DNA from: Schmidtea polychroa | Lineage: Eukaryota | Direction of reading: 5' to 3' | Length of the DNA stretch: 64,000 nt | NCBI GenBank assembly: GCA_044892525.1 | Contig: CM097885.1 | Location: forward strand, 28,706,001-28,770,000 | Shown here: piece after piece, positions 1-64,000 of the stretch | How positions within the stretch are numbered: the first letter of the stretch is position 1 | Layout: every line of letters starts with the position of its first letter | Translations under genes and position numbers: made by a program | Notes under the pieces: model-generated | The model's database searches: none | What the model was told of the DNA's origin: nothing | The model's input: the letters and a program-made list of their open reading frames with translations, nothing else

Positions 1-1449
1 ATCGAACATCGATGCTTTGTAGCAAGCCAGTAAAATTAGGTGGAACTAATTTTAAATGAACAATATATAGAGCGGCATATTTATCTTTTAATTCATTCAC
101 AACCTTAACATGAACTAGATAGCTGTCCAGAATAGGAAGCACTGCTTGCTTCAAGAGTCCTGTTTGGTGACGTTTCAAATTTTTGAAAATAGCATCTGAC
201 CACATTCCGGTCTGGTTGGTCTCCATGGAAAATCCTTTTGAAAACCCTACGCGCATACTCCTCGAGGGGCGGGTAGTATATAATTAATATTATAATTAAT
301 ACTAAAAACTGTAGCAAATACAGGAGTTAATAAACAATTAAATGTTTTTTCGAAAATTCCACGTATTCTAATGATTTGAAAAATGATTTGCTAGTTTAAA
401 TGCTATGGTATGAAAGTTTAAAAGTTATATTACCAACAAATTTCAAAATTTTAACAGATAATCTATGGCTCCTGTTCCAAAACGTTCAGTAAAATTTCTT
501 TCGCACATTTTCTTTGAATTCTACTGATAAAATCCTGAATATTCGTTGCTTTTCCTTATTATTTATTACAAAAGATCAAAATTAGTGAACTTTTCTATCA
601 TACCAAAATAGTTAAAATATTACAATTAAATGAAATCGAAACACTTCTTTATATGCTTGTTTCATGAAGGTCTACGTCATTCAGTTAGGAGTTAATAAAA
701 TCAGAATTGAAATAAAAATGCAAAAATATATAACCTCTCGAGGATGCGGGTCATAGAAAGAAGTTGATGAAAAATACTCTTGACATAACAGCGAATTCTT
801 GGGATGTTAAAACGCAAACATTAGATTAATTAGGATTATATAACATTGAAATATGTTATGCATAATTTATCTGTGACAATCCTTATAAATGTGAACTCAT
901 TAGACTCATTAATTAATTGAAGTAAACCCGGGAACCACAACGAGTAATTGTCATATATAAAATTCGTCAATCTATAAGGTTGTGGTTTATCCACATACTG
1001 TCATTGTTGTTGAAAAAAAGGACATTTTTTTCGAAGAGGAATAAATAATATATTTTAAAACATCACCTACTAAATAGTAAACTTTAATGGATCCTCTGTT
1101 TGGAAGGATTGTCTAGTTTTGTATAGAAATACAAGTTTCAGTTATTGGATCTTAATACTCAATCGCATATGGGAGTCGGATTTGTAAATTTGCTACCAAA
1201 ACATTAACTCGGCAATTCTAATGAATAGAAAACGAAAAAAGCAAACTTTTTTACCTTTAGTATAACTTGATAAATATATAAATTGTAGTTTTTTTCGATT
1301 TTCGCTGCCTACCCTTGCTAACAATTGTATTGAAATAAATGCTATTGCTTCAACTTATTTTAATCGCATCCCGGCTTTAATTTACTATCCCAAAATGTGT
1401 ATTATCGAGTTAATGTGTTATTTCAATCATTGAAGGCAATCCTTTTTAG

Positions 1450-1863
1450 ATCAGCATACTTGATTTCGCGATATCGACCTCGATGTCCAATTCTTACTGT
1501 TACTCGTCATCCAGTAACAGCCAGACAGGCTCATTTGTGGCGTGGAGTTCATCCTCTACTTTATGATGGTCATATATTTGAAATATTTTATATATAGGTA
1601 GTTAATAAATATACATTACTTCAGCTAAGCGATTGGATGAATGGACTGCTGATATGGATAACAGAATTAATTGGGCGTTTGGTTATGCAAAGAGACGAGG
1701 TTTTATTAAAGATGGCGATTATGTTATTGTGGTTACTGGGTGGAAGGCTGGTTCTGGATCAACCAATACGATGCGAGTTATATTATTAGAGGACGAGGCA
1801 AATGAAAAAGATGGAATTATGCCAATTTTATCTATTCCAAGCATAGCAAAATTTGAAGACTAA
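1450..1863 (+). CDS. PK: Pyruvate kinase, last two exons (1450-1568, 1625-1863); upstream exons not found in window
   Basis: Spliced translation [91 protein letters not shown] matches the PK C-terminal domain; AG at 1448-1449; 56-nt GT-AG intron 1569-1624 preserves frame; TAA at 1861-1863. Confidence 0.93.
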
Positions 1864-2342
1864 TTTATTTACTTGATGAATATTAACAGCTTTAACCTTC
1901 GTGTTTTGTCCTATTTAGTTAGATTTTCAAACAAATACATAAAATTGATTGTAACGTGCATTGTATGGAATAATTGATTCCGATCCTCCTCCTGGATAAA
2001 TGATCTCTTATTGTTATTTATTGGTTTTCAATTGTTTTTTGTTTTTCAAATGACTTGCCGAATAAAATTAAGTTTTAAAGTGATATTCAATACAATTTAT
2101 AACGGCAGGTTTTGTGGCTCATCGGTACTGGGGATGATTTATACACGTCTTCCGGCTTGTCTGCTGATGTACAATTTCTCATTGAACGGACATTTATGAA
2201 TCACGAGTCATTACAACAAAAGCTCCATCAGTAATTCTTAATGCTGCTTTCACTTTACTACTAAAATCGATGTAGCTAGAATTAATTAAATTTATTAGAA
2301 GTACCTTACCGTGAGTTTTACAATAATCACGTAAGGCTACAG

Positions 2343-2666
2343 CAGTGGTTCTCAATTAATATAAAAGCGCGGAACACACGGAACATGATTTTTTTACGCG
2401 GAACACTGACAAAAAAATCACAAATTACTATAAATCTGTCGTAAATGTAAGAAAAGAAAATACCACGCGCAACAATAACAAGCAATAAAAACACTTTTAT
2501 ATTTGTATGTTTATATATCTGTGTAACGGCTTTCTTATTGAATAATCTTATAAAAAAATTGAGGTTTTTGATGATATGTATCTTAAATGCAAATTTAAAG
2601 ATAAAATGTCATTTTTTTCGCGGAATACTAAATGCGTAATCGCGGAACACGGATTCAGAACCACTG
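2343..2666. mobile_element. hAT-type MITE (324 bp)
   Basis: TIR CAGTGGTTCT / AGAACCACTG, perfect 8-bp TSD GGCTACAG (2335-2342, 2667-2674), subterminal GCGGAACAC-like repeats. Confidence 0.9.
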
Positions 2667-2984
2667 GGCTACAGGTTGGTTAGAAGATTTTGCACGTTTT
2701 TGGAGCATTTCAATATAGCTTTCTAGGGTTAGTCCAGTTTTATTATCGCATTCAAATTTAAACAAAATAGGATCATATTCTATTATCAAAAGGATAAAAT
2801 GTAATCCTAAGTTCACCTAGTTCCTTCAAAATAAAGTTATAAATCTCAAAAAACTTTCATTTTTTTTTAATTTCTTCTATACACTTATCAAATTTAGTTG
2901 TTGCTATTTTTTCAAAAAGTCTTATAGGGAGCTCTTTGGGATTCTTTAGTATTTGTTTTAATTTAATACTTTATTTACTCTCTG

Positions 2985-3860
2985 AAAATTCTCCCGCCTT
3001 TGATGTTCGACACTACCGTCCTTTTCGACTTCCATGATGCTTGATAATAACATTTCCTTCACTAAGTAGTTGAAACACCTGGGAATGCTTGTCAGATCTA
3101 TTTATTGTTTTTATCACTCAACCGAGAAGCCATTCATTTGCGTCCGTAAGTGTATCTAAAATCAAAACAATATATTTTTCTTCTATTACGATTTTCTCTA
3201 ATTTCCCCGGAATCTTAGACTAGGTAGAATATCTCTTTAATCCACTTTTCTTGAACTAATTTGTTAAATCTTGAAATTGCCTCCATCGAATGTACATGTT
3301 AGTTTTTTCTGATTTAGCCTACTCGTTTGTATCCTCTCTTTTCCAATCCACTTTCAATAAATGATTGGGTGTCAATATAACGTCATCCATAGAATTTTTC
3401 TGATAGCAATAGCAATGGCCTGGAATTTATTATCATTCGACTCTCATAAAAACTGTTATAAGTTCTTCATCCGATACATCTACCTTTCCCAATAATACTA
3501 CTATGGTAATCTTTACAGACTTCATCACTCAAATACATTTCCAAAATGTGTAGCTACTGGCGGATCATTCTCCACTACAATTCTTTCCATTCAATAATTA
3601 TCAATCTGAATGATGATTTTTATTAGTCGCTCCCACAAAATTCTTTCCATTATTGGACAATATCGTTTTAGGCATACCTCTTTTATTGACGAATCCCATC
3701 AATGCCCTAAAAAATAAGTCATAAATTTTTTCATAAATTTTATTTCAATAAATATCTGCTCTTACGAGACAGATTGGTTCTTTTAACGGGACGAGCTTCG
3801 GCTGGTAGCCAAAACTAAGCCAACATTTGTAGTTTTCTCTAACTTCTTAGCCATGTCTTG
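2985..3860 (-). mobile_element. Degenerate BEL/Pao LTR retrotransposon integrase / 3' region
   Basis: Minus-strand remnants ALMGFVNKRGMPKTILSNNGKNFVGA, INSRPLLL, ILTPNHLL, RWRQFQDL with stops and frameshifts; purine tract GGCGGGAGAAT at the 3' end (~2990-3000). Confidence 0.8.
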
Positions 3861-4229
3861 AACAGGACGCTTGTTATTGAATATCCTTTCGTATACCGGT
3901 ATGAGTAGAACAGCTGTTGCGCAGATATGTATTCATTCGGTATGCTGTTTTTTATTTCGCTTCTTTGCTCAGTTTTCGTGATATTTTATTCAATCTTTGT
4001 AGGTAAGACAAGACAATGCAACAAAAAGAAATACCCAGAAAAAAAAATAAAAAGCCATCACGATGCATAAAAGGGCCATAACACGGCATAAAAATGTAAG
4101 CCATTACAAGGCATGAGTGCAAAAAAAATAATTTACAAGGCAAATCATTTACAAGGCATAATAAAAAGAATATATGTGTACTTTTATACATACTATATAT
4201 ACATATATACTATATATATATATATATAC

Positions 4230-6883
4230 CAGGGGTGGCAAAACTTTCAAGTCTTGCGGGCGACTTTTAACTAAATTAAATCTGGCGGTCTACCAGATAA
4301 ACTATTTTCAATTGTTACCTGTAGTTATTCTATTTATTCTATTTAAATACAAAACGAATTAGAAAAAAACTTATAATACTTTACTAGAACGTAAACATAT
4401 CTTAATATAATATTATTTACTGCTACTACTTGCACCTGATACGTGGCACTGCATCTTATCAGCAAGTTCTTCGTATTTCGGGCAATAGGAGCTTATGGCG
4501 ATTCGCAAGCATGATTCCAAATGATCATCTGTCAAACAAGATCGATGTTTTGTTTTAATGACATTCATTGAAGAAAAGGCTGATTCACAAAGATAGGTGG
4601 ATCCAAAAAATGCGGACATATATCCAACTACTCTCCGCAAAATTGGATATTTTTCTTCTGAAATAAGATTCCAAATTTTATCTTCGGTTGTAGCTCTTGA
4701 TTTTAAGTAAATGTCGCTTTTCAACGCTAATATCTCATCTTCTAAGCAAGCTGAATCTGAATCCAGAAATTCATTAATCTGAGTAGCGATCTCCTCTGTA
4801 TCAATAACATCATTAAACGGGAATGACATGAACATAGCAATATTTGCAATTTTAGATAAATCTGCGAAACGTGTGTTAAATTCATTTAAAAGGGTAGTAA
4901 TTTGATTTGTATATTTATCATTAAGAATTCCTGGCGCATTTTTGGATTCTTCTTCCATGTTTTTAAAATGTTTCAAATCACCCCGTTCTAGTTGACGCAC
5001 AAACAAGGACAGTTTCTCTTTAAACGTCTTTACTGTCGTTATCATGTCAAGAATTGATTTGTGTCTCCCCTGAAGCTGTAAATTTAATTTATTCAGGTGC
5101 TCTGTAATGTCGCAAAGAAAAGCAAGATTTATCAGCCAACTTTTATCCTCCAGTTCGGGATATAATTCTTCTCTTCCAGTTAAAAACTGTTTTATTCCGG
5201 GCAAAAGATCTCTAAATCGTTTTAAAAATGCTGCACGGCTAAGCCATCTTACATCCGTGTGTAACAATAATTCAGTATTTTCAATTTCACATTGTTCAAG
5301 CAAAGTTCGAAATTGACGTCGTTGTAGACTTCTTGCACGTATCGAATTTACTATTTTAAACGCAATATTCATTACATAGTTAGAGTTCAACACTTTGGAG
5401 CATAAGGTTTGCTGGTGGATAATGCAATGATACGAATGAAAACTGGGAATTTCTTCATCATTTTTGCAAAGTGTTACAAATCCGACATGTTTTCCGATCA
5501 TAGACGGAGCTCCATCCGTGGTAATTGATACCAACTTGTGAATCGGGAAATGGGTGCGACTTATAAAAGACTTGAATAAATTGTAAATATCTTGACCCCT
5601 TGTTTGTCCTTTCATTGGAAGAATAGTCAATAATTCTTCTCTGGTTGACATATCATCAAAAACCATTCGAATGAAGATGCATAGTTGCGCAGTATCAGTG
5701 AAATCTGTAGATTCATCAAATTGCAAAGAGAAAAAGCGGCATTTTCGAATATCTTGCCGCAAAATATCTTCCAAGTTTTTGCTAATGTCCACCATTCTTT
5801 GCGTGCTAGTATTGCGCGTCAATGACATATTGTTGATACAATCCATTATTTCGGATTTATTTTTAAAATCTTTGAATAACACCTTACCATCTTCAACAAA
5901 CGCCTGTTTCCATATTTCGCCATCTCCAAAAGGTTTTTTATGTTTCATCAAAATATTAACTACCTTGAATGATGCTAGGGTAGCTGTTTTTGATTTTGAG
6001 TTAAATTTCGTAAAAAAAGTTTGTTGTGCACCTAATTGAGACTTTAACTGTTTGACTTTGTCTTTTCGTACCTCGGAATGTAATGGAAAGTCAATTTCAT
6101 ACTGTTTGTGCACTGTTCGAAAATGTCGTTCAACGTTAGCTCTTTTAGGTAGTGCTACGTTTGAATTACAAATGAGACAAACACACTTATCTTTCATCAT
6201 TATGAAAAAAAATTCCTGTTCCCATTCAGTATTATAATGGTACGTTTTAGTTTTTTTGGCCGGTTGTGTCATTGGGGCTAAAACAAGAAAATAATAAAAG
6301 CTAAAATAAATTAAATATGAAAATTAATGTTAAACACACTTACATACTCAAAAATTAAAAATTTTAACTTTTATAAAGAATTTTTTTTAATAAAAAAATT
6401 TTGAAATTAATATTATAAGCAGGTATTATTCAATACTGAATACTTCAAGCTTTCAAATTTTTCTAACGAAAACAATTTGATTTCAAAATTGAAATAGACA
6501 AACACACGTTTGTTGTATTTTATTTTGGTTGTTTTTTATTTTTTTATTCCTTATCGAAGATTGTAGCGTCAATGTTTTGCGTTTATTTTATGGCCTACTT
6601 GTTCAAACACATGAAATTTATTCTGATTATTAGCTAACTGTATATATTTGAATTTCAAACTAAAAATTTACTACACTCTGAGTGTTATCTGACTAATATT
6701 ATGTTTCTTATTGGAATTTTTTTGTCATATGAATCGAAACTTATTTTAAATATGTTTATAAAGTTAGAAATTCAATAAATAAAAAACTGATTTTTATATG
6801 CAATTTTCCATAGTGCTAGCGGGCTACTTTCGATAGCTACGCGATCGACCAGTCGACCGCGGTCGACGCTTTTGCCAGCCCTG
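4230..6883 (-). mobile_element. Full-length hAT DNA transposon (SPIN/Charlie, GTF2IRD2-like clade), 2654 bp
   Basis: TIRs CAGGGGTGGCAAAA (4230) and reverse complement CAGGGCTGGCAAAA (6883), perfect 8-bp TSD ATATATAC, one intact ORF. Confidence 0.95.
4413..6272 (-). CDS. hAT transposase, 619 aa, uninterrupted
   Basis: N-terminal CVCLIC..RHFRTVH zinc finger, FDESTD, TTDGAPSM, HCIIH, DVRWLS, STYLCESAFS (catalytic D, D, E all present) and C-terminal dimerisation motif; candidate 66-nt 5'-UTR intron 6278-6343. Confidence 0.95.
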   Translation of the reverse strand: MTQPAKKTKTYHYNTEWEQEFFFIMMKDKCVCLICNSNVALPKRANVERHFRTVHKQYEIDFPLHSEVRKDKVKQLKSQLGAQQTFFTKFNSKSKTATLASFKVVNILMKHKKPFGDGEIWKQAFVEDGKVLFKDFKNKSEIMDCINNMSLTRNTSTQRMVDISKNLEDILRQDIRKCRFFSLQFDESTDFTDTAQLCIFIRMVFDDMSTREELLTILPMKGQTRGQDIYNLFKSFISRTHFPIHKLVSITTDGAPSMIGKHVGFVTLCKNDEEIPSFHSYHCIIHQQTLCSKVLNSNYVMNIAFKIVNSIRARSLQRRQFRTLLEQCEIENTELLLHTDVRWLSRAAFLKRFRDLLPGIKQFLTGREELYPELEDKSWLINLAFLCDITEHLNKLNLQLQGRHKSILDMITTVKTFKEKLSLFVRQLERGDLKHFKNMEEESKNAPGILNDKYTNQITTLLNEFNTRFADLSKIANIAMFMSFPFNDVIDTEEIATQINEFLDSDSACLEDEILALKSDIYLKSRATTEDKIWNLISEEKYPILRRVVGYMSAFFGSTYLCESAFSSMNVIKTKHRSCLTDDHLESCLRIAISSYCPKYEELADKMQCHVSGASSSSK

Positions 6884-7144
6884 ATATATACTCTATATAC
6901 ATAATTATTTATAAATAGATGATAGTTATGAAAATTAGTTTGCATAAAATAATTATTATAATAGTTACCTTTTTATATAAGTTTGTTTAATATATGGTCC
7001 ATGTATATGTTGTATGCTGCTATCACTGCTGTGCATTTTTTAGATAGTGTCTATTTCTTTATCATTAAGTCCTATTTCTCTTAATGGTTTATTATTTTTT
7101 AAATTAAAATAAATTCCTTTATTTACAATAGTTTCAATGTTTAA

Positions 7145-7377
7145 CCCTTTCGCCCCTATTGGGACAATACGTCCCAGAAACTTTCATCATGATCCTACTG
7201 GGATATTTTTGAATGGTCCATAAAAGCCTATTGGGACTTATTATCCCAGGACTTTCTAGGATATTCAGAAGCGCCACGATTACAAAAATGAGAATATTTC
7301 ATATTTAGGTCAATATTAACAAGTTCCAATATATAAATTTAGCATAGTGTCATTAGCGGAAAGTCGTTGCGAAAGGG
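7145..7377. mobile_element. piggyBac-like MITE (233 bp)
   Basis: TTAA + CCCTTTCGC ... GCGAAAGGG + TTCA (mutated TTAA); internal TGGGAC..TCCCAG repeats. Confidence 0.7.
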
Positions 7378-7599
7378 TTCATTGACAGTCATCATAAATT
7401 TATTTTTAATTATCTGAATTTAAAAAATTAGCCGTGAGTTTGAGTCACGGACGATTGCACATGTATTGGCTTCATTTGCTTCAGTTCATGGAAGACTGAT
7501 TTTACACCCAGATCCTATCGGTGACAGAAATAATAACAGAACACGTCGTCTCCGAGCCACTACTTGCCAAGCCCAAATAAAAGATCCGACCCGGCAAGT

Positions 7600-9400
7600 T
7601 AGCTTGGGCAAGACTAAGGTAAGCAAACCAGGCGAATGCGCCAATTGCCAGGCCCCTTTGAACAACTAAGACCCGAACGCTTGATGTGACAATTTCAATT
7701 ATTGTTGGAGTAGATGATTATAATGTTAAATTATTCTTAAGTTTGTGTACAGTGTAAATTTCTTTGTTCGAGTAGTGCGATATGATAAGGAAATGAGATC
7801 CGGAATATAATCTAAAATAGAGGGACAAGATAATGAGATACAGAATAATCAACAGTTCGTGGACCCAAGGGAATACTGGACAATTATAGTATACAGAATA
7901 TGCTCACTTTTTGCTAATACTCAAACCCTTGATACAGTACCAACGTTGATCACTCAACGAGTATGAAGTGGTCAAACTTCAATTGAATTTGGGTTACGCT
8001 GGAAACAGCACGAGGTAAAATTTTTGGTTACCTGTAACCCACTAATTGTTTGTATTCTGGATTACGAGTTTATGCTGAGAGGAATCACGTAATTACACCT
8101 TGGATCAAACACAAACATACTTGCATACGCTGACGATCTGGTCCTTAATTGCAAACACAGCACTTGACCTACAAACAATGACATTCAAATCTGAAAAATG
8201 TGGATACTACAGATATCGGAGAGACAATAGCTTTATGATAACTATCTGTAACAGTGCCCTCAAATTGACTCCATTAGCCTCTACATTTACCTGGGGTAGG
8301 GGCCAGAAGAAGCAGAATATATATCAAAATTGATCGACAGTGTCAAAGAAAAGGTCAAGAACAAAAGATAAAAGCACACAAAATATTTTCCCACTAAGTT
8401 TATATCCTCACTCAAGGGCGAATCAAATATAAAAAAGGACATAATTGAGTTCGATGACCACATAAGAATGAGATTAAAGAACATGTAATAAAACTACAAG
8501 CACACAGTCCATTCATGGATAACATAATATATGCTCCAAAAGAAAAAGGAGTACAATTAAAAAACTACCTGATGAATATCACATTCAAACAATATGCAGA
8601 ATGATGAAATTAATCATCAGCAGTCACACAACAATAAAAACATACTAACAGAACAACTAATCGACGTCACCAGGATAAGGAACCAACATCTTATAAAAAA
8701 TACAATGGACACCATTAAATGGTTAACAGAGCTATGTCCAGAATTCAAATGCCAAAACCACATGGATCACAAAGGTAAGAGAAACAATCATTCAACATTA
8801 CATTCAACGAAGAACAAATTTGCTGCTTGATATCAAGAAATATTCATCACAAAACTCATCTCAGAATCATTACACAAGTCTACTTGGACCACAAAAACTA
8901 GGAAGCAGCTAAATGAGAAAAATACATAATTAACCTAAGAATGTCTACACACATGGAATATAAACCCAGAAAACCTAATGGACCTAGAATGGAAATTCCT
9001 AATTCGAGCAAGACAAACAACAAAGCAATCACATCAAGGAACACAAAATGCCGGAAATTTAACGAAGAGGAGACTGCACCACATGTATTGAACCACTATG
9101 GAATTAACAACCAAAAATATAGACTTCACTTTTTAGACCTGATGTAGTGGTCCAAAAACTAAAAAGCGAATATGGACAAATATATACAAAACATTCTGTG
9201 TAGGGTCACTAGGAACTTGGAACAATGACATAATGCGTACACTATGCATTCACTACAAAGACATGAAAGCAAAAATGATATAAAAAATCCATACACAAGG
9301 GGTTTCACACTAGCTGAAGTACACAATTGAGCATCTAGAAAAACTAATATCAATTCACTTATTATGACTTCCCATAATTTGCTACCAATCTAGAGTAGCC
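7600..9400 (+). mobile_element. Degenerate non-LTR retrotransposon, probably RLE (R2/NeSL/R4-like) clade
   Basis: TNILAYADDLVL RT motif (~8110-8150); CRKFNEEETAPHVLNHY (decayed CCHC knuckle, ~9050-9100) followed by RPDVV-like PD motif; many stops and frameshifts. Confidence 0.7.
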
Positions 9401-9667
9401 TAAGACTACAGATTTTTTTCTGACAAAACATTAAATAAAAATACCTATTTAAATAGTAACCCATTAATAAAACATTTTTATTACAACTAAATCATTAACC
9501 ATTAAAAAGAAATTAGTAAATAAATTTAAATTACAAAGAATAAGATATTACTTAAAATAAAACAAAAGCAACAAAGAAACAATTTATTCACAAAAACAGG
9601 TTGATATATCTGAAAAGAATAAATTAGATAATATAACAAATTATATCAAAATATTCTAATTTCTAAT

Positions 9668-9728
9668 TTAATCAGCAAAATGATAGAATCATAAATCATA
9701 GAGATTCCTACTAAGTTTCATCACTGAT
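9668..9728 (-). ncRNA. SNORD79: Box C/D snoRNA, SNORD79 (U79)-like
   Basis: Box C GUGAUGA (9724-9718), guide AGUAGGAAUCUC antisense to LSU rRNA GAGAUUCC(U/C)ACU, D' AUGA, C'-like AUGAUU, box D CUGA (9675-9672), terminal complementarity AAUCAG/CUGAUU. Confidence 0.8.
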
Positions 9729-9871
9729 TGAACAAAAAATTAATTAAATAAATACATACCTTATAACTTCAGTTAACTTCAAGTTTGAATATTGATTCTA
9801 ATAAGTAAATATCTAAATCAATAATCTATTAATTTAATATTAACTAAATTTAAAATTTAAATTATTGATAA

Positions 9872-9935
9872 AGCTCAGTAAAAAACCGACTCATCAAATG
9901 CCTTTATGACTGGGGCGGTAAATGGTCATCATTAT
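9872..9935 (-). ncRNA. SNORD31: Box C/D snoRNA, SNORD31/snR67-like, copy 1
   Basis: Box C AUGAUGA (9932-9926), guide UACCGCCCCAGU antisense to LSU rRNA P-loop ACUGGGGCGGUA, D'-like CAUA, C' UGAUGA, box D CUGA (9878-9875). Confidence 0.85.
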
Positions 9936-10072
9936 AAAAATTTTAGTAACAATCGACTAAATACTCACCATATAAATCTTGAATGTTTGAATTCATATAA
10001 CAATCTGCGGATTAAAACCTAAGACATATATTAAATTTAAAATTAAATATATTAAAAATTTGTATTTTTAAT

Positions 10073-10133
10073 GGCTCAGTAAAACCGACTCATCAAATTC
10101 CTTTATGACTGGGGCGGTAAAAGGTCATCAGAA
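10073..10133 (-). ncRNA. SNORD31: Box C/D snoRNA, SNORD31/snR67-like, copy 2
   Basis: Box C UGAUGA (10130-10125), identical guide UACCGCCCCAGU, CAUA, C' UGAUGA, box D CUGA (10079-10076). Confidence 0.85.
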
Positions 10134-10729
10134 AGTTTTTATTAAAAAATTATAATTAATAAACTCACCAATTTCAAACAGAATTGACTAATCCTTTGAA
10201 ATTAAAAAAATGATTTTATTCTGTTATAACATGAGTATTCAAATCAGATAGCACTTCTAAAAATTATTCTTAAAATATATAACTAAAAAATAATTAAATA
10301 TTACTTAGATATAATTTAGAATTGATTTTTTAAAGCTATATCCTAAATGTTTAAAGACTTATTAAAACAACTTAATTTTTCACATACATTTATCATTTAA
10401 AATTATTTTTCAAACATTAAATATGAACTTTAATTATACTTGATTATAATTACACATTCTTTACACATTTTTACCAAATTTGAAAATATTTATATTTTAA
10501 TCGCGTATAAAAACATTTAAAATTTTCACTTGATTTAATTCAAAAAAATGAGTATTAAAATTTCAAAATTGTTTTATTTGTTTAATATCGTTGAATGAAT
10601 AAATATTAAATTTATCACTCTTTTAATTATTTAACATGGTGACCACAAACTTATTTCATTCAAGTATTCAGAAATTCGTTACAATGTTTTCCCTTTGACA
10701 CCCATCTTACAAATATAAATATAACTAAA

Positions 10730-10830
10730 TCTTTATGGAAAACATTCAATTCTTCTAACAGTGCTGCAAATTTTCTGTGATTTAATGATTTTGGTCGAAT
10801 AAAATTAACTATAGGTAAACAACGTTCATT
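10730..10830 (-). mobile_element. hAT transposase fragment
   Basis: IVNFIRPKSLNHRKFAALLEEL resembles the GTF2IRD2-type IVNxIRxxxLxxRQF motif also present in the intact 619-aa transposase. Confidence 0.6.
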
Positions 10831-10948
10831 ATCTTTTGAAGCTGTGGCACAACTCCTAAAGCTTCCTGGTATAGGAAAAAATGAAATAATATCATGAGAA
10901 ATATGACTGATAAAATTTGATAAATCCCTTAATTTTTTTAATCTTTAA

Positions 10949-12315
10949 CCCTTTGACACTCATAAGCGTTGCCGGCATTTTTATCGCTTGAAATATTAAT
11001 CAATCGACAGATTTTAGTCCATTAGTGAGTATTATTTTCAAAAAATAATTTATTCTTTATTTTTTAGACACTACCTGGGGTGGTACATAAATACACCACT
11101 AAGCGATAATATGCAAAATATCCAATCAGTCAATTATATGATAAAGTGAATAACACTGACGTTGAGCATTCAGACAGAGGTGAACATCACATGAACTGCA
11201 TTTAATGTTGCTGCGGCAATCATGTCTTCGGGTGCTGCAGTATGTGCATCGCTTTCTGTCTTCTGTGAATACTGGTAAATGTTGTGGTGTAGGACAAGCA
11301 GCATTACTCGGTCGAATTTTCTTTGAAAGAGGATTGGTGGATGTCGCTCTCTGATGACTACTGTAACGACCAGTGAGAGATAGCGCCACAGATCTGCGAA
11401 AGTCAAGAGCCTTCATTAGGTTGCCCTCATTTAGTTTCTTGAAAATGACATAGGAATTACACACACCAATATCCAGTAGGTCAAAGAAAATGCGTAAGTA
11501 GAACTTCACTTTTGACCTTTAAGTAAAAAAATCAAAACAAACAATGTATGTAGAGTTATAATGTGCACAGAGGCTGTAAATTTTTGCTTACCTTCGGTCG
11601 ATTCCATATGCCTCTTTTCGTTGATCTGCAATGTCAACACCTCCCATAATTGAATTATACGTCGAAACCATTTTTGGAACAGTTTTAGGCATTTTACCAG
11701 CCGTACCTCTTCGTCTTCTCATAACGTTCGTGGTTTCAAAAGGAGTCTCATAATTGGATAGAATAGTGACAGGACGTTTGTCCATCCACTTTATTGATGA
11801 GATACTGCCATTAGTGCTAACGTAAGAGTAAATATCACCCTCTTTCATACGCTTGTTAGCACGTACATCATCTGGCAAGTGTTTTCGTGATGTTCTGATA
11901 GTACCAATAGCTTGAACACCGTTTTCACGTAAATAGAAAAACAGCTCTACCGAGGAGAAGAAATTATCCATTGCCAGGATACAGTTTGTGTTGTGAAGAC
12001 TCTTTGCCAAATGCATTACCACACTTCCACCTAGACCAAATTGGCGACCTTCATTATAAACTTTGCCTTGATACATGTCAAGTTCATGAACATATCCAGA
12101 GTGTGATGATGCTCGGAACCACATTTTGAATCCCCAGGGTATGGGTTTTCCTTTGACGTACTGTTTCATTGCACTTTTCCCAGTGAACTTAATCATGTGT
12201 TCATCAATTGACATTTCATTTTCCATTTCCATTGCAGCTTGAAACGCTTTGTTGAAATGGTTTATTAGTGGACGTACTTTGTACGCTCTGTCGTATTCCG
12301 GATTGTCTTTATGAT
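10949..12315 (-). mobile_element. 5'-truncated piggyBac transposon (PGBD2/3-like) with intact 3' terminus
   Basis: TTAA (10945-10948) + CCCTTTGAC terminus; transposase core and Cys-rich C-terminal domain; no matching 5' TIR found. Confidence 0.9.
11126..12315 (-). CDS. piggyBac transposase (N-terminally truncated), two exons 11592-12315 and 11126-11516
   Basis: SIDEHM, AMDNFF, GGVDIADQ (DDD triad); 75-nt intron 11517-11591 (GTAAGC..TTAAAG) whose removal gives DRRSKVKFYLRIFFDLLD; C-terminal CTYC..CSSCDVHLC..C..H. Confidence 0.85.
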
Positions 12316-12480
12316 ATATCGTCGTAACTTGCTTGTCCATTCAGAGGCAACAACTCAATAAGCTTCTCACGTACTCCAGAAGATGAAAAGTATTTGGCAA
12401 CTACGCAACGCAGTGATATATCAGTGACAACCACAGATTCATCAACAGGTAGCGATAAATAATTAGCAGAGGTAATATCT
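12316..12480 (-). mobile_element. hAT transposase remnant directly joined to the piggyBac fragment
   Basis: SLPVDESVVVTDISLRCVVAKYFSSSGVREKLIELLPLNGQASYDDI corresponds to the hAT DES-TD..REELLxxLPxKGQTxGxDI segment. Confidence 0.7.
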
Positions 12481-13381
12481 TACATTTGCATGCTATTCTT
12501 GTGCCGACAAGAATCCTATCATCAAAACGTTGCAAGGACAGATTGGGTTGCTGAAGAAAATGATAGATGAATTTGAAGGAACGTGATTCACACCCACGTA
12601 GAGGACGGAAATGAGGAAAAAGATGGCTGGGATCGAACAGTGCCACGATAGTCTGGTCGAGGAAAGTCGATCACATTGATTAATTATTAAAGAGCAATCG
12701 GAAGCTCTGCATAAGGTCTATGTACAGGCCACCATCACTAAGAAGATCGCAACATCCCGATCTCTGCGGAATATAACGTTTTTCCAAATCATCATTATCC
12801 AATGCAACTCGTTCAACCAATGGGAAAGTCATGCAAGAGTTGTGTGGACACTCATATCGTCCACAACTTCCGATGTCAGTATTACCGGCGTCAGCCAGGT
12901 GACTCCAAAATCTAGCGAATTATCAAAACTGACCACTCTCCTGGTGCACCAGTCAAAGTCAAACGTCGGCAGCCGACTCGTGCCGGGTGAAAAAAGAAGC
13001 GTAAAATACTGCACGCTGAGAGAGAGAATATAAATTGATCGCTGAAAAGGTTCAAGCGGCTCCTCAAGCCCAATCCACAGTAATACCCGTGCCAGCATGT
13101 CAATTTCGTGTCATACCACCTTCAAGTACGCCGTTGGAGGAAAATGCTACAGACATCTTCAGTCTGGAAGAACTATTCGTCGATATGGCATCAACTATCT
13201 CGTGAACAATCAACGCGCACCTCAATAAGTTAATATCTAGACTAAAGAATTCGTTTCATGCCATCATATCATTCCGGCTCAGTGTTAGATCTGAATGTGG
13301 TGATGTAGTTATATATGATTTACTTACTTGTTCATACTCAATAATATAATCTTACTGATTTAACTGCGTTAATTTAGTTTT

Positions 13382-13731
13382 TGTGTGGTATATTTCGGTA
13401 ATAACGGCTATAAATGGAGATACCAAGTGGAGGGGAAGTGTTTTCCTAAGCTTCAATAAACGCGACGTCAGACCTTCTATCGGCCGTCAAGAAAGTGATA
13501 AGTCGGAATATGGTGAAGGAGTAGTCCTAAGGCAAGGGCTAACCTGCTCCATCATATTTGCCCCCATGACTCATTACCATCATGATTCAGATCATGGGCG
13601 TCATGACGTGAGAACAATCGTGTGGGGTCCAACTAGTGCTCGACAAGCGAACTAGAATTTCTGAGTATATGACCTTCATCTCCTAGGAAAGAGAATAAAA
13701 CTGGTGTCGACAAAGTGGTGCCCCAACACAT
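13382..13731 (+). mobile_element. LTR-like segment
   Basis: Starts TGTGTGG, ends CCCCAACACA, internal AATAAA near the end, GC-richer than flanks; no TSD found. Confidence 0.3.
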
Positions 13732-14201
13732 TGATTTATAGTTTAGAAACAATTTTTCGATTAAAATCAATAATTTAACAATCACAAATAACAACATTCA
13801 CTCAAAGAAAATCATAAATAGTTGCAAGTAAGTTGAGTCAATATGAATTGGACAACTGATGTTACATGTGTTATTAGACAATATTGAACTCTCGTTAATT
13901 GTCGCTAAATATCTGTCGTGAACAATCGAACAAAAAATAAAACACGGGGAATTACCACAAGATAAATGGTTAGTTCAGTGTATGTTTCCAGTCTCTAGAG
14001 CGATTGAGATGACTACACTTACTTAAAGAAAGGGTATTTCTTGATTCCGTCAGAGATTAAATAATAAAATTTCCGTGGTTTAAATTTTTAGTTCAGATTA
14101 CAAGATATTATTTATTGAGAAATTTGACCGCCCACCACCCAACAACGCTACGCCACTGAATGATAATAATAATGAAACGATAACAATTGCATTAATATTA
14201 G

Positions 14202-14350
14202 TGCTGAGGATACCTAAATAATAGATAAATGAAATTACCTGGGGGATAATCATCATGACAAACGGGACGATCTATGGAAACGCGGAGAAGAAAACTGAAG
14301 TAAAAAGAAGCAAGAGATGAGAAAGATAAATCAAACAAGAAATTAAAAAA
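14202..14350 (+). mobile_element. Truncated copy of the LTR family at 22056 and 25925 (opposite orientation)
   Basis: TGCTGAGGATACCTAAATA..CATGACAAACGGGACGATCTATGG is the reverse complement of the ends of the two solo LTRs. Confidence 0.75.
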
Positions 14351-15031
14351 AGGTCGTCATTAATTAACAAGTTTTTTTTTTGATGTGGCTGTTGTTAGCT
14401 ACTAATATTCTCTTTTCTCTAGTGCGGAACTTTCATGGATTTATACAATTTTGGCACTACAGCAAGATAGTCGTCAATGCACCCCTCAGACTTGCGTTGG
14501 TCGTAAGGTTTCGAAACTGAGCCGGCGTCATTGGCACTTGTATCTCTCAGTTATTTCTCACACGGGGATTAATTTATAACCTTATCCGAATACTTGGTGA
14601 CTAAACATATTTCTAATAATAATACAAACATCTAACTCCGTCTCGGGTCAGAACTGTTTGTTGTCCCGACCTCTCATATTTCGGGAGAGAATGGAAAAAA
14701 TGATTTTGAGAAAGAATTGAATATTATAAAGAGCAGCGTGATGAGAGTAAAAGGAGCAGTGAAACATGGAAATAAAAATGTTCCCCAATCCTGGTTTAGG
14801 CCAACGTTATTAGTGACGGGTACCCCACAATTCATCAAAATTTTGTGGTGTCCTTAACAAACATACAATTCAACGATAGATTAACTGTAACCTTCCTGTT
14901 ATTGATGTTATTGAAAATTTATACAATCAGCAATGATAATGGAATCTCATTACAAATAGCCAATTAAAATTTCTAATTAAAGAATCAATTAAAACAAAAA
15001 TCTACATATAGAAAACAAAACAGAAATTTAT

Positions 15032-17462
15032 TTATTTCAACTGACCGCAGTCAGTAATAACAACAGGATCATTCGGAGTGCCACTTTTTGATCCGACTGC
15101 TTCGATCTTTTTGCACACATTCAATCCTTCGACCACATGCCCAAAAACGACATGCTTTCCATCAAGCCAGGGAGTTTTATTGAGACAAATGAAAAACTGA
15201 GATCCATTAGTATTGGGCCCGGTATTAGCCATTGATAAAACACCGGCTGCATCGTGTCTCAGAATGAAATTTTCATCATCAAATTTCATTCCATAGATGG
15301 ATTTACCCCCAGTTCCATCTCCCATTGTAAAATCTCCTCCTTGACACATCTAACGAAAACGAGGTCATATATTGGAATGGGTGAATGTCCGGTTTCGTTT
15401 ACGACATTGCGTAATCGAAGGAAATAATATATGTATTGATTTTTTTAAATAATTTAATTTCAATGCTATCGGAAAATCCAATTTTTTTATCTATCGAATA
15501 ATGCATAATTTATCGAATTTAATATCGACCATAATGGAGTGAGCGATAACTGATACTTAATTAGAAACATGAATTTAACCGGTTTCCTGTTAAGATAGGA
15601 AAAAAATTTGTACAGCAAAAATAATCCTCTCGTAAAACTCGTTAATTTTCCAATTTTTCAAACACCTTTGTACTCAAAAAATCACGTTTTTCCTATTTTT
15701 GACCATATTTCAATGAAAATTCAAAATTGAAGATTTCAAAAATCTTTATATACTAAAAAAAGAATTTTTCAAAAATAGAATAAATTTTTCTGCTTGAAAA
15801 ATTTTAATTTTTTCTCCTTGAAAAATTTTAATTTTTTCTCCTTGAAAAATTTTAATTTTTTCTCTGAAAAATTAAAATTTTCCACAGCATAATTCTCGAT
15901 GATACGAAAAAGTTGTCAAAAAAATTTTTCATCTCAAAAATCTGAAACCTTCACAATAATAGCAAAACACAAAAATTGCACTTTTCAATCAATATCAGCA
16001 CTTTCTATAGTGCAAAGTGAACACTGCGATTAATAAAAAAATGGTTTCTGATTATAGTTAGAAAGCGTATTTTGCGCTCAAAAATCTATAGTCTAAGTTT
16101 CTGATAAATCTTCGGCCATTTTTCTGTCTGTTATTGAAAAAATCGATATGATATAATAAATCAATAAACCCCGGGCTACACCCTACTCTAAATCAACAGT
16201 GAAACTCTCCTAACTCCAACATTAAAGGTTTACACTTCTCATATTGAAAGCGTTTGACAGAAAGATCTAAATGGTTATCCAGCCTTCCTATTGGCTGATT
16301 GTTGATGGTGCCAATTATAGGGCTTTTGTTTTACATATGCGCTTAATTCTATTCTCATACATATTCATGAATGGTAGCTTTTTCCAAATTGAATTAATAT
16401 TCACTCTAAGACACGTTGATTGATATTGGAACGCTTAACAAAAATGAGGTTCCAATTTAATATTCTGCACTTTCCTAATTACAATACTCGCATTCCAGCA
16501 TTTAATAAAGTTGATTTGGCATAATTAAAGCCGTTTCCATTCAAATAAAAAAGATCCCAATTCTTAAATATAAAAGCCCCCTAGTTAAAATAGAAAATGG
16601 GATTCCTGAAATAAAAAAGGTTATTGGGGGTCTGCTACAATGAGAAAGTAAAATTCAATAATTACTTACAAAATCAGGAATAATTCTGTGGAATTTCGAT
16701 CCCTTGAACCCGAAACCTTTAGCATGAGTGCATAAACTGATAAAATTCTCACAAGTTCTAGGCACAACATCTTTGCGTAGTTGAATAACAATTCGACCAA
16801 TTTGAATATTACGAATTGAAATATCAAAATAAACCTGTGGAAGTTCACTTGAATTCGGTCCGGTAGATTTCATTTCATTCTAGAATTTTTAAATCAACTT
16901 TATATACAGAATTAGGACAGTTGACTTCCATGTCAGCTCGACTTTTTTCAAGTTCTTCAGAAGCTTTTCCACTGAAAGTTTTTAACCAATTTTCATCAGA
17001 CCAAACTAGTATAACATAATAATTTTCAATTATACCAATAGCAAACGCATATTTACCTGGTTTACTCCAACCTTCTTTAATTCTCATCGGTCTAGCAATA
17101 TTGACTCTAATAGTTTTCCCACACAATTCTCCATCGTTCTGATAACATTTAAATTAAAAAATAAATAAATTTAATATTCTACCATATTATCAATAGCAGC
17201 AGCAGCATCTTCAACTAATTCATACTCAATAAAACCAAAGCCACGATGTTTCTCTGAGGAGATAGTTATTGTAAAATTTAATAAATTAATACTTACGGGT
17301 TGAATAATCAATTGGAATAGAAATATTAGTAATGTCACCAAATTTGATAAAATTATTTTGAAGAATTTCTTCAGTGACTTCATCTGCTAATCCACCAATG
17401 TATAGAATTCTTTTATTAATAGGATTATAACTCCCAGGTGGAATGAATAAATCTTCAGACAT
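15032..17462 (-). CDS. PPIE: Peptidyl-prolyl isomerase E (cyclophilin 33: RRM + cyclophilin), 308 aa, 6 exons: 17297-17462, 17183-17253, 17057-17138, 16926-17005, 16670-16879, 15032-15349
   Basis: [89 protein letters not shown]; all introns GT-AG and frame-consistent (43, 44, 51, 46, 1320 nt); the intron 4 donor could alternatively lie 18 nt downstream. Confidence 0.95.
15794..15872. repeat. Tandem repeat, ~24-bp unit (TTGAAAAATTTTAATTTTTTCTCC), ~3.3 copies, in PPIE intron 5
   Basis: Directly visible. Confidence 0.85.
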
Positions 17463-18770
17463 TATATTTATCACAATTTAAATGGATTACGCTTATACTA
17501 ATTTAATAAAAGGTTTAAAATTCGAAGTTAATATTATTTAAACAATCGTGAATACTAACAAATACACAATAAAAAATAAAGGAATGATAAAGTGTATAAA
17601 AAATACATATAATAGTGTTCTATTAATAAGATATTTTTATTGAAGCTTAATTAATTAAAATCACTAAAGTTAAAAATGCTGACATGAATTATTCATAAGC
17701 AATTATTATAAGCAATATTATTCTTTAATATTACTTATCGAAGTAAGACCAGAATAAATTTAAATAATATTCATTACACTTTTCATTTACAATTCATTGT
17801 ACCCATATTAGAAATAAATAAAATCGATCCATACAGTATTTACAATTATTCAGAATTAAAATAAAATATAACACAGTGAATTGTCAATAATAACATAAGG
17901 GATAGTCAATTGTCAATTAATATAGCATGTCCTGTACAAGATGGGTTGGATTGCTTTTGTATTGAATCGGATTGACTTTGGCTTGATATTGACGGAATCT
18001 CAAATCTATTGCCTCTTCTTGGCACACATATTGACTCTGTACTTTATAGGTCCCGTCTTATAATATTTATTGAGTGTGAATATATTTCTAATTCTGACCT
18101 ATGTTAATCTAATTTTTACCTCCCTAGACATTTCTCATTATCTTTACTGAATTGTTTAAGTAGCGCTATTGATTTTTTTTGTTATTCTGACCACTCACTA
18201 AAATACGATCTCTAGTTGGGTCATACATGGAATTCCTCCGCTAGACCGACTTGACGGTCATTCGGGGTTTATACATGCACTCCATTTTTACTGGTCGGCT
18301 TCAGGTGATCAGAACAATCCCACCTGTTCCACCATGGCCATCAAATACAGACGTCAATCTGCCAGAAACTATACTGCACAAGGTGCCGTCTGCTTAAAAC
18401 CCTAGTTTCCGACAGATCTGTCTAGCAACGGGCCTTCAATTCCTGCCGCAGTAGGCAAGCATCATAAGCCTAACAAATTATGCTTCTTTTTCGTTACTAA
18501 CTTATACCTACCTATTCTGTTTGTTATTCTACCTATTCTACCTATGCTGTTTGGTCTGAAATATTAATTATCCTTTTCTGGTAAACCTTTTGATAATTTC
18601 CTAAACATCTCCATTAGGCCATGAAAAAATTCACATTTTAATCCACATCAAACAGTTATAGTATACAGAATCACCATTTAATTAACCAAACATTAATTGA
18701 ATACAAATTTTGTGATTATTTAATAATCATAAAATTAATTAAGCTTCAGGTCAATAATCAATTTTTAAAA

Positions 18771-20316
18771 TACGGGTGTAACTTGTTTAATTCGATGTTC
18801 TTTTAATTTGATTTTCATATCGGTCACTTGATACTTTCATTTAAATTACATTGAGATACTAATTTAATTTGATGTCATTTTTTAGAATTAATTTAAATTT
18901 AAAAAAATCATTAAGATTTCAAAATGGTACGAAATATAAAATACAAAACTTTAACTTTAAATCAAAAACTGTCCGCCATTCAAGAAATTGACGATGGACA
19001 AAGCATTAAAAAGGTTGCAGAAAAGTACGGTGTTCCAATCCGTAAGAACAAAGAAAAATTAAACAAATTGCTACGTTATAATCCATTCCTAATCAAAAGA
19101 ATGAGGTCAGGAAAATTTGATATCGTAGATAGTGCTGTCAGAAGCTTCGTTTCAGAAAAAAGAAATAATAATATTCCTATAAATGGAAATATAATTAAAG
19201 AGAAAGCCAAGCAATATGGATTAGCATTAAATTGTGATACTTTTAGAGCTAGTAATGGATAGCTCCATGGTTTAAAAAAAAGAGATGGAATAAAATGTCG
19301 TTGTTTGACAGGCGATACATCAGGTTGCGACAAAAATGTAGCAAACAATTGGATTAAAACTATATAGAAACCACTTATTCGGATCTATAATGAAAATTAT
19401 ATTTTTAATGTGGAAGAAACCGGTCTTTTTTTAAATAGCTGTCAAAAAGGCAAGTATAGTAAGAAAAGAATAACCATAATGCTTTGTGCTAATATGTCAG
19501 GGACCGAAAAAATTTAACCGTTGGTTATTAGCAAGTCGAGGCGTCAACATTGTTTTAAAAATTTCAATTCACTTCCAGTGAATTAATGGTTAATAAAAAT
19601 TGGTTAATGAAATTGGACGTAGAATTTGGGAAGAAAAATCGGAAAGTTTTGTTTTTCTTCGACAATTGCTCAGCCCACTACAGAAATGGAGTAATAAAAG
19701 AAATCCTTAGGTTCATTGAGAAAAAAGAAAATTGGCTCAAAATTACCTTATCAGATTGCATAAAACGAATTTCGAAAATATGGGATGTAGACATCTCCTG
19801 GATTCGATGATAATATTCCGTTAATAAATATTATTGAAGCAACGGAAACAAATTATATTTCTTTGCGGCTAATTTCAGAGAGGAATTTACGGATTATCTG
19901 GATTGTGATGTTAATGTTGTGTGTGGGGATATTATGACGGATAAAGATATCATTGAAAATGTATAGAATCAATCAGTAATATATCTGAGGATAGCATTGG
20001 TGGGGAAGTTAATGAAACGAATGTCTTTTGAATTCTCATTTGGGACAAATTCAGAACTGATCGACTGTATTCAAAAGTTAAGAAATGGAATGCTACACCA
20101 ATCTTCTGTACCACAAAGATTTTTCAATACGCTCTATGAAATGGATGTTTTTTAGAAACGGATTAAGCGGCAAATTATTTTTAATTATGTACTTTTAATA
20201 GATTTGTTTTAAACATGCTTTTGACTCATATTTAGTCACAAATATAAAAATATTTCCCTGTTTAATTCGATTAATTTTTAAGGTCTCTCGGAGAATCGAA
20301 TTAAACAATACGCGTA
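18771..20316 (+). mobile_element. Degenerate Tigger/pogo DNA transposon
   Basis: CENP-B HTH (LTLNQKLSAIQEIDDG, PINGNIIKEKA, FRASNG*L..LKKR), DDE_1 remnants (EETGLF, KRITIMLCANMSGTEK, FFDNCSAH); imperfect TA-flanked TIRs sharing TTGTTTAATTCGAT. Confidence 0.85.
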
Positions 20317-20456
20317 TTTCCTAGTTACCATTGACAACCCCGTTGCCATAGCAACTAGGAAATATGACTCACCATCATGAAATTGCAAATCAATTAAAAA
20401 GAAGCCAAAAAAATTTATTCGTCCAAATATGAAAGACAGATGTGAAGGAAATATTT

Positions 20457-21161
20457 TCATCTAGAATAAGACAAAATTCTTGGAGATTGTTTCGGAATGC
20501 TGCTTGGGCCATATTTGAATTCTGATCGGTTGAGAAAGGCTTCCACCATCGTTTCGACAATGTGATCAAAAAACAATTTTGCAACTCGAGAGTAAAAATA
20601 AGATTTAAATTCGAAGGTAATCTAAATTATGATTACAATTTAATTTAAAGTTTACTTATAATATTACAGAGAATTCAAGAATGCTGGAATTCGGTATTTC
20701 AGGAAGACCATTTCTAAAATACCATGTTGTTATTAATTCATTGAAAACGGAGCTTCCAGAACCTATAGACTGAAAAATATGGGGTTTCGAAATTATACAT
20801 TAAAAAAAGTTTACCTGGACCATATTTGGTTCAACATATGTGACATTCGATACATATGAGACATTCAATGGTGGAAATCCAACAATTAAATCAGCTTTAA
20901 ATGTGTTTCCTAATTGACTTATTATCATAGACTTTTTGCAATAAGGCACGAATTGATAATATTCTTCAACCTTTGACACAACATTGAACATTTGATCTTT
21001 TGAATACCTAAATATTGCATAATCAAATACAATTTTCTGAGTTACACATACCCTATAATTCTTTTTTCTTTATATTCCATAGATTTGGAAAAATAATTGT
21101 TTGAAAATAATCTTTTTTGAATAAAACGATTTGAAAGTCTTGCTAAAATAAATGAGGACAT
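20457..21161 (-). CDS. COQ10: Coenzyme Q-binding protein COQ10, 189 aa, 4 exons: 21052-21161, 20815-21007, 20668-20769, 20457-20621
   Basis: Arg/Ser-rich mitochondrial-type presequence MSSFILARLSNRFIQKRLFS; KRIIG/YSKDQMFNVVSKVEEYYQFVPYCKKS, LIVGFPP, FNELITTWYF, ITFEFKS..AKLFFD..MVEAFLNR; introns of 44, 45 and 46 nt, GT-AG. Confidence 0.93.
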
Positions 21162-21429
21162 AGAGTTAAAATAAAATATATAATAAAATTTAAAATTCAA
21201 ATTGCAATTAATGTATTGTAAGAGTTTTTAAAACAATTTTTATCGAAATTATTAAAAATATTTTTAGATTAATCAACAAAATTTTTTCATGATGTAACAA
21301 TGAAATATTTTGCTTTTTTTGAAATTAAAAAAAAATATTTAATTTCCCATTGTTGATATGTTTTATTAATATTAATACATAAAATTTATTTCATGTCCAA
21401 CTTAAAAATGTTCTGAGTTACAGTCTTAA

Positions 21430-22055
21430 CCAATGATTTCCAAAGAGTGTGCTGGCAAATTTAGTAAACTTTTTTCTTTTGATATCACTGTAATAATGAA
21501 TAATATTTTCAATTAAACCAAAAAGTATTATTAATATTTTTTCATATATTTAAAAAATTAATGAAAATTCAAATAATTTATTATTGTATATTGGAACGAA
21601 CTATGCATTATAATGCTAAAGTCATTTCAGCCTTTATAAAATCTTGATTGGCCAATGTAAATTTTAGTAATCTATGAAAATTCATCTAATTATGCATATG
21701 GCGAACGAGTCCTGTTATATACTCGGAACAAAAACACTTCACAGTTTCCTTAGTGAGAATGAACTAAAGTTTTCCAAAGAAATTCAAAGCAGTGTAACGA
21801 ATAATTTACCAGAATTTAAGGTTTCTTTCACAATCTATTTTCCACAGAGATTTATAGCTTGATTTCAAAAAATTAACATCATTGATGTTTGGGTAATAGT
21901 AAATTAGCATTACCAAGAATTAAGTTATGTAACAATTAATTTTCGATTAAATTTCACAAACACAGATGTTCTGGAAAGATCGTTCTCACCTTATGCATAC
22001 ATTAAGAATAAATATCGTAGCAAGCTTGATACAGTTCAAAATTTAAAAACCATAT
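21430..22055 (+). mobile_element. hAT transposase C-terminal remnant, interrupted by the solo LTR
   Basis: LERSFSPYAYIKNKYRSKLDTVQNLKTIL (hAT dimerisation domain) at ~21970-22055; left boundary approximate. Confidence 0.55.
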
Positions 22056-23002
22056 TGTTGAGTTATTGGGTTGGTGAAACTGTTTGTAAATTCAAACTTT
22101 TACTCTGACTTTAAAGCCTGTTTATTAATTCGCAATTCAACACTCTCGAACACAATAAGCTTTATTAATATTTACACGGAATTGTACAAATTTCAATTAC
22201 AATCAATTAACTATAAACCAATTTATCACACAGAGCTTATTTCGACACTACTTGAAGAATAGCCCTTTCTGTATTCACAACAATAATCACTAGCCGTCAA
22301 CTACTCAATTACAGAATACGTTGATCGATTGTTCTATTTGCTTTGACCACACAATTTATTTACTCCATTTTTACTTAATATTCAATTTTATAAAAGATTC
22401 TCTTCACTTCTCGTTTCACTCTGGTTTGATTCTCCCCTTTAACTTTTTGTCTCCAATTTCGTTCTGTTTTGTTCTCAATTTCGTTCTGTTTTCGTTTTCG
22501 TTTTGTTTTCCCTTTTGTTCTAAATCTGTTCTAAATTTGTTCTGATTTCTCGTCAACCAGTTCTACTTTATATATTTGTTTTGTTTATGGCACTGGTGAC
22601 AGATTCTGTTTTCCTATTTCCATTTTCTTCTACGTTACCCGCTATGTCAGCCTAATCTCTGTCAGATGTCGAGATATTTTTCCTTTTTCATTTTTTTGTT
22701 TGACCGCCTTCTTCCAGCAATTACATTATCAATGGCAGGCTATCGAGATAATAATATTGTCGTTTTCCTTTTTCCCTGATTTCAAAATTTCTTTTCCTTT
22801 TTGTACTAATTAATTATTACTGAATCTGGCTTTTATTTTCATATTTCATTCCTTTTCTTTCCTGTATCTTTCTCATTTTTAATTTCTTTTTCCTTTCGCT
22901 TTCTTTTCTAAGTTCCCATAGATCATCCCGTTTGTCATAGCGATCTTCCCACAGGTAATTTTATTTATTTATTTATAAATTGTTATTTAGGTATTCTCAA
23001 CA
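22056..23002 (-). mobile_element. Solo LTR (Gypsy-like), 947 bp
   Basis: Inverted termini TGTTGAG..CTCAACA, 4-bp TSD ATAT, AATAAA on the - strand, homologous to 25925-26810. Confidence 0.85.
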
Positions 23003-24059
23003 ATATTTAAAAAACTATAGTCCCAAATAAAAGGTCAGGGATTACATTAAATACAAAAAAAGGTTAAAATGAACATATTGGACAACTTTGAATTAACACA
23101 AATGTTTCTTCTGTTGGAATTCCCTACGAGTTGGCACACCGTAAATTAGACGATTTAGGAAGATATATCTCTATTCTCAAAAGAAGAATGTCCAAGATGC
23201 TTTCAGACAGATGGAATTTTCAACAGACCCAACCCTTAGAAAATTCCAAATGACTATTTGCAGTACGACGAGGTACCCATGGAAGTTTACATGTTGGTAA
23301 TGCCCTGAGTCGGCGAAACCTATAGGACAGGTGAGCTTCTGTCTTAAAACTACTCTCCTCTAGAATTTCTATCTAGGTCCTTGAATGCCGATAGTAGGTC
23401 TTGCATCAAAAATTCTGTAGTCTGATCTAGTCTTAGTCATTATCATGACGATTGACATTCTCCGTCATTCTCCTCACTGTCACATTCACTAACGCACAAA
23501 AAATATATATAATAATGAATAAAACAAAATATTGATATAATTAACTACGAATACAATAGAAATACACAGAGAGAAAGAATACACTTCAGAGACAATTCTC
23601 AACAAATGGGTGGATGCCGATTCGACTAGGAATTGAAAACACAGATTGTTACCTCGCGAGTTCTATGGCAATTGTTGTACAAAATACCTCTACTCATGGA
23701 GTTCGATGAAGAGTCATGAATCTCGGCACCCGTGTTGTTTATATTTATGTTTATATTTGACCGAATATGATAAAGGAGTTCCGAGTTCGGTTGATGAATT
23801 ATGTGAGGTCATCGGATTAACCGTAATTAACTGTTTCTAATGTGTACACTATGAACTTGGCCGATCGTAGAATATTTACTGCCAGATTCGAATCTGTCGT
23901 CTATGTCTATCTACTAATTTGCAATTAATGTCGCGAAATCACTAATTCTCAATTTTATTTACCTCCAAATCTTTTACACATATGAAGGAATTTATTCTGT
24001 CAAAAAGTTGCAAAACAATTTACACCGAAGATCTGATATTTATCTATACAAGGTTTATG

Positions 24060-24629
24060 TTAGAGTTTAATGTAAAATCGTATGAACTGATCTTTCTGAA
24101 CTTCATTACTGGGGTGGATTCCGCACCTCGTACCTATCATTGCTCCTAGATATTGAAGACACTCGAACTCCTCAAAACTGTCTGACAAATACGGCTTAGA
24201 TCTTAGATTTTTGAGTGAAATATATTTCGGCCGACGAGGAATTCTGATGAGTTGTCTCATGAAAGAAGGCTATCCAGGTGTCAACACCTTGGCGACTACG
24301 ATTGTTCAAACTGGCCGTGAGCGATTCTCAAAGGAAAAACTAACTTCGTCTATGGAGTAAACTGAAAAAGAGTGACTGGAGCACTGCCCTCCTTATCAAA
24401 TAGACCGTAACTGCAAAAATACACTTAGGAGATAAATAGCAAAACGTGTTTTCAATTCTGCCAACCAGTTAACCTAAACCGATGTAAGTAATCAAATTTC
24501 TAAGGCCTCGGACTAGATACGGTCTTATCGCTAAGCAGAATGAAGGTTAATTGCAACTGCATACAGTTGACGCCTCTAACTCGATTTTTGTAGTTTTGTC
24601 AGTTACGGTCTATTTGATAAGGAGGGCAG
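24060..24629 (-). mobile_element. Degenerate reverse-transcriptase remnant with an internal inversion
   Basis: EFECLQYLGAMIG and GSAPVTLF on -, ISKASD (KAFD-like) on + between perfect 30-bp inverted repeats 24384-24413 and 24600-24629. Confidence 0.45.
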
Positions 24630-25924
24630 AGCATGCCGGACCTCCTAAACCAAGCCTGTCTTACCATTCCATTCGTTATTGTGCTTCTCCTATCTTTCAC
24701 TTGTGCATTTTCGTTGAATCATTTCTTTTTGACCATTCGTATCGACCCTCTGTCCTATAGTACCTGCTCATAAAACTGGTGCCAGTGATACACTCGTCAG
24801 AGGCCCTCCCAGCCGAGTTCAATCAATCGAGTGTCTGAAACCAATTGATATCCAATCTGGTGGAAAAACATAAAGTATCTTCACGCTTTTGGACATGCCC
24901 ATGTCTCACAACACTAATCCCAAGATCAATAAAAATGGAAATACTATAATTACCATATCATTATAAAAATCTATTGCTGAAATTGTGCATGCTAAACATA
25001 TCTACGATTTTATCAAAAAATATTGTTTATTTAATGAAACTGTGAGCGAAAAAGAACGAACTGATGCTATCAAAATATAATTTTATGAAATATCCTTTAC
25101 AATTATCATATACAAGTATCAACAAAATAAAAAAATAAAAGTTTATTATTAGTTCCAACTAGATGTTTATCAAATCGAATGTCCTCAAAATTTGAATGAT
25201 TATCCTATTAGTTTGTCCAAAATTCCTTGAAATTATAAATGGGCTGTTCCGTGTCGTTGATCTAATAAAGTTTTAAAAAAATAGTTGTTGAGTTGATACT
25301 TAAGAAATTTTTAAAAATAGCAATCAAATTACAGGTTGAAAACCTTACCTAAGAAAATTTTGAAAATAAAGTGTTCACTAAGAGGGACCTATGTATAATA
25401 TTTTTTGGTAAATTTCATCAATCATGATCGAGTAAGTGTGCAAAACTTGTTGATTTTCTATTTTATTTTGGATATTAATTCCAATCATTTTGGTTGGTTT
25501 ATTTTTATTTTTTGTTTAAATTATTTGATTTTTCTATTTAAATTAATTTATTTTTTTCGATCCTGGTTGTTGATAACGCGTTGTATAACTTCTAGTCTTT
25601 GGGATACCTTCTATGTATTTTTTGCGCGTTTATTCTTTTCTTTTTTTCGTGCTATTTAAATTGAGTAACTTGTGCTACTTCTTGCACTTTCCAATTTTAG
25701 TTATTTTTGTTTTTATTTATCTTGTTCTTGCTGTGTTTAATTTGTTTTATTTTATGTTTCTTTATTATTTAAATTAACTCATTGCTTTTTCCGTGCTGTT
25801 TTGGTATCTTAGCTGTCACTTCAATACCGAAATCTTATTCATTAAAACAAAAATAATAAATTCATATCTTAGATTAAAATAAAGAAAAAAAATCCATTTT
25901 TTAGTTTTAGCCCAACACTTGTAT

Positions 25925-26810
25925 TTTTGGGTTATTGGGTTGGTGATAATATTTGTAAATTTAAAATTTTTACTCTGACTCCAAATTTATTAATTCACAA
26001 ATCAACAATCCCGAACAAGATAAACCTTTATTAATATTCACAATAGATCGTACAAATTGCAATTACAACCAATTTACTCCAAATCAATTAATTACACAGA
26101 GCTTATTACGGTACTACGTGAAGAATAACCCTTCTCGTATAATTTTCTGTAACAGTAACAACAATCACTACCCGTCAGCCAACTCAATCACAAGGTACGT
26201 TGATCTATTGTTCTATTTGCTTTGACCACAACTTTATTTACTCCACTTCCAACTTTTCTTTCAATTTTACAAAAATTCTCGTCACTCACCCAATCAATTA
26301 TTTATTATCAACCAGTTCACCTCTGTCACTCTGGTTTCACTCTGTTTTAACTCTATTGTTAATTCTTCCTTTTAATATCCTTGCACTTCTCTCTTCTGAC
26401 TTCTGTGTCTTCCCTTTTATAGCTTGTCATATTTGCGGTACTTGAAATAAATTTGTTTATCCATTTTTTCTCTTCTGTGTCACCTTGACAGATGTCGAGA
26501 TATGCCCTATTTTTCCCTTTTCGTATTATGCCGACTTTTTCTACCATTTCTATATCTTTGACAAGCCTTCAAGATACAGCATTTACCATGTTTTTGTTTT
26601 TCTGGAATTTGAAATTCCTCCTTCGTTTGAAATTCTTAATTAACTTTTGTTTTAATTTCTTGTTTGTTTTCTTTTATTTGATTTATCTTTCTCATTTTTC
26701 ATTTCGTTTTCTTCTCCCAGTTCCCATAGATCGTCCCGTTTGTCATGACGATCTTCCCCCAGGTATTTTACTTATTTATTATATTATTTGCTATTTAGGT
26801 ATCCTCAACA
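25925..26810 (-). mobile_element. Solo LTR (same family as 22056-23002), 886 bp
   Basis: Shared TTATTGGGTTGGTGA start, CCCATAGATCxTCCCGTTTGTCAT core and CTCAACA end; 4-bp TSD GTAT. Confidence 0.8.
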
Positions 26811-26889
26811 GTATTTAATTTTTATATTTTGCTATAATATATAAAATATATAATATATTTACTATAATATATAAAAGTTTTTTTAAGTT

Positions 26890-27650
26890 AGTTTGATGGT
26901 GAAGAATTACCAATCTATTTTGCTCAGAGTATTGGATTACTACCACACACACAATTATGCAGATGTGGCAATCATGATGTTGCGAAAAGGTCTGATAAAC
27001 GTGCCTCCTTATTTTTCAGATGCGACGTTCATTCCTTTAAAAAGGAAGTTTCAATTAGAAAAGGTACAATTTTTAAAGAAGCTATTTTACCATTGAAAAG
27101 ATTTTAACTTAAATCTATTTTTGGGTCCGTGATAATCAAGGAGAAGATGAATTGATCTTTCAATGTGAGACGAATTCAAGCGCGACAATAGTTGATTGGA
27201 AGAATTTCATGAGGGATATTTGTTTAAATTATTTCTTATTTAATCAAATACAAATCGGCGGACCCGGAGTTAATGTAGAAATTTTGTAAAAGCTTTACTA
27301 GTGCGAAAGAAATATAATGTTGGACGTTTAACACTTCAACAGTGGATGTTTGAAAACTGGATTTGTTATAACTGTTGCAAACCGTGATCGGGAGACTGTA
27401 ATAGAAGCTATTTTAGCATTCATAAGGCCTGGAAGTATAGTGTATAGTGATTTTAGGGTTGCCAACGGAAATTTAGAAGATTTGGGATATGAGCATTTTA
27501 AGGTTAATCATTGTGAAAATTCTGTTGATGGCGAAAATAGGTGTACTACAAATCACCAAAAGAGTACATGGCAGAAAATAAACATGCTCATAAAAAGATA
27601 TGGCACAGTGGTGACAGCGTTTTGGAATGTCTTGACAATTTTGTTGAGCA
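26890..27650 (+). mobile_element. Degenerate Merlin (IS1016/ISXO2-like) DNA transposon
   Basis: QIGGPGVNVEI, KYNVGRLTLQQWMF, VANRDRETV..IRPGSIVYSD..LEDLGYEHFKVNH.EN.VD..TTN motifs with frameshifts; left boundary approximate. Confidence 0.8.
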
Positions 27651-27898
27651 TATACGTTTATTACATATTTTCGATTAAATATTAATTTTGTTTGTTTTTG
27701 TCGAAAGTTTTTTAAATATATATAGTGGAGGAGGGGGCGGGGGTAGACAGAATAATTGACCAAAATAAAGTTCATACCCTCCCTCCTTACTCACGCACTC
27801 TACAGCTATTTCAAAAATTTACTAAAAAGGAACAATTCCGCCCAGAAACTAAACGAACACAACATTGCCAATTTCAAAAAATGCATAAAAAAACTCAT

Positions 27899-28897
27899 TT
27901 AACAATTTATCAAAGATAACTTTTCAATGAAATTTTTTGAGAAATCCTTGCGTAACAAATCCGAGGATTGACAACAACTGAGGAATTCTTCAAGAGCTTT
28001 ATCACTGTCTGGATTTGATTCTAAATTCTTGTACGAATCTATTAAAGCCTTTAAAGGTTGTAAAAGATGATTCCCAATGAAATAATTAACATTTTCCTGC
28101 TTGCGTTCAATTTCTATTTGAATTAAATTTTGCGGCTTGTCAATTGATTTATTGGAATAATATTTCAATTGATTTTCTAAAATTTCATTTTGAGCTTCTA
28201 ATATTAATAATTTATGATGATTTAATTGGGCTTGTTTTATCATTAATTCATAATGTTTCGATTGAATGTTACCATTATAACTTTTAATAATTTCATCGAA
28301 CTCATTGATTAATTTCTTATTTCGATCAAATATCAAATACGAAAATTGGGCAACTATTTCAACAATTTCTTTATGATGCGATTTGTATTGAGATAGTGAA
28401 TTTTGAAAATTACAGTTTTGTTCAGTGACAAAATCTTTTGTTAATCCAACTTTCAGCTGGATTGATATAAGAATCATGTTTTTATATAACTCCAATAGTT
28501 TAGATTCTAAATTAATTATCTGAGCCGTGTTTAAGAAAGAAGTACTTGAAATGATTTGAAATTTTTTATCTGAAGGCATTACGTTGTGATAATGGAAAAC
28601 CGATAGATTATTAGGAAATTTATCATTTATACAGTTGGGTATATTTGCATGTAATATTTCTTTTAATTTATTTGCCAATTCTAACATTTGCAATATTTTT
28701 GAATAAGCAATGGTACACTGATCCCCGAAAAAATTTACTTGAAATATCATTTTAAGAGAATCAAGAAATTCCAATAAACTATTATAAACATTTTGATAAT
28801 GATCCTGTAAGCAAAAAACATTTTGCAAACTTATAAAAATCTGTCTTTCTAATTGTGCTATTTGATTTTTCAGACACCTAACTTTTAATAAACTCAT
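27899..28897 (-). CDS. Intronless 332-aa helical/coiled-coil protein of unknown function (weak HAUS4-like resemblance)
   Basis: 999-nt ATG-TAA ORF in very AT-rich DNA, no TE motifs recognised. Confidence 0.7.
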   Translation of the reverse strand: MSLLKVRCLKNQIAQLERQIFISLQNVFCLQDHYQNVYNSLLEFLDSLKMIFQVNFFGDQCTIAYSKILQMLELANKLKEILHANIPNCINDKFPNNLSVFHYHNVMPSDKKFQIISSTSFLNTAQIINLESKLLELYKNMILISIQLKVGLTKDFVTEQNCNFQNSLSQYKSHHKEIVEIVAQFSYLIFDRNKKLINEFDEIIKSYNGNIQSKHYELMIKQAQLNHHKLLILEAQNEILENQLKYYSNKSIDKPQNLIQIEIERKQENVNYFIGNHLLQPLKALIDSYKNLESNPDSDKALEEFLSCCQSSDLLRKDFSKNFIEKLSLINC

Positions 28898-29545
28898 TTA
28901 ATGATTTTTGATAAATGACTTGTTAATAAAAATATAATTAAAAAATACAATTTAAAATCTTTTTACAATATTTTAACACGTTGATAAATTAAAAGAAAAT
29001 ATTTAAATAATTTTTGGAATGCAACTTCTAAATTAATAATAAAATGAACTTAATTGTTAAATTTAGAAATATTATAATAGACAGAAGTTCATTTACTATT
29101 TAATTTATCTTTCTTTAGTTTCGACTATATTCCAATATTATTTATTTAACACAAATTTTAAGTAGTAGTTATTTTAAAGTGCTATTTAACTTGTTATAAT
29201 AATAAAAAAAGGTTGTACTGAAAATTTGTGTTTAAATAAAAATATTGATCTACATTTGAATAATGAATGAAATTGTAAATGAATACAGATCTAAGTAAGA
29301 AAATATGATATATGATTTTATTCATAGAATTTCATTTTACTTAAGCATTTCCTAAATGAAGTTACTAAAAATAAATAATACAGGAATACATTGAGTTACG
29401 CGGAAAAAAATTCTGCAAAAATTTATGAGTATTTTCAGATTAAAATTTTTTTGTCTACGGGGTGAATATTGTTGGTCACTTAGGGTGTGTCATTTTTAAA
29501 ATTTTTTTTCAAAGTTTTGTGCAGGGATGCGCCCTTATTTTTCTG

Positions 29546-30300
29546 TTATAAATCGTTATATGTTTCTATAATATTTGTCGATAATTTGTTTATTATTTCC
29601 TGAATATTAAATGGGCCTACGAATTTCCTTTCAAAACCTTTTCTGTCTTCGTTTCTAATCATCACTGGGTTTCCGATCAGAGCTTCCTTATTCCATCGAT
29701 TTAAATTATATCTTTCTGCAGATTTCTTCATACTTTCTTCATTAATACGTCTAACTTTCTCTTGAATTGTCTGTATTGCTGCATGTAGTTGTTCTACATA
29801 GTAATCAAAATTTGAGACTTTCTCTCCTAGTACTCGTGTCGGTCCGATTGGGAGTCCTGCTTTCTTTCCGAATACAATCTCGTATGGGGAATGCTTTGTG
29901 GTTTTCTGTTTAGTGGTTCTTAGCCCAAATCATGCTTCAATCCATCGTCTTCCTTTCTTCCAACACCACACCTGTCATACTTTTAGCCGTTTCAAACAAT
30001 CTTTCCATCAGACCATCACTTTGAGGATAATATGGTGAAGTGAAGGTTTTTTGATACCCAAGATTTTACAGTATTCGAGAAAAAAGTTGTGATTGAAAGT
30101 TACTTCAACAATCCAAGTGTATTCTCTCTGGAACACCGAATTTTGATATCCAGTTTCCTTATAGTTCTTGTGCAACCTTCGGTGCTTCTGTCATTGCCAT
30201 TGGTATTAAACTTATATACTTTGAGAGATAATCGATAATTCAAAGTATATACTTGTAACCTCCGTTGTTGCTTTTGTTGGGTATTTTTAGCAAGTCGGTA
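29546..30300 (-). mobile_element. Degenerate Gypsy integrase
   Basis: IIDYLSKY, WISKFGVPERIHLD, TSPYYPQSDGLMER, TKHSPYEIVFG remnants. Confidence 0.85.
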
Positions 30301-30824
30301 CTACTATCTGACTCCTTTGTGTTCTTTTCAAGATAAATAAACGACCAAACACAAAATCTTTATTTAACACTGATGCAGTTACTCTTTTACACTTTTTATT
30401 AGTTCACTCACGCTTGATACAACCAGGTTTTGTCTGCACTTTTCAATTTGCCAACAAATCTCACGCAGGGATAGATCTTCCAACGGGAGATGTCCCTTTC
30501 TGGTACGTTTGATTTAAATTATTTAATTTCTACTAACTTTAATGTTTCCTTTTTCGCTCTCGCTAAACTTCTATTTTCTTTACTTCGACCAACTGGCTGC
30601 TTTGTTTTCTTGCCGGGCTTCCTCTTGTAGCTCTAATTCAATATAAGGAAATTGCCCCTTTTTCTTTGACGCTCTTGTCACTTTTATTTTATTCGGCTAA
30701 TTTAATTGCCTTCCCAAAATTGGATTGCAAATTCAGGTTTTCTCAAATCGCTCGGGATATTTTTATTGAAATTTCCTTATTCGACTCCCCCCATCATCCT
30801 CACACTACTTGCACACATTAATAT

Positions 30825-30871
30825 GAATAATAATGTTAATACTAATAACAATAATAATACTAACGATAATC

Positions 30872-30957
<86 letters not shown>
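30825..30957. repeat. (AAT)n microsatellite (pure tract ~30874-30957)
   Basis: Directly visible. Confidence 0.97.
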
Positions 30958-30958
<1 letters not shown>

Positions 30959-31519
30959 GGAATTTCTTTCCTTTAGTCGAAATTCAATTTACTTTTTTTT
31001 GGCATAATTCGATTTTAGGTTTCCTAACAATCTCAAATCTCCATCCAGCCACCTGACGATGTCCCAGTGAGACCTTCGAGTAACTCAATTTATTCATTTA
31101 TTTCTCTCTTTCATTATTAATTTAACTTTCCTTTTTAGTCGAGATAACTTTTGATCAAATGTCGGTTTGCCATTGGTGTTGACAGCAGCGAATCACCGAT
31201 CAAAGAAACCGAATATTATCACGATATCACGACATTTTTGTTAGTTTCCTTTACAATTTAAAAATTTTAATTCTATATATATTTTTTCAGAGCACTCAGC
31301 AGCTGCACCCGACACTCAACTGACACCATGACCACCATCCAATGTGCAAACTTCATATCATCACGCTAATGTTGGAGGAGTTCTTTCTTTATTTACATTT
31401 TATTTATATACATATTCGAATTAAAATTATGATGTCTTTATTTTCGTGTTTTTACAAGAAAAATTAAAAAGCAAACTTCAGATTCAAATTGTATAATGAA
31501 AAATTGACTTGTTGAGATA

Positions 31520-31879
31520 ATGAACTGTAATGTTGAACCAACTATCGATCAAGATGTTTTATTATTAAGTGCTCAAGAAACTTGTGTAATTGAAGAATTG
31601 GAAAACAAAAATTTTAACTCCGTAGAGAAAGAACTTGAAATTTCTGAGAATGATGATAAACATAAAGCACAAACACTCTCCATGATGAATGATGCTTTAA
31701 TTCGGTTCGAAAAATTTTCTAATTTAATTATTGGCGAGGAAAATTTTATAACTGAATTCAATGAAATATTATGCAAGATAAAATGCAATGAAACTGTAGA
31801 TAGGTTCAGTAATCCATTGTTAAGAATAGAGAGCGTTGTTAATTTATTAAGTAATAAAATTTCTAAATATTATATAGTT
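31520..31879 (+). CDS. Probable first coding exon of an unidentified gene; further exon-like pieces to ~32560
   Basis: 120 open codons from ATG with acidic/helical composition; downstream GTAAGT/TAG sites at ~32418-32450. Confidence 0.4.
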
Positions 31880-32012
31880 CAGGGCTTTTCAAACTGGGGT
31901 CCGTGGACCCCAAAGGGTCCGTGAGCGATTTGATGAGGGTCCGTAAAATGGTCCGTAAACTAAGCGTAATAAAAATTAGGGGTCCCTTGTTTAAAAAGTT
32001 TGAAAAGCCCTG
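31880..32012. mobile_element. hAT-type MITE (133 bp)
   Basis: Perfect 15-bp TIR CAGGGCTTTTCAAAC, 8-bp TSD ATATAGTT/ATTTAGTT, internal GGTCCGT repeats. Confidence 0.9.
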
Positions 32013-32964
32013 ATTTAGTTGATATTATTAGTTCATATAATTTTATTTACATAAATGAATTTCATAACTTTCAATTTGAAAGTCAAAATATAAATTCTTC
32101 ATTTCTCGAACTGAATGACGCAGTGATGATATTTTATCTATGATTCAAAATGGGAAATTCAATGATTTAAAATTTACTATTACTAACTTTGAAAATAATG
32201 TTGTAAAATTAAATTCATTCTGTCTCAAAGATGATGATAACAAAGATGATAACAAATGAATTCGAAATTCGAAATACCAGGGAGCAACTCGAAAGATAAA
32301 CAAATGAAAAAATTCAAGGTGTGCTCGAAGGACATGTGACAACTCTTCCTGATTCGTCACGACACCCAATAATATATATTTTTATGTTTTATAAATGGAA
32401 CAATATTTATTATTTTAGATTTTCAAGTGATTTGTATAGAAAAGTAAGTTTGAGGTCAACTGAAAACTTTATCATACATTTTTATCATGTGATTTGAACG
32501 GGATCAAGAAATTGATCAAGAATTAGAAATTTTGATTACTTTACTTATAAATTTGATAGTAGTTTAAGTTTAGATAATAATGTTGATAGAAATTAATAAT
32601 TAATTACTAATTAATTTATATTTAAATATTTAAATAATTTTACTAACTTGACATTTTTATGATAAAAAAATATTAAAATTCACAAATATTCTTCTTCATG
32701 TTAGATTTAATTTTGATTAGTGTAATTTTACAGATCTTAATTTTTGCGAAAATGTTAACTTTGCACCTGTAATTTAATAATTTTCAAATTTTGTATTTTA
32801 TAATTGTAGAATTATGAAATTATAAAATTATTTTGAAATTGTTGAATTTGTTTGGTTTTGTTTAGTTAGTCACAAATAAGTGAATTTATATAATTTTATT
32901 TTTTAATTATAGGGGTATAAAATTGTTGTAAAAACAATATGAAATTATATAGAAACACTTTTAG

Positions 32965-33087
32965 TAGTAGTGTCTTGGCCTTTGAAAGAGTTAAAATTTT
33001 TTTATTATTTTGGGGGGAATGGAGCGGTGTTCCCGCGGAATGGAGGGAGAAAAAAGTTTAAGACTTTCAAAGGCCAAAACACTACTA
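32965..33087. mobile_element. Small foldback/MITE (123 bp)
   Basis: 24-bp inverted arms TAGTAGTGTCTTGGCCTTTGAAAG with 1 mismatch around a purine-rich core. Confidence 0.65.
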
Positions 33088-34634
33088 TCTGAATGTTAAT
33101 AAAGTAACAAAACAATGTTGACCGATATTGTCGATAACGTACGTCTACATCGGTACACCAACTTTTCTACCCTTGGCCACCTCAGCCGTGTAACGAGCCA
33201 CGTCCTGGTGGAAAATTTCCATTCAGGGATCCACTCAAATTTATGATAGTCATTATAATCTAGCGTGCATAGCGGTGCACTAGGTAAGCAATATTATTCT
33301 AAAACGGCATAATGGTATGAATACTACTAGCAAATTTTGTAGAATGTCAAGCACAACAATGATAAAAATAACCCATGTTAATATACGGTTCATATAATCT
33401 TCAAGCACCTCAATCCTCCTGTTAATCTCAATTAATATAATTTAAACCACAATTGTTCTCAATTTAAATCAAATCTTATATTTTTAATCAAAAAAGACAA
33501 TGACGATGGCAATTATATTTCGTTTCATTCAGAAGCTTCTGTTGTGTTCCATTGGTTTTCGTTCGTTGATTGCATTTCTCTCTATTTTTCGCCTGTCATC
33601 CTTTTCATTATAGATTCTATCTGCCTTAAATCTTTTAAAGAAATAATCATAATAGTTTTCAAATTTTCAATTTTTTGTCCGCTTTTCCTTTTCGCTGATG
33701 TGATTCAGGTCTTTTACAATGCTAGATCAATGTATATGTTCTCCTGCTTTGTCGCCTGCTTCTTGATCCGCGAGTGTGAGAGTCAATTGGGGGAATAGTT
33801 TATTGGTTTTGCCGACTGGTCGAATCATACCGAATGTTGATATAGTTGCATTATTTACTGTCTTGCATAGTCTGCTGCATCATTTATATTTAATTTTGAA
33901 TAAAACCAAAATTAAACATTCACATCGCATATTGCTATTAAAATTATAAAAAATAAGTAGACAAGAAAATGTCACCAAATCACGACTCAGGGTATCGATA
34001 ATTTGGTTCCAAATTGTTATTGGCCTCTTCCCTGTCATCCGATTTTGTTTCCTTGCCCATAGTCGAATTTCATCTCCTTCCATTCTTGATGTTTTCGTTT
34101 CATTGATTCTCAGTTCATATGTGATGGCATTACTTCATTCTAGACCTATGGTTAGTATAGTGCATACCTTACCTTATTTAGAAGCCCTCCTGGTTTATTT
34201 AGGTCATCAGCCAAATCATCATGGAATTGTCTTCTTTCTGCTCTAAATTTTCACAACATAAATTTTACTGAACTAAATCCATGTTTTCGTGCTCCGTTCT
34301 GTACAGTTTGTGATTTTTCATTCTGTGCTTATCGGTTCCAAAATACATTTTTGACTAGAAGATATCCTAATCACTTTTTCCGCATAGATTTGAACTTGAT
34401 ATCAGTACAAAAACTCAAAACAACTTAGAATAAATTTATGTATAATTATTTTCATAATCATTTTATTTTAGAAGCTGTAAATTAGTTAGAATCGTTACAT
34501 AAACTTATCAATTCAAAATGAAAAAAGATAATTTGGACGGATAAAGGCTTGAAATGTCAAAGCTAAACAGACATAAAATAACAGCTGAACCCGCCAAGAT
34601 TCCATAAATTGGAGCCTACTATTTTGAGAACAGA

Positions 34635-34715
34635 TGTATCAAGATCAGGTACTGGAGCAGTGCTAAAGCAGAACGGGCCACCCATATCATTCTTTTGTAG
34701 ATTATTAAAAGGAAT
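34635..34715 (+). mobile_element. Gypsy RNase H fragment
   Basis: SGTGAVLKQNGPPISFFCRLL resembles DASxxGIGAVLxQxxxPIxFxSRxL. Confidence 0.55.
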
Positions 34716-34749
34716 ATAATCGAAATTGCAAATGAAACATTAAAGATAA

Positions 34750-35090
34750 CACTATTAACAATCCATGTGTGTCTGATGTTTTTGTCAGTAGCTTTCAATG
34801 TTACACCCTCAGTTTTCTTATTTTCTTCGTCGTCTAAAAGACTATAACACTTAGTTCCATGAAACACACACTCCTTGGATTTAAGCCACTTATTCTTGTT
34901 TTTGAACTTGTCAATGACACAATAAATGTTTGAAGAATACGAGGAATGATTTGGGTCATAATTGGAAGTGCCATGTAGGTTATTTCAGATCATATCTGGT
35001 AAAAGTATATTAAGCTTACAATTTTTAATGTCAAGAAAATAAGAATCAATTGTCCCCAGCAATAATGTTAATTTTACAATTTAATTCGTT
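34750..35090 (-). mobile_element. Polinton/Maverick-type pPolB C-terminal remnant
   Basis: GTIDSYFLDIK, TSNYDPNH, VIDKFK, TKCYSLLDD..KKTEGV; homologous to the 62585-63000 remnant. Confidence 0.7.
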
Positions 35091-36151
35091 TCGATTATTT
35101 TCTAACTCATTATACTGCAGCTGGTACATCCTAAGTTTAGACAGATTTTGTACAGACTGACCAATATAACTGAAAAAAATTGTATGTGATCTATTTAGTT
35201 TAATGTATAGAGTACTATATAGAGTACATTTTTTTGTAAAAACCTAAGCGCAAAAGGGATATATTTAATAAAGAGGGCTTACTGTATGACTTAACAAAAA
35301 GATAATCCAAGTTGATTTATATTTCAATTGTCTAATATTCATTGATAGTGACTTTTTCTCACTTCATACTACTGACACCAGATTTTCAACCTCATAGGGA
35401 GATGAATTGAATTACACCCACATTCTTACTAAGTTTATGTGCACAAAGGATTTATGGGATACTCATTTTTCTAGACTCTATAGTGAGCCTGATGTTAGCT
35501 GGGTGAGTTGATATCTTTTTTGTTTTTTGATTTCACTTTAGTGCAACATGAGTGTATGAAGAGCGAAGGAAATGTTATTGATGTGTCTGAAGTTGGACTT
35601 GAGTTTGAGTGATTGTACAGACGACAGTAATTTACTCTATAACATATAATAATAAATGACAAGAAAACCTTAATAAATATTGTAGAGAGCATAGAACCAC
35701 TTAGCCGAATCAATCAGCACAGTGTAACCTAGGAGTACCAAACTAAGCATGCCCATAGAGCTTTCACCTATGTTTTGTTTTCTGGCCCACTCAAATTAAA
35801 CAGCACCAACATCAGTTGTGACGGGTACTGCGAATAGACGACCAAATCATTGTTCAAATTATTATATTAGATGAAATTGAATTTTTGTATACCTGGGAGC
35901 GTGGTGGCCAATATTCACAATAAATATTTCAATTCAAAGAGATGAATAATTTAAAAAAATTTAAAAGTATCAAAAAAGATTTAAGAATAATTTATTAGAA
36001 TTTATTTTTAATTTGATTTCAGGAACTGATTATTATTAATCAAATAAAAGTTATAATATACATCAATATATATAATAATATGGAAAATAGAAGTGAAAAA
36101 ATACAAAATATGATTGCAAAGATATATAAAGAATTAATATGAATTAATCAG

Positions 36152-36217
36152 ATTTTCTGTAAATGAGCTGGTTTGGGAGGAGGCCCGGCGTTTGTTTTCC
36201 AGTTTAGCTTTCAGCCG
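36152..36217 (+). CDS. Isolated candidate micro-exon (FSVNELVWEEARRLFSSLAFS)
   Basis: GC-rich 66-nt island between CAG and GTAAGT, open in one frame; partner exons not identified. Confidence 0.3.
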
Positions 36218-36334
36218 GTAAGTTGCTAAATTATAATTTTAATATTTACAATTTTTATTAACTCATTAACTATGAAATTTAGTCGCAGAATAAATTATAT
36301 TAGAATATAAAGTTGTATTTAAAAAAATTGACTA

Positions 36335-36394
36335 TGAATCAGTAAATATATCGATTTTTTGAATATTCAAAAAATCGATATATTTACTGATTCA
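36335..36394. repeat. Perfect 60-bp palindrome (hairpin repeat family, copy 1)
   Basis: TGAATCAGTAAATATATCGATTTTTTGAAT immediately followed by its exact reverse complement. Confidence 0.95.
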
Positions 36395-36566
36395 GTCATT
36401 TTTTTTATAAATGCCAATTGAAAAGAAATCAGACGTGAAAATTGAAAGAAGTTCTTATAATGAATATAAAGTTATAATTATTGTAAGATAATAAATTATA
36501 AGAACTTTTTTCCAATTTCACCACTGATTTGTTTTTCCATTGTATTTATTAAAAAGAACTTGAAGG

Positions 36567-36617
36567 CTATAAATCAGTAAATATATCGATGTTTTTGATA
36601 TATTTACTGATTTATAG
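36567..36617. repeat. Hairpin repeat family, copy 2 (21-bp arms, 9-nt loop GATGTTTTT)
   Basis: Directly visible; shares AATCAGTAAATATATC core. Confidence 0.9.
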
Positions 36618-36812
36618 TCTTGAAGCTCTTTTTAATAGATAATAAATTGTTTAAATGGTAATATAATTAAATAAGCATAATGTTGATTTTATGAACTCCA
36701 TAAATACTAGAAGTGATGTGGTTATTAATTATAAATACACATTTGGCCCTCCGTGTTTTGCTATTTATATTCCATAAAGATCGTATGTCGATTATATATG
36801 CACAGTCCTGGG

Positions 36813-38178
36813 CAGTGGCGTACCTAGGGTGGGCAAATTTTGTTAGTGGGCAAAAAGGACCTTCGCTGTTTTGAAAATACTTAGAACTAAGATTTATTAT
36901 TTCTATTCTCAACGCATCAGTTACGATTGCCCTTCTTAAACTTAAGAAGACCGATATCATGTTCTTCAATCGCTCTAGATATGGGATTTTTTATATTTTC
37001 TGCGTCTTTGGACATCAAGTCTTTATTTACTTCAACATCATCAGTATTTATTTCTTTGTCAGATCCACCTTCTAATTCTTCAGAAGTAGCATAATTTCTA
37101 GAATTAGTATTCTCTGAAGACCTTGTCAAAATATTTTCAGTTGTCTTTTATTGCATCATTATATTCTTTAGAATTTGCAGAATTTTCAGGACATTCTAAA
37201 GAAATCGTGTTTGTGCTTTATTTTTTAAAAAACGTTTTTAAAATTTGATGCTTTTTTCTACTTCTTTTGCTTCTAAAAGCGTCCTTTTCGACCTACAGTT
37301 TCACTTTCTTTCTTCTTCTCAAATGAACGTTTCAGAGCTCTCAATTCTCAGGTACTATTTTCTAAAGTATAAAAAAGAAAACAGTTATTTATAATTTGCA
37401 ATTTGCGGAAAATAATATCGTTTTAAATACGAACACTGATTAACAGCCATTTTTAAAAAATCACGAAATAAAATTTTATAAACATATGAATAAATATATG
37501 ATATTCTTCAAGAAGTACATCATTTACAAATTTCATTTCAATATCAATATAAGAAATTAACATTTTTATTAATGTTCCCTCTTAGTAGAATAGAATTTAA
37601 ATTTAAAACCAATTTTAACTACTTAAAAAAATAAAAAAATATATATTTACCTTAATCTCTTAGATTTATAAAAAACACTGGCCACTTTAACACTTAACGA
37701 ATTTGTCATTTAAAACGTAATTTAGATATTATTCAGGATCGATTCAATCGAAAAACGATCAACTATGTATAGACGAAAATCAAATGCGAACGAATTTTGA
37801 ATTGAGCAACAGACTGCAAAGAGACCGATTCTCGTTTATCGTACCTACATTAGAATACCGATGCACGTGCTACGCATCGGTGATTCCCCATATTCCGAAC
37901 GGCTTTAGCACAGAACACAACACAAGCTACTATAATGCATTTTTTTTTTCAAATACAAAATCGCATTTGTAGAGAGAAAGAGAGCTAGAGGCATATAGAA
38001 CATGGACAAACAAACGAAAAACGAATATGTGCTTTTTCCTACGCAGTTTTTTAATACACATATTTATATCTATTAAAACATTTTTTTATTTTTATTTGCG
38101 TATTTATACGTTTGGCGCTTTTTCGAGCCACCCTCAGTTGCCACGTGCCATGCCTGCCATACCCTAGTTACACTTCTG
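36813..38178 (-). mobile_element. Internally deleted hAT (ZMYM/TTF-type) derivative
   Basis: Imperfect termini CAGTGGCGTACCTAGGGT / CAGAAGTGTAACTAGGGT (14/18); N-terminal transposase-like AIVTDALRIEII..YFQNSEGPF; no TSD match. Confidence 0.5.
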
Positions 38179-38880
38179 TAAACATGGAATTCATATATTT
38201 ACTCTCATTTTAAATCTAGAATTGAGAGCAATCGTCTGTATTGTAGTCTTATTGTTAGTTATTTATTAGTTATTTATTGTGAGTACTTATATTTCGATAT
38301 GTAGGAGAAGTCTGTAGAACCCGACAGCGTCTCCAGTAAAAAAATGCGACGGACAGTTGGGGTACTTTTATGTATATTGACAAAGATATAAAATCACAAA
38401 TAATAATTATTACAATTTTATTAACAAAAATAGGAATAAGTTATGATTGAAATTGGTTTAGTTGTAATTGAGCGAGTTTTAAGTTATTATTGTAGAACTT
38501 GGATTGAGCTCACGGCTCCACTAAAGTTCATCACTAGTCACAATAATATTTATTTTCTATAATATTCCCACACTATGCTTATAATAAGACACAAATGTCA
38601 TGTAAACGAAATTTGGCTCATTAATGGTTTAAAATTATTTATTTCATTGTCAAATTTATAAGATTAAGTTTATAAAGTTAAAGTTTTAAAATAATGCATC
38701 ATTCAATATGAAAAAGTTGATTTTCAGATAATATTGTCGATTAAAATTAAGTTATTAGTCGAAAATTCAAAGCAATACGTTTAATATTTAATATAGAATA
38801 AAGTTTTAAATTATTATAAGAAATTTTTGTCAAATTTCACCACTGATTTCTTTTCCATTATATTTATTAAAAAGCTTGAA

Positions 38881-38925
38881 TGAATCAGTAAATATATCGA
38901 TGTTTTTGATATATTTACTGATTCA
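38881..38925. repeat. Hairpin repeat family, copy 3 (18-bp arms, 9-nt loop)
   Basis: Directly visible; upstream flank AATTTCACCACTGATTT..TTTATTAAAAAG shared with copy 2. Confidence 0.9.
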
Positions 38926-39212
38926 GTCTTCAAGCCTTTTAGTAAAGTTTTAAAAGAAATACTTTTAATTGGAAAACGTAAACATTATTCGATAAAGTCG
39001 ATTTTCAGACAATATTGAAATAAAAATTCCATTTTGTCGATTAAAATAAATTAAAATTAAATTTCCAATATCAGATAATTATGCAATATTACAAAAAAAT
39101 AATTTACATTGAAAATGTAACAGATGAATAATATATGTATAATATCTAACAAATGTAAATTTCCGAAATATGACCTAGGAAATATACAAAATTAATAAAG
39201 CTAAAAACTTAC

Positions 39213-39478
39213 TGAATGATGTATTGGCTTTAGTAATGAATTCAATCAAGTCGGCCCGATTGATGTGATTAGCACTAGACAGACCATATTTATGAAAATT
39301 CAATTTTGCCAAATGATGAAATCGACACCTTGAGTTGGATGTTTTGTAATGTTTATCGGTAACAATCATGTTGCTTGCCATGCCAGGTGCTCCAAGTTTA
39401 ATCCAATCGTCAAGTGGTAAGTTAGATGGTCGCTTAATGAAATGAGTTTTTTTAAACAAATTACACTGTGCTTCAGGA
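39213..39478 (-). CDS. Internal coding exon of an unidentified gene
   Basis: TAG acceptor, GTAAGT donor, open frame PEAQCNLFKKTHFIKRPSNLPLDDWIKLGAPGMASN..EFITKANTSF. Confidence 0.55.
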
Positions 39479-40500
39479 CTAAATGTAATAATAACATTAT
39501 AATTAATTAAAAAATTTTTCGAATAATTAAAATTACACCAAACAGGCGTGGTTCTAACTAAACGCTAATATAGCTGAAGCTTTAGACTCCGGACACAAAA
39601 AAGCTCTGAACCCTTTCAATGAAGTTTTTTTATATTTTATAACAAAGTTTTGTTTGTACATATTGTTATTGTACCGTTTGGAACTACTTTAAATTGGATT
39701 CCTACATATTTATTTTAATTTATCTTTATGAAGACATTTGGAAAACATGAATGTATTAACAACTTATTGTTAAATTTATCGCTGAAATAAATAATATTTA
39801 ATAAATTTTATTGATACTTTTATTAAAATGGCATTTTTTTTCTAAATGTTTTTTTTTAAATTGTCATGTTTTATTTATAAATATGTAAATAACCTATTTA
39901 ACAATGTTTTTTGTTTTAATGTATACACACTTTTTACTTGATTTAATATTTTGATTTTGTTTTTATTTTTAATTTCATTTATTCAGGAGCACACACAAAC
40001 ATTTACTACAAACTTATTAAATTTTTAAATACAGCTTTTAGAAACATCCAGACATCCATTTCATGTACGTTTGCTTAGATTTGGGGTAATCAACCTTTTA
40101 CTCACGAAATCTTAATTTTCAAAATAAATTTTTATGTTTCTTAATTCAACAAATTCAAGAATCCGTTTTCAAAGAAAATTGACACAGGGTCAACTTTTAT
40201 TTATTTAGAATAAAACAAAGTCTCATAATAGCCAAATCTTTCAAAAAATTGGACATTATATAGGTACTCTTTCATACATAGAATGCTCCGGGAACTCCTC
40301 AAAAGTTTTAAGGAACCCATTTTGAAGAACCCCGATTCAGATAGTGTCAAATTTTAGGCGCCTTGGAACTTATATAGGTTCAAAAAAGGATATTATTTTA
40401 TTAAATGTTTTTTCATTTACTATTTTAATTAAAACAAATTAAACTAAAATTTATACATTGAAGACGAAAACATTACACTTTTTTATCTAAACAAATAAAT

Positions 40501-40684
40501 NNNNNNNNNNNNNNNNNNNNNNNNNNNNNNNNNNNNNNNNNNNNNNNNNNNNNNNNNNNNNNNNNNNNNNNNNNNNNNNNNNNNNNNNNNNNNNNNNNNN
40601 NNNNNNNNNNNNNNNNNNNNNNNNNNNNNNNNNNNNNNNNNNNNNNNNNNNNNNNNNNNNNNNNNNNNNNNNNNNNNNNNNNNN
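40501..40684. other. Assembly gap (184 N)
   Basis: N run. Confidence 1.
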
Positions 40685-41055
40685 AAATTTGTCTTAACCT
40701 CATACCTGAATCTAATTTGTGTTTATATTTTTTTAATTTATTTTATTTACTTTAGTTATATTCGACATTTTAACAATTAAAATTAAAATTTATATTATTC
40801 CTGATTTTTAAAATTTATATTTATCACAATATTACAACCAAAAAATGTTTCACTGTAAATATTAAATTAAATTAAGACATGGGTTAAAGTACTTATTGAT
40901 GATGTAAGTATTATTAATGAGAAATTCGTCATGTTGTTTTATTAAATGAGACTACGGAAGAGTTTTTATTTTAATAAATTTATATTTACAACTTAGTTTT
41001 TTTCAGAACAATTACATTTATCTTTAACTTCTAAATCTTAGATTAATAGATAAAT

Positions 41056-44000
41056 TTACTCTTTTGGATTAAACAATCTCTGTAGGTTGGTAAAGACAGA
41101 ATTTGTCTTCTTTGGATCTGTCTCATAGTACGATGGAAATGATTCTTCGCCAGATTTAACTTTTTTCATTACAACTGGACTGATAAATGGCAAATAAAAT
41201 GCTGTCGGACCATAAATTTTCCGGAAGTCATTATATGGATTACTTAGATGTTGTTGTTTTATAAAACCTGATATTTTAAAAGGCCGAGCTTCATGTAATT
41301 CATATTCAAGGTATCTTAAAATAAATAAAATACAAATATTGTATGAAAACGTTGGAAAACAACAACTTCTTTGTGACATTCTAAAACCTTAGTAAAATTA
41401 CTATTTTTGCCAGATTTTATGAAAAATTGGTTAATAATATCTGACCCCTGTTCTGCAATTATCTTATATAAATTGTAAATCATATTTAATGACAAACAGT
41501 AGTAAATAAAGTCATATCTGGAGCACCTTTGGCTTCCTAAATTATTTTTTTGAAGACAGTAGCTTTGACTGGTAGCAGAAATATATCTCATATCTATATG
41601 GATCGAAATTTAAGCCTTAAAATTTACTTAAAATTAAACATCTTACCTGAAAGCCATTTCTAATGAAAAATAAAATTCATTAAATTGGTGAGTCACCAAT
41701 TGTAGACCAATTTGTAGACCACTAAGAACTGTTTCCTATAATATAAGAAAAAAAACAAACTTGATTCATAGAAATGCACCACTGAGATACATTTCTATAA
41801 CTTTATTTTAGACAATTTTTAGAAAAAAAAGATTGCTGAAAATTTTAAAAGTATATTTTTAATGAAAATATCAAGAGCAGATGAATTTGGTTCAATGAAT
41901 TTTCAATCTAGATTTGATTTCCTGAAAGAAGCCCTTCATATTGAGGTCAGAAAAAAATTACAAAAATTAAAAAAAATCATTTTATTTATATTCGGCGTTT
42001 TTCCGCAAAATACTTTAGAAAAATACATATTTTTGGTGATTGATTTATTTATTTAATTATAATTAAAATTATATCTGATCATTATTATATCAAATTATAT
42101 CAAATCATACCACGATATCGGGCATTCGTATACTAAAAATTATGTTAAAATATATACTACTTATTAAAATTAATTCCGTCCGCAAACGGTTAAAATGACT
42201 TCAATAAATTCAAATTGATCTTAAAAAAAGCAATTGTAAAATATCAAAATCAAAAAAACTTTTCATCAGGAACAAAAATGTCATCTTCTTCTCCTTCAAT
42301 TTTCGGTTGAAGTATTTCTGCATCTAACTGTATTGGTTTCTAATTAAACAATTAAAACAAATTAAAATTTAAAATAAAAACCAATAATAGTGGGTCTCTG
42401 AAATAGTTAGGACGTTTTTCTGGGATAACGATTTTCTCATCTGATATCTTAGGCTTTAAGCTTTCATCAACATCACTCACACCTAAAAGAGAAACTTTCT
42501 CCACTGACCCTGATGAAACACTCTTTTCTATTGGTGAAAGCTCAAAAATGTCTGTACTAATCTTGCTGACTAATGAGTAAAAATATTTTAAATCAAAACA
42601 AAATTTAATTAAAATATAATCTATTTCTATTAAAATGATCAATATTGCCAAATATTGATTTATAGTCTGAAATGAAGATAATGGATATTGATAGAATGGA
42701 TTTTATAGAACACATAATTTATTTAAGATACTTTTGAATTTAATGAAATTGGAAAATAGAAATTGATTTTAAAAATTAAAAATAAAAATAATATTATTAA
42801 CACTGTGAGATGAATGTAATAATTTTATCCAATGAATTTATCTTTAACATAAATATGTATACTTTATCTATAATATTATATATTAATTATATATAAAATT
42901 GAAGGATATTGACATCGCTTAGAATATAAAAAATATATTATTGAATTTTTCAAGTTTTATTTGAAGTTTGTTTTAATAATAAATATTATGAAAATTTTGT
43001 GATTATTTGAAAATTATTATGATAAATAAAAATAAAATTTAAATAACCATAATAAAAATTATTAATCGAATAATATTGTTGTTAGTGTGTTCGATATTTT
43101 AAAATTTGGAAAATATTTCAAAAATTATCAATTTATTTTTCATAAATATTAAAGATTAATAATAATATTGAAATTATTTAAACCTACGCATAGGATCTTG
43201 TAATATCGTGGGCAAGGAAGGATGATAATATTTTAGCTCTAATTTATCAGGAGATTCCACTTTTACGAGTGAAACACTGCGTCGATTAATTTCTTCTACA
43301 TTTCCCCGAATTATTGTATCGACTCCTGAACTGAGAATTTGATACGGTTGAAAACAATGGAAGCCCATGTCGCTTAGAATTTTCATTTGGTTTTGCACCT
43401 GAAAGTTTATCATAATTATACAATCATAATACAAACAAATATATAAACTAAACAAACCAAAATATTCAAGCGAATTATTTTAAAATGAACACTTGATAAT
43501 AAAAAAATGATAGTTTAATTGGTTCTTTTAACATAATGCGTTTTTTATAAAGTAAGAGTTTCCAATTATTCGTGACTCGCAACTCCTTCTCTATATAGTT
43601 TTTTTTATCATAAACCCCAATACCGATATAATCTAAAATTACATAATGATTTGCGGTCATAATTCAATGTGCTTAAAAATATTTCGGTTATTATCATATA
43701 ATCACAATTCCCATGAGTAGTAGTCTACTTTGATTTCACAAAAATAGTCATCGGATTTCAAAAGTTAATAGCTCATTCGATTTGCAAAAACTTCCTCTAC
43801 AAATTGATTTCACCTATTTACTAGACAAATTCTACTGAAACTATTTTTAATTTCTCGTTCAATATTTTCGACATATTTCAACGATATATAGTTCATTCGA
43901 TTCGTAACAACACCTACGTTACTTTTTATCTTTTACCATTTCTCATTTATTTTCTAGAAGATAATAATAATTACCTTATCGATAATTACTTTTAATTTCC

Positions 44001-47000
44001 TTTTCTAAAACTCATTTTTAGACATTTCTCCTTGATGATTAGTAATAAGTAGATGAATTGTATACTTGTTAATTATTAAAATGAATGATTAATACTATTG
44101 TTATTATTTGAATTATTTCTCTTTTTCTGAAAGAGTAATAAGTTTTATATTAATTTTCAAAGTTTTCTATTAATTAGAATTATATTTTTCTTCTTTTAAC
44201 CAGTTAAATAAATCGAAGAAAACGAAAATTTATTAAATCCAATTTACTAAATGCAAATATTTAGTACAAGCACATTTGCAAAGTTATTGAATTACGTTTT
44301 GCACCCTATCACAATCACAATTTATAAATTAACTAGATTTAACCCGTTAAAATCACGTGATGTACTGACCCAATTTATAACAATATTTGTTATGAGAATG
44401 TTGGTTTGCAACTTACCGGCATGTGTTTGTAATATCATTGCTATATATAACTATGACAAGGTCAACAAAAGTTATGAATATACGGATGTGCATACAATAA
44501 TAATTATAAATGTTGATGATTATTATTATATTATAGCTAGATTTATTATTATTATTGCTGAATTTTCATTCAAACGTATCTCAAGTTTCTGCCAGTTAGA
44601 ACAATTATAGCATAGGCATTGCATGTTTCAATCAAAATGAGTCAATTTCTCTCTTATGTTTTGGATTCAGTGCTCTTCTATTGCAATTCTTAATTCATTG
44701 TAAAATGTATGATGCTGATATCATCCCAGTTAGTAAATACCATGTTTAATGGAATAATTTGACGTCAAAATACCTCTCTTAGATTATGCTTCATCACCTA
44801 CGTAGCTATCATTCTAACTCATTCCAACAATGTCACCTTGATGACGAGGTATTCCGATAATAATCCCAAAAACCACTCTTGAAGCATCATGACCTCCAAA
44901 TCCGGTTTTGCACACACCAGATACATTGCCAATTACTAAGGCAGCAAAATCATCAAACATTTTAACATTGAATTAATTAGTCTCCAAGAAAAAGTCACAA
45001 AAGATCGATCAATATCCAATTTCAAAATAATGTGGTCAAAAATGTAATTGTGCGCACACACCAAAGAAAGATTGCTGATTCAATCAGAACGCAAGTTGTA
45101 AGCAAATACGAAAAATGTCTTCTATTAATAACTATAAGAATTACCTGAATTAAATGAAATATTGTGTACTGACATATGTAAGTAATAAATAATGATTATT
45201 TTATAATAATTATATATAAATCTTAATGTATATGTTGAATACGTACAATGGTAATGATATAAGTTGATTGCAATTAAATCAACACTTAAAAACCTTAAAA
45301 ATCTCAAAAACTATCAATATTATTTGATAAATATTTTGTTTTATTATTGTTTTGCCTTTCAAATACATAGAATAATATCAACAAATGAATTCGACAAATT
45401 CATCAAAAACTAATTCACTTATATATTCCATTGAGGCAAATATAATTATTATAAATAGTTTCTCAGTTTATTAAAACATTCTATTCAGCGAAAAAAATAA
45501 TCAAAAAATTACTTACTTCAGGTGGATATAATGAACAGGCATTTTTCTACAAAAAAATAATTACTAAAATCCATTGAATAATATTCAATTAAATTTAGTT
45601 TTTTACTCACTATTTTTTATGAAATATTTCTTATTTTTATTAGAATTTATTTTTTTAATTATCTTTTTCTTTTAAATTATCAAAATATTTTAATAATATA
45701 TACTGTATATATAAATAAATTAATTAAAATTAATTATTCTGATAAATGATTTTAAAAGCAAAACATGCACGAATATTTTGTTCTTGTCTATTAAAGACAC
45801 CCATATAAACAAATTCCAAAATTGTGCATAACAGTGAAATAAAGTGTTTACTGATCAGTAAATGTTTATTTATTAACTTTATATAGTGTGATTGACCATA
45901 CTTCCATTTGGGAATTTTCACTGCTTTTTTAAATTGCTTACGGACTCCTGTCTCGTGTACTTCTTGTTTTCTTTTGGTTTCAAAATACACTTAAAGTAAA
46001 ACAAACCAAATTTTACTGTTTTCCTCGATTTTCAAATGATATATTCAAGTTTATTAGCATTTTCTTAGTTACTTCTTATTCTTATGAAAATGAATCACAA
46101 TTTTATCAACTCTGAAAAATATTTATTTGGTTTTTTTTAGAAATAATTATTTTATATTTCACCCCAACTAAATTCTTTTTTTTTAATTTGCATTTCCTTT
46201 TCATTCAGTCACTTAATCGACTGATAGTATTTTTTTATTTCATTTTTTATATGACTTGGTATGACTCAATTTGTTCATTTGAAATTGATATTTTTATATA
46301 ATATTTTTGGTATGACATTAGGCTTTTTTCCACAATTTATCACCAGTTATTTCTATTTATTCCACTCTATGTTAATATTCTTCATAATGAAAAAAATAAC
46401 TTTTAAAGAAAAAGAATTAAAAATGAAGTTTAAAATTAAATACAAGTTTTCCTTCTATAACACGGTTTTCCACAACTAGGTGGAGAGCAATTTTTGGTTA
46501 GGGAATAACACGATTTTTCTATAAAAATGCCTTGTATATAATTTGTATTGCATTTTTTACAATGTATAGTTTTCTATAAAAACAAAAATTACATACTTCT
46601 TATGGACTTATATTGCTACACTATTTCTATACCATAAATGCAGACTTATTTGAAATCAGGGTCGGTTGTAGGTACTGCGTGACCTCGGGAAAAGATTATA
46701 TGCGGGGCCCCTTTCCAAAAAGGAAGAAATGATACATGAACATAATTTTATTGATTTATTTAATGAAATATTTATTTCCTCAATATTTTCAATAATATAC
46801 ATGCATAAACATAATATTTTGCATTCTTATTTCGTACAAACATTTTGTACTGTTAATTCCTCGATAATATCATCAAAATTTGTTTGTTTTGCTACCCACT
46901 GCTCTAATGATAACATAACTCTAAGGCAGCTCCTTTAACCGATCTTGTCGCATGGTTGATCTTAGATAATTTTTAATTAACTTCAATTTGGAAAAACTGC

Positions 47001-50000
47001 GTTCGGCTGAAGCTACACACAGACTTTGTCAACGAAGTTGTGTATATGCGCAATACGTACATTGTTCTTTCACTTTACACAGCATCTGCAGCAGATACGG
47101 AGGCAGCAAATGACATGAAATGTACATTCATGTAAAGAAACAACCTTAACAAGTGAGATGTTAATGCATGGAAAGACCTACTTGTAAAAGATGTTGCATT
47201 TGGTGTCAAAAACTTGCCTTAGCTACTAATAATTGTTAGAAATATATAAACGCGGGGCCTCGGGAAAAATCACCGAAGTCCGGACCTCTGAGCCGGCTCC
47301 CTTTGAAATAAAATCAAAATAAATTAATAGAATGTAATAAACTTCATTAGAAAAAAATAAATTCAGTAAATAAGTATATTTATTTTTAAATTAAAAACTG
47401 TAAAAAAGTCATTAAATGGGAAAAATAAAATTTAATTAGTTTTAACACATTTGTCTTGATGCCTGTCATGGTGAACGGCATTGAATACACAACCGTTTAT
47501 ATGAAATATAAAATTTTATACTATAAAAATAAATCAATAAACTTATATTATTGAAACATACAAACTCGCCTATGTGTTAAACTTTCATTTTTCATGAAGG
47601 AAAACTCTTATATATAAATTAATAAGTATCAGAAAAACTGAATACACAGATATTAAAAAAAAAACATTTGATATACAGAAATGTTTTATAGAATAAAAAG
47701 GTTTTGAAAATGTTATTATTCGGAAGTGGCAGAATTCAATACCGAAAACACTGCTTAAGTAAGTTTAAAATAAATATGAGTTGTAAAAATACCTATAAAT
47801 GATGGAAATGAATTTCATTTTAAACAGTTAATATGAATAACAAAATGTTCGTTTATCTCTATAATTTACAAATTTTGAGAGGAAAACTTTAATAAAATCA
47901 AAAAACCCTTAAAAACATTAATTAATAAATATTCGCCATTTTTGCTCAAAATGGATAAATAAAAGAAAAATATGCGATTAATATTATAAAAACATTAAAT
48001 TTAAGTTGAAAATTATTAAAACTCTAAATTGTAAAAATCCCAAAAGAAATAAATTCATAATTTGAATGGAAATAATTGATGACAATATAATTGTTAAGGA
48101 TAATCACATATTACACTCTTCTATTGTTATCAAATTAAAAATTACTAAATTTTAATTTTTAAAAATATTTTTTTATTTCAATATATCTTTTTTATTTTCA
48201 ATATCTTAGTAAAATATACTTTATTTTTCAATAATTTCTCAAATTCTGAAGCTTCTGCTATTTCGAATTTTTTCAATATTTCTATGTATTTCTCTATTTT
48301 CTTCTGTTTTATATATGATGTTCTAATGGCTTCTTCGAAATTTTGATTGCCAATATCTACAACAGGGTGAATAATTGGAGTTTTTTCGTCAATCTTAATC
48401 ATGAGTTTTTTTGAGTCACTTGAATCCTGAGTGGGTTCACTTTTAGAGTCTTCTTGAAGCAAATCTACCAGTTGTACTAAAATTCCCATAGACAAAATTA
48501 CATTGGATTGCCGGTGGTGCTTTGAGGTACTAAAAGTCATTTAAACATTTAAATTATTGACATAAAAATTTTTCTACATTTTTAATATTTAACTACAAAT
48601 AATTAAATAAATATGAAAATTATAATTAAAATATTAAATATACAATTTCCCATTAATGTAAATGTTTGTTTATTATGATAAACTTTTATCATGACAGAAA
48701 TTTGGTTAAAAATAACTATTTATTTAAATATGGTAAAAAGTCGTATAGAAATATATTTTTTAATTTTACAAATATAAAATTCTTCAAAGTGTAAATCTGT
48801 CTTTTTTCTTTTTATTAAATAGTTAACTTTTATCTTATCTGTTTTCCATTTTATAAAATAATTTTGCTCGGATTTCTTTAAATTTTTGCATAATAAATAT
48901 TGATCCAAGTTTTTTATATTTTTTATGCGTACTTAGCCGGGATGCGTACCACATTTTTTGCGTACTTAAGCGGGAGGTTACTGTATTGTACTCAGGTGTC
49001 TAATTAATAAAAAACTTATATATAAAAAAAATAATTTCAATTTGCGTCGTTTTGAATTACGTCGTGTTTTTCTGGTCCCAATAAAGGAAGCAAATTTTTG
49101 TGGTAAATCTTGTGTTGTGCCTGCATTAATTAAAAAGGAGCCTTGTTGATGTCCTCAACTATATATTTGTTTCGTAATTTGGGGCCATAACAGTATTTTA
49201 TTCATTCTGAATTTGAAGGCTTCAATATTTAATACATCCTTTGTGTTTTTGTAAAATGTCTTTGAGGACTTCACCATATTTTGCAAGAAACTTCGTAATT
49301 TCATAACATTTGCTGTTCATTTCATCATGACCAGGAAACGCCAATCAGTCATATACATGCCTACCGACTTTATACCGTTACGCATCAAAACCTTCTATAT
49401 CCTGAATATTATTATTTCTTCGTATTAAAAAATCTAAGCAACTTTACAATTCAAATAATTTCATTGTCATATTTTTTACTTAGTGCACGCCACTTTACAA
49501 TAATTCCATAATGTCATTTACAACGTTTATACATCTTTTTTGCACATCCATAGTTGTGCTAGACATTTGATTCCAATCCTAAAATTCTGATTTATTTAAT
49601 AGAAATTAAAAGTTTTAAAAAACATTTTAAAATTACAAAACGATAACATGACTAACTCTGCAACAACAATAATTTCATCAGCGATTTCTTCCAATCTCTG
49701 CAAATTAGTTTCAGCATTTAAAGAATTAGCGAGATCCTTTATCGTTTCCACATATTTGTGTTCCAATTTTTCTGCAATCTCGATTTCTTCTGGACTCAGG
49801 TGTTCACTTTCTCTTTTTGAGCTCTGTATAGATTTTTCACTAATATCTCTAGTAATGTATTTTTCACTAATTTCGGCCAAAACATCTGCTTCTTCTTCTG
49901 TGTTTCGTTCATAAGAAGGGGAGCCACCATCATAATCTTTACCCTTTTGATCCGGCCTTACTTTTATTCGGGTTTTTTTATCAACAATCTTTGATTCAGT

Positions 50001-50006
50001 AAATGT
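41056..50006 (-). CDS. Multi-exon protein-coding gene (or genes) of unknown function; exon candidates 49653-50006, ~48220-48490, ~45860-45990, ~43480-43630, ~43190-43420, ~42380-42560, ~41360-41590, 41056-41310
   Basis: Series of open, splice-site-bounded, GC-richer blocks on one strand (49653-50006 is a clean 118-codon phase 0-0 exon); no family recognised; connectivity unproven. Confidence 0.45.
44610..44960 (-). pseudogene. Actin pseudogene, N-terminal part, intronless
   Basis: [82 protein letters not shown]; stops, frameshifts and small deletions. Confidence 0.92.
46657..47301 (-). mobile_element. Non-autonomous hAT derivative (645 bp)
   Basis: 8-bp TSD TTTGAAAT; termini CAGGGTCGG / CCGGCTCCC; internal [27 protein letters not shown] dimerisation-domain remnant. 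Confidence 0.8.
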
Positions 50007-50599
50007 CTAAAAATATAAATATATAAAAAGTCATCAAAAATGAGCTTTATGATAATAATAACTCATTAGATAGCATACAAACAAATATTGGCTAGACCTT
50101 GGCTAAAATAATTTAACACTCATTCTGAGTTTAATATTTTACCCAAAATTTAGTTTGGGGTCATTTTTGAACCCATTCCAATAAGTTTAAATTTCAACGA
50201 CATAGAATGTATTCTTATTAAACTAAAATAAAATAATATAAATTCACAGTTAAATCTTTATTTGTTTATTAGGTGTAACCTAATACTTCTAAATCGCTGG
50301 TTTGTCCTGAACGAGTTAATTTATATATCGTGTCTGTGTGCGCGTTGATTATTTTTTGGTTTATCTGTTGGGTGCGCACACTGACGCGAGACAATGTTTT
50401 TTTAATCGAGTCGAGTTGTAATTGTGATTGGTTTTGGTGATGGGTTTTAATTATAACTTTCGAATTCTGAAAGGATATTTTCTATATTTGTTTGGTCAAA
50501 CTAATTCGATTGATTTCTTGGATTTTGGAGTTTTTTTCCTTGTGATTAATAAACTTTTAAATATTGAAATTGGTTTTTTCTTAAAAATTGATAATGGTT

Positions 50600-51065
50600 A
50601 GGTATAATGAATCAGGAATGTGCAAAACTATCATTGTTGGTCAACCAAGACATTTGATGAAAATACTGATGTAACGATGTTACAGTTTTACAATCACAGT
50701 GGAAAGAGAATTTGTTCGAAATATTAAAGAGCAACTGTTTTTCATCGTTTTTTGAAAATAATTATGAACTACCAGATGATCAACTTATAACGATTGAAAA
50801 TGAAAAATTAACATGTCCAGAAATTTCGTTACAGCCATTATTCTTGGGAATGGAAACTGCTGGTATTCAGGAGGTGACTTATGGCAGCATGATAAAATGC
50901 GAATCTGATACCATAAGGATTTTCGTTAAAACGCTGTGTTGTCTGGAGGTTTGACAATGAATTCTGGTATTACTGATTATAGATATATTGGTTTTGGTTC
51001 CAGCAACATCAATGAGGATTAAACAATCGCAAATTTGCTTTGTGGTCATTTCTGATTCCAAACTC
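50600..51065 (+). pseudogene. Actin pseudogene with large internal deletions
   Basis: [87 protein letters not shown]. Confidence 0.9.
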
Positions 51066-51758
51066 AGTGTGAGTGTTAATCATTTTAAATTGAAATAAGA
51101 AGTAATAGTCTGAGGACATAATCAAAATAAAACTTCGTTATTATTTTGGTATTTACTATTACTTTGAAAACATGAAACCCCTTTTAAGGAATTGCCATAG
51201 TAAAATTTAATGAAATATTTCAACTTTGTCTTAGAGAAAAAATGAATTTGAAATTCTGTTAGAAAGGTTCCTTAAAGAAAAGCGAGGTAAAGTAAGGTAA
51301 GATGCGGTAAGTAATATAGCGAAATGTTATATTTTTATCATCGGATTTTAATTTTCTTAAACTTAAAAGAAACACATATTTTTTGATTTTTGTTCAGCCT
51401 TAATAAACACTTAATATTATGGGAACATTGATAAGATGAAATTAAAATGGTTTACAGAATGGGTTCAACCAAATTAAGAGAAGCTAGAAAATTTTCGTTG
51501 AAGTCAGCATTATATGCATAAATGTAATTTTAAAAATTATAGTTAATTTACCTTGACTGGCAACAACATCATGATTTTCACCCTTCCTATATTTTAAATA
51601 TAAAATCATAACCTGACAAATCACTCAACCATGTTTGGAATTGTGGACTTATTGGTTTCGAAGTTGATTTTAAGAAATTTAAAGCCTTATGATCCGTACC
51701 TATATCAAACTTTTTTCCAAATAAATAATTCCGACATATAAAACGTACTACTATATTG

Positions 51759-52300
51759 CTAATAGTTTTTTTCGTGAGTACTTAAAAGTCTTGAACCATA
51801 TGCTATGACTTTTTCACAACCATTTTGAACTTGACTTAGAACAATACTAATTCCATTAAAACACGCTTCAGTATCCAAAATAAAGTAATCGACCTTATTT
51901 GTAAAACGCCAAGATTGGTGCACTCGATAAAGCATGTTTAAGTTTTCGGAAACTTTCCTCACACTCGTCATTCCGTTTAATATCTTTTCCATGTCCCTTT
52001 GTAGCTTTATATAACGGTTTGGCCATTTCTTCAAAATTTAGAACAAATTTGCGATAATAGTTTGCTAATCCCAAAACTGAACGTAGTTGTTTGCTGCATT
52101 TCGGTATTTCAACCTCAATAATTCTCTTTATCATATTGTTATTCGTGGATATTCTTTTTGCTGAAATTTTATGGCCCAAGAATATCAATTCACTATTATA
52201 AAACTACACTTATTAGGATTGATCCTTAATCCTGCTAATTTAATTCGCTTGAAAACTTCCTCAAAATTTCTATTGTGTTTCCTTAAAGGCCATCCATAAC
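51759..52300 (-). mobile_element. Degenerate Gypsy RT/RNase H
   Basis: FLGHKIS, LRSVLGLANYYRKFV, LSSAPILA, FILDTEAC..IVLSQ..EKVIAYGSRLL..EKNY. Confidence 0.9.
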
Positions 52301-53018
52301 TCTTTTGAGTCTTCATGCAATAAAAAATCGAACGCTGCTCCTAAATTTAGCGAATTTATCATCATAAATTCTTTAATAGATACAAACCAGTCCTTTGCAT
52401 TTTCTTTTCCTCCAAAAACTTCTTTATTATTGGATAAATTGAATCTTGAATATTCTTTGGCAAAGATTCCATAATTTTCTGCCTTTGCTGTGATCTTGCC
52501 AAAGCTGCGATTTCGACATGATCGCCATTAACTTTTCCATTAATATTCATTAAATCTAACACGCTATTTCCAAAAATATATTTAATACAAAATAACAATC
52601 TAAATATCGTCAGTTTTATTTTATGGAACTGTGGTTCTAAATGCATGCCACTAACAAGTAAGTGTACATGTATCGAGCAATGTACTTATTTTTCTGCTTA
52701 TAACTGATATTATTTTGAAATGGTGTAAAGTAAAATACGAGAAAACATAAAGTTCGCGCTAAAGCTTAATTTCAGTTCTATTTATCAAAGATATTTCACA
52801 ATTTCTTAAGTGTTTTATTTTGAATCATTCATATTAGAATTAGTGTATCACTGAAATGTTTTATGTAACCCCATATAGATTTAATTATTATCTGCAGTTA
52901 TCTAACAATTTCGCAAACAAAGAATAAAGAGTGTGAAATCAAATTTTTCAAACTTTTACTTCAAAGCTTGTTAAAAATAGTCCAGTTCAAAATGTAAGCA
53001 AAACTCCATGCTCTCGAT

Positions 53019-53700
53019 TCAATGTTGGAACGTCATTTCTAGATCATTTTCGGATACTGATTCGCATATTTGTGTAATTTCATTCGCTATACTTTGAGCG
53101 CATATATGATTAATCAGATACTTTATGAAATAGCCGAAGAGCCAGAAATCTGAAGAAGCGAGGACTGACAAGTACAACGAATGGCACATTTTTGTGAATT
53201 CCTGCATTTCCAATAAAGTTACAACCGATTGAGAAACATGAGGTTTTGCATTGACAAAATAGAATTTTAAAGTATAGGCACCCATGCTCGGTTTTTGCAT
53301 TTTTATAATTCGAACTAATGACTCCAAGCAGTCTTCCATGTACGAGTCGACGGTGATAGTGACCCCTCTTTCGCAATAGATGACTTGAATTATAAACGTC
53401 ATACTTACTATTGTTTTGTGAATCAAATTGGTCGTATCTCACTATGGTTCTACGGGTTTTTCATCTGCGACCTAATCGTTGTATTGCTGCTTTCTGCCGA
53501 TTTTCTGAATTGTTCTTTTGAGTAGCTTGTTGTACAATAGACACGTCTTTTGGTATTTATTCTCCTTTAATAAAAAACGGCGTTGATTAAGGAATCACGA
53601 TCAGTTTTCGAGTTTATGTAGCATAATCCGATTCTTCTTTTGTCTCTTTTGAACTATTTCTTTTTAAAATAGAAATATAGAAATTCTTTAACTCCGGCAC
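53019..53700 (-). mobile_element. Degenerate mariner transposase
   Basis: FVNAKPHVS (DNAxPH), HSLYLSVLASSDFWLF (HPPYSPDLAPSDFWLF), ADEK (TGDEKW) remnants. Confidence 0.8.
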
Positions 53701-54326
53701 TGTGTTCTTTTATAGCTTTCATTCTATTTTTACGTCTCTAAAAATTTTTCTTATTTAGGAATAACTGTTGATGACGTTATGTTATAAATACAAATTAAGC
53801 AGTTAGCTACTTATTAACCTTTAAACTAGAGAATTTACTTATGATGCCTATAAAAATCATGAGTCTGTCATGGGAATAGTTATTAAAAGTCCATAACTAG
53901 TTAATCGAGTATTTTTCAATAATGAATTTGTTTGTCAGAGCAAATTAAAAGTCAAAATTAAATTAAAAACTACCAATTCTCAATCAATATTCAAACAACT
54001 TGGCTACTACTTTTAAAACAAATTGAACTAATTATTTTCAATATTAACTTGAAATTATAAATTTGATGTTAAAGTCTTTATAATAATTATTTAATAACTA
54101 AAAGTAAATGATAAAAGTAAAATGAAAGGAGGAGAAATATAGAACTATTTTAGCCTAAAGTTGACAAAGTATATATTATTGCTGAATTATAAGATAAAAT
54201 AAAATTTACATAGGATTTGGATGTCAGCGTTGAAAACTTTTTGTCTGCAGTTTTTATATCTGCATTTGGTGTTTCCGAAACGGATGGCGATGACGCTAAA
54301 AATTAATTAATTTATTATAAATATAT

Positions 54327-56060
54327 TTAAAACTTACTATTTATTGTTGGATCCTTTTCTGATGTAAGCCCTCTATAACCGATTGAGAGTCTGGGATACT
54401 TTAAAGGTAATTTCTCTTTATATCCTTTATCAATTTCTTCTTTAACTTCCATTGTTTTTGTATATTCCATCAAACTAGGGCCAATTGATTCCATTATCGA
54501 AAACCGATTTTTTCTGAGCTCAGGTTTATTGAAAAAGTCTCTTGAAACATCATCGATTGTCTCAATATTATCAGAAAGTGATCCTTCAGTTTCTGATGTT
54601 TTAGTTAAAACATGAAAAGCATGTTTCACATCTTTCGCCTCTACTTTCTCCGCTTCTAGCCATTTCCCAAGATTTTTACTTAATGCTGGAGGAAGATTGT
54701 TAAGCATACTATTGCAAATTATCCTTGCTTCATTCATTTCATCTTCATTTCCATGAAGCTGCATGATCTTTTCAATTAATTTTGCTTGCTTAAGTCTCAT
54801 ACTTTTAATGATTTGCATGGCTTCCTTTTCACCAATCAACTCAATAGTAGCCTGATAAGCGAGGTCATCCTCTGCTACAAGTCCATTAAGCAATTTCTGA
54901 GCGCTTTCCAAATTATTGTTCAAGTAAACCTTTAATAATCGTAAAACTTCATGGTGCATATTACTTGTCTCCTTTAATAATCCTTTAAAGGTTAAATCTT
55001 CAATTCTCGGAACTTGAATGTCTACATCAACACCTTTACTGGCGGGAGTGATATTTGAAATCATCTGAGCAAGATATTGAGACATCATGATCTTCCATGA
55101 TTCTTCATTATATGTTGGTAAAGAAGGAATTACAGGTACTGAATGTTTTCTTATCAACTCACTGGGTTGATAAGTTGTAGTTTTGACTTTATCTGCAAAT
55201 GTCACTGGGGCCGTTTTTACCCTTTCTTTAGATAAGGTAGGAAGAACAGTTACCGATTCTGTCTTTGAAACTTGAGATACTGTAGTGCTTTCAAATATTT
55301 CATGAAGGACACTAATTTTTTTCATTTGTGCAATAATAGCAGCCATTTCTGGAATTCTACATTCCAAAACAAGTTGAAAAAATCTTTCTGCATCTTCCTG
55401 ACTTGACATAAATACATTAAAGATTAAACTTTCGCTATATTTGCCTCGTAGACCTTTCTCTAATATTAGACTTCTTTCAGAAAAATTTGAAAATTTTTCA
55501 GTTAAAACAATTAAAGCATAATTCTTAGCCGGAACAAAAGCAGTTAGAAACTCTTCCAATATATATCTTTGACCACACAATGAAATCAACTTTTCCACAG
55601 TAGACAGATTTACACCGTTTAAAGCATCTTGAATATCATCAAGCAAATCTCCTTTAGACTTATAAAAGTTAAGCAAAAAAGCAAACAAATGATTTGGATC
55701 TGTCAAAGTATTCAAAAATCCTAGCCTAGTTTGTCTGTCTTCGATGATCTTTTCCAAGTCTTGCATCGCTTCTGTACTTCTATTTAATATGAGTAATATA
55801 GATTTGTACATTTCCATTTTTGACCCATAAACACTTTCTAATTTCTCTAACCACATAATCAGTTCTTTATCTGTAATTCTAAGCAGTCTGTCTTTCAAGA
55901 TTCGTTTTTGTACTTGTTTATTGTCACGATTCCCATAAGTGTCGTATTCTTCAATCTGGCGTTCAAGTTTGTCTAGTAAATCTATATCTATTGTTCCCAT
56001 AGCTTCTCCTTCTACTTGTTCGGAGAGATCAGGAGCTTTAGTTGGAGTTAGATCTTCCAT
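54327..56060 (-). CDS. 577-aa helical protein of unknown function, single coding exon, with a 56-nt 5'-UTR intron (56081-56136)
   Basis: 1.7-kb open frame; the ORF-track ATG at 56090 lies inside a GTAAGT..TATTTAG intron, so AAAATGG at 56060 is the likely start. Confidence 0.8.
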   Translation of the reverse strand: MEDLTPTKAPDLSEQVEGEAMGTIDIDLLDKLERQIEEYDTYGNRDNKQVQKRILKDRLLRITDKELIMWLEKLESVYGSKMEMYKSILLILNRSTEAMQDLEKIIEDRQTRLGFLNTLTDPNHLFAFLLNFYKSKGDLLDDIQDALNGVNLSTVEKLISLCGQRYILEEFLTAFVPAKNYALIVLTEKFSNFSERSLILEKGLRGKYSESLIFNVFMSSQEDAERFFQLVLECRIPEMAAIIAQMKKISVLHEIFESTTVSQVSKTESVTVLPTLSKERVKTAPVTFADKVKTTTYQPSELIRKHSVPVIPSLPTYNEESWKIMMSQYLAQMISNITPASKGVDVDIQVPRIEDLTFKGLLKETSNMHHEVLRLLKVYLNNNLESAQKLLNGLVAEDDLAYQATIELIGEKEAMQIIKSMRLKQAKLIEKIMQLHGNEDEMNEARIICNSMLNNLPPALSKNLGKWLEAEKVEAKDVKHAFHVLTKTSETEGSLSDNIETIDDVSRDFFNKPELRKNRFSIMESIGPSLMEYTKTMEVKEEIDKGYKEKLPLKYPRLSIGYRGLTSEKDPTINSKF

Positions 56061-58199
56061 TTTTACAGATAATCTTATTTCTAAATACATTAAAAATCAA
56101 CGAAGATTTGATATGCAAAAAATTTTTACTACTTACAAATAACTTTAACATTTCAAAAATTAGGGAAAAGAGGCAAAGATATAATGTAACAAATTGATAT
56201 AAGCACTTTTCTAAACCGGATTTTATAAAGAATATAAATGTTTGATGAAATACGTTGCATCAGAAGAAAATATGAATATTCACCAAAAAAGAAAAATGAT
56301 AAAGAAACAAAGAAATGAAAAGACAGAGAGAAGGTCCTTTTTACATGAAAAAGAAGCATAGGAAAGACAATATTTGATCCAATTTTGCGTGATACGTACC
56401 ATATTTTAATAGAAAAATTTGGAGGCAAAGATTTTTAAGAAAGTCTAGAATGGTTTAAAATGTGAAAAATGCATAAAAATTTAATGGAAAAACTTTGAAA
56501 AATATTAAATTTATTAAAATTACAAGTGAACTTTTAAAAGTTTGTTAGAAAAATATAAAATAATTTAAAAATATAAATTCAAAAATTAAAATTAGAAAAT
56601 ATAAAATTTTAAGGTAAAAAATCTGTGAAATTTATTCAAAATATTTTATTAAAATTCTCGGATTAAGTACAATTAATTGTTTGTTATATTTGTCTATTAT
56701 AGGGTTACTCAATTAAAAAACTATATTAACAAATAAAATATATTTTAAAAAATATACAACAAAATTTTAATTTTTAATAGTTTTTTCTTAATGCTTTTAA
56801 AGCATATAGTTTTACATCATTAAAAAACAAATCCAGTGAAATTGACGAAACTCCTAAAACTATTGCATTTCCTAATTCGGTTACGATGTTTAAATTTGTG
56901 GGTTTTATTAATTCAAGTCGGTAACCTCTGACTCCACGTGTTCTTTTAATCATAAATAACAAAATAATAAACTACCCAACGTATATTTGAATCAGAAATC
57001 TCTCACAATCCAACAATACAATAAACCACAGAGTTTTACCATCTTAACCGGTTCTTCGCTAGGCGCTGATGCTCGTCAAAATCTTTATCAATATTCACTT
57101 TTTAATGGAACTTTTCCTATTTGATCTGGTCCGCTTCCAATTCAATTTTCTTTTCAGATCTCAATTATTTTCTAACTCTACCCATTCGTTTCCTAACTTC
57201 CTGACTACCCTAAGCTCAGTTTCTTCTTTCTCTGGCTGAGGCAAAATGCCGATTTGCTCTGATTTTCCCTTTCCTTATATACTCTTCGAAATCGGGATGA
57301 CAAATGGTTATTGCCGAGCCCATCTTTCTCTTGATATTCGACTCCAAATATCTGCTTCGGCTGTCACCCAGAATGGTCCAACGAGCAAAGATAATTAATG
57401 GCACTCTCCCGGACCTTTCTACACGCACTATCCTTTTCTTGGTCTTCTCCCATTAATCATTGTGACACAATAATAGTCCCAAATCTTCCTTCTATTTACT
57501 TTTCTCTTTGTTTACCCAACTCGGGATTTCTTTCTACTAGCTAATTAATTAATTAATTAATTTCATTTTCTTGTTTTTCCTCTTTTACGCACCTTTAATT
57601 ACAAATATAATTCAATTTTAATTTTAATTATTTTATAACCCCAACAATATTTTAGAAACAAATAAAAATAAAGTAAAAAAATAATAATGCCACAGAAATA
57701 GTTTTATTAACTAATAGTTTTCTATTTATTAACATTTTTTAAAGAATAGCTCCTCAAAAAACTTAAATTATTTAAAGTCCTATTCCCTAATTTTGTTTTT
57801 ATTTTTGTACAAAATAACCCAGATATCGAGAAATACCCTTTCTGAATCAACACTTGTTGGACGAATTGTCATCAAATAATCATATACCATTTGAATATAC
57901 TTTACTCGTACTTTCTCTTGGCGGAAGTATTTCAATTCTTTTTTCACAATATATTGTCAATTTTCTTTATTTTTTTGTTGTGGAACTGATCCTTCCTGGC
58001 ATTCTGTTTTTTGTTTTTTCAGACAGTATAATTTCTGCTTCATAGGCATTATTATTTGAATTATTATTTAAATTGGTAACCAAATCAGGATGGTTTAACT
58101 GAATCTGACTATCAACAACAATAATCGAAAGTATTTCCACAATACTTTTGATTATTGTTGCTTTATTGAACATGAAAAATAACGTAGTTTTCCTGATTC

Positions 58200-58865
58200 G
58201 AAAAAAACAAATTAGGATCTGTCAAATATTACAGAATATCTCAATAGATAGTCCTTCTTTCCTTTATGTTGCATATTAAGGGTTTTTTAATTCAGTGCTT
58301 AAAAAAATTATTTTGTTTAGACAATTCATCCAACATAAATTTTTACGTTACATCGGCCACATATAAATTAGTATTTTCTTTAGATAGGGTTTCCACAGCT
58401 GGCTTGATAGGTTACAAACTTGTGAATATTTGTGACAATAATTTTAATTCTCTGTCATTGAAATTAAACTCCAATTTTAAATCAATCAAACTTTTTCGGA
58501 CAGCATCTTTAAGTAATAAAAATCTCTCCAACATATTTAATAAACTCTTCCACCTGGTTTTACAATCTAAAATTAAACAAAGCTTTTCCCCAATGATTTC
58601 TTTTACATATTTTTTGTAATAAATTACTATTTGTCGTATTTTTATTAAACAATTTATTTCAGTATTTTGAAGAACAAGTTGAAAAGATTCAGTTGCTTCT
58701 TGATATATTTAAAAATGATCATATTCACTATCGGAAATATCAGAATAAAATTTCAGAATAAAAATTTATATCAAGGATTTTTAATTTACCGAATTTACCA
58801 GTAAATTTACTGAGTGTTTATTTGCCAATTTACCGGTAAACCAGTTTACCGGTATACAATTCCTA
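58200..58865 (-). mobile_element. hAT (ZBED-like) remnant with one terminus
   Basis: LILDCKTRWKSLLNMLERFLLLK..PIKPAVETLS; terminal TAGGAATTG..ACCGGTAAA repeats at 58790-58865. Confidence 0.7.
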
Positions 58866-59279
58866 GCACCAATTTTTAAAAATTGTACAGATAAAAATAC
58901 AAAATTGAGAGCTAATTCACAATATGAATTATATCGTGATTTATTTAAATTATTTAAATCCGTAGAAAACCTCAAAAGGAAAATGGATTTGAGGATGTGT
59001 AATTCAACGGAAAAGTTAATTACATATGGTTCAAAGCAACAATTCAGAAAATCAATGAGGACTGATGAGAATTTGATTGCGGCACATTTAAATAAAGACC
59101 TTATCTGCTTAGATAGACCCAGCTACATTGGTCAATGATATACGTTCCGCAAAGGTCTTTTCTATGTCTTGACGAAATTAGCTGCATAACATTTCTAGCG
59201 CGCTTGTTTATAATTGCTCGTTACGCTAAACTATAAAAAATAGTCGAGGAATCGCTTTCACTAGTTTCCTTATCAACAA

Positions 59280-59720
59280 AACTAACTGGGAAAGATATTA
59301 GTGATGCAGTTATGAAATTATTTCAAATAATTGAGATAAACACATCAACAACAGGGTCAATTAAAACTGATGGATACCCTTCAATGATAGTCCGGGAAGC
59401 TGGTTTTGTCTCTCTTTTTTAAGAACAGTTTGGACATCCAATTAATAATTTTCATTGCATAGTTGTGCAAAGTCTGGATTGACAGGATTTTATGATATTT
59501 TAAGTATTGTTTACAAAATAATAAATTTTATAGCAGCCAGAGCTTTAAATAAGAGGCAATTTAACAAGATGTTGATTCAAATTACCATGCTAATGTACAA
59601 TAAAGTACTCTGGCCTAAACATGGCTTCGTGTTACGTTTTATAGAAGGTTTTAATGAAATTATAATCTTTCTGAAAAGCTTATTTTCGATAACGAATTAC
59701 ATAAAATTTGATGTACAGAA
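59280..59720 (+). mobile_element. hAT (GTF2IRD2-like) remnant
   Basis: TGKDI, KTDGYPSM, FHCI, KIINFIAARALNKRQF. Confidence 0.75.
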
Positions 59721-60970
59721 CATTACAATTGTCGAACTATCATCTCGAAATTGATGAATTATCGAAAACTATTTAAAAACAAAAATCTTATTAAAAATTA
59801 TGTCAGCTAATTATAGAAATAAATGTATGGATTTTTATAATTTTTTATAATTTTTTATAATTTTATATAATTTTATATAATTTTTCAATAAAACATCTAT
59901 TTTCATTTTAAAGAAAATAATTTTTATTGGTACGCAGTCAAAAAAAGGATTGCCATCCATGATATAGCAAGTTAGTTGTTATACTTTTAGTATTTATAAC
60001 ATCCATTATTATATATTAATATTTATTAAATTTAGAAAAAATGAAATTTATTTACAATATTTAAACAAATCTTCACGAAGATTTTTATTCAATGTCGAGT
60101 AATGTAAGCATAAGGAATTTGCATACCACATCAATCTACAACATATATTAATTTAATATTTTATTTTACTTTTATTTATTTAATTATTTATTTAATTAAT
60201 TTCATTATATTATTAAGTGGAGAAAGTCATTTTCTGATTTTTTTTCTTTATTTTCTTCTACTTTCCCCCAAAAGTGTCAACACCGATAGCCCATCTATTC
60301 ATTGTTACTTTTTTTCGTATTTTTTATCTTTTATTGGTCGCTTATCGACCTTATTGGAGTCCTATTTAAAATTTTTGTAATTTTGCTCATTGATTTTTTG
60401 TTTTAATCGATGCTGTCTGTATTTTCATTTTTTTGGTGCTTTATTCTTTATTCTAACTCTATTTACATCTTTTTTGTTTTTTAATTAACTTTTGTATTAT
60501 ATTTTCTTTTCACTTATTTTCTTTTATATATTTTTATTTATTTGCATTTTCCCACTCGCTTTTCTCTTTTAATTTGAATTTTTTGCGTTTTTTCCTGGTT
60601 GTTTTTTCGATTTAGTCAAGCAATAATTATTTTCTTAATTTTTTGCTTAACACACATTTGGTAAAGGTTGTACCGAAATATCGAGTACCTAATATAAAAA
60701 AATTGGTTTTATTTATAGTCCTACAAACATTCAAATCAAAATTATTAAAATAAAAAAAGATGGCAGATGAAATTAAAAGATACAAAATTGATACTATAAT
60801 AATTAACTTAATAATTTGGCTATATATTTCGCTCTTTATTTAATAATTAGTAATATTTATTAAATTAATCTAACCAATCATATGCGATATAAATACAAAA
60901 TAAATAAAATATATCATTATTTGAAATGCCAATAAGATATTATTAAAAACAATTATTAAAGCGATTGAAT

Positions 60971-61771
60971 ATGATTATTTCTGATAATTACAAATACATT
61001 AAAACGCTCCTTTCATCAAAGAAAAGTACAATATATGTCGCAGAAAACTATCTTAGAGAAATTTACAAAAACAAAACTGTAGTCATAAAAAGTTATTACA
61101 AATATAAAGTTAACCTATTCACAAAAAGTCCAGATTATTCATGCCCGATTCCGCTTGAAATGCATTTTATCCAATTAATCAATGATGATGAAATTTGCCC
61201 AAAAATATTTTGTTATTTCCAAAATGATAAAGAATTCGCAATTGTTATGGAACATTTGACAGGCAAATGGATTGAATTGCATGAATACATTATGGCGAAG
61301 AAACGACCTGAAAGTTCAATAAAGAAAATAGTACGAAATGTAATAATAGCCATTCAAAAGTTGACAGAGAAAGGCATTTATCATTTGGATATCAAGCCAA
61401 AAAATATCATGGTTAATAAATCAACATATCAAGTAAAGATTCTTGATTACGAAGACGCGCTTTACGATGTTGAGAATAAATATCCTAAATGTGATGATCA
61501 TGTCGGAACTGCTGGATATTATTGTCCAGAAGTATTTGAGGGTATTAGATATGACGTGAAGAAAAGCATTGTATTCATGCTGGGAGCCCTAACTTACTGT
61601 TGCATTGAACAGAAGAAGCCTTTCAGAAAGGAAAATGACGATTACATCAGGAAATTGTCATTTACTAAATGTTCGAAAAATGTAAAAGTATTTATTAAGA
61701 AATGTATTGTTGTTAATCCGAAAAATAGAATCGAATTAAAAGAGCTTCTCAATGACAATTGGTTTCAGTAA
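60971..61771 (+). CDS. Intronless divergent PIM-like Ser/Thr protein kinase, 266 aa
   Basis: VVIK, IPLEM (PIM-like xPLEx), FAIVME, HLDIKPKN, VKILDYE, GTAGYYCPE, PKNRIELKELLNDNWF; glycine loop lacks Gly; DFG replaced by DYE; CCAAT (60874) and TATAAATA (60888) upstream. Confidence 0.85.
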   Translation: MIISDNYKYIKTLLSSKKSTIYVAENYLREIYKNKTVVIKSYYKYKVNLFTKSPDYSCPIPLEMHFIQLINDDEICPKIFCYFQNDKEFAIVMEHLTGKWIELHEYIMAKKRPESSIKKIVRNVIIAIQKLTEKGIYHLDIKPKNIMVNKSTYQVKILDYEDALYDVENKYPKCDDHVGTAGYYCPEVFEGIRYDVKKSIVFMLGALTYCCIEQKKPFRKENDDYIRKLSFTKCSKNVKVFIKKCIVVNPKNRIELKELLNDNWFQ

Positions 61772-62584
61772 GTGTTAAAATCATAAATTTCGACAAAACA
61801 AAAGAAATAATTATTTTTTCTCTTTAAATTTAAATTGCAGAAATTACTGTTTTTTTATGAGAAGATTAGTATTTTTCAAATTACTCCGGTTATCATGGTA
61901 ATTTGAATCAAAAATATTTTACAAACCATAATATTTATTTTAATTTAACTTTAAGGCAGCTCATTGGGTAGTCGCCTTGTTTGGTACGTTAATCTGATTT
62001 GGAGTTATATTCAAAGTTTACTTGATTAGTTTTTAGATTTTTCCCTCTTCGACTGGCAATTTGATTCTTAACGGCTCGCTTTTTTAAATTTTTCTTCGAA
62101 AAGATTATAATTACCGTTCAACAATTATTCCTGAAATTCAATTCTAATTGACTCCACAACAAGTAAATTCATCTAAATTTAATCTGATCATTTAATACTT
62201 TACCGGAGTTGAAAGATGTGAGGTCCCTACCGGATTTTGGTAACATCCCCCCCCCCTTACTACTCAATAATTAATCAGAAGTTAACAAATATTTTCATTA
62301 ATTATTTCCTTTTATTTCATTATTTTTATTTAATTAATTAATTATTATAATTTTATTTCTTTATTAATTTTTTTAATTTTGTTATTTAATTTATTTTAAA
62401 TTAATACTCTTTTTTACTAATTTACGCAAACTGATACAAAAATGATCATTTACTTCTAAACTTCTAAACATTTAATTCTAAAGATAATCAATAAAAACAA
62501 ATTTTAACAAAGATTTATTTAAATAACATCTGGTATATCTTTTGCTGATTCTTTGAATTGCGAGAATAGTTGATCCGGATCGAA

Positions 62585-64000
62585 TTATTAAACAGGAAAT
62601 GAGTTACCTCCCATATGCATAAGTTTTATTTTTCCCCACCCAAACCCTTTTATCATCTGCGTTGGTAAGTGAAGATTTTTGCCGTATAGAAAAAATTTGA
62701 TTAGTGTTATAACAATCCAGGTACAACTGATGTTTTATGTCACTACCTTTCAATGTTACTCCTTTAGCTTTTATAGTCTCGTCATCACCTAATAAACTAT
62801 AATACTTTGGCCTAAGAAAACCCACTCCTTATATTTAAGACCTTTATTCTCCTCTTTGAACTTTTCAATAACAGAATCTTAGTTCCTACTGTATAATGGA
62901 TGAATAGTATCGTAATTAGATGTGTCTAGTAAATTATCACGGATCATGGCTGGTAAAAGAAAAATTAATTACTTCAAGGAAAAATGAATCCGTATCACCT
63001 GCAACGATATTAATATTACTGTTGAATTCGTTATCATATTTTTTGTAACTCTTCATACTGCAACTGATAAATTCTAAGTTTCGATAAGTCCAGTACAGTT
63101 TGGCAAATGTAGCTGTGTCTATCTAAACAAATAGCTTCCTTATTTAGCAAGACTGATACTAAGTCATTGTCAATTTCATAAGTCCTTTTAAACGTTGGTT
63201 TTAGATGTATATGTAATTAGCCTAGAAGCCAAATTACAAAGCCGTAAATTCAGACGTATTTTCAGATTCTCTACGGTCTTGCCGTAAAGACTATTATTTA
63301 TTAACTTATAATAATTCTTATCCAAGGCATTACTCGATTCCGCCCTAAGTTAGGTATTAGTATCGATGTAATCTTTAAAAATATTATCGTTTGTGAATTT
63401 AATTGCCCTATGTACATGAATTAATTTTACACCAAGAGAAAGAAAAAGCTTGAGAAGTCTCAAATGAATAACATAGTTCTTCCTGGGATGATGTGTAAGC
63501 ATCAACTTCTCAACTTTAGAGCCAGATGGACACGTCTTTTCAGCGGCAACTGGAAAATCATCCAATTTGTCGTGAATCGAATCAGGAATTTCCAAATCAA
63601 CTTCCAAGGTAAATCGAAATGGAAGTACTTCCAAATCTCCAGATTCACAAAAATAAATTATTTCATTTAACTCTTCTCTATTGGTTACCAATTTAAAATC
63701 CTTATATGGAAGTTTTTGGATTAAAGCCCACCCATACAAATTATTTATATCAATGTAAAGAAGTTCTGTATTGTCTGAGGATACTACATGGTGTTTGTTA
63801 ACAAATGTTAATCCACCACGGATCCCCTTTCGAAAAAATTATACATCTCCATATCTTGCAACAGCTCGATAGGAGATTTCAAAGTCCATAAACTGGAACT
63901 CCAGCTTATGCCTGGAATGCCCAAGAAATAAAGAGGTTCAAGTCAATTATGTGCAATAGATTTTGAACGAAATTGTTTCATCAAAGTACAAATTTGTATG
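62585..64000 (-). mobile_element. Polinton/Maverick-type protein-primed DNA polymerase B pseudogene, continues beyond window
   Basis: KGIRGGLT, YIDINNLYGWALIQKLP, TLEVDLEIP..HDKLDDFPVAAEK, KLINNSLYGKTV-like, GDTDSFFL, RPKYYSL..KAKGV, DDKR; stops and frameshifts. Confidence 0.88.

What the first reader, a model, noticed from the sequence alone, without database searches (positions are those of the whole stretch)
9560..10390. Hidden non-coding, micro-exon snoRNA host gene invisible to the ORF track
Seen: the - strand carries 25-50 nt exons with strong GTGAGT/GTATGT donors, and the joined exons have stops in all three frames. Three consecutive introns are 150, 171 and 150 nt, versus 43-56 nt for ordinary introns in this window. 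Each holds one box C/D snoRNA whose D box lies ~57-77 nt upstream of the 3' splice site. Known: this is the architecture of GAS5/SNHG1(UHG)-type host genes, where the spliced RNA is disposable and the introns are the product. Inference: a lineage-specific host RNA that combines a GAS5-type guide (U79) with SNHG1-type guides (U31), in a genome that otherwise shrinks introns.
Basis: partly seen in the sequence, partly recalled or inferred. Interest (0 to 1): 0.85.

Follow-up and report, generated by a model that had tools for sequence, protein, structure and literature searches.

The report
Planarian non-coding snoRNA host gene
A compact gene of about 700 bases in a planarian genome appears to exist only to carry three ribosome-modifying guide RNAs in its introns, a design already known from the fly Uhg and human SNHG1/GAS5 genes, though its splicing is inferred here and not shown.

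Summary
The sequence observation holds. On the minus strand, three GT..AG introns of 150, 171 and 150 nt each carry one box C/D snoRNA. They are separated by exons of 50 and 38 nt, and the joined exons have no ORF longer than 20 codons.

Two snoRNAs are SNORD31/snR67-like. Their 13-nt guide matches the genome's own 28S P-loop. The third is U79/Me28S-Am2634-like and its guide matches the species-specific CCUAC variant.

The genome is Schmidtea polychroa schPol2, identified by its assembly statistics.

Support for a Uhg/SNHG-type host gene is comparative. A paralogous locus, present as a 99.8% identical inverted pair, keeps the same order: a U31-like intron, an exon, then a U79-like intron. Its snoRNAs are 78-93% identical to the window's, while exons and intron flanks are at shuffled background. 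An unrelated array of four U27-like snoRNAs uses the same roughly 150-nt intron design. Across nine introns the 5' splice site lies 36-41 nt before the C box and the D box lies 57-77 nt before the 3' splice site.

Splicing itself was not shown. The only same-species RNA-like contig joins exon 1 to exon 2 with 51 unmatched letters in between and reads on into intron 2.

This is a new member of a known kind and of moderate interest. First-stage notes already flagged these snoRNAs on this same stretch.

The parts
10230..10282 (-). Promoter-proximal block conserved with the paralogue. It holds a TATA-like element followed by the 21-mer GAAGTGCYRTCTGATTTGAAT (10257-10237). The transcription start probably lies in or just after it.
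   Evidence: 43 of 53 positions are identical to the paralogue, while the downstream exon is not conserved. The exact 21-mer occurs only at the three host loci in 781 Mb. Its role as a promoter is inferred.
10169..10257 (-). Exon 1. The 3' end at 10169 is fixed by the GTGAGT donor. The 5' end is uncertain, between 10257 and 10206.
   Evidence: Donor position. A same-species RNA-like contig covers 10206-10167. The start site is not mapped.
10019..10168 (-). Intron 1, 150 nt, GTGAGT..TTAG
10076..10131 (-). sno1, a SNORD31/snR67-like box C/D snoRNA. From 5' to 3' it has a C box UGAUGA, guide UACCGCCCCAGU, degenerate D' box CAUA, C' box UGAUGA and D box CUGA.
   Evidence: Rfam hits to SNORD31 (E 0.048) and DdR13 (E 0.045), both below gathering. 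The guide makes 13 Watson-Crick pairs with the genome's own 28S. RNA-like contigs of related species cover 10078-10170, and 10081-10121 exactly.
9969..10018 (-). Exon 2, 50 nt
   Evidence: Covered by the same-species contig spanning 9955-10018.
9798..9968 (-). Intron 2, 171 nt, GTGAGT..TTAG
9875..9932 (-). sno2, a second SNORD31-like snoRNA, 93% identical to sno1 across the C-to-D core
   Evidence: Rfam hits to TtnuCD11 (E 0.008), SNORD31 (E 0.02) and DdR13 (E 0.023). Core identity.
9760..9797 (-). Exon 3, 38 nt
9610..9759 (-). Intron 3, 150 nt, GTATGT..TCAG
9672..9724 (-). sno3, a U79/Me28S-Am2634-like box C/D snoRNA. It has a C box GUGAUGA, guide UAGUAGGAAUCUC, D' box AUGA and D box CUGA.
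   Evidence: Rfam hit to snoMe28S-Am2634 at E 3.6, which is weak. The guide makes 12 Watson-Crick pairs plus one G-U with the genome's own 28S GAGAUUCCUACUG. Contigs of related species cover 9684-9733.
9560..9609 (-). Last exon, with AATAAA at 9588-9583. The 3' end is inferred.
   Evidence: Old dispersed repeats begin below about 9475.

Best explanation
This is a dedicated, non-protein-coding host gene for several snoRNAs, of the Uhg/SNHG1/GAS5 kind, in the planarian Schmidtea polychroa.

A short transcript of about 700 nt starts near 10257-10206 and ends near 9560 on the minus strand. It is spliced at three canonical introns. Each intron is a stereotyped unit of roughly 150 nt: 5' splice site, about 37 nt, a box C/D snoRNA of about 55 nt, about 60-75 nt, then the 3' splice site.

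snoRNP proteins assemble on the snoRNA during splicing, and exonucleases trim the excised intron down to the snoRNA. The two U31-like guides direct 2'-O-methylation of the 28S P-loop G (human Gm4166, E. coli G2251). The U79-like guide directs methylation of the A in CGAGA*UUCC (human Am3809). The spliced RNA of about 170-230 nt is a by-product.

Shown here: the snoRNAs and their rRNA complementarity, the canonical splice signals and fixed geometry, and the conservation pattern across paralogues. Inferred: the splicing itself, the start and end of the transcript, the processing route and the methylation.
For: - Boxes and guides: 13 Watson-Crick pairs with own 28S for sno1 and sno2, and 12 plus one G-U for sno3. 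Rfam's nearest families share the same guides.
- Paralogous locus: C1:235.51 Mb, with a 99.8% identical inverted copy at 235.46 Mb, has the same order of U31-like intron (158 nt), 45-nt exon and U79-like intron (153 nt). snoRNA cores are 91-93% and 78% identical. Exons and intron flanks are 55-65% identical against a shuffled mean of 50-58%. Donors and acceptors keep their positions.
- Independent array: four U27-like snoRNAs at C1:192.036 Mb show donors 37-40 nt before the C box, acceptors 59-67 nt after the D box, introns of about 148-155 nt and exons of 54-67 nt.
- Chance: strong donors occur at only 0.00066 per base, so one falling in a 6-nt positional window has probability of about 0.004 per intron.
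- Coding potential: the longest ATG ORF in the joined exons is 20 codons in the window and 21 in the paralogue, and neither is conserved.
- Surroundings: the unit sits in a unique interval bounded by a young transposon end at about 10943 and old repeats below about 9475, with no coding exons nearby.
- Position in the intron: the D box to 3' splice site distance fits the known preference for box C/D snoRNAs about 50 nt upstream of the branch point (PMC8162545).
- Transcription: a same-species RNA-like contig covers exons 1 and 2 only, which suggests the locus is transcribed.
Against: - No contig in the four runs laid shows any of the junctions 10169/10018, 9969/9797 or 9760/9609.
- The one same-species contig has 51 unmatched letters where intron 1 lies, and it continues 14 nt into intron 2. 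It is neither the predicted spliced form nor a plain unspliced copy of this haplotype.
- The runs are only guessed to be RNA, and contigs cannot show RNA ends.
- All Rfam matches are below gathering.
- No 5'TOP-like start is visible.
- The D' boxes are degenerate (CAUA, AUGA), and terminal stems are weak in four of five snoRNAs.
- Published planarian RiboMeth-seq lists no 28S site beyond about position 1600, so it does not cover the two predicted sites (PMC11649923).
Confidence: 0.72

Rival explanations
1. The three snoRNAs come from one unspliced polycistronic precursor, as in plants, yeast clusters or trypanosomes. Endonuclease and exonuclease cuts release them, and the GT..AG signals are not used.
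For: No spliced junction was seen. The same-species contig reads from exon 2 straight into intron 2. The snoRNAs repeat at a regular spacing of about 200 nt, like a cluster.
Against: Strong donors sit 36-41 nt before the C box in nine of nine introns across three unrelated snoRNA types. Their positions survive although the flanks have diverged to background. Acceptors with pyrimidine tracts lie 57-77 nt after each D box. This pattern has no role in a pathway without splicing.
Confidence: 0.1
2. The small exons belong to a larger gene. They would be an untranslated leader of a downstream coding gene or part of a longer non-coding RNA, so the snoRNAs sit in introns of an ordinary host.
For: Neither the start nor the end of the transcript is mapped. 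A weak donor-like GTAATA lies after the last exon near 9552.
Against: AATAAA lies at 9588-9583. Downstream DNA below about 9475 is old dispersed repeat, and the next minus-strand ORF is a hAT transposase 3.3 kb away. Upstream DNA beyond about 10943 is a young transposon. The paralogue shares only the promoter block and the snoRNA introns.
Confidence: 0.08
3. This copy is a redundant or polymorphic duplicate. The working genes are the paralogous pair at 235.5 Mb, and intron 1 with sno1 varies between S. polychroa lineages.
For: The same-species contig replaces the core of intron 1 with 51 other letters at breakpoints within 2 nt of the intron ends. The genome holds four U31-like and three U79-like copies.
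Against: All boxes and guides in the window copy are intact, and sno1 and sno2 stay 93% identical although their flanks are saturated. The locus appears in an RNA-like run. Redundancy is compatible with the main explanation and does not replace it.
Confidence: 0.1

Closest known systems
Drosophila Uhg genes (Uhg1, Uhg2 and others; Tycowski and Steitz 2001, as summarised in PMC4430873)
   Same: No recognisable ORF. Many short introns, each encoding a single snoRNA. Compact invertebrate introns. The snoRNAs are the product.
   Different: The fly genes have up to 16 introns, against three here. Uhg promoters carry Myc E-boxes, and none is seen here. The exons here are shorter, at 38-50 nt. Expression and splicing are shown in flies but not here.
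Human SNHG1 (UHG) and GAS5
   Same: Both are non-coding host genes for several snoRNAs, with one box C/D snoRNA per intron. SNORD31 lies in SNHG1 (PMC9696202). SNORD79 guides 28S Am3809 (PMC9696202), and I recall from my own knowledge that it lies in GAS5. Exons are poorly conserved.
   Different: The human hosts have 5'TOP starts and spliced RNAs of about 0.6-1.1 kb, and they keep the two guide sets apart. Here a U31-type and a U79-type guide share one host of about 700 nt, no TOP is visible, and the spliced RNA would be only about 170-230 nt.
SNORD31 / snR67 / AtU31 family (Rfam RF00089, clan CL00053)
   Same: Identical guide core ACCGCCCCAGU. Same target, the P-loop G (human Gm4166, yeast Gm2616; PMC3511168).
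   Different: The score is 22.6-24 bits against a gathering score of 40. The D' box is CAUA instead of CUGA, as in the Rfam consensus of C. elegans ceN63.
SNORD79 / Drosophila snoMe28S-Am2634 / AtsnoR44
   Same: The guide pairs with the 28S stretch GAGAUUCC. The predicted target is the A equivalent to human Am3809. I derived this from the spacing of the A3804, A3809 and C3820 sites listed in PMC3511168 and from the sequence.
   Different: Only a weak hit to the fly family (E 3.6) and none to SNORD79 at E up to 10. The 3' half of the RNA is not conserved even with the paralogue.

Membership tests
Box C/D snoRNA | C box RUGAUGA near the 5' end and D box CUGA near the 3' end, 50-100 nt apart | tested here: met
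   The C-to-D spans are 55, 57 and 52 nt. The C box context reads CUGAUGA, AUGAUGA and GUGAUGA, and all three end in CUGA.
Box C/D snoRNA | A guide of 10 or more nt complementary to rRNA, ending next to a D or D' box so that the fifth paired nucleotide is the target | tested here: met
   13 Watson-Crick pairs with own 28S at 2904-2916, and 12 Watson-Crick plus one G-U at 2602-2614, in my numbering from the Rfam model start. The D' boxes are degenerate (CAUA, AUGA).
Box C/D snoRNA | Reaches the curated Rfam score of a named family | tested here: not met
   No hit at gathering in the whole window. The best hits are 24-25 bits against thresholds of 40-70.
Box C/D snoRNA | A stable RNA of about 60-70 nt bound by fibrillarin, and methylation at the predicted site | not testable with these tools
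   Only contigs were available. Contigs from related species contain the snoRNA sequences with unlike flanks. Published planarian RiboMeth-seq lists no 28S site beyond about position 1600 (PMC11649923).
Non-coding multi-snoRNA host gene (Uhg/SNHG/GAS5 type) | Several consecutive introns, each with exactly one snoRNA | tested here: met
   Three of three introns in the window, two of two in the paralogue and four of four in the U27-like array, at the level of sequence signals.
Non-coding multi-snoRNA host gene (Uhg/SNHG/GAS5 type) | Exons without a meaningful or conserved ORF | tested here: met
   The longest ATG ORFs are 20 and 21 codons. Exon identity between paralogues (53-57%) is near the shuffled mean of about 50%.
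Non-coding multi-snoRNA host gene (Uhg/SNHG/GAS5 type) | snoRNAs conserved while exons drift | tested here: met
   snoRNA cores are 78-93% identical, against 55-65% for flanks and exons. The comparison is between paralogues, not species.
Non-coding multi-snoRNA host gene (Uhg/SNHG/GAS5 type) | A spliced, polyadenylated host RNA exists | tested here: inconclusive
   No predicted junction in four runs of contigs. One anomalous same-species contig was found. An RNA of about 200 nt is easily lost from standard libraries.
Non-coding multi-snoRNA host gene (Uhg/SNHG/GAS5 type) | 5'-terminal oligopyrimidine start (vertebrate hosts) | tested here: inconclusive
   No C followed by a pyrimidine run is seen between 10257 and 10206, but the start site is unmapped. 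The feature may not apply to flatworms.

The most novel reading that the evidence does not exclude
Planarian snoRNA host genes may be built from a strictly measured intron unit of about 150 nt. In it the snoRNA sits at a fixed distance from the 5' splice site (36-41 nt in nine introns of three unrelated guide types) as well as from the 3' splice site. This would imply that snoRNP assembly is gauged from both ends of a minimal intron. The window's family would also use its own conserved TATA-plus-21-mer promoter, with no TOP-type start visible. This would add a 5' spacing rule that, as far as I know, has not been described for the mammalian system, where only the distance to the branch point is reported to matter.
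Probability: 0.3. Interest if true: 0.5.

Novelty: new member of a known kind. Interest (0 to 1): 0.35.

Why it matters
snoRNA genes and their hosts are almost unannotated in flatworms. A 2009 homology survey of schistosomes found no unambiguous homologue of any known snoRNA apart from U3 (PMC2770079). My searches found no paper on planarian snoRNA host genes.

This locus, its paralogues and the U27-like array give concrete guide RNAs for three deeply conserved rRNA methylations in a regeneration model. In that model, knocking down fibrillarin changes rRNA methylation and translation (PMC11649923).

The very regular intron unit gives a simple search rule for finding the rest of the planarian snoRNA set. 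It also offers a small natural system for asking how intron size limits splicing-coupled snoRNP assembly.

The design itself has been known since the 1990s, so the general interest is moderate.

Tried and rejected
- **Rfam at gathering scores:** nothing in the whole window.
- **SNORD14 model over the whole genome:** nothing found, and the controls did not ring either, so this is uninformative.
- **RNA evidence:**
  - No run is recorded as RNA, and all data are contigs.
  - The short matches of related-species contigs at 10028-10066, 9518-9541, 11040-11062 and 9734-9758 fall in AT-rich low-complexity sequence. I treat them as spurious.
- **The 21-mer at two mismatches:** the hits (L012, L013) carry no snoRNAs. 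They fit my estimate of about four chance hits, so I rejected them as related loci.
- **U27 pattern hits on C4:** these lie in an 814-nt tandem repeat without C boxes, and are chance matches.
- **SNORD43-like guide pattern:** a pattern aimed at 18S Cm1638 gave five hits, none of them a convincing snoRNA.
- **Second guides:** the elements upstream of the D boxes have no convincing rRNA target.
- **Antisense 12-mers to rRNA across the window:** apart from the three snoRNAs these are mostly AT-rich chance matches. The 13-mer at 2157-2169 has no proper C box.
- **Myc E-box in the promoter region:** none.
- **Terminal or external stems:** significant only for the paralogue's U79-like copy.
- **Two classic papers:** PMC60799 and PMC109273 are not held.

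Full report
**What is there**

On the minus strand of 9560-10260 there are three box C/D snoRNAs.
- sno1 (10131-10076) and sno2 (9932-9875) share the guide UACCGCCCCAGU, a C' box UGAUGA and a D box CUGA. Their C-to-D cores are 93% identical.
- sno3 (9724-9672) has the guide UAGUAGGAAUCUC.

Rfam finds nothing at its curated thresholds. With relaxed thresholds the best matches for sno1 and sno2 are SNORD31, Dictyostelium DdR13, Tetrahymena TtnuCD11 and C. elegans ceN63. All share this guide, with E values of 0.008-0.05. For sno3 the best match is Drosophila snoMe28S-Am2634, at E 3.6.

**The targets are real**

I took an rDNA unit from the same genome and delimited 18S, 5.8S and 28S with Rfam.
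- The sno1 and sno2 guide forms 13 Watson-Crick pairs with 28S ACUGGGGCGGUAC.
- The sno3 guide forms 12 Watson-Crick pairs and one G-U with GAGAUUCCUACUG. That stretch carries the U where, from my own recall of the sequence, human 28S has a C, so the guide fits the host's own rRNA.

With the D' boxes read as CAUA and AUGA, the fifth-nucleotide rule gives two targets.
- The second G of GGGG in the P-loop. This is equivalent to human Gm4166 and yeast Gm2616, guided by U31 and snR67 (PMC3511168).
- The A of CGAGA*UUCC. This is equivalent to human Am3809, guided by U79 (PMC3511168, PMC9696202). The register is my inference from the spacing of the listed sites A3804, A3809 and C3820.

The guide elements next to the D boxes have no convincing target.

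**Gene structure**

Each snoRNA sits in its own GT..AG intron of 150, 171 or 150 nt, and the intervening exons are 50 and 38 nt.
- The C box begins 38, 37 and 36 nt after the 5' splice site.
- The D box ends 57, 77 and 62 nt before the 3' splice site.
- The joined exons, about 227 nt if transcription starts at 10257, have no ATG ORF above 20 codons.
- AATAAA lies at 9588-9583.
- The unit sits in a unique interval. A young transposon with many 99% identical copies ends near 10943, and old repeats begin below about 9475. No coding exon lies nearby on this strand.

**Which genome**

The assembly has 781,270,316 bases in 1012 contigs, and contig C2 is 189,691,935 bases long. Table 1 of PMC11410931 lists Schmidtea polychroa schPol2 with 781,290,622 bp, 1013 contigs and an N50 of 189,691,935. 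I take the genome to be that planarian. Its ordinary short introns are 44-66 nt in CCT chaperonin genes, so the snoRNA introns are about three times the minimal size.

**Comparative support**

A whole-genome search found a paralogous locus at C1:235,508,5xx on the plus strand. A 99.8% identical inverted copy lies about 49 kb away.

The paralogue has the same order: a U31-like snoRNA in a 158-nt intron, a 45-nt exon, then a U79-like snoRNA in a 153-nt intron. Its donors lie 41 and 39 nt before the C box, and its acceptors 63 and 60 nt after the D box.

| Segment compared with the window | Identity |
|---|---|
| U31-like snoRNA core | 91-93% |
| U79-like snoRNA core | 78% |
| Intron flanks and exons | 55-65% (shuffled mean 50-58%) |

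So the snoRNAs, the splice signals and their spacing have been kept while everything else drifted. This is the signature of a gene whose introns are the product.

A 53-nt block upstream (10282-10230) is also conserved, at 43 of 53 positions. It holds a TATA-like element and the 21-mer GAAGTGCYRTCTGATTTGAAT. The exact 21-mer occurs only at these three loci. I read the block as the core promoter and start region, which is an inference.

**An independent locus with the same design**

A pattern built from the host's 18S start, aimed at the equivalent of human 18S Am27, found four tandem U27-like snoRNAs at C1:192.036 Mb, spaced 202-221 nt apart.
- Donors lie 37-40 nt before the C box.
- Acceptors lie 59-67 nt after the D box.
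- Introns are about 148-155 nt, and exons are 54-67 nt.

Nine introns of three unrelated guide types therefore share one geometry. Strong donor hexamers occur at only 0.00066 per base in the window. This argues strongly that the introns are real and that the design is general in this genome.

The 3' distance agrees with the reported preference for box C/D snoRNAs about 50 nt upstream of the branch point (PMC8162545). The tight 5' distance is something I have not seen described. It may simply reflect selection for the shortest workable intron.

**RNA evidence is inconclusive**

No run is recorded as RNA, and all data are assembled contigs.

In the one same-species RNA-like run (X6), a single 155-nt contig lies on the locus. 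It matches 10206-10167, then has 51 letters that match nothing in 8900-11100, then matches 10018-9955. It therefore links exon 1 to exon 2, with breakpoints within 2 nt of the ends of intron 1. It is not the clean junction 10169/10018, and it runs 14 nt into intron 2.

The simplest reading is an allele or lineage with a different intron 1, sampled as unspliced RNA. I could not see the 51 letters, and this stays unexplained.

No X6 contig covers the snoRNAs, and none shows the other junctions. A spliced RNA of about 200 nt would be poorly captured by standard libraries, so its absence is weak evidence.

Contigs from two related species labels contain the sno1 core (10081-10121 exactly; 10078-10170 with 11 differences) and the 5' half of sno3 (9684-9733), with unlike flanks. 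This shows that the guides are conserved in relatives and present in their data.

**Comparison with known systems**

Drosophila Uhg genes have no recognisable ORF and up to 16 introns, each coding for a single snoRNA (PMC4430873). Human SNHG1 hosts SNORD22 and SNORD25-31 (PMC9696202). From my own knowledge, GAS5 hosts SNORD79.

The pairing of a U31-type guide with a U79-type guide in one host is real, and it predates the duplication of the locus. It is nonetheless what the constrained-drift view of snoRNA mobility between hosts predicts (PMC3511168).

Against the vertebrate definition, no 5'TOP start is visible, and splicing and polyadenylation are untested. I found no paper describing snoRNA host genes in planarians. 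A 2009 survey found no unambiguous homologue of any known snoRNA other than U3 in schistosomes (PMC2770079).

**Verdict**

- It is a new member of a known kind.
- First-stage notes s1-244370 and s1-244419 had already flagged the same snoRNAs on this stretch, and my tests agree with both.

Noticed in passing
L034:1066-1752 (G000:C1:192,035,9xx-192,036,7xx, minus strand): Four tandem U27-like box C/D snoRNAs lie about 202-221 nt apart. Their guide GAUAAGCAUAUG pairs with the 5' end of 18S. Each sits in its own roughly 150-nt GT..AG intron between exons of 54-67 nt. This looks like a second, unrelated non-coding host gene.
   Followed up: partly
L011:1501-2130 and L010 (G000:C1:235,508,550-235,509,1xx plus strand; 235,459,3xx-235,459,751 minus strand): This is a paralogue of the window's host gene, with one U31-like and one U79-like intron. 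It is present as an inverted pair about 49 kb apart and 99.8% identical over 1.8 kb, which points to a recent segmental duplication.
   Followed up: partly
window 9955-10206: A 155-nt contig of same-species run X6 carries 51 letters that match nothing nearby, in place of the core of intron 1. The breakpoints fall at the intron's ends. This may be a structural polymorphism of the intron that carries sno1.
   Followed up: partly
window 10237-10257 (minus strand): The 21-mer GAAGTGCYRTCTGATTTGAAT is exactly conserved at the three host loci and found nowhere else in 781 Mb. Its function is unknown. It may mark the transcription start or a binding site.
   Followed up: partly
window 10943-12340 (minus strand): A piggyBac-type transposon fragment with ORFs at 11126-11509 and 11588-12340. 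Its terminal 180 nt has 39 other copies at 96-99% identity among the 40 matches listed, on all four chromosomes. A 2226-nt contig of the RNA-like run X6 covers it, so the family looks young and possibly active.
   Followed up: no
G000, many contigs (C1, C2, C3, C21, C97, C115, C202 and others): About 880 matches to an 18-nt stretch of 28S, at up to one mismatch. Most lie in arrays with a period of 13-20 kb on several chromosomes and on unplaced contigs. A few isolated copies lie on chromosome arms, for example C1:26.7 Mb and C1:70.1 Mb.
   Followed up: no
L037:1051-2700 (G000:C4:19.03 Mb): A tandem repeat with an 814-nt unit. It matched the U27 guide pattern by chance and contains no snoRNA.
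   Followed up: no
window 40501-40684: A run of 184 N, either an assembly gap or masked sequence. I left it as it is.
   Followed up: no

Follow-up and report, generated by a model that had tools for sequence, protein, structure and literature searches.

Tandem intronic candidates for SNORD31-type P-loop guide snoRNAs carrying a CAUA D' box in Schmidtea polychroa

Two near-identical islands in neighbouring introns of this locus raise the question of whether a pair of box C/D snoRNAs, each with a D' box reading CAUA, could direct ribose methylation of the ribosomal P-loop, and whether both copies would do so. We analysed the whole 64,000-nt stretch of DNA (hereafter the window), which comes from a 781-Mb genome with 30% GC. 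The islands are very probably two functional intron-encoded box C/D snoRNA paralogues, orthologous to U31/SNORD31, snR67, DdR13/CD13 and ceN63, and this putative functional assignment is well supported by the sequence evidence set out below.

Both copies lie on the minus strand (Table 1). Read 5' to 3', each consists of box C UGAUGA, a 5-nt spacer, the 12-mer UACCGCCCCAGU, CAUA and an 8-nt loop, AAGGNAUU, followed by a perfect internal UGAUGA, a U-rich spacer beginning with GUCGG, and CUGA. Box C and box D are thus present in both, together with a perfect internal C' box and a degenerate D' box, CAUA; and, where a guide calls for at least 10 nt of rRNA complementarity abutting D or D', 12 pairs are found directly ahead of CAUA. 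Within the pre-box-D spacer of copy A, GUCGGUUU is kept across copies, while the remainder of the spacer differs in length. The Rfam stem pairs are flagged as non-canonical in the terminal stem, and minimum-free-energy folding gives no clear end-to-end stem. An additional element, YGGU, is located 2-5 nt past the C' box (9887-9890 in copy A and 10086-10089 in copy B, minus strand) and is able to pair with the guide's 5'-terminal ACCG. All four copies of this genome have it, and so do all the orthologues seen, be they human, nematode, Dictyostelium, plant-like or environmental.

Table 1. Positions of the predicted snoRNAs, their parts and the host-gene features in the window, with the paralogous loci given in genome coordinates (a slash marks a predicted splice junction).
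Feature	Position	Strand	Remarks
snoRNA copy A, box C to box D	9932-9875	-	58 nt including the purine ahead of UGAUGA; limits set at the boxes
Copy A box C AUGAUGA	9932-9926	-	
Copy A guide UACCGCCCCAGU	9920-9909	-	antisense to own 28S 2904-2915
Copy A D' box CAUA	9908-9905	-	same columns as CUGA in SNORD31 and CAUA in ceN63 (consensus sequences)
Copy A C' box UGAUGA	9896-9891	-	
Copy A spacer ahead of box D, GUCGGUUUUUUA	9879-9890	-	
Copy A box D CUGA	9878-9875	-	
snoRNA copy B, box C to box D	10131-10076	-	56 nt
Copy B box C (C)UGAUGA	10131-10125	-	core intact; preceding base is C, not a purine
Copy B guide UACCGCCCCAGU	10119-10108	-	
Copy B D' box CAUA	10107-10104	-	
Copy B C' box UGAUGA	10095-10090	-	
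Copy B box D CUGA	10079-10076	-	
Predicted intron with copy B	10005-10168	-	164 nt, G/GUGAGU ... CAG/; box D 71 nt ahead of the 3' splice site
Predicted micro-exon (exon 2) between the snoRNA introns	9969-10004	-	36 nt; unique in the genome
Predicted intron with copy A	9798-9968	-	171 nt, G/GUGAGU ... UAG/; box D 77 nt ahead of the 3' splice site
Predicted micro-exon (exon 3)	9760-9797	-	38 nt
Third intron, with a different box C/D snoRNA inside	9610-9759	-	
Paralogous locus L009	G000:C1:235507250-235510298		one P-loop snoRNA
Paralogous locus L010	G000:C1:235458003-235461051		one P-loop snoRNA

The target of the guide was sought in the rRNA of the organism itself. A complete rDNA unit could be annotated, comprising 18S, 5.8S and a 3695-nt 28S (Rfam LSU, 2943 bits). 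The 15-mer GACUGGGGCGGUACA occurs in about 874 genomic copies, in arrays with a period of about 13 kb, and a sampled copy falls inside a eukaryotic LSU rRNA (Rfam, 1994 bits). The guide UACCGCCCCAGU forms 12 of 12 Watson-Crick pairs with 28S positions 2904-2915, the sole such site across 18S, 5.8S and 28S, and the C and A of CAUA could lengthen the duplex to 14 bp. An earlier sequence-only reading of this locus had called the guide antisense to the P-loop, making that claim depend on the native 28S containing ACUGGGGCGGUA; the native 28S does contain it, and the antisense match is complete.

Counted back five nucleotides from CAUA, the guide reaches a C whose partner in the duplex is the second G of GGGG, at position 2908 of the Rfam-delimited 28S. 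Its equivalent in E. coli was checked on an annotated 23S rRNA of 2905 nt that runs one position ahead of standard numbering. This offset of +1 was read at two landmarks, GACGGAAAGACC in the A2058 region and GGGGAUAACAGGCU in the A2451 region, whose standard numbers we take to be A2058 and A2451, respectively. After correction, the four Gs correspond to E. coli 2250-2253 and the second of them to G2251, so that counting five nucleotides from CAUA does lead to the residue that the sequence-only reading had named. G2251 is the P-loop residue that pairs with C75 of the P-site tRNA. Since the fifth-nucleotide rule points to this second G and SNORD31 has the identical register, we infer that methylation would fall on it. 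The equivalences proposed for yeast Gm2619 and human Gm4166 likewise agree with the literature: snR67 directs modification of G2619, described as "Gm2251 in E. coli", and the orthologous P-loop site is methylated from bacteria to humans (PMC11121408), while a published table equates Dictyostelium Gm2952/CD13, yeast Gm2619/snR67, human Gm4166/U31 and Arabidopsis Gm2610/snoR35 (PMC8817022).

We also looked for a second guide by comparing the pre-box-D spacer of all three versions of the snoRNA (copies A and B and the paralogue described below) with 18S, 5.8S and 28S, and found no convincing target; the best spacer/rRNA duplexes are short, rich in G.U pairs and inconsistent between copies. Because this spacer has no convincing rRNA target, the RNA resembles the single-guide SNORD31 rather than snR67. 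The proposed SNORD31/snR67 type can be kept for the P-loop guide, with its register and target, and has to be given up for an snR67-like second guide.

The D' box, CAUA, had been considered unusual. At the aligned columns, however, consensus D' boxes read CUGA in SNORD31 and GlsR4, CuGc in DdR13, CUUA in snoU31b, AAUA in TtnuCD11 and CAUA in ceN63. Metagenome contigs were also scanned for box C plus the guide. The scan returned at least 120 stretches, mostly chance matches in GC-rich bacterial DNA, to which a snoRNA-like filter was applied (a later CUGA at the right distance, an intervening UGA word and a low-GC tail). Among the matches listed, 12 loci were snoRNA-like; the D' box was CUGA in nine of these and CAUA, CUUA and CCGA in one each. 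The CAUA case, on contig L024, is the sole other CAUA P-loop guide among the metagenome matches listed. The ceN63 consensus, with CAUA in the same columns, and L024 thus make CAUA a minority form that is already attested, not a new one.

Orthologues vary in their D' boxes (CUGC, AAUA, CUUA and CUGA), which indicates that the family tolerates drift in this box. C at position 1 and A at position 4 are the parts most often kept, and a U at position 3 is also found in plant snoU31b (CUUA) and Tetrahymena TtnuCD11 (AAUA). Reviews describe C'/D' boxes as less conserved and sometimes or often degenerate (PMC8162545, PMC8053127). The environmental contigs offered further observations. The region L024:2400-3082, which includes the CAUA guide, belongs to a very AT-rich contig and holds at least four box C/D-like units spaced approximately 150-250 nt apart. 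Two other environmental contigs, L031 (3104-3462) and L115, carry tandem pairs of the same P-loop guide; the members of the L031 pair lie 336 nt apart and differ in their D' boxes, CUGA and CUUA. From these tandem pairs and mixed D' boxes it follows that tandem duplication and D' drift recur in the P-loop guide family.

How a CAUA box could still support a C'/D' motif may be considered in terms of the box C/D kink-turn. In this fold A4 of box D would form the bulge-proximal sheared G.A pair and G3 the second sheared pair, while U2 would enter a U.U pair and C1 a Watson-Crick pair with the G of C'. CAUA keeps C1 and A4, and with U3 the second sheared pair would be replaced by A.U. In Kt-23, a kink-turn in which A.U replaces the second A.G, the structure still folds normally (PMC2790904). 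The Thermus thermophilus 30S Kt-23 carries A.U at the bulge-distal A.G position, and pairing of CAUA with UGAUGA would give the same substitution; Kt-23, however, is a ribosomal kink-turn and not a snoRNA C'/D' motif, and it is by inference that we extend the parallel to CAUA. By this analogy, an A.U pair in the CAUA C'/D' motif would be compatible with kink-turn folding.

The loss of the G of the second sheared pair nevertheless invites a different reading, in which the RNAs are real but the D' box is taken in another register (AUAA, for example) or alternative C'/D' structures form, so that a neighbouring G or two sites would be methylated. Degenerate C'/D' motifs have indeed been proposed to shift or multiply target selection (PMC8053127). 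We nonetheless hold such a shift to be highly improbable, given that guide and box align column for column with the CUGA of SNORD31 and GlsR4, that nine environmental orthologues use the same register, that A at position 4 and C at position 1 are retained, and that methylation falls on the orthologous site in organisms from bacteria to humans (PMC11121408). The second G of GGGG remains the preferred target.

Placement in a named family was less straightforward. At gathering scores, Rfam gave no match anywhere in the 64,000-nt window. Below threshold, copy A (over 9869-9940) scored 25.3 bits with DdR13, 24.4 with TtnuCD11, 24.0 with SNORD31 and 20.1 with ceN63, and copy B 24.1 bits with DdR13 and 22.6 with SNORD31; further sub-threshold matches were to snoU31b (17.0 bits) and GlsR4 (12.9 bits). 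The gathering scores are 40 bits for SNORD31 (RF00089) and 65 bits for ceN63 (RF01646), and the covariance search against SNORD31 accordingly failed to confirm the family by the curated standard in either copy. The best permissive matches are all P-loop guides (E from 4e-4 to 0.3 for a 96-nt stretch), and the guide with its following box aligns column for column with SNORD31, DdR13, TtnuCD11, ceN63, snoU31b and GlsR4. The sub-threshold scores together with this alignment therefore define the copies as orthologues by guide and architecture, even though they fail the curated cut-off. A sub-threshold result is expected for AT-rich snoRNAs of 55-60 nt.

Comparison with individual relatives places the copies between several of them. 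Human U31/SNORD31 has the same 12-nt guide UACCGCCCCAGU before its D' box, in the same register, with one functional guide; it too is intronic in a non-coding multi-snoRNA host gene, and its target is the P-loop G (Gm4166 in older numbering; PMC8817022). It differs in having CUGA as its D' box where the copies have CAUA, and its terminal stem pairs are unmatched in these copies, which score under 40 bits. In the consensus of C. elegans ceN63, CAUA likewise comes right after the guide in the matching columns; the loop beyond it is rich in A and U, the C' box is UGAUGA and the spacer includes GGUUU. On the other hand, the last nucleotide of its guide is G rather than U, CCGA stands at the consensus box D columns, and the score is 20.1 bits against the 65 needed. 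Yeast snR67 guides Gm2619, equivalent to E. coli Gm2251 (PMC11121408), but also Um2724, while the copies here have no convincing second target. Dictyostelium DdR13/CD13, Tetrahymena TtnuCD11, plant U31/snoU31b and SnoR35, and Giardia GlsR4 are orthologous P-loop guides and provide the top sub-threshold matches; their lengths and second spacers are different, and their genes occur in clusters instead of as one snoRNA per intron. In Arabidopsis, disrupted expression of U31a/b lowers methylation at the orthologous site (PMC8053127). A literature search found nothing on SNORD31 together with snR67, on ceN63 methylation data or on a Drosophila orthologue.

The two copies were then compared with each other. 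Between box C and box D, 53 of 55 aligned positions are identical and a single 2-nt indel separates the copies; local alignment of the snoRNA body gave z = 29.5, and none of 2000 shuffles was as good. On the 3' side of box D the intron sequences are still detectably related (z = 3.7, a value reached by 5 of 2000 shuffles), and no relatedness was detected between the 5' splice site and box C (z = 0.9, 2000 shuffles). Since z reaches 29.5 in the body against 0.9-3.7 in the flanks, we conclude that the duplication took in the snoRNA together with some of its intron, and that most of the neutral sequence has since decayed. The picture of two near-identical islands in neighbouring introns with diverged flanks is thus borne out, on the minus strand. 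An intron-plus-exon duplication under selection had also been proposed. Of this, selection stands, the body having been kept while the flanks decayed, as does duplication of the snoRNA with its 3' intronic flank. The exon part was dropped because the exon alignments did not exceed shuffles: no homology was detected between the adjacent micro-exons (z = 1.5, 2000 shuffles), and neither exon 2 against exon 3 nor exon 1 against exon 2 rose above that background. Homology between the copies can be demonstrated for the snoRNA and the 3' intronic flank alone. The pattern supports probable purifying selection on both copies.

Box C and the P-loop guide come together at only four places in the genome; two are the copies described above, the other two belong to a paralogous host gene, and the D' box of each is CAUA. 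At the spacing of copies A and B, box C plus guide is found only in these two places of the 781-Mb genome, and the reversed-pattern control returned 0. The two further places have a 4-nt spacer and lie on the same chromosome, approximately 207 Mb away, as a pair in inverted orientation, 49 kb apart, with identical snoRNAs; this inverted pair may be a genuine segmental duplication or a duplicate created in assembly. The paralogous host gene has a similar first exon; its P-loop snoRNA is intronic, with a CAUA D' box and with box D 63 nt ahead of the 3' splice site, and a second snoRNA type occupies the next intron, as at this locus. The description of the copies as tandem duplicates is right for the pair in its two neighbouring introns, but the pair does not stand alone and belongs to a family of four copies. 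When the three distinct versions (A, B and the paralogue) are compared, the body varies at only three places, namely one spacer position, the base that follows AAGG in the loop (A, C or G) and the 3' portion of the pre-box-D spacer, whereas the flanks are unalignable between loci.

A CUGA-type P-loop guide is absent from the assembly, with no occurrence of CCGCCCCAGUCUGA in the genome. Four loose-pattern matches to CCGCCCCANNCUGA were considered as guides and rejected: three are copies of a repeat element and one is an unrelated site, and none of the four has a box C. The repeat-element copies (L140, L141 and L142, on G000 C2 and C3) share a terminus with CCGCCCCAAGCUGA, and their likeness to guide and box D arises by chance.

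The intronic setting was examined using GT-AG splice sites read off the sequence alone. Intron-encoded animal snoRNAs occur one per intron, roughly 60-80 nt ahead of the 3' splice site. With the predicted splice sites, the same arrangement is seen here: there is one snoRNA per intron, and box D lies 71 and 77 nt ahead of the 3' splice site at this locus and 63 nt ahead in the paralogue. The host is a typical small multi-snoRNA gene and is apparently non-coding. Its other box C/D snoRNA (9672-9724, minus strand) runs from GUGAUGA to CUGA with a terminal AAUCAG/CUGAUU stem. This neighbour contains the element AGUAGGAAUCUC, a perfect 12-nt complement to 28S positions 2602-2613 of the same organism, and its guide is followed by UAUGAU, again non-canonical relative to CUGA; the paralogous locus L009 carries this snoRNA in the corresponding intron. 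Just upstream of the host gene lies a piggyBac-type transposase fragment (Pfam DDE_Tnp_1_7, 168 bits) at 11588-12340 on the minus strand, and ends resembling TTAA-CCCTTTGACAC occur twice, near 10690 and 10940, which suggests nested or partial elements by the presumed host promoter. Elsewhere in the window, a 619-aa open reading frame (4413-6272, minus strand) matches a Spin-doc zinc finger with 32 bits and a hAT dimerisation domain with 19.8 bits, the latter under cut-off.

These observations bear on the most sceptical reading, that the islands are chance likenesses or dead relics, an AT-rich intron having brought together box-like words and an rDNA-antisense fragment that yields no RNA product. 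It could appeal to the Rfam families, none of which reaches its gathering score, and to the sequencing runs guessed to be RNA, which contain almost none of the stretch (judged from contigs only). Yet chance or decay is hard to reconcile with four copies at three loci in which 50 or more nucleotides are nearly invariant amid unalignable flanks, with a reversed-pattern control of zero, with best Rfam matches that are all orthologous guides, and with a similar distance to the predicted 3' splice site across three introns. We consider this reading extremely improbable and retain that of genuine snoRNA genes.

In sequencing runs X1-X4 the stretch is found in one contig with flat, DNA-like depth, and these runs are possibly the assembly's own source. 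Run X6, from another sample under the same species label, yielded a 155-nt contig that matches exon 1 and, separately, exon 2 plus its borders, with 51 other letters replacing 10019-10166 (148 nt, copy B included). Exons 1 and 2 are unique in the assembly, and the X6 contig is therefore a variant of this locus. Copy B may be absent in some individuals, or the contig may be an assembly artefact.

Could copy B, then, be dispensable? On this alternative only some of the four copies work, with copy B or the whole tandem pair redundant and heading to loss, and P-loop methylation would fall to copy A and/or the paralogous locus. Besides the X6 contig, in which copy B goes with the replaced segment, copy B has CUGAUGA with no purine before box C and the shortest pre-box-D spacer. 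The same copy is nevertheless intact in every box, in the guide and in the D'-C' loop, and its differing from copy A at only 2 of 55 positions despite decayed flanks argues for continued selection; the X6 contig, for its part, may be artefactual. We judge partial activity to be unlikely, although it is the rival that we would take most seriously, and favour two functional copies at this locus.

Under the favoured explanation, each copy would be freed from an intron once the host transcript, small and apparently non-coding, had been spliced, and its ends would be trimmed back to boxes C and D. The trimmed RNA would assemble with the core box C/D proteins, including fibrillarin, which at the C'/D' motif would methylate the 2'-OH of the second G of GGGG at 28S position 2908; the spacer ahead of box D would not serve as a guide. 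The two copies would go back to a local (cis) duplication that included the intron around the snoRNA, and purifying selection would have kept the four snoRNA bodies nearly identical as their flanks decayed. Tandem intragenic cis-duplication has been described as a main route to snoRNA paralogues (PMC2653536).

The locus adds an ordinary member to a snoRNA family already known, and both the cis-duplication and the degenerate box are of kinds seen before. Its main value lies in annotation, since few rRNA ribose methylations are universally conserved and the guide for one of them is now located. That Rfam gathering thresholds find nothing here indicates that curated cut-offs miss short, AT-rich snoRNAs, and the four CAUA copies provide a data point on D' drift while the guide stays under selection. 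More speculatively, and with rather long odds, the all-CAUA genome could serve as a natural test case, in which either a D' box lacking the guanine of the second sheared pair fully supports methylation of this universally conserved P-loop nucleotide or a weakened C'/D' motif makes that methylation partial. Pairing of the YGGU that follows C' with the ACCG of the guide might make methylation tunable. By analogy with Kt-23, the boxes with U at position 3 in AT-rich lineages (CAUA, AAUA and CUUA) would represent convergent drift tolerated by a Kt-23-like kink-turn.
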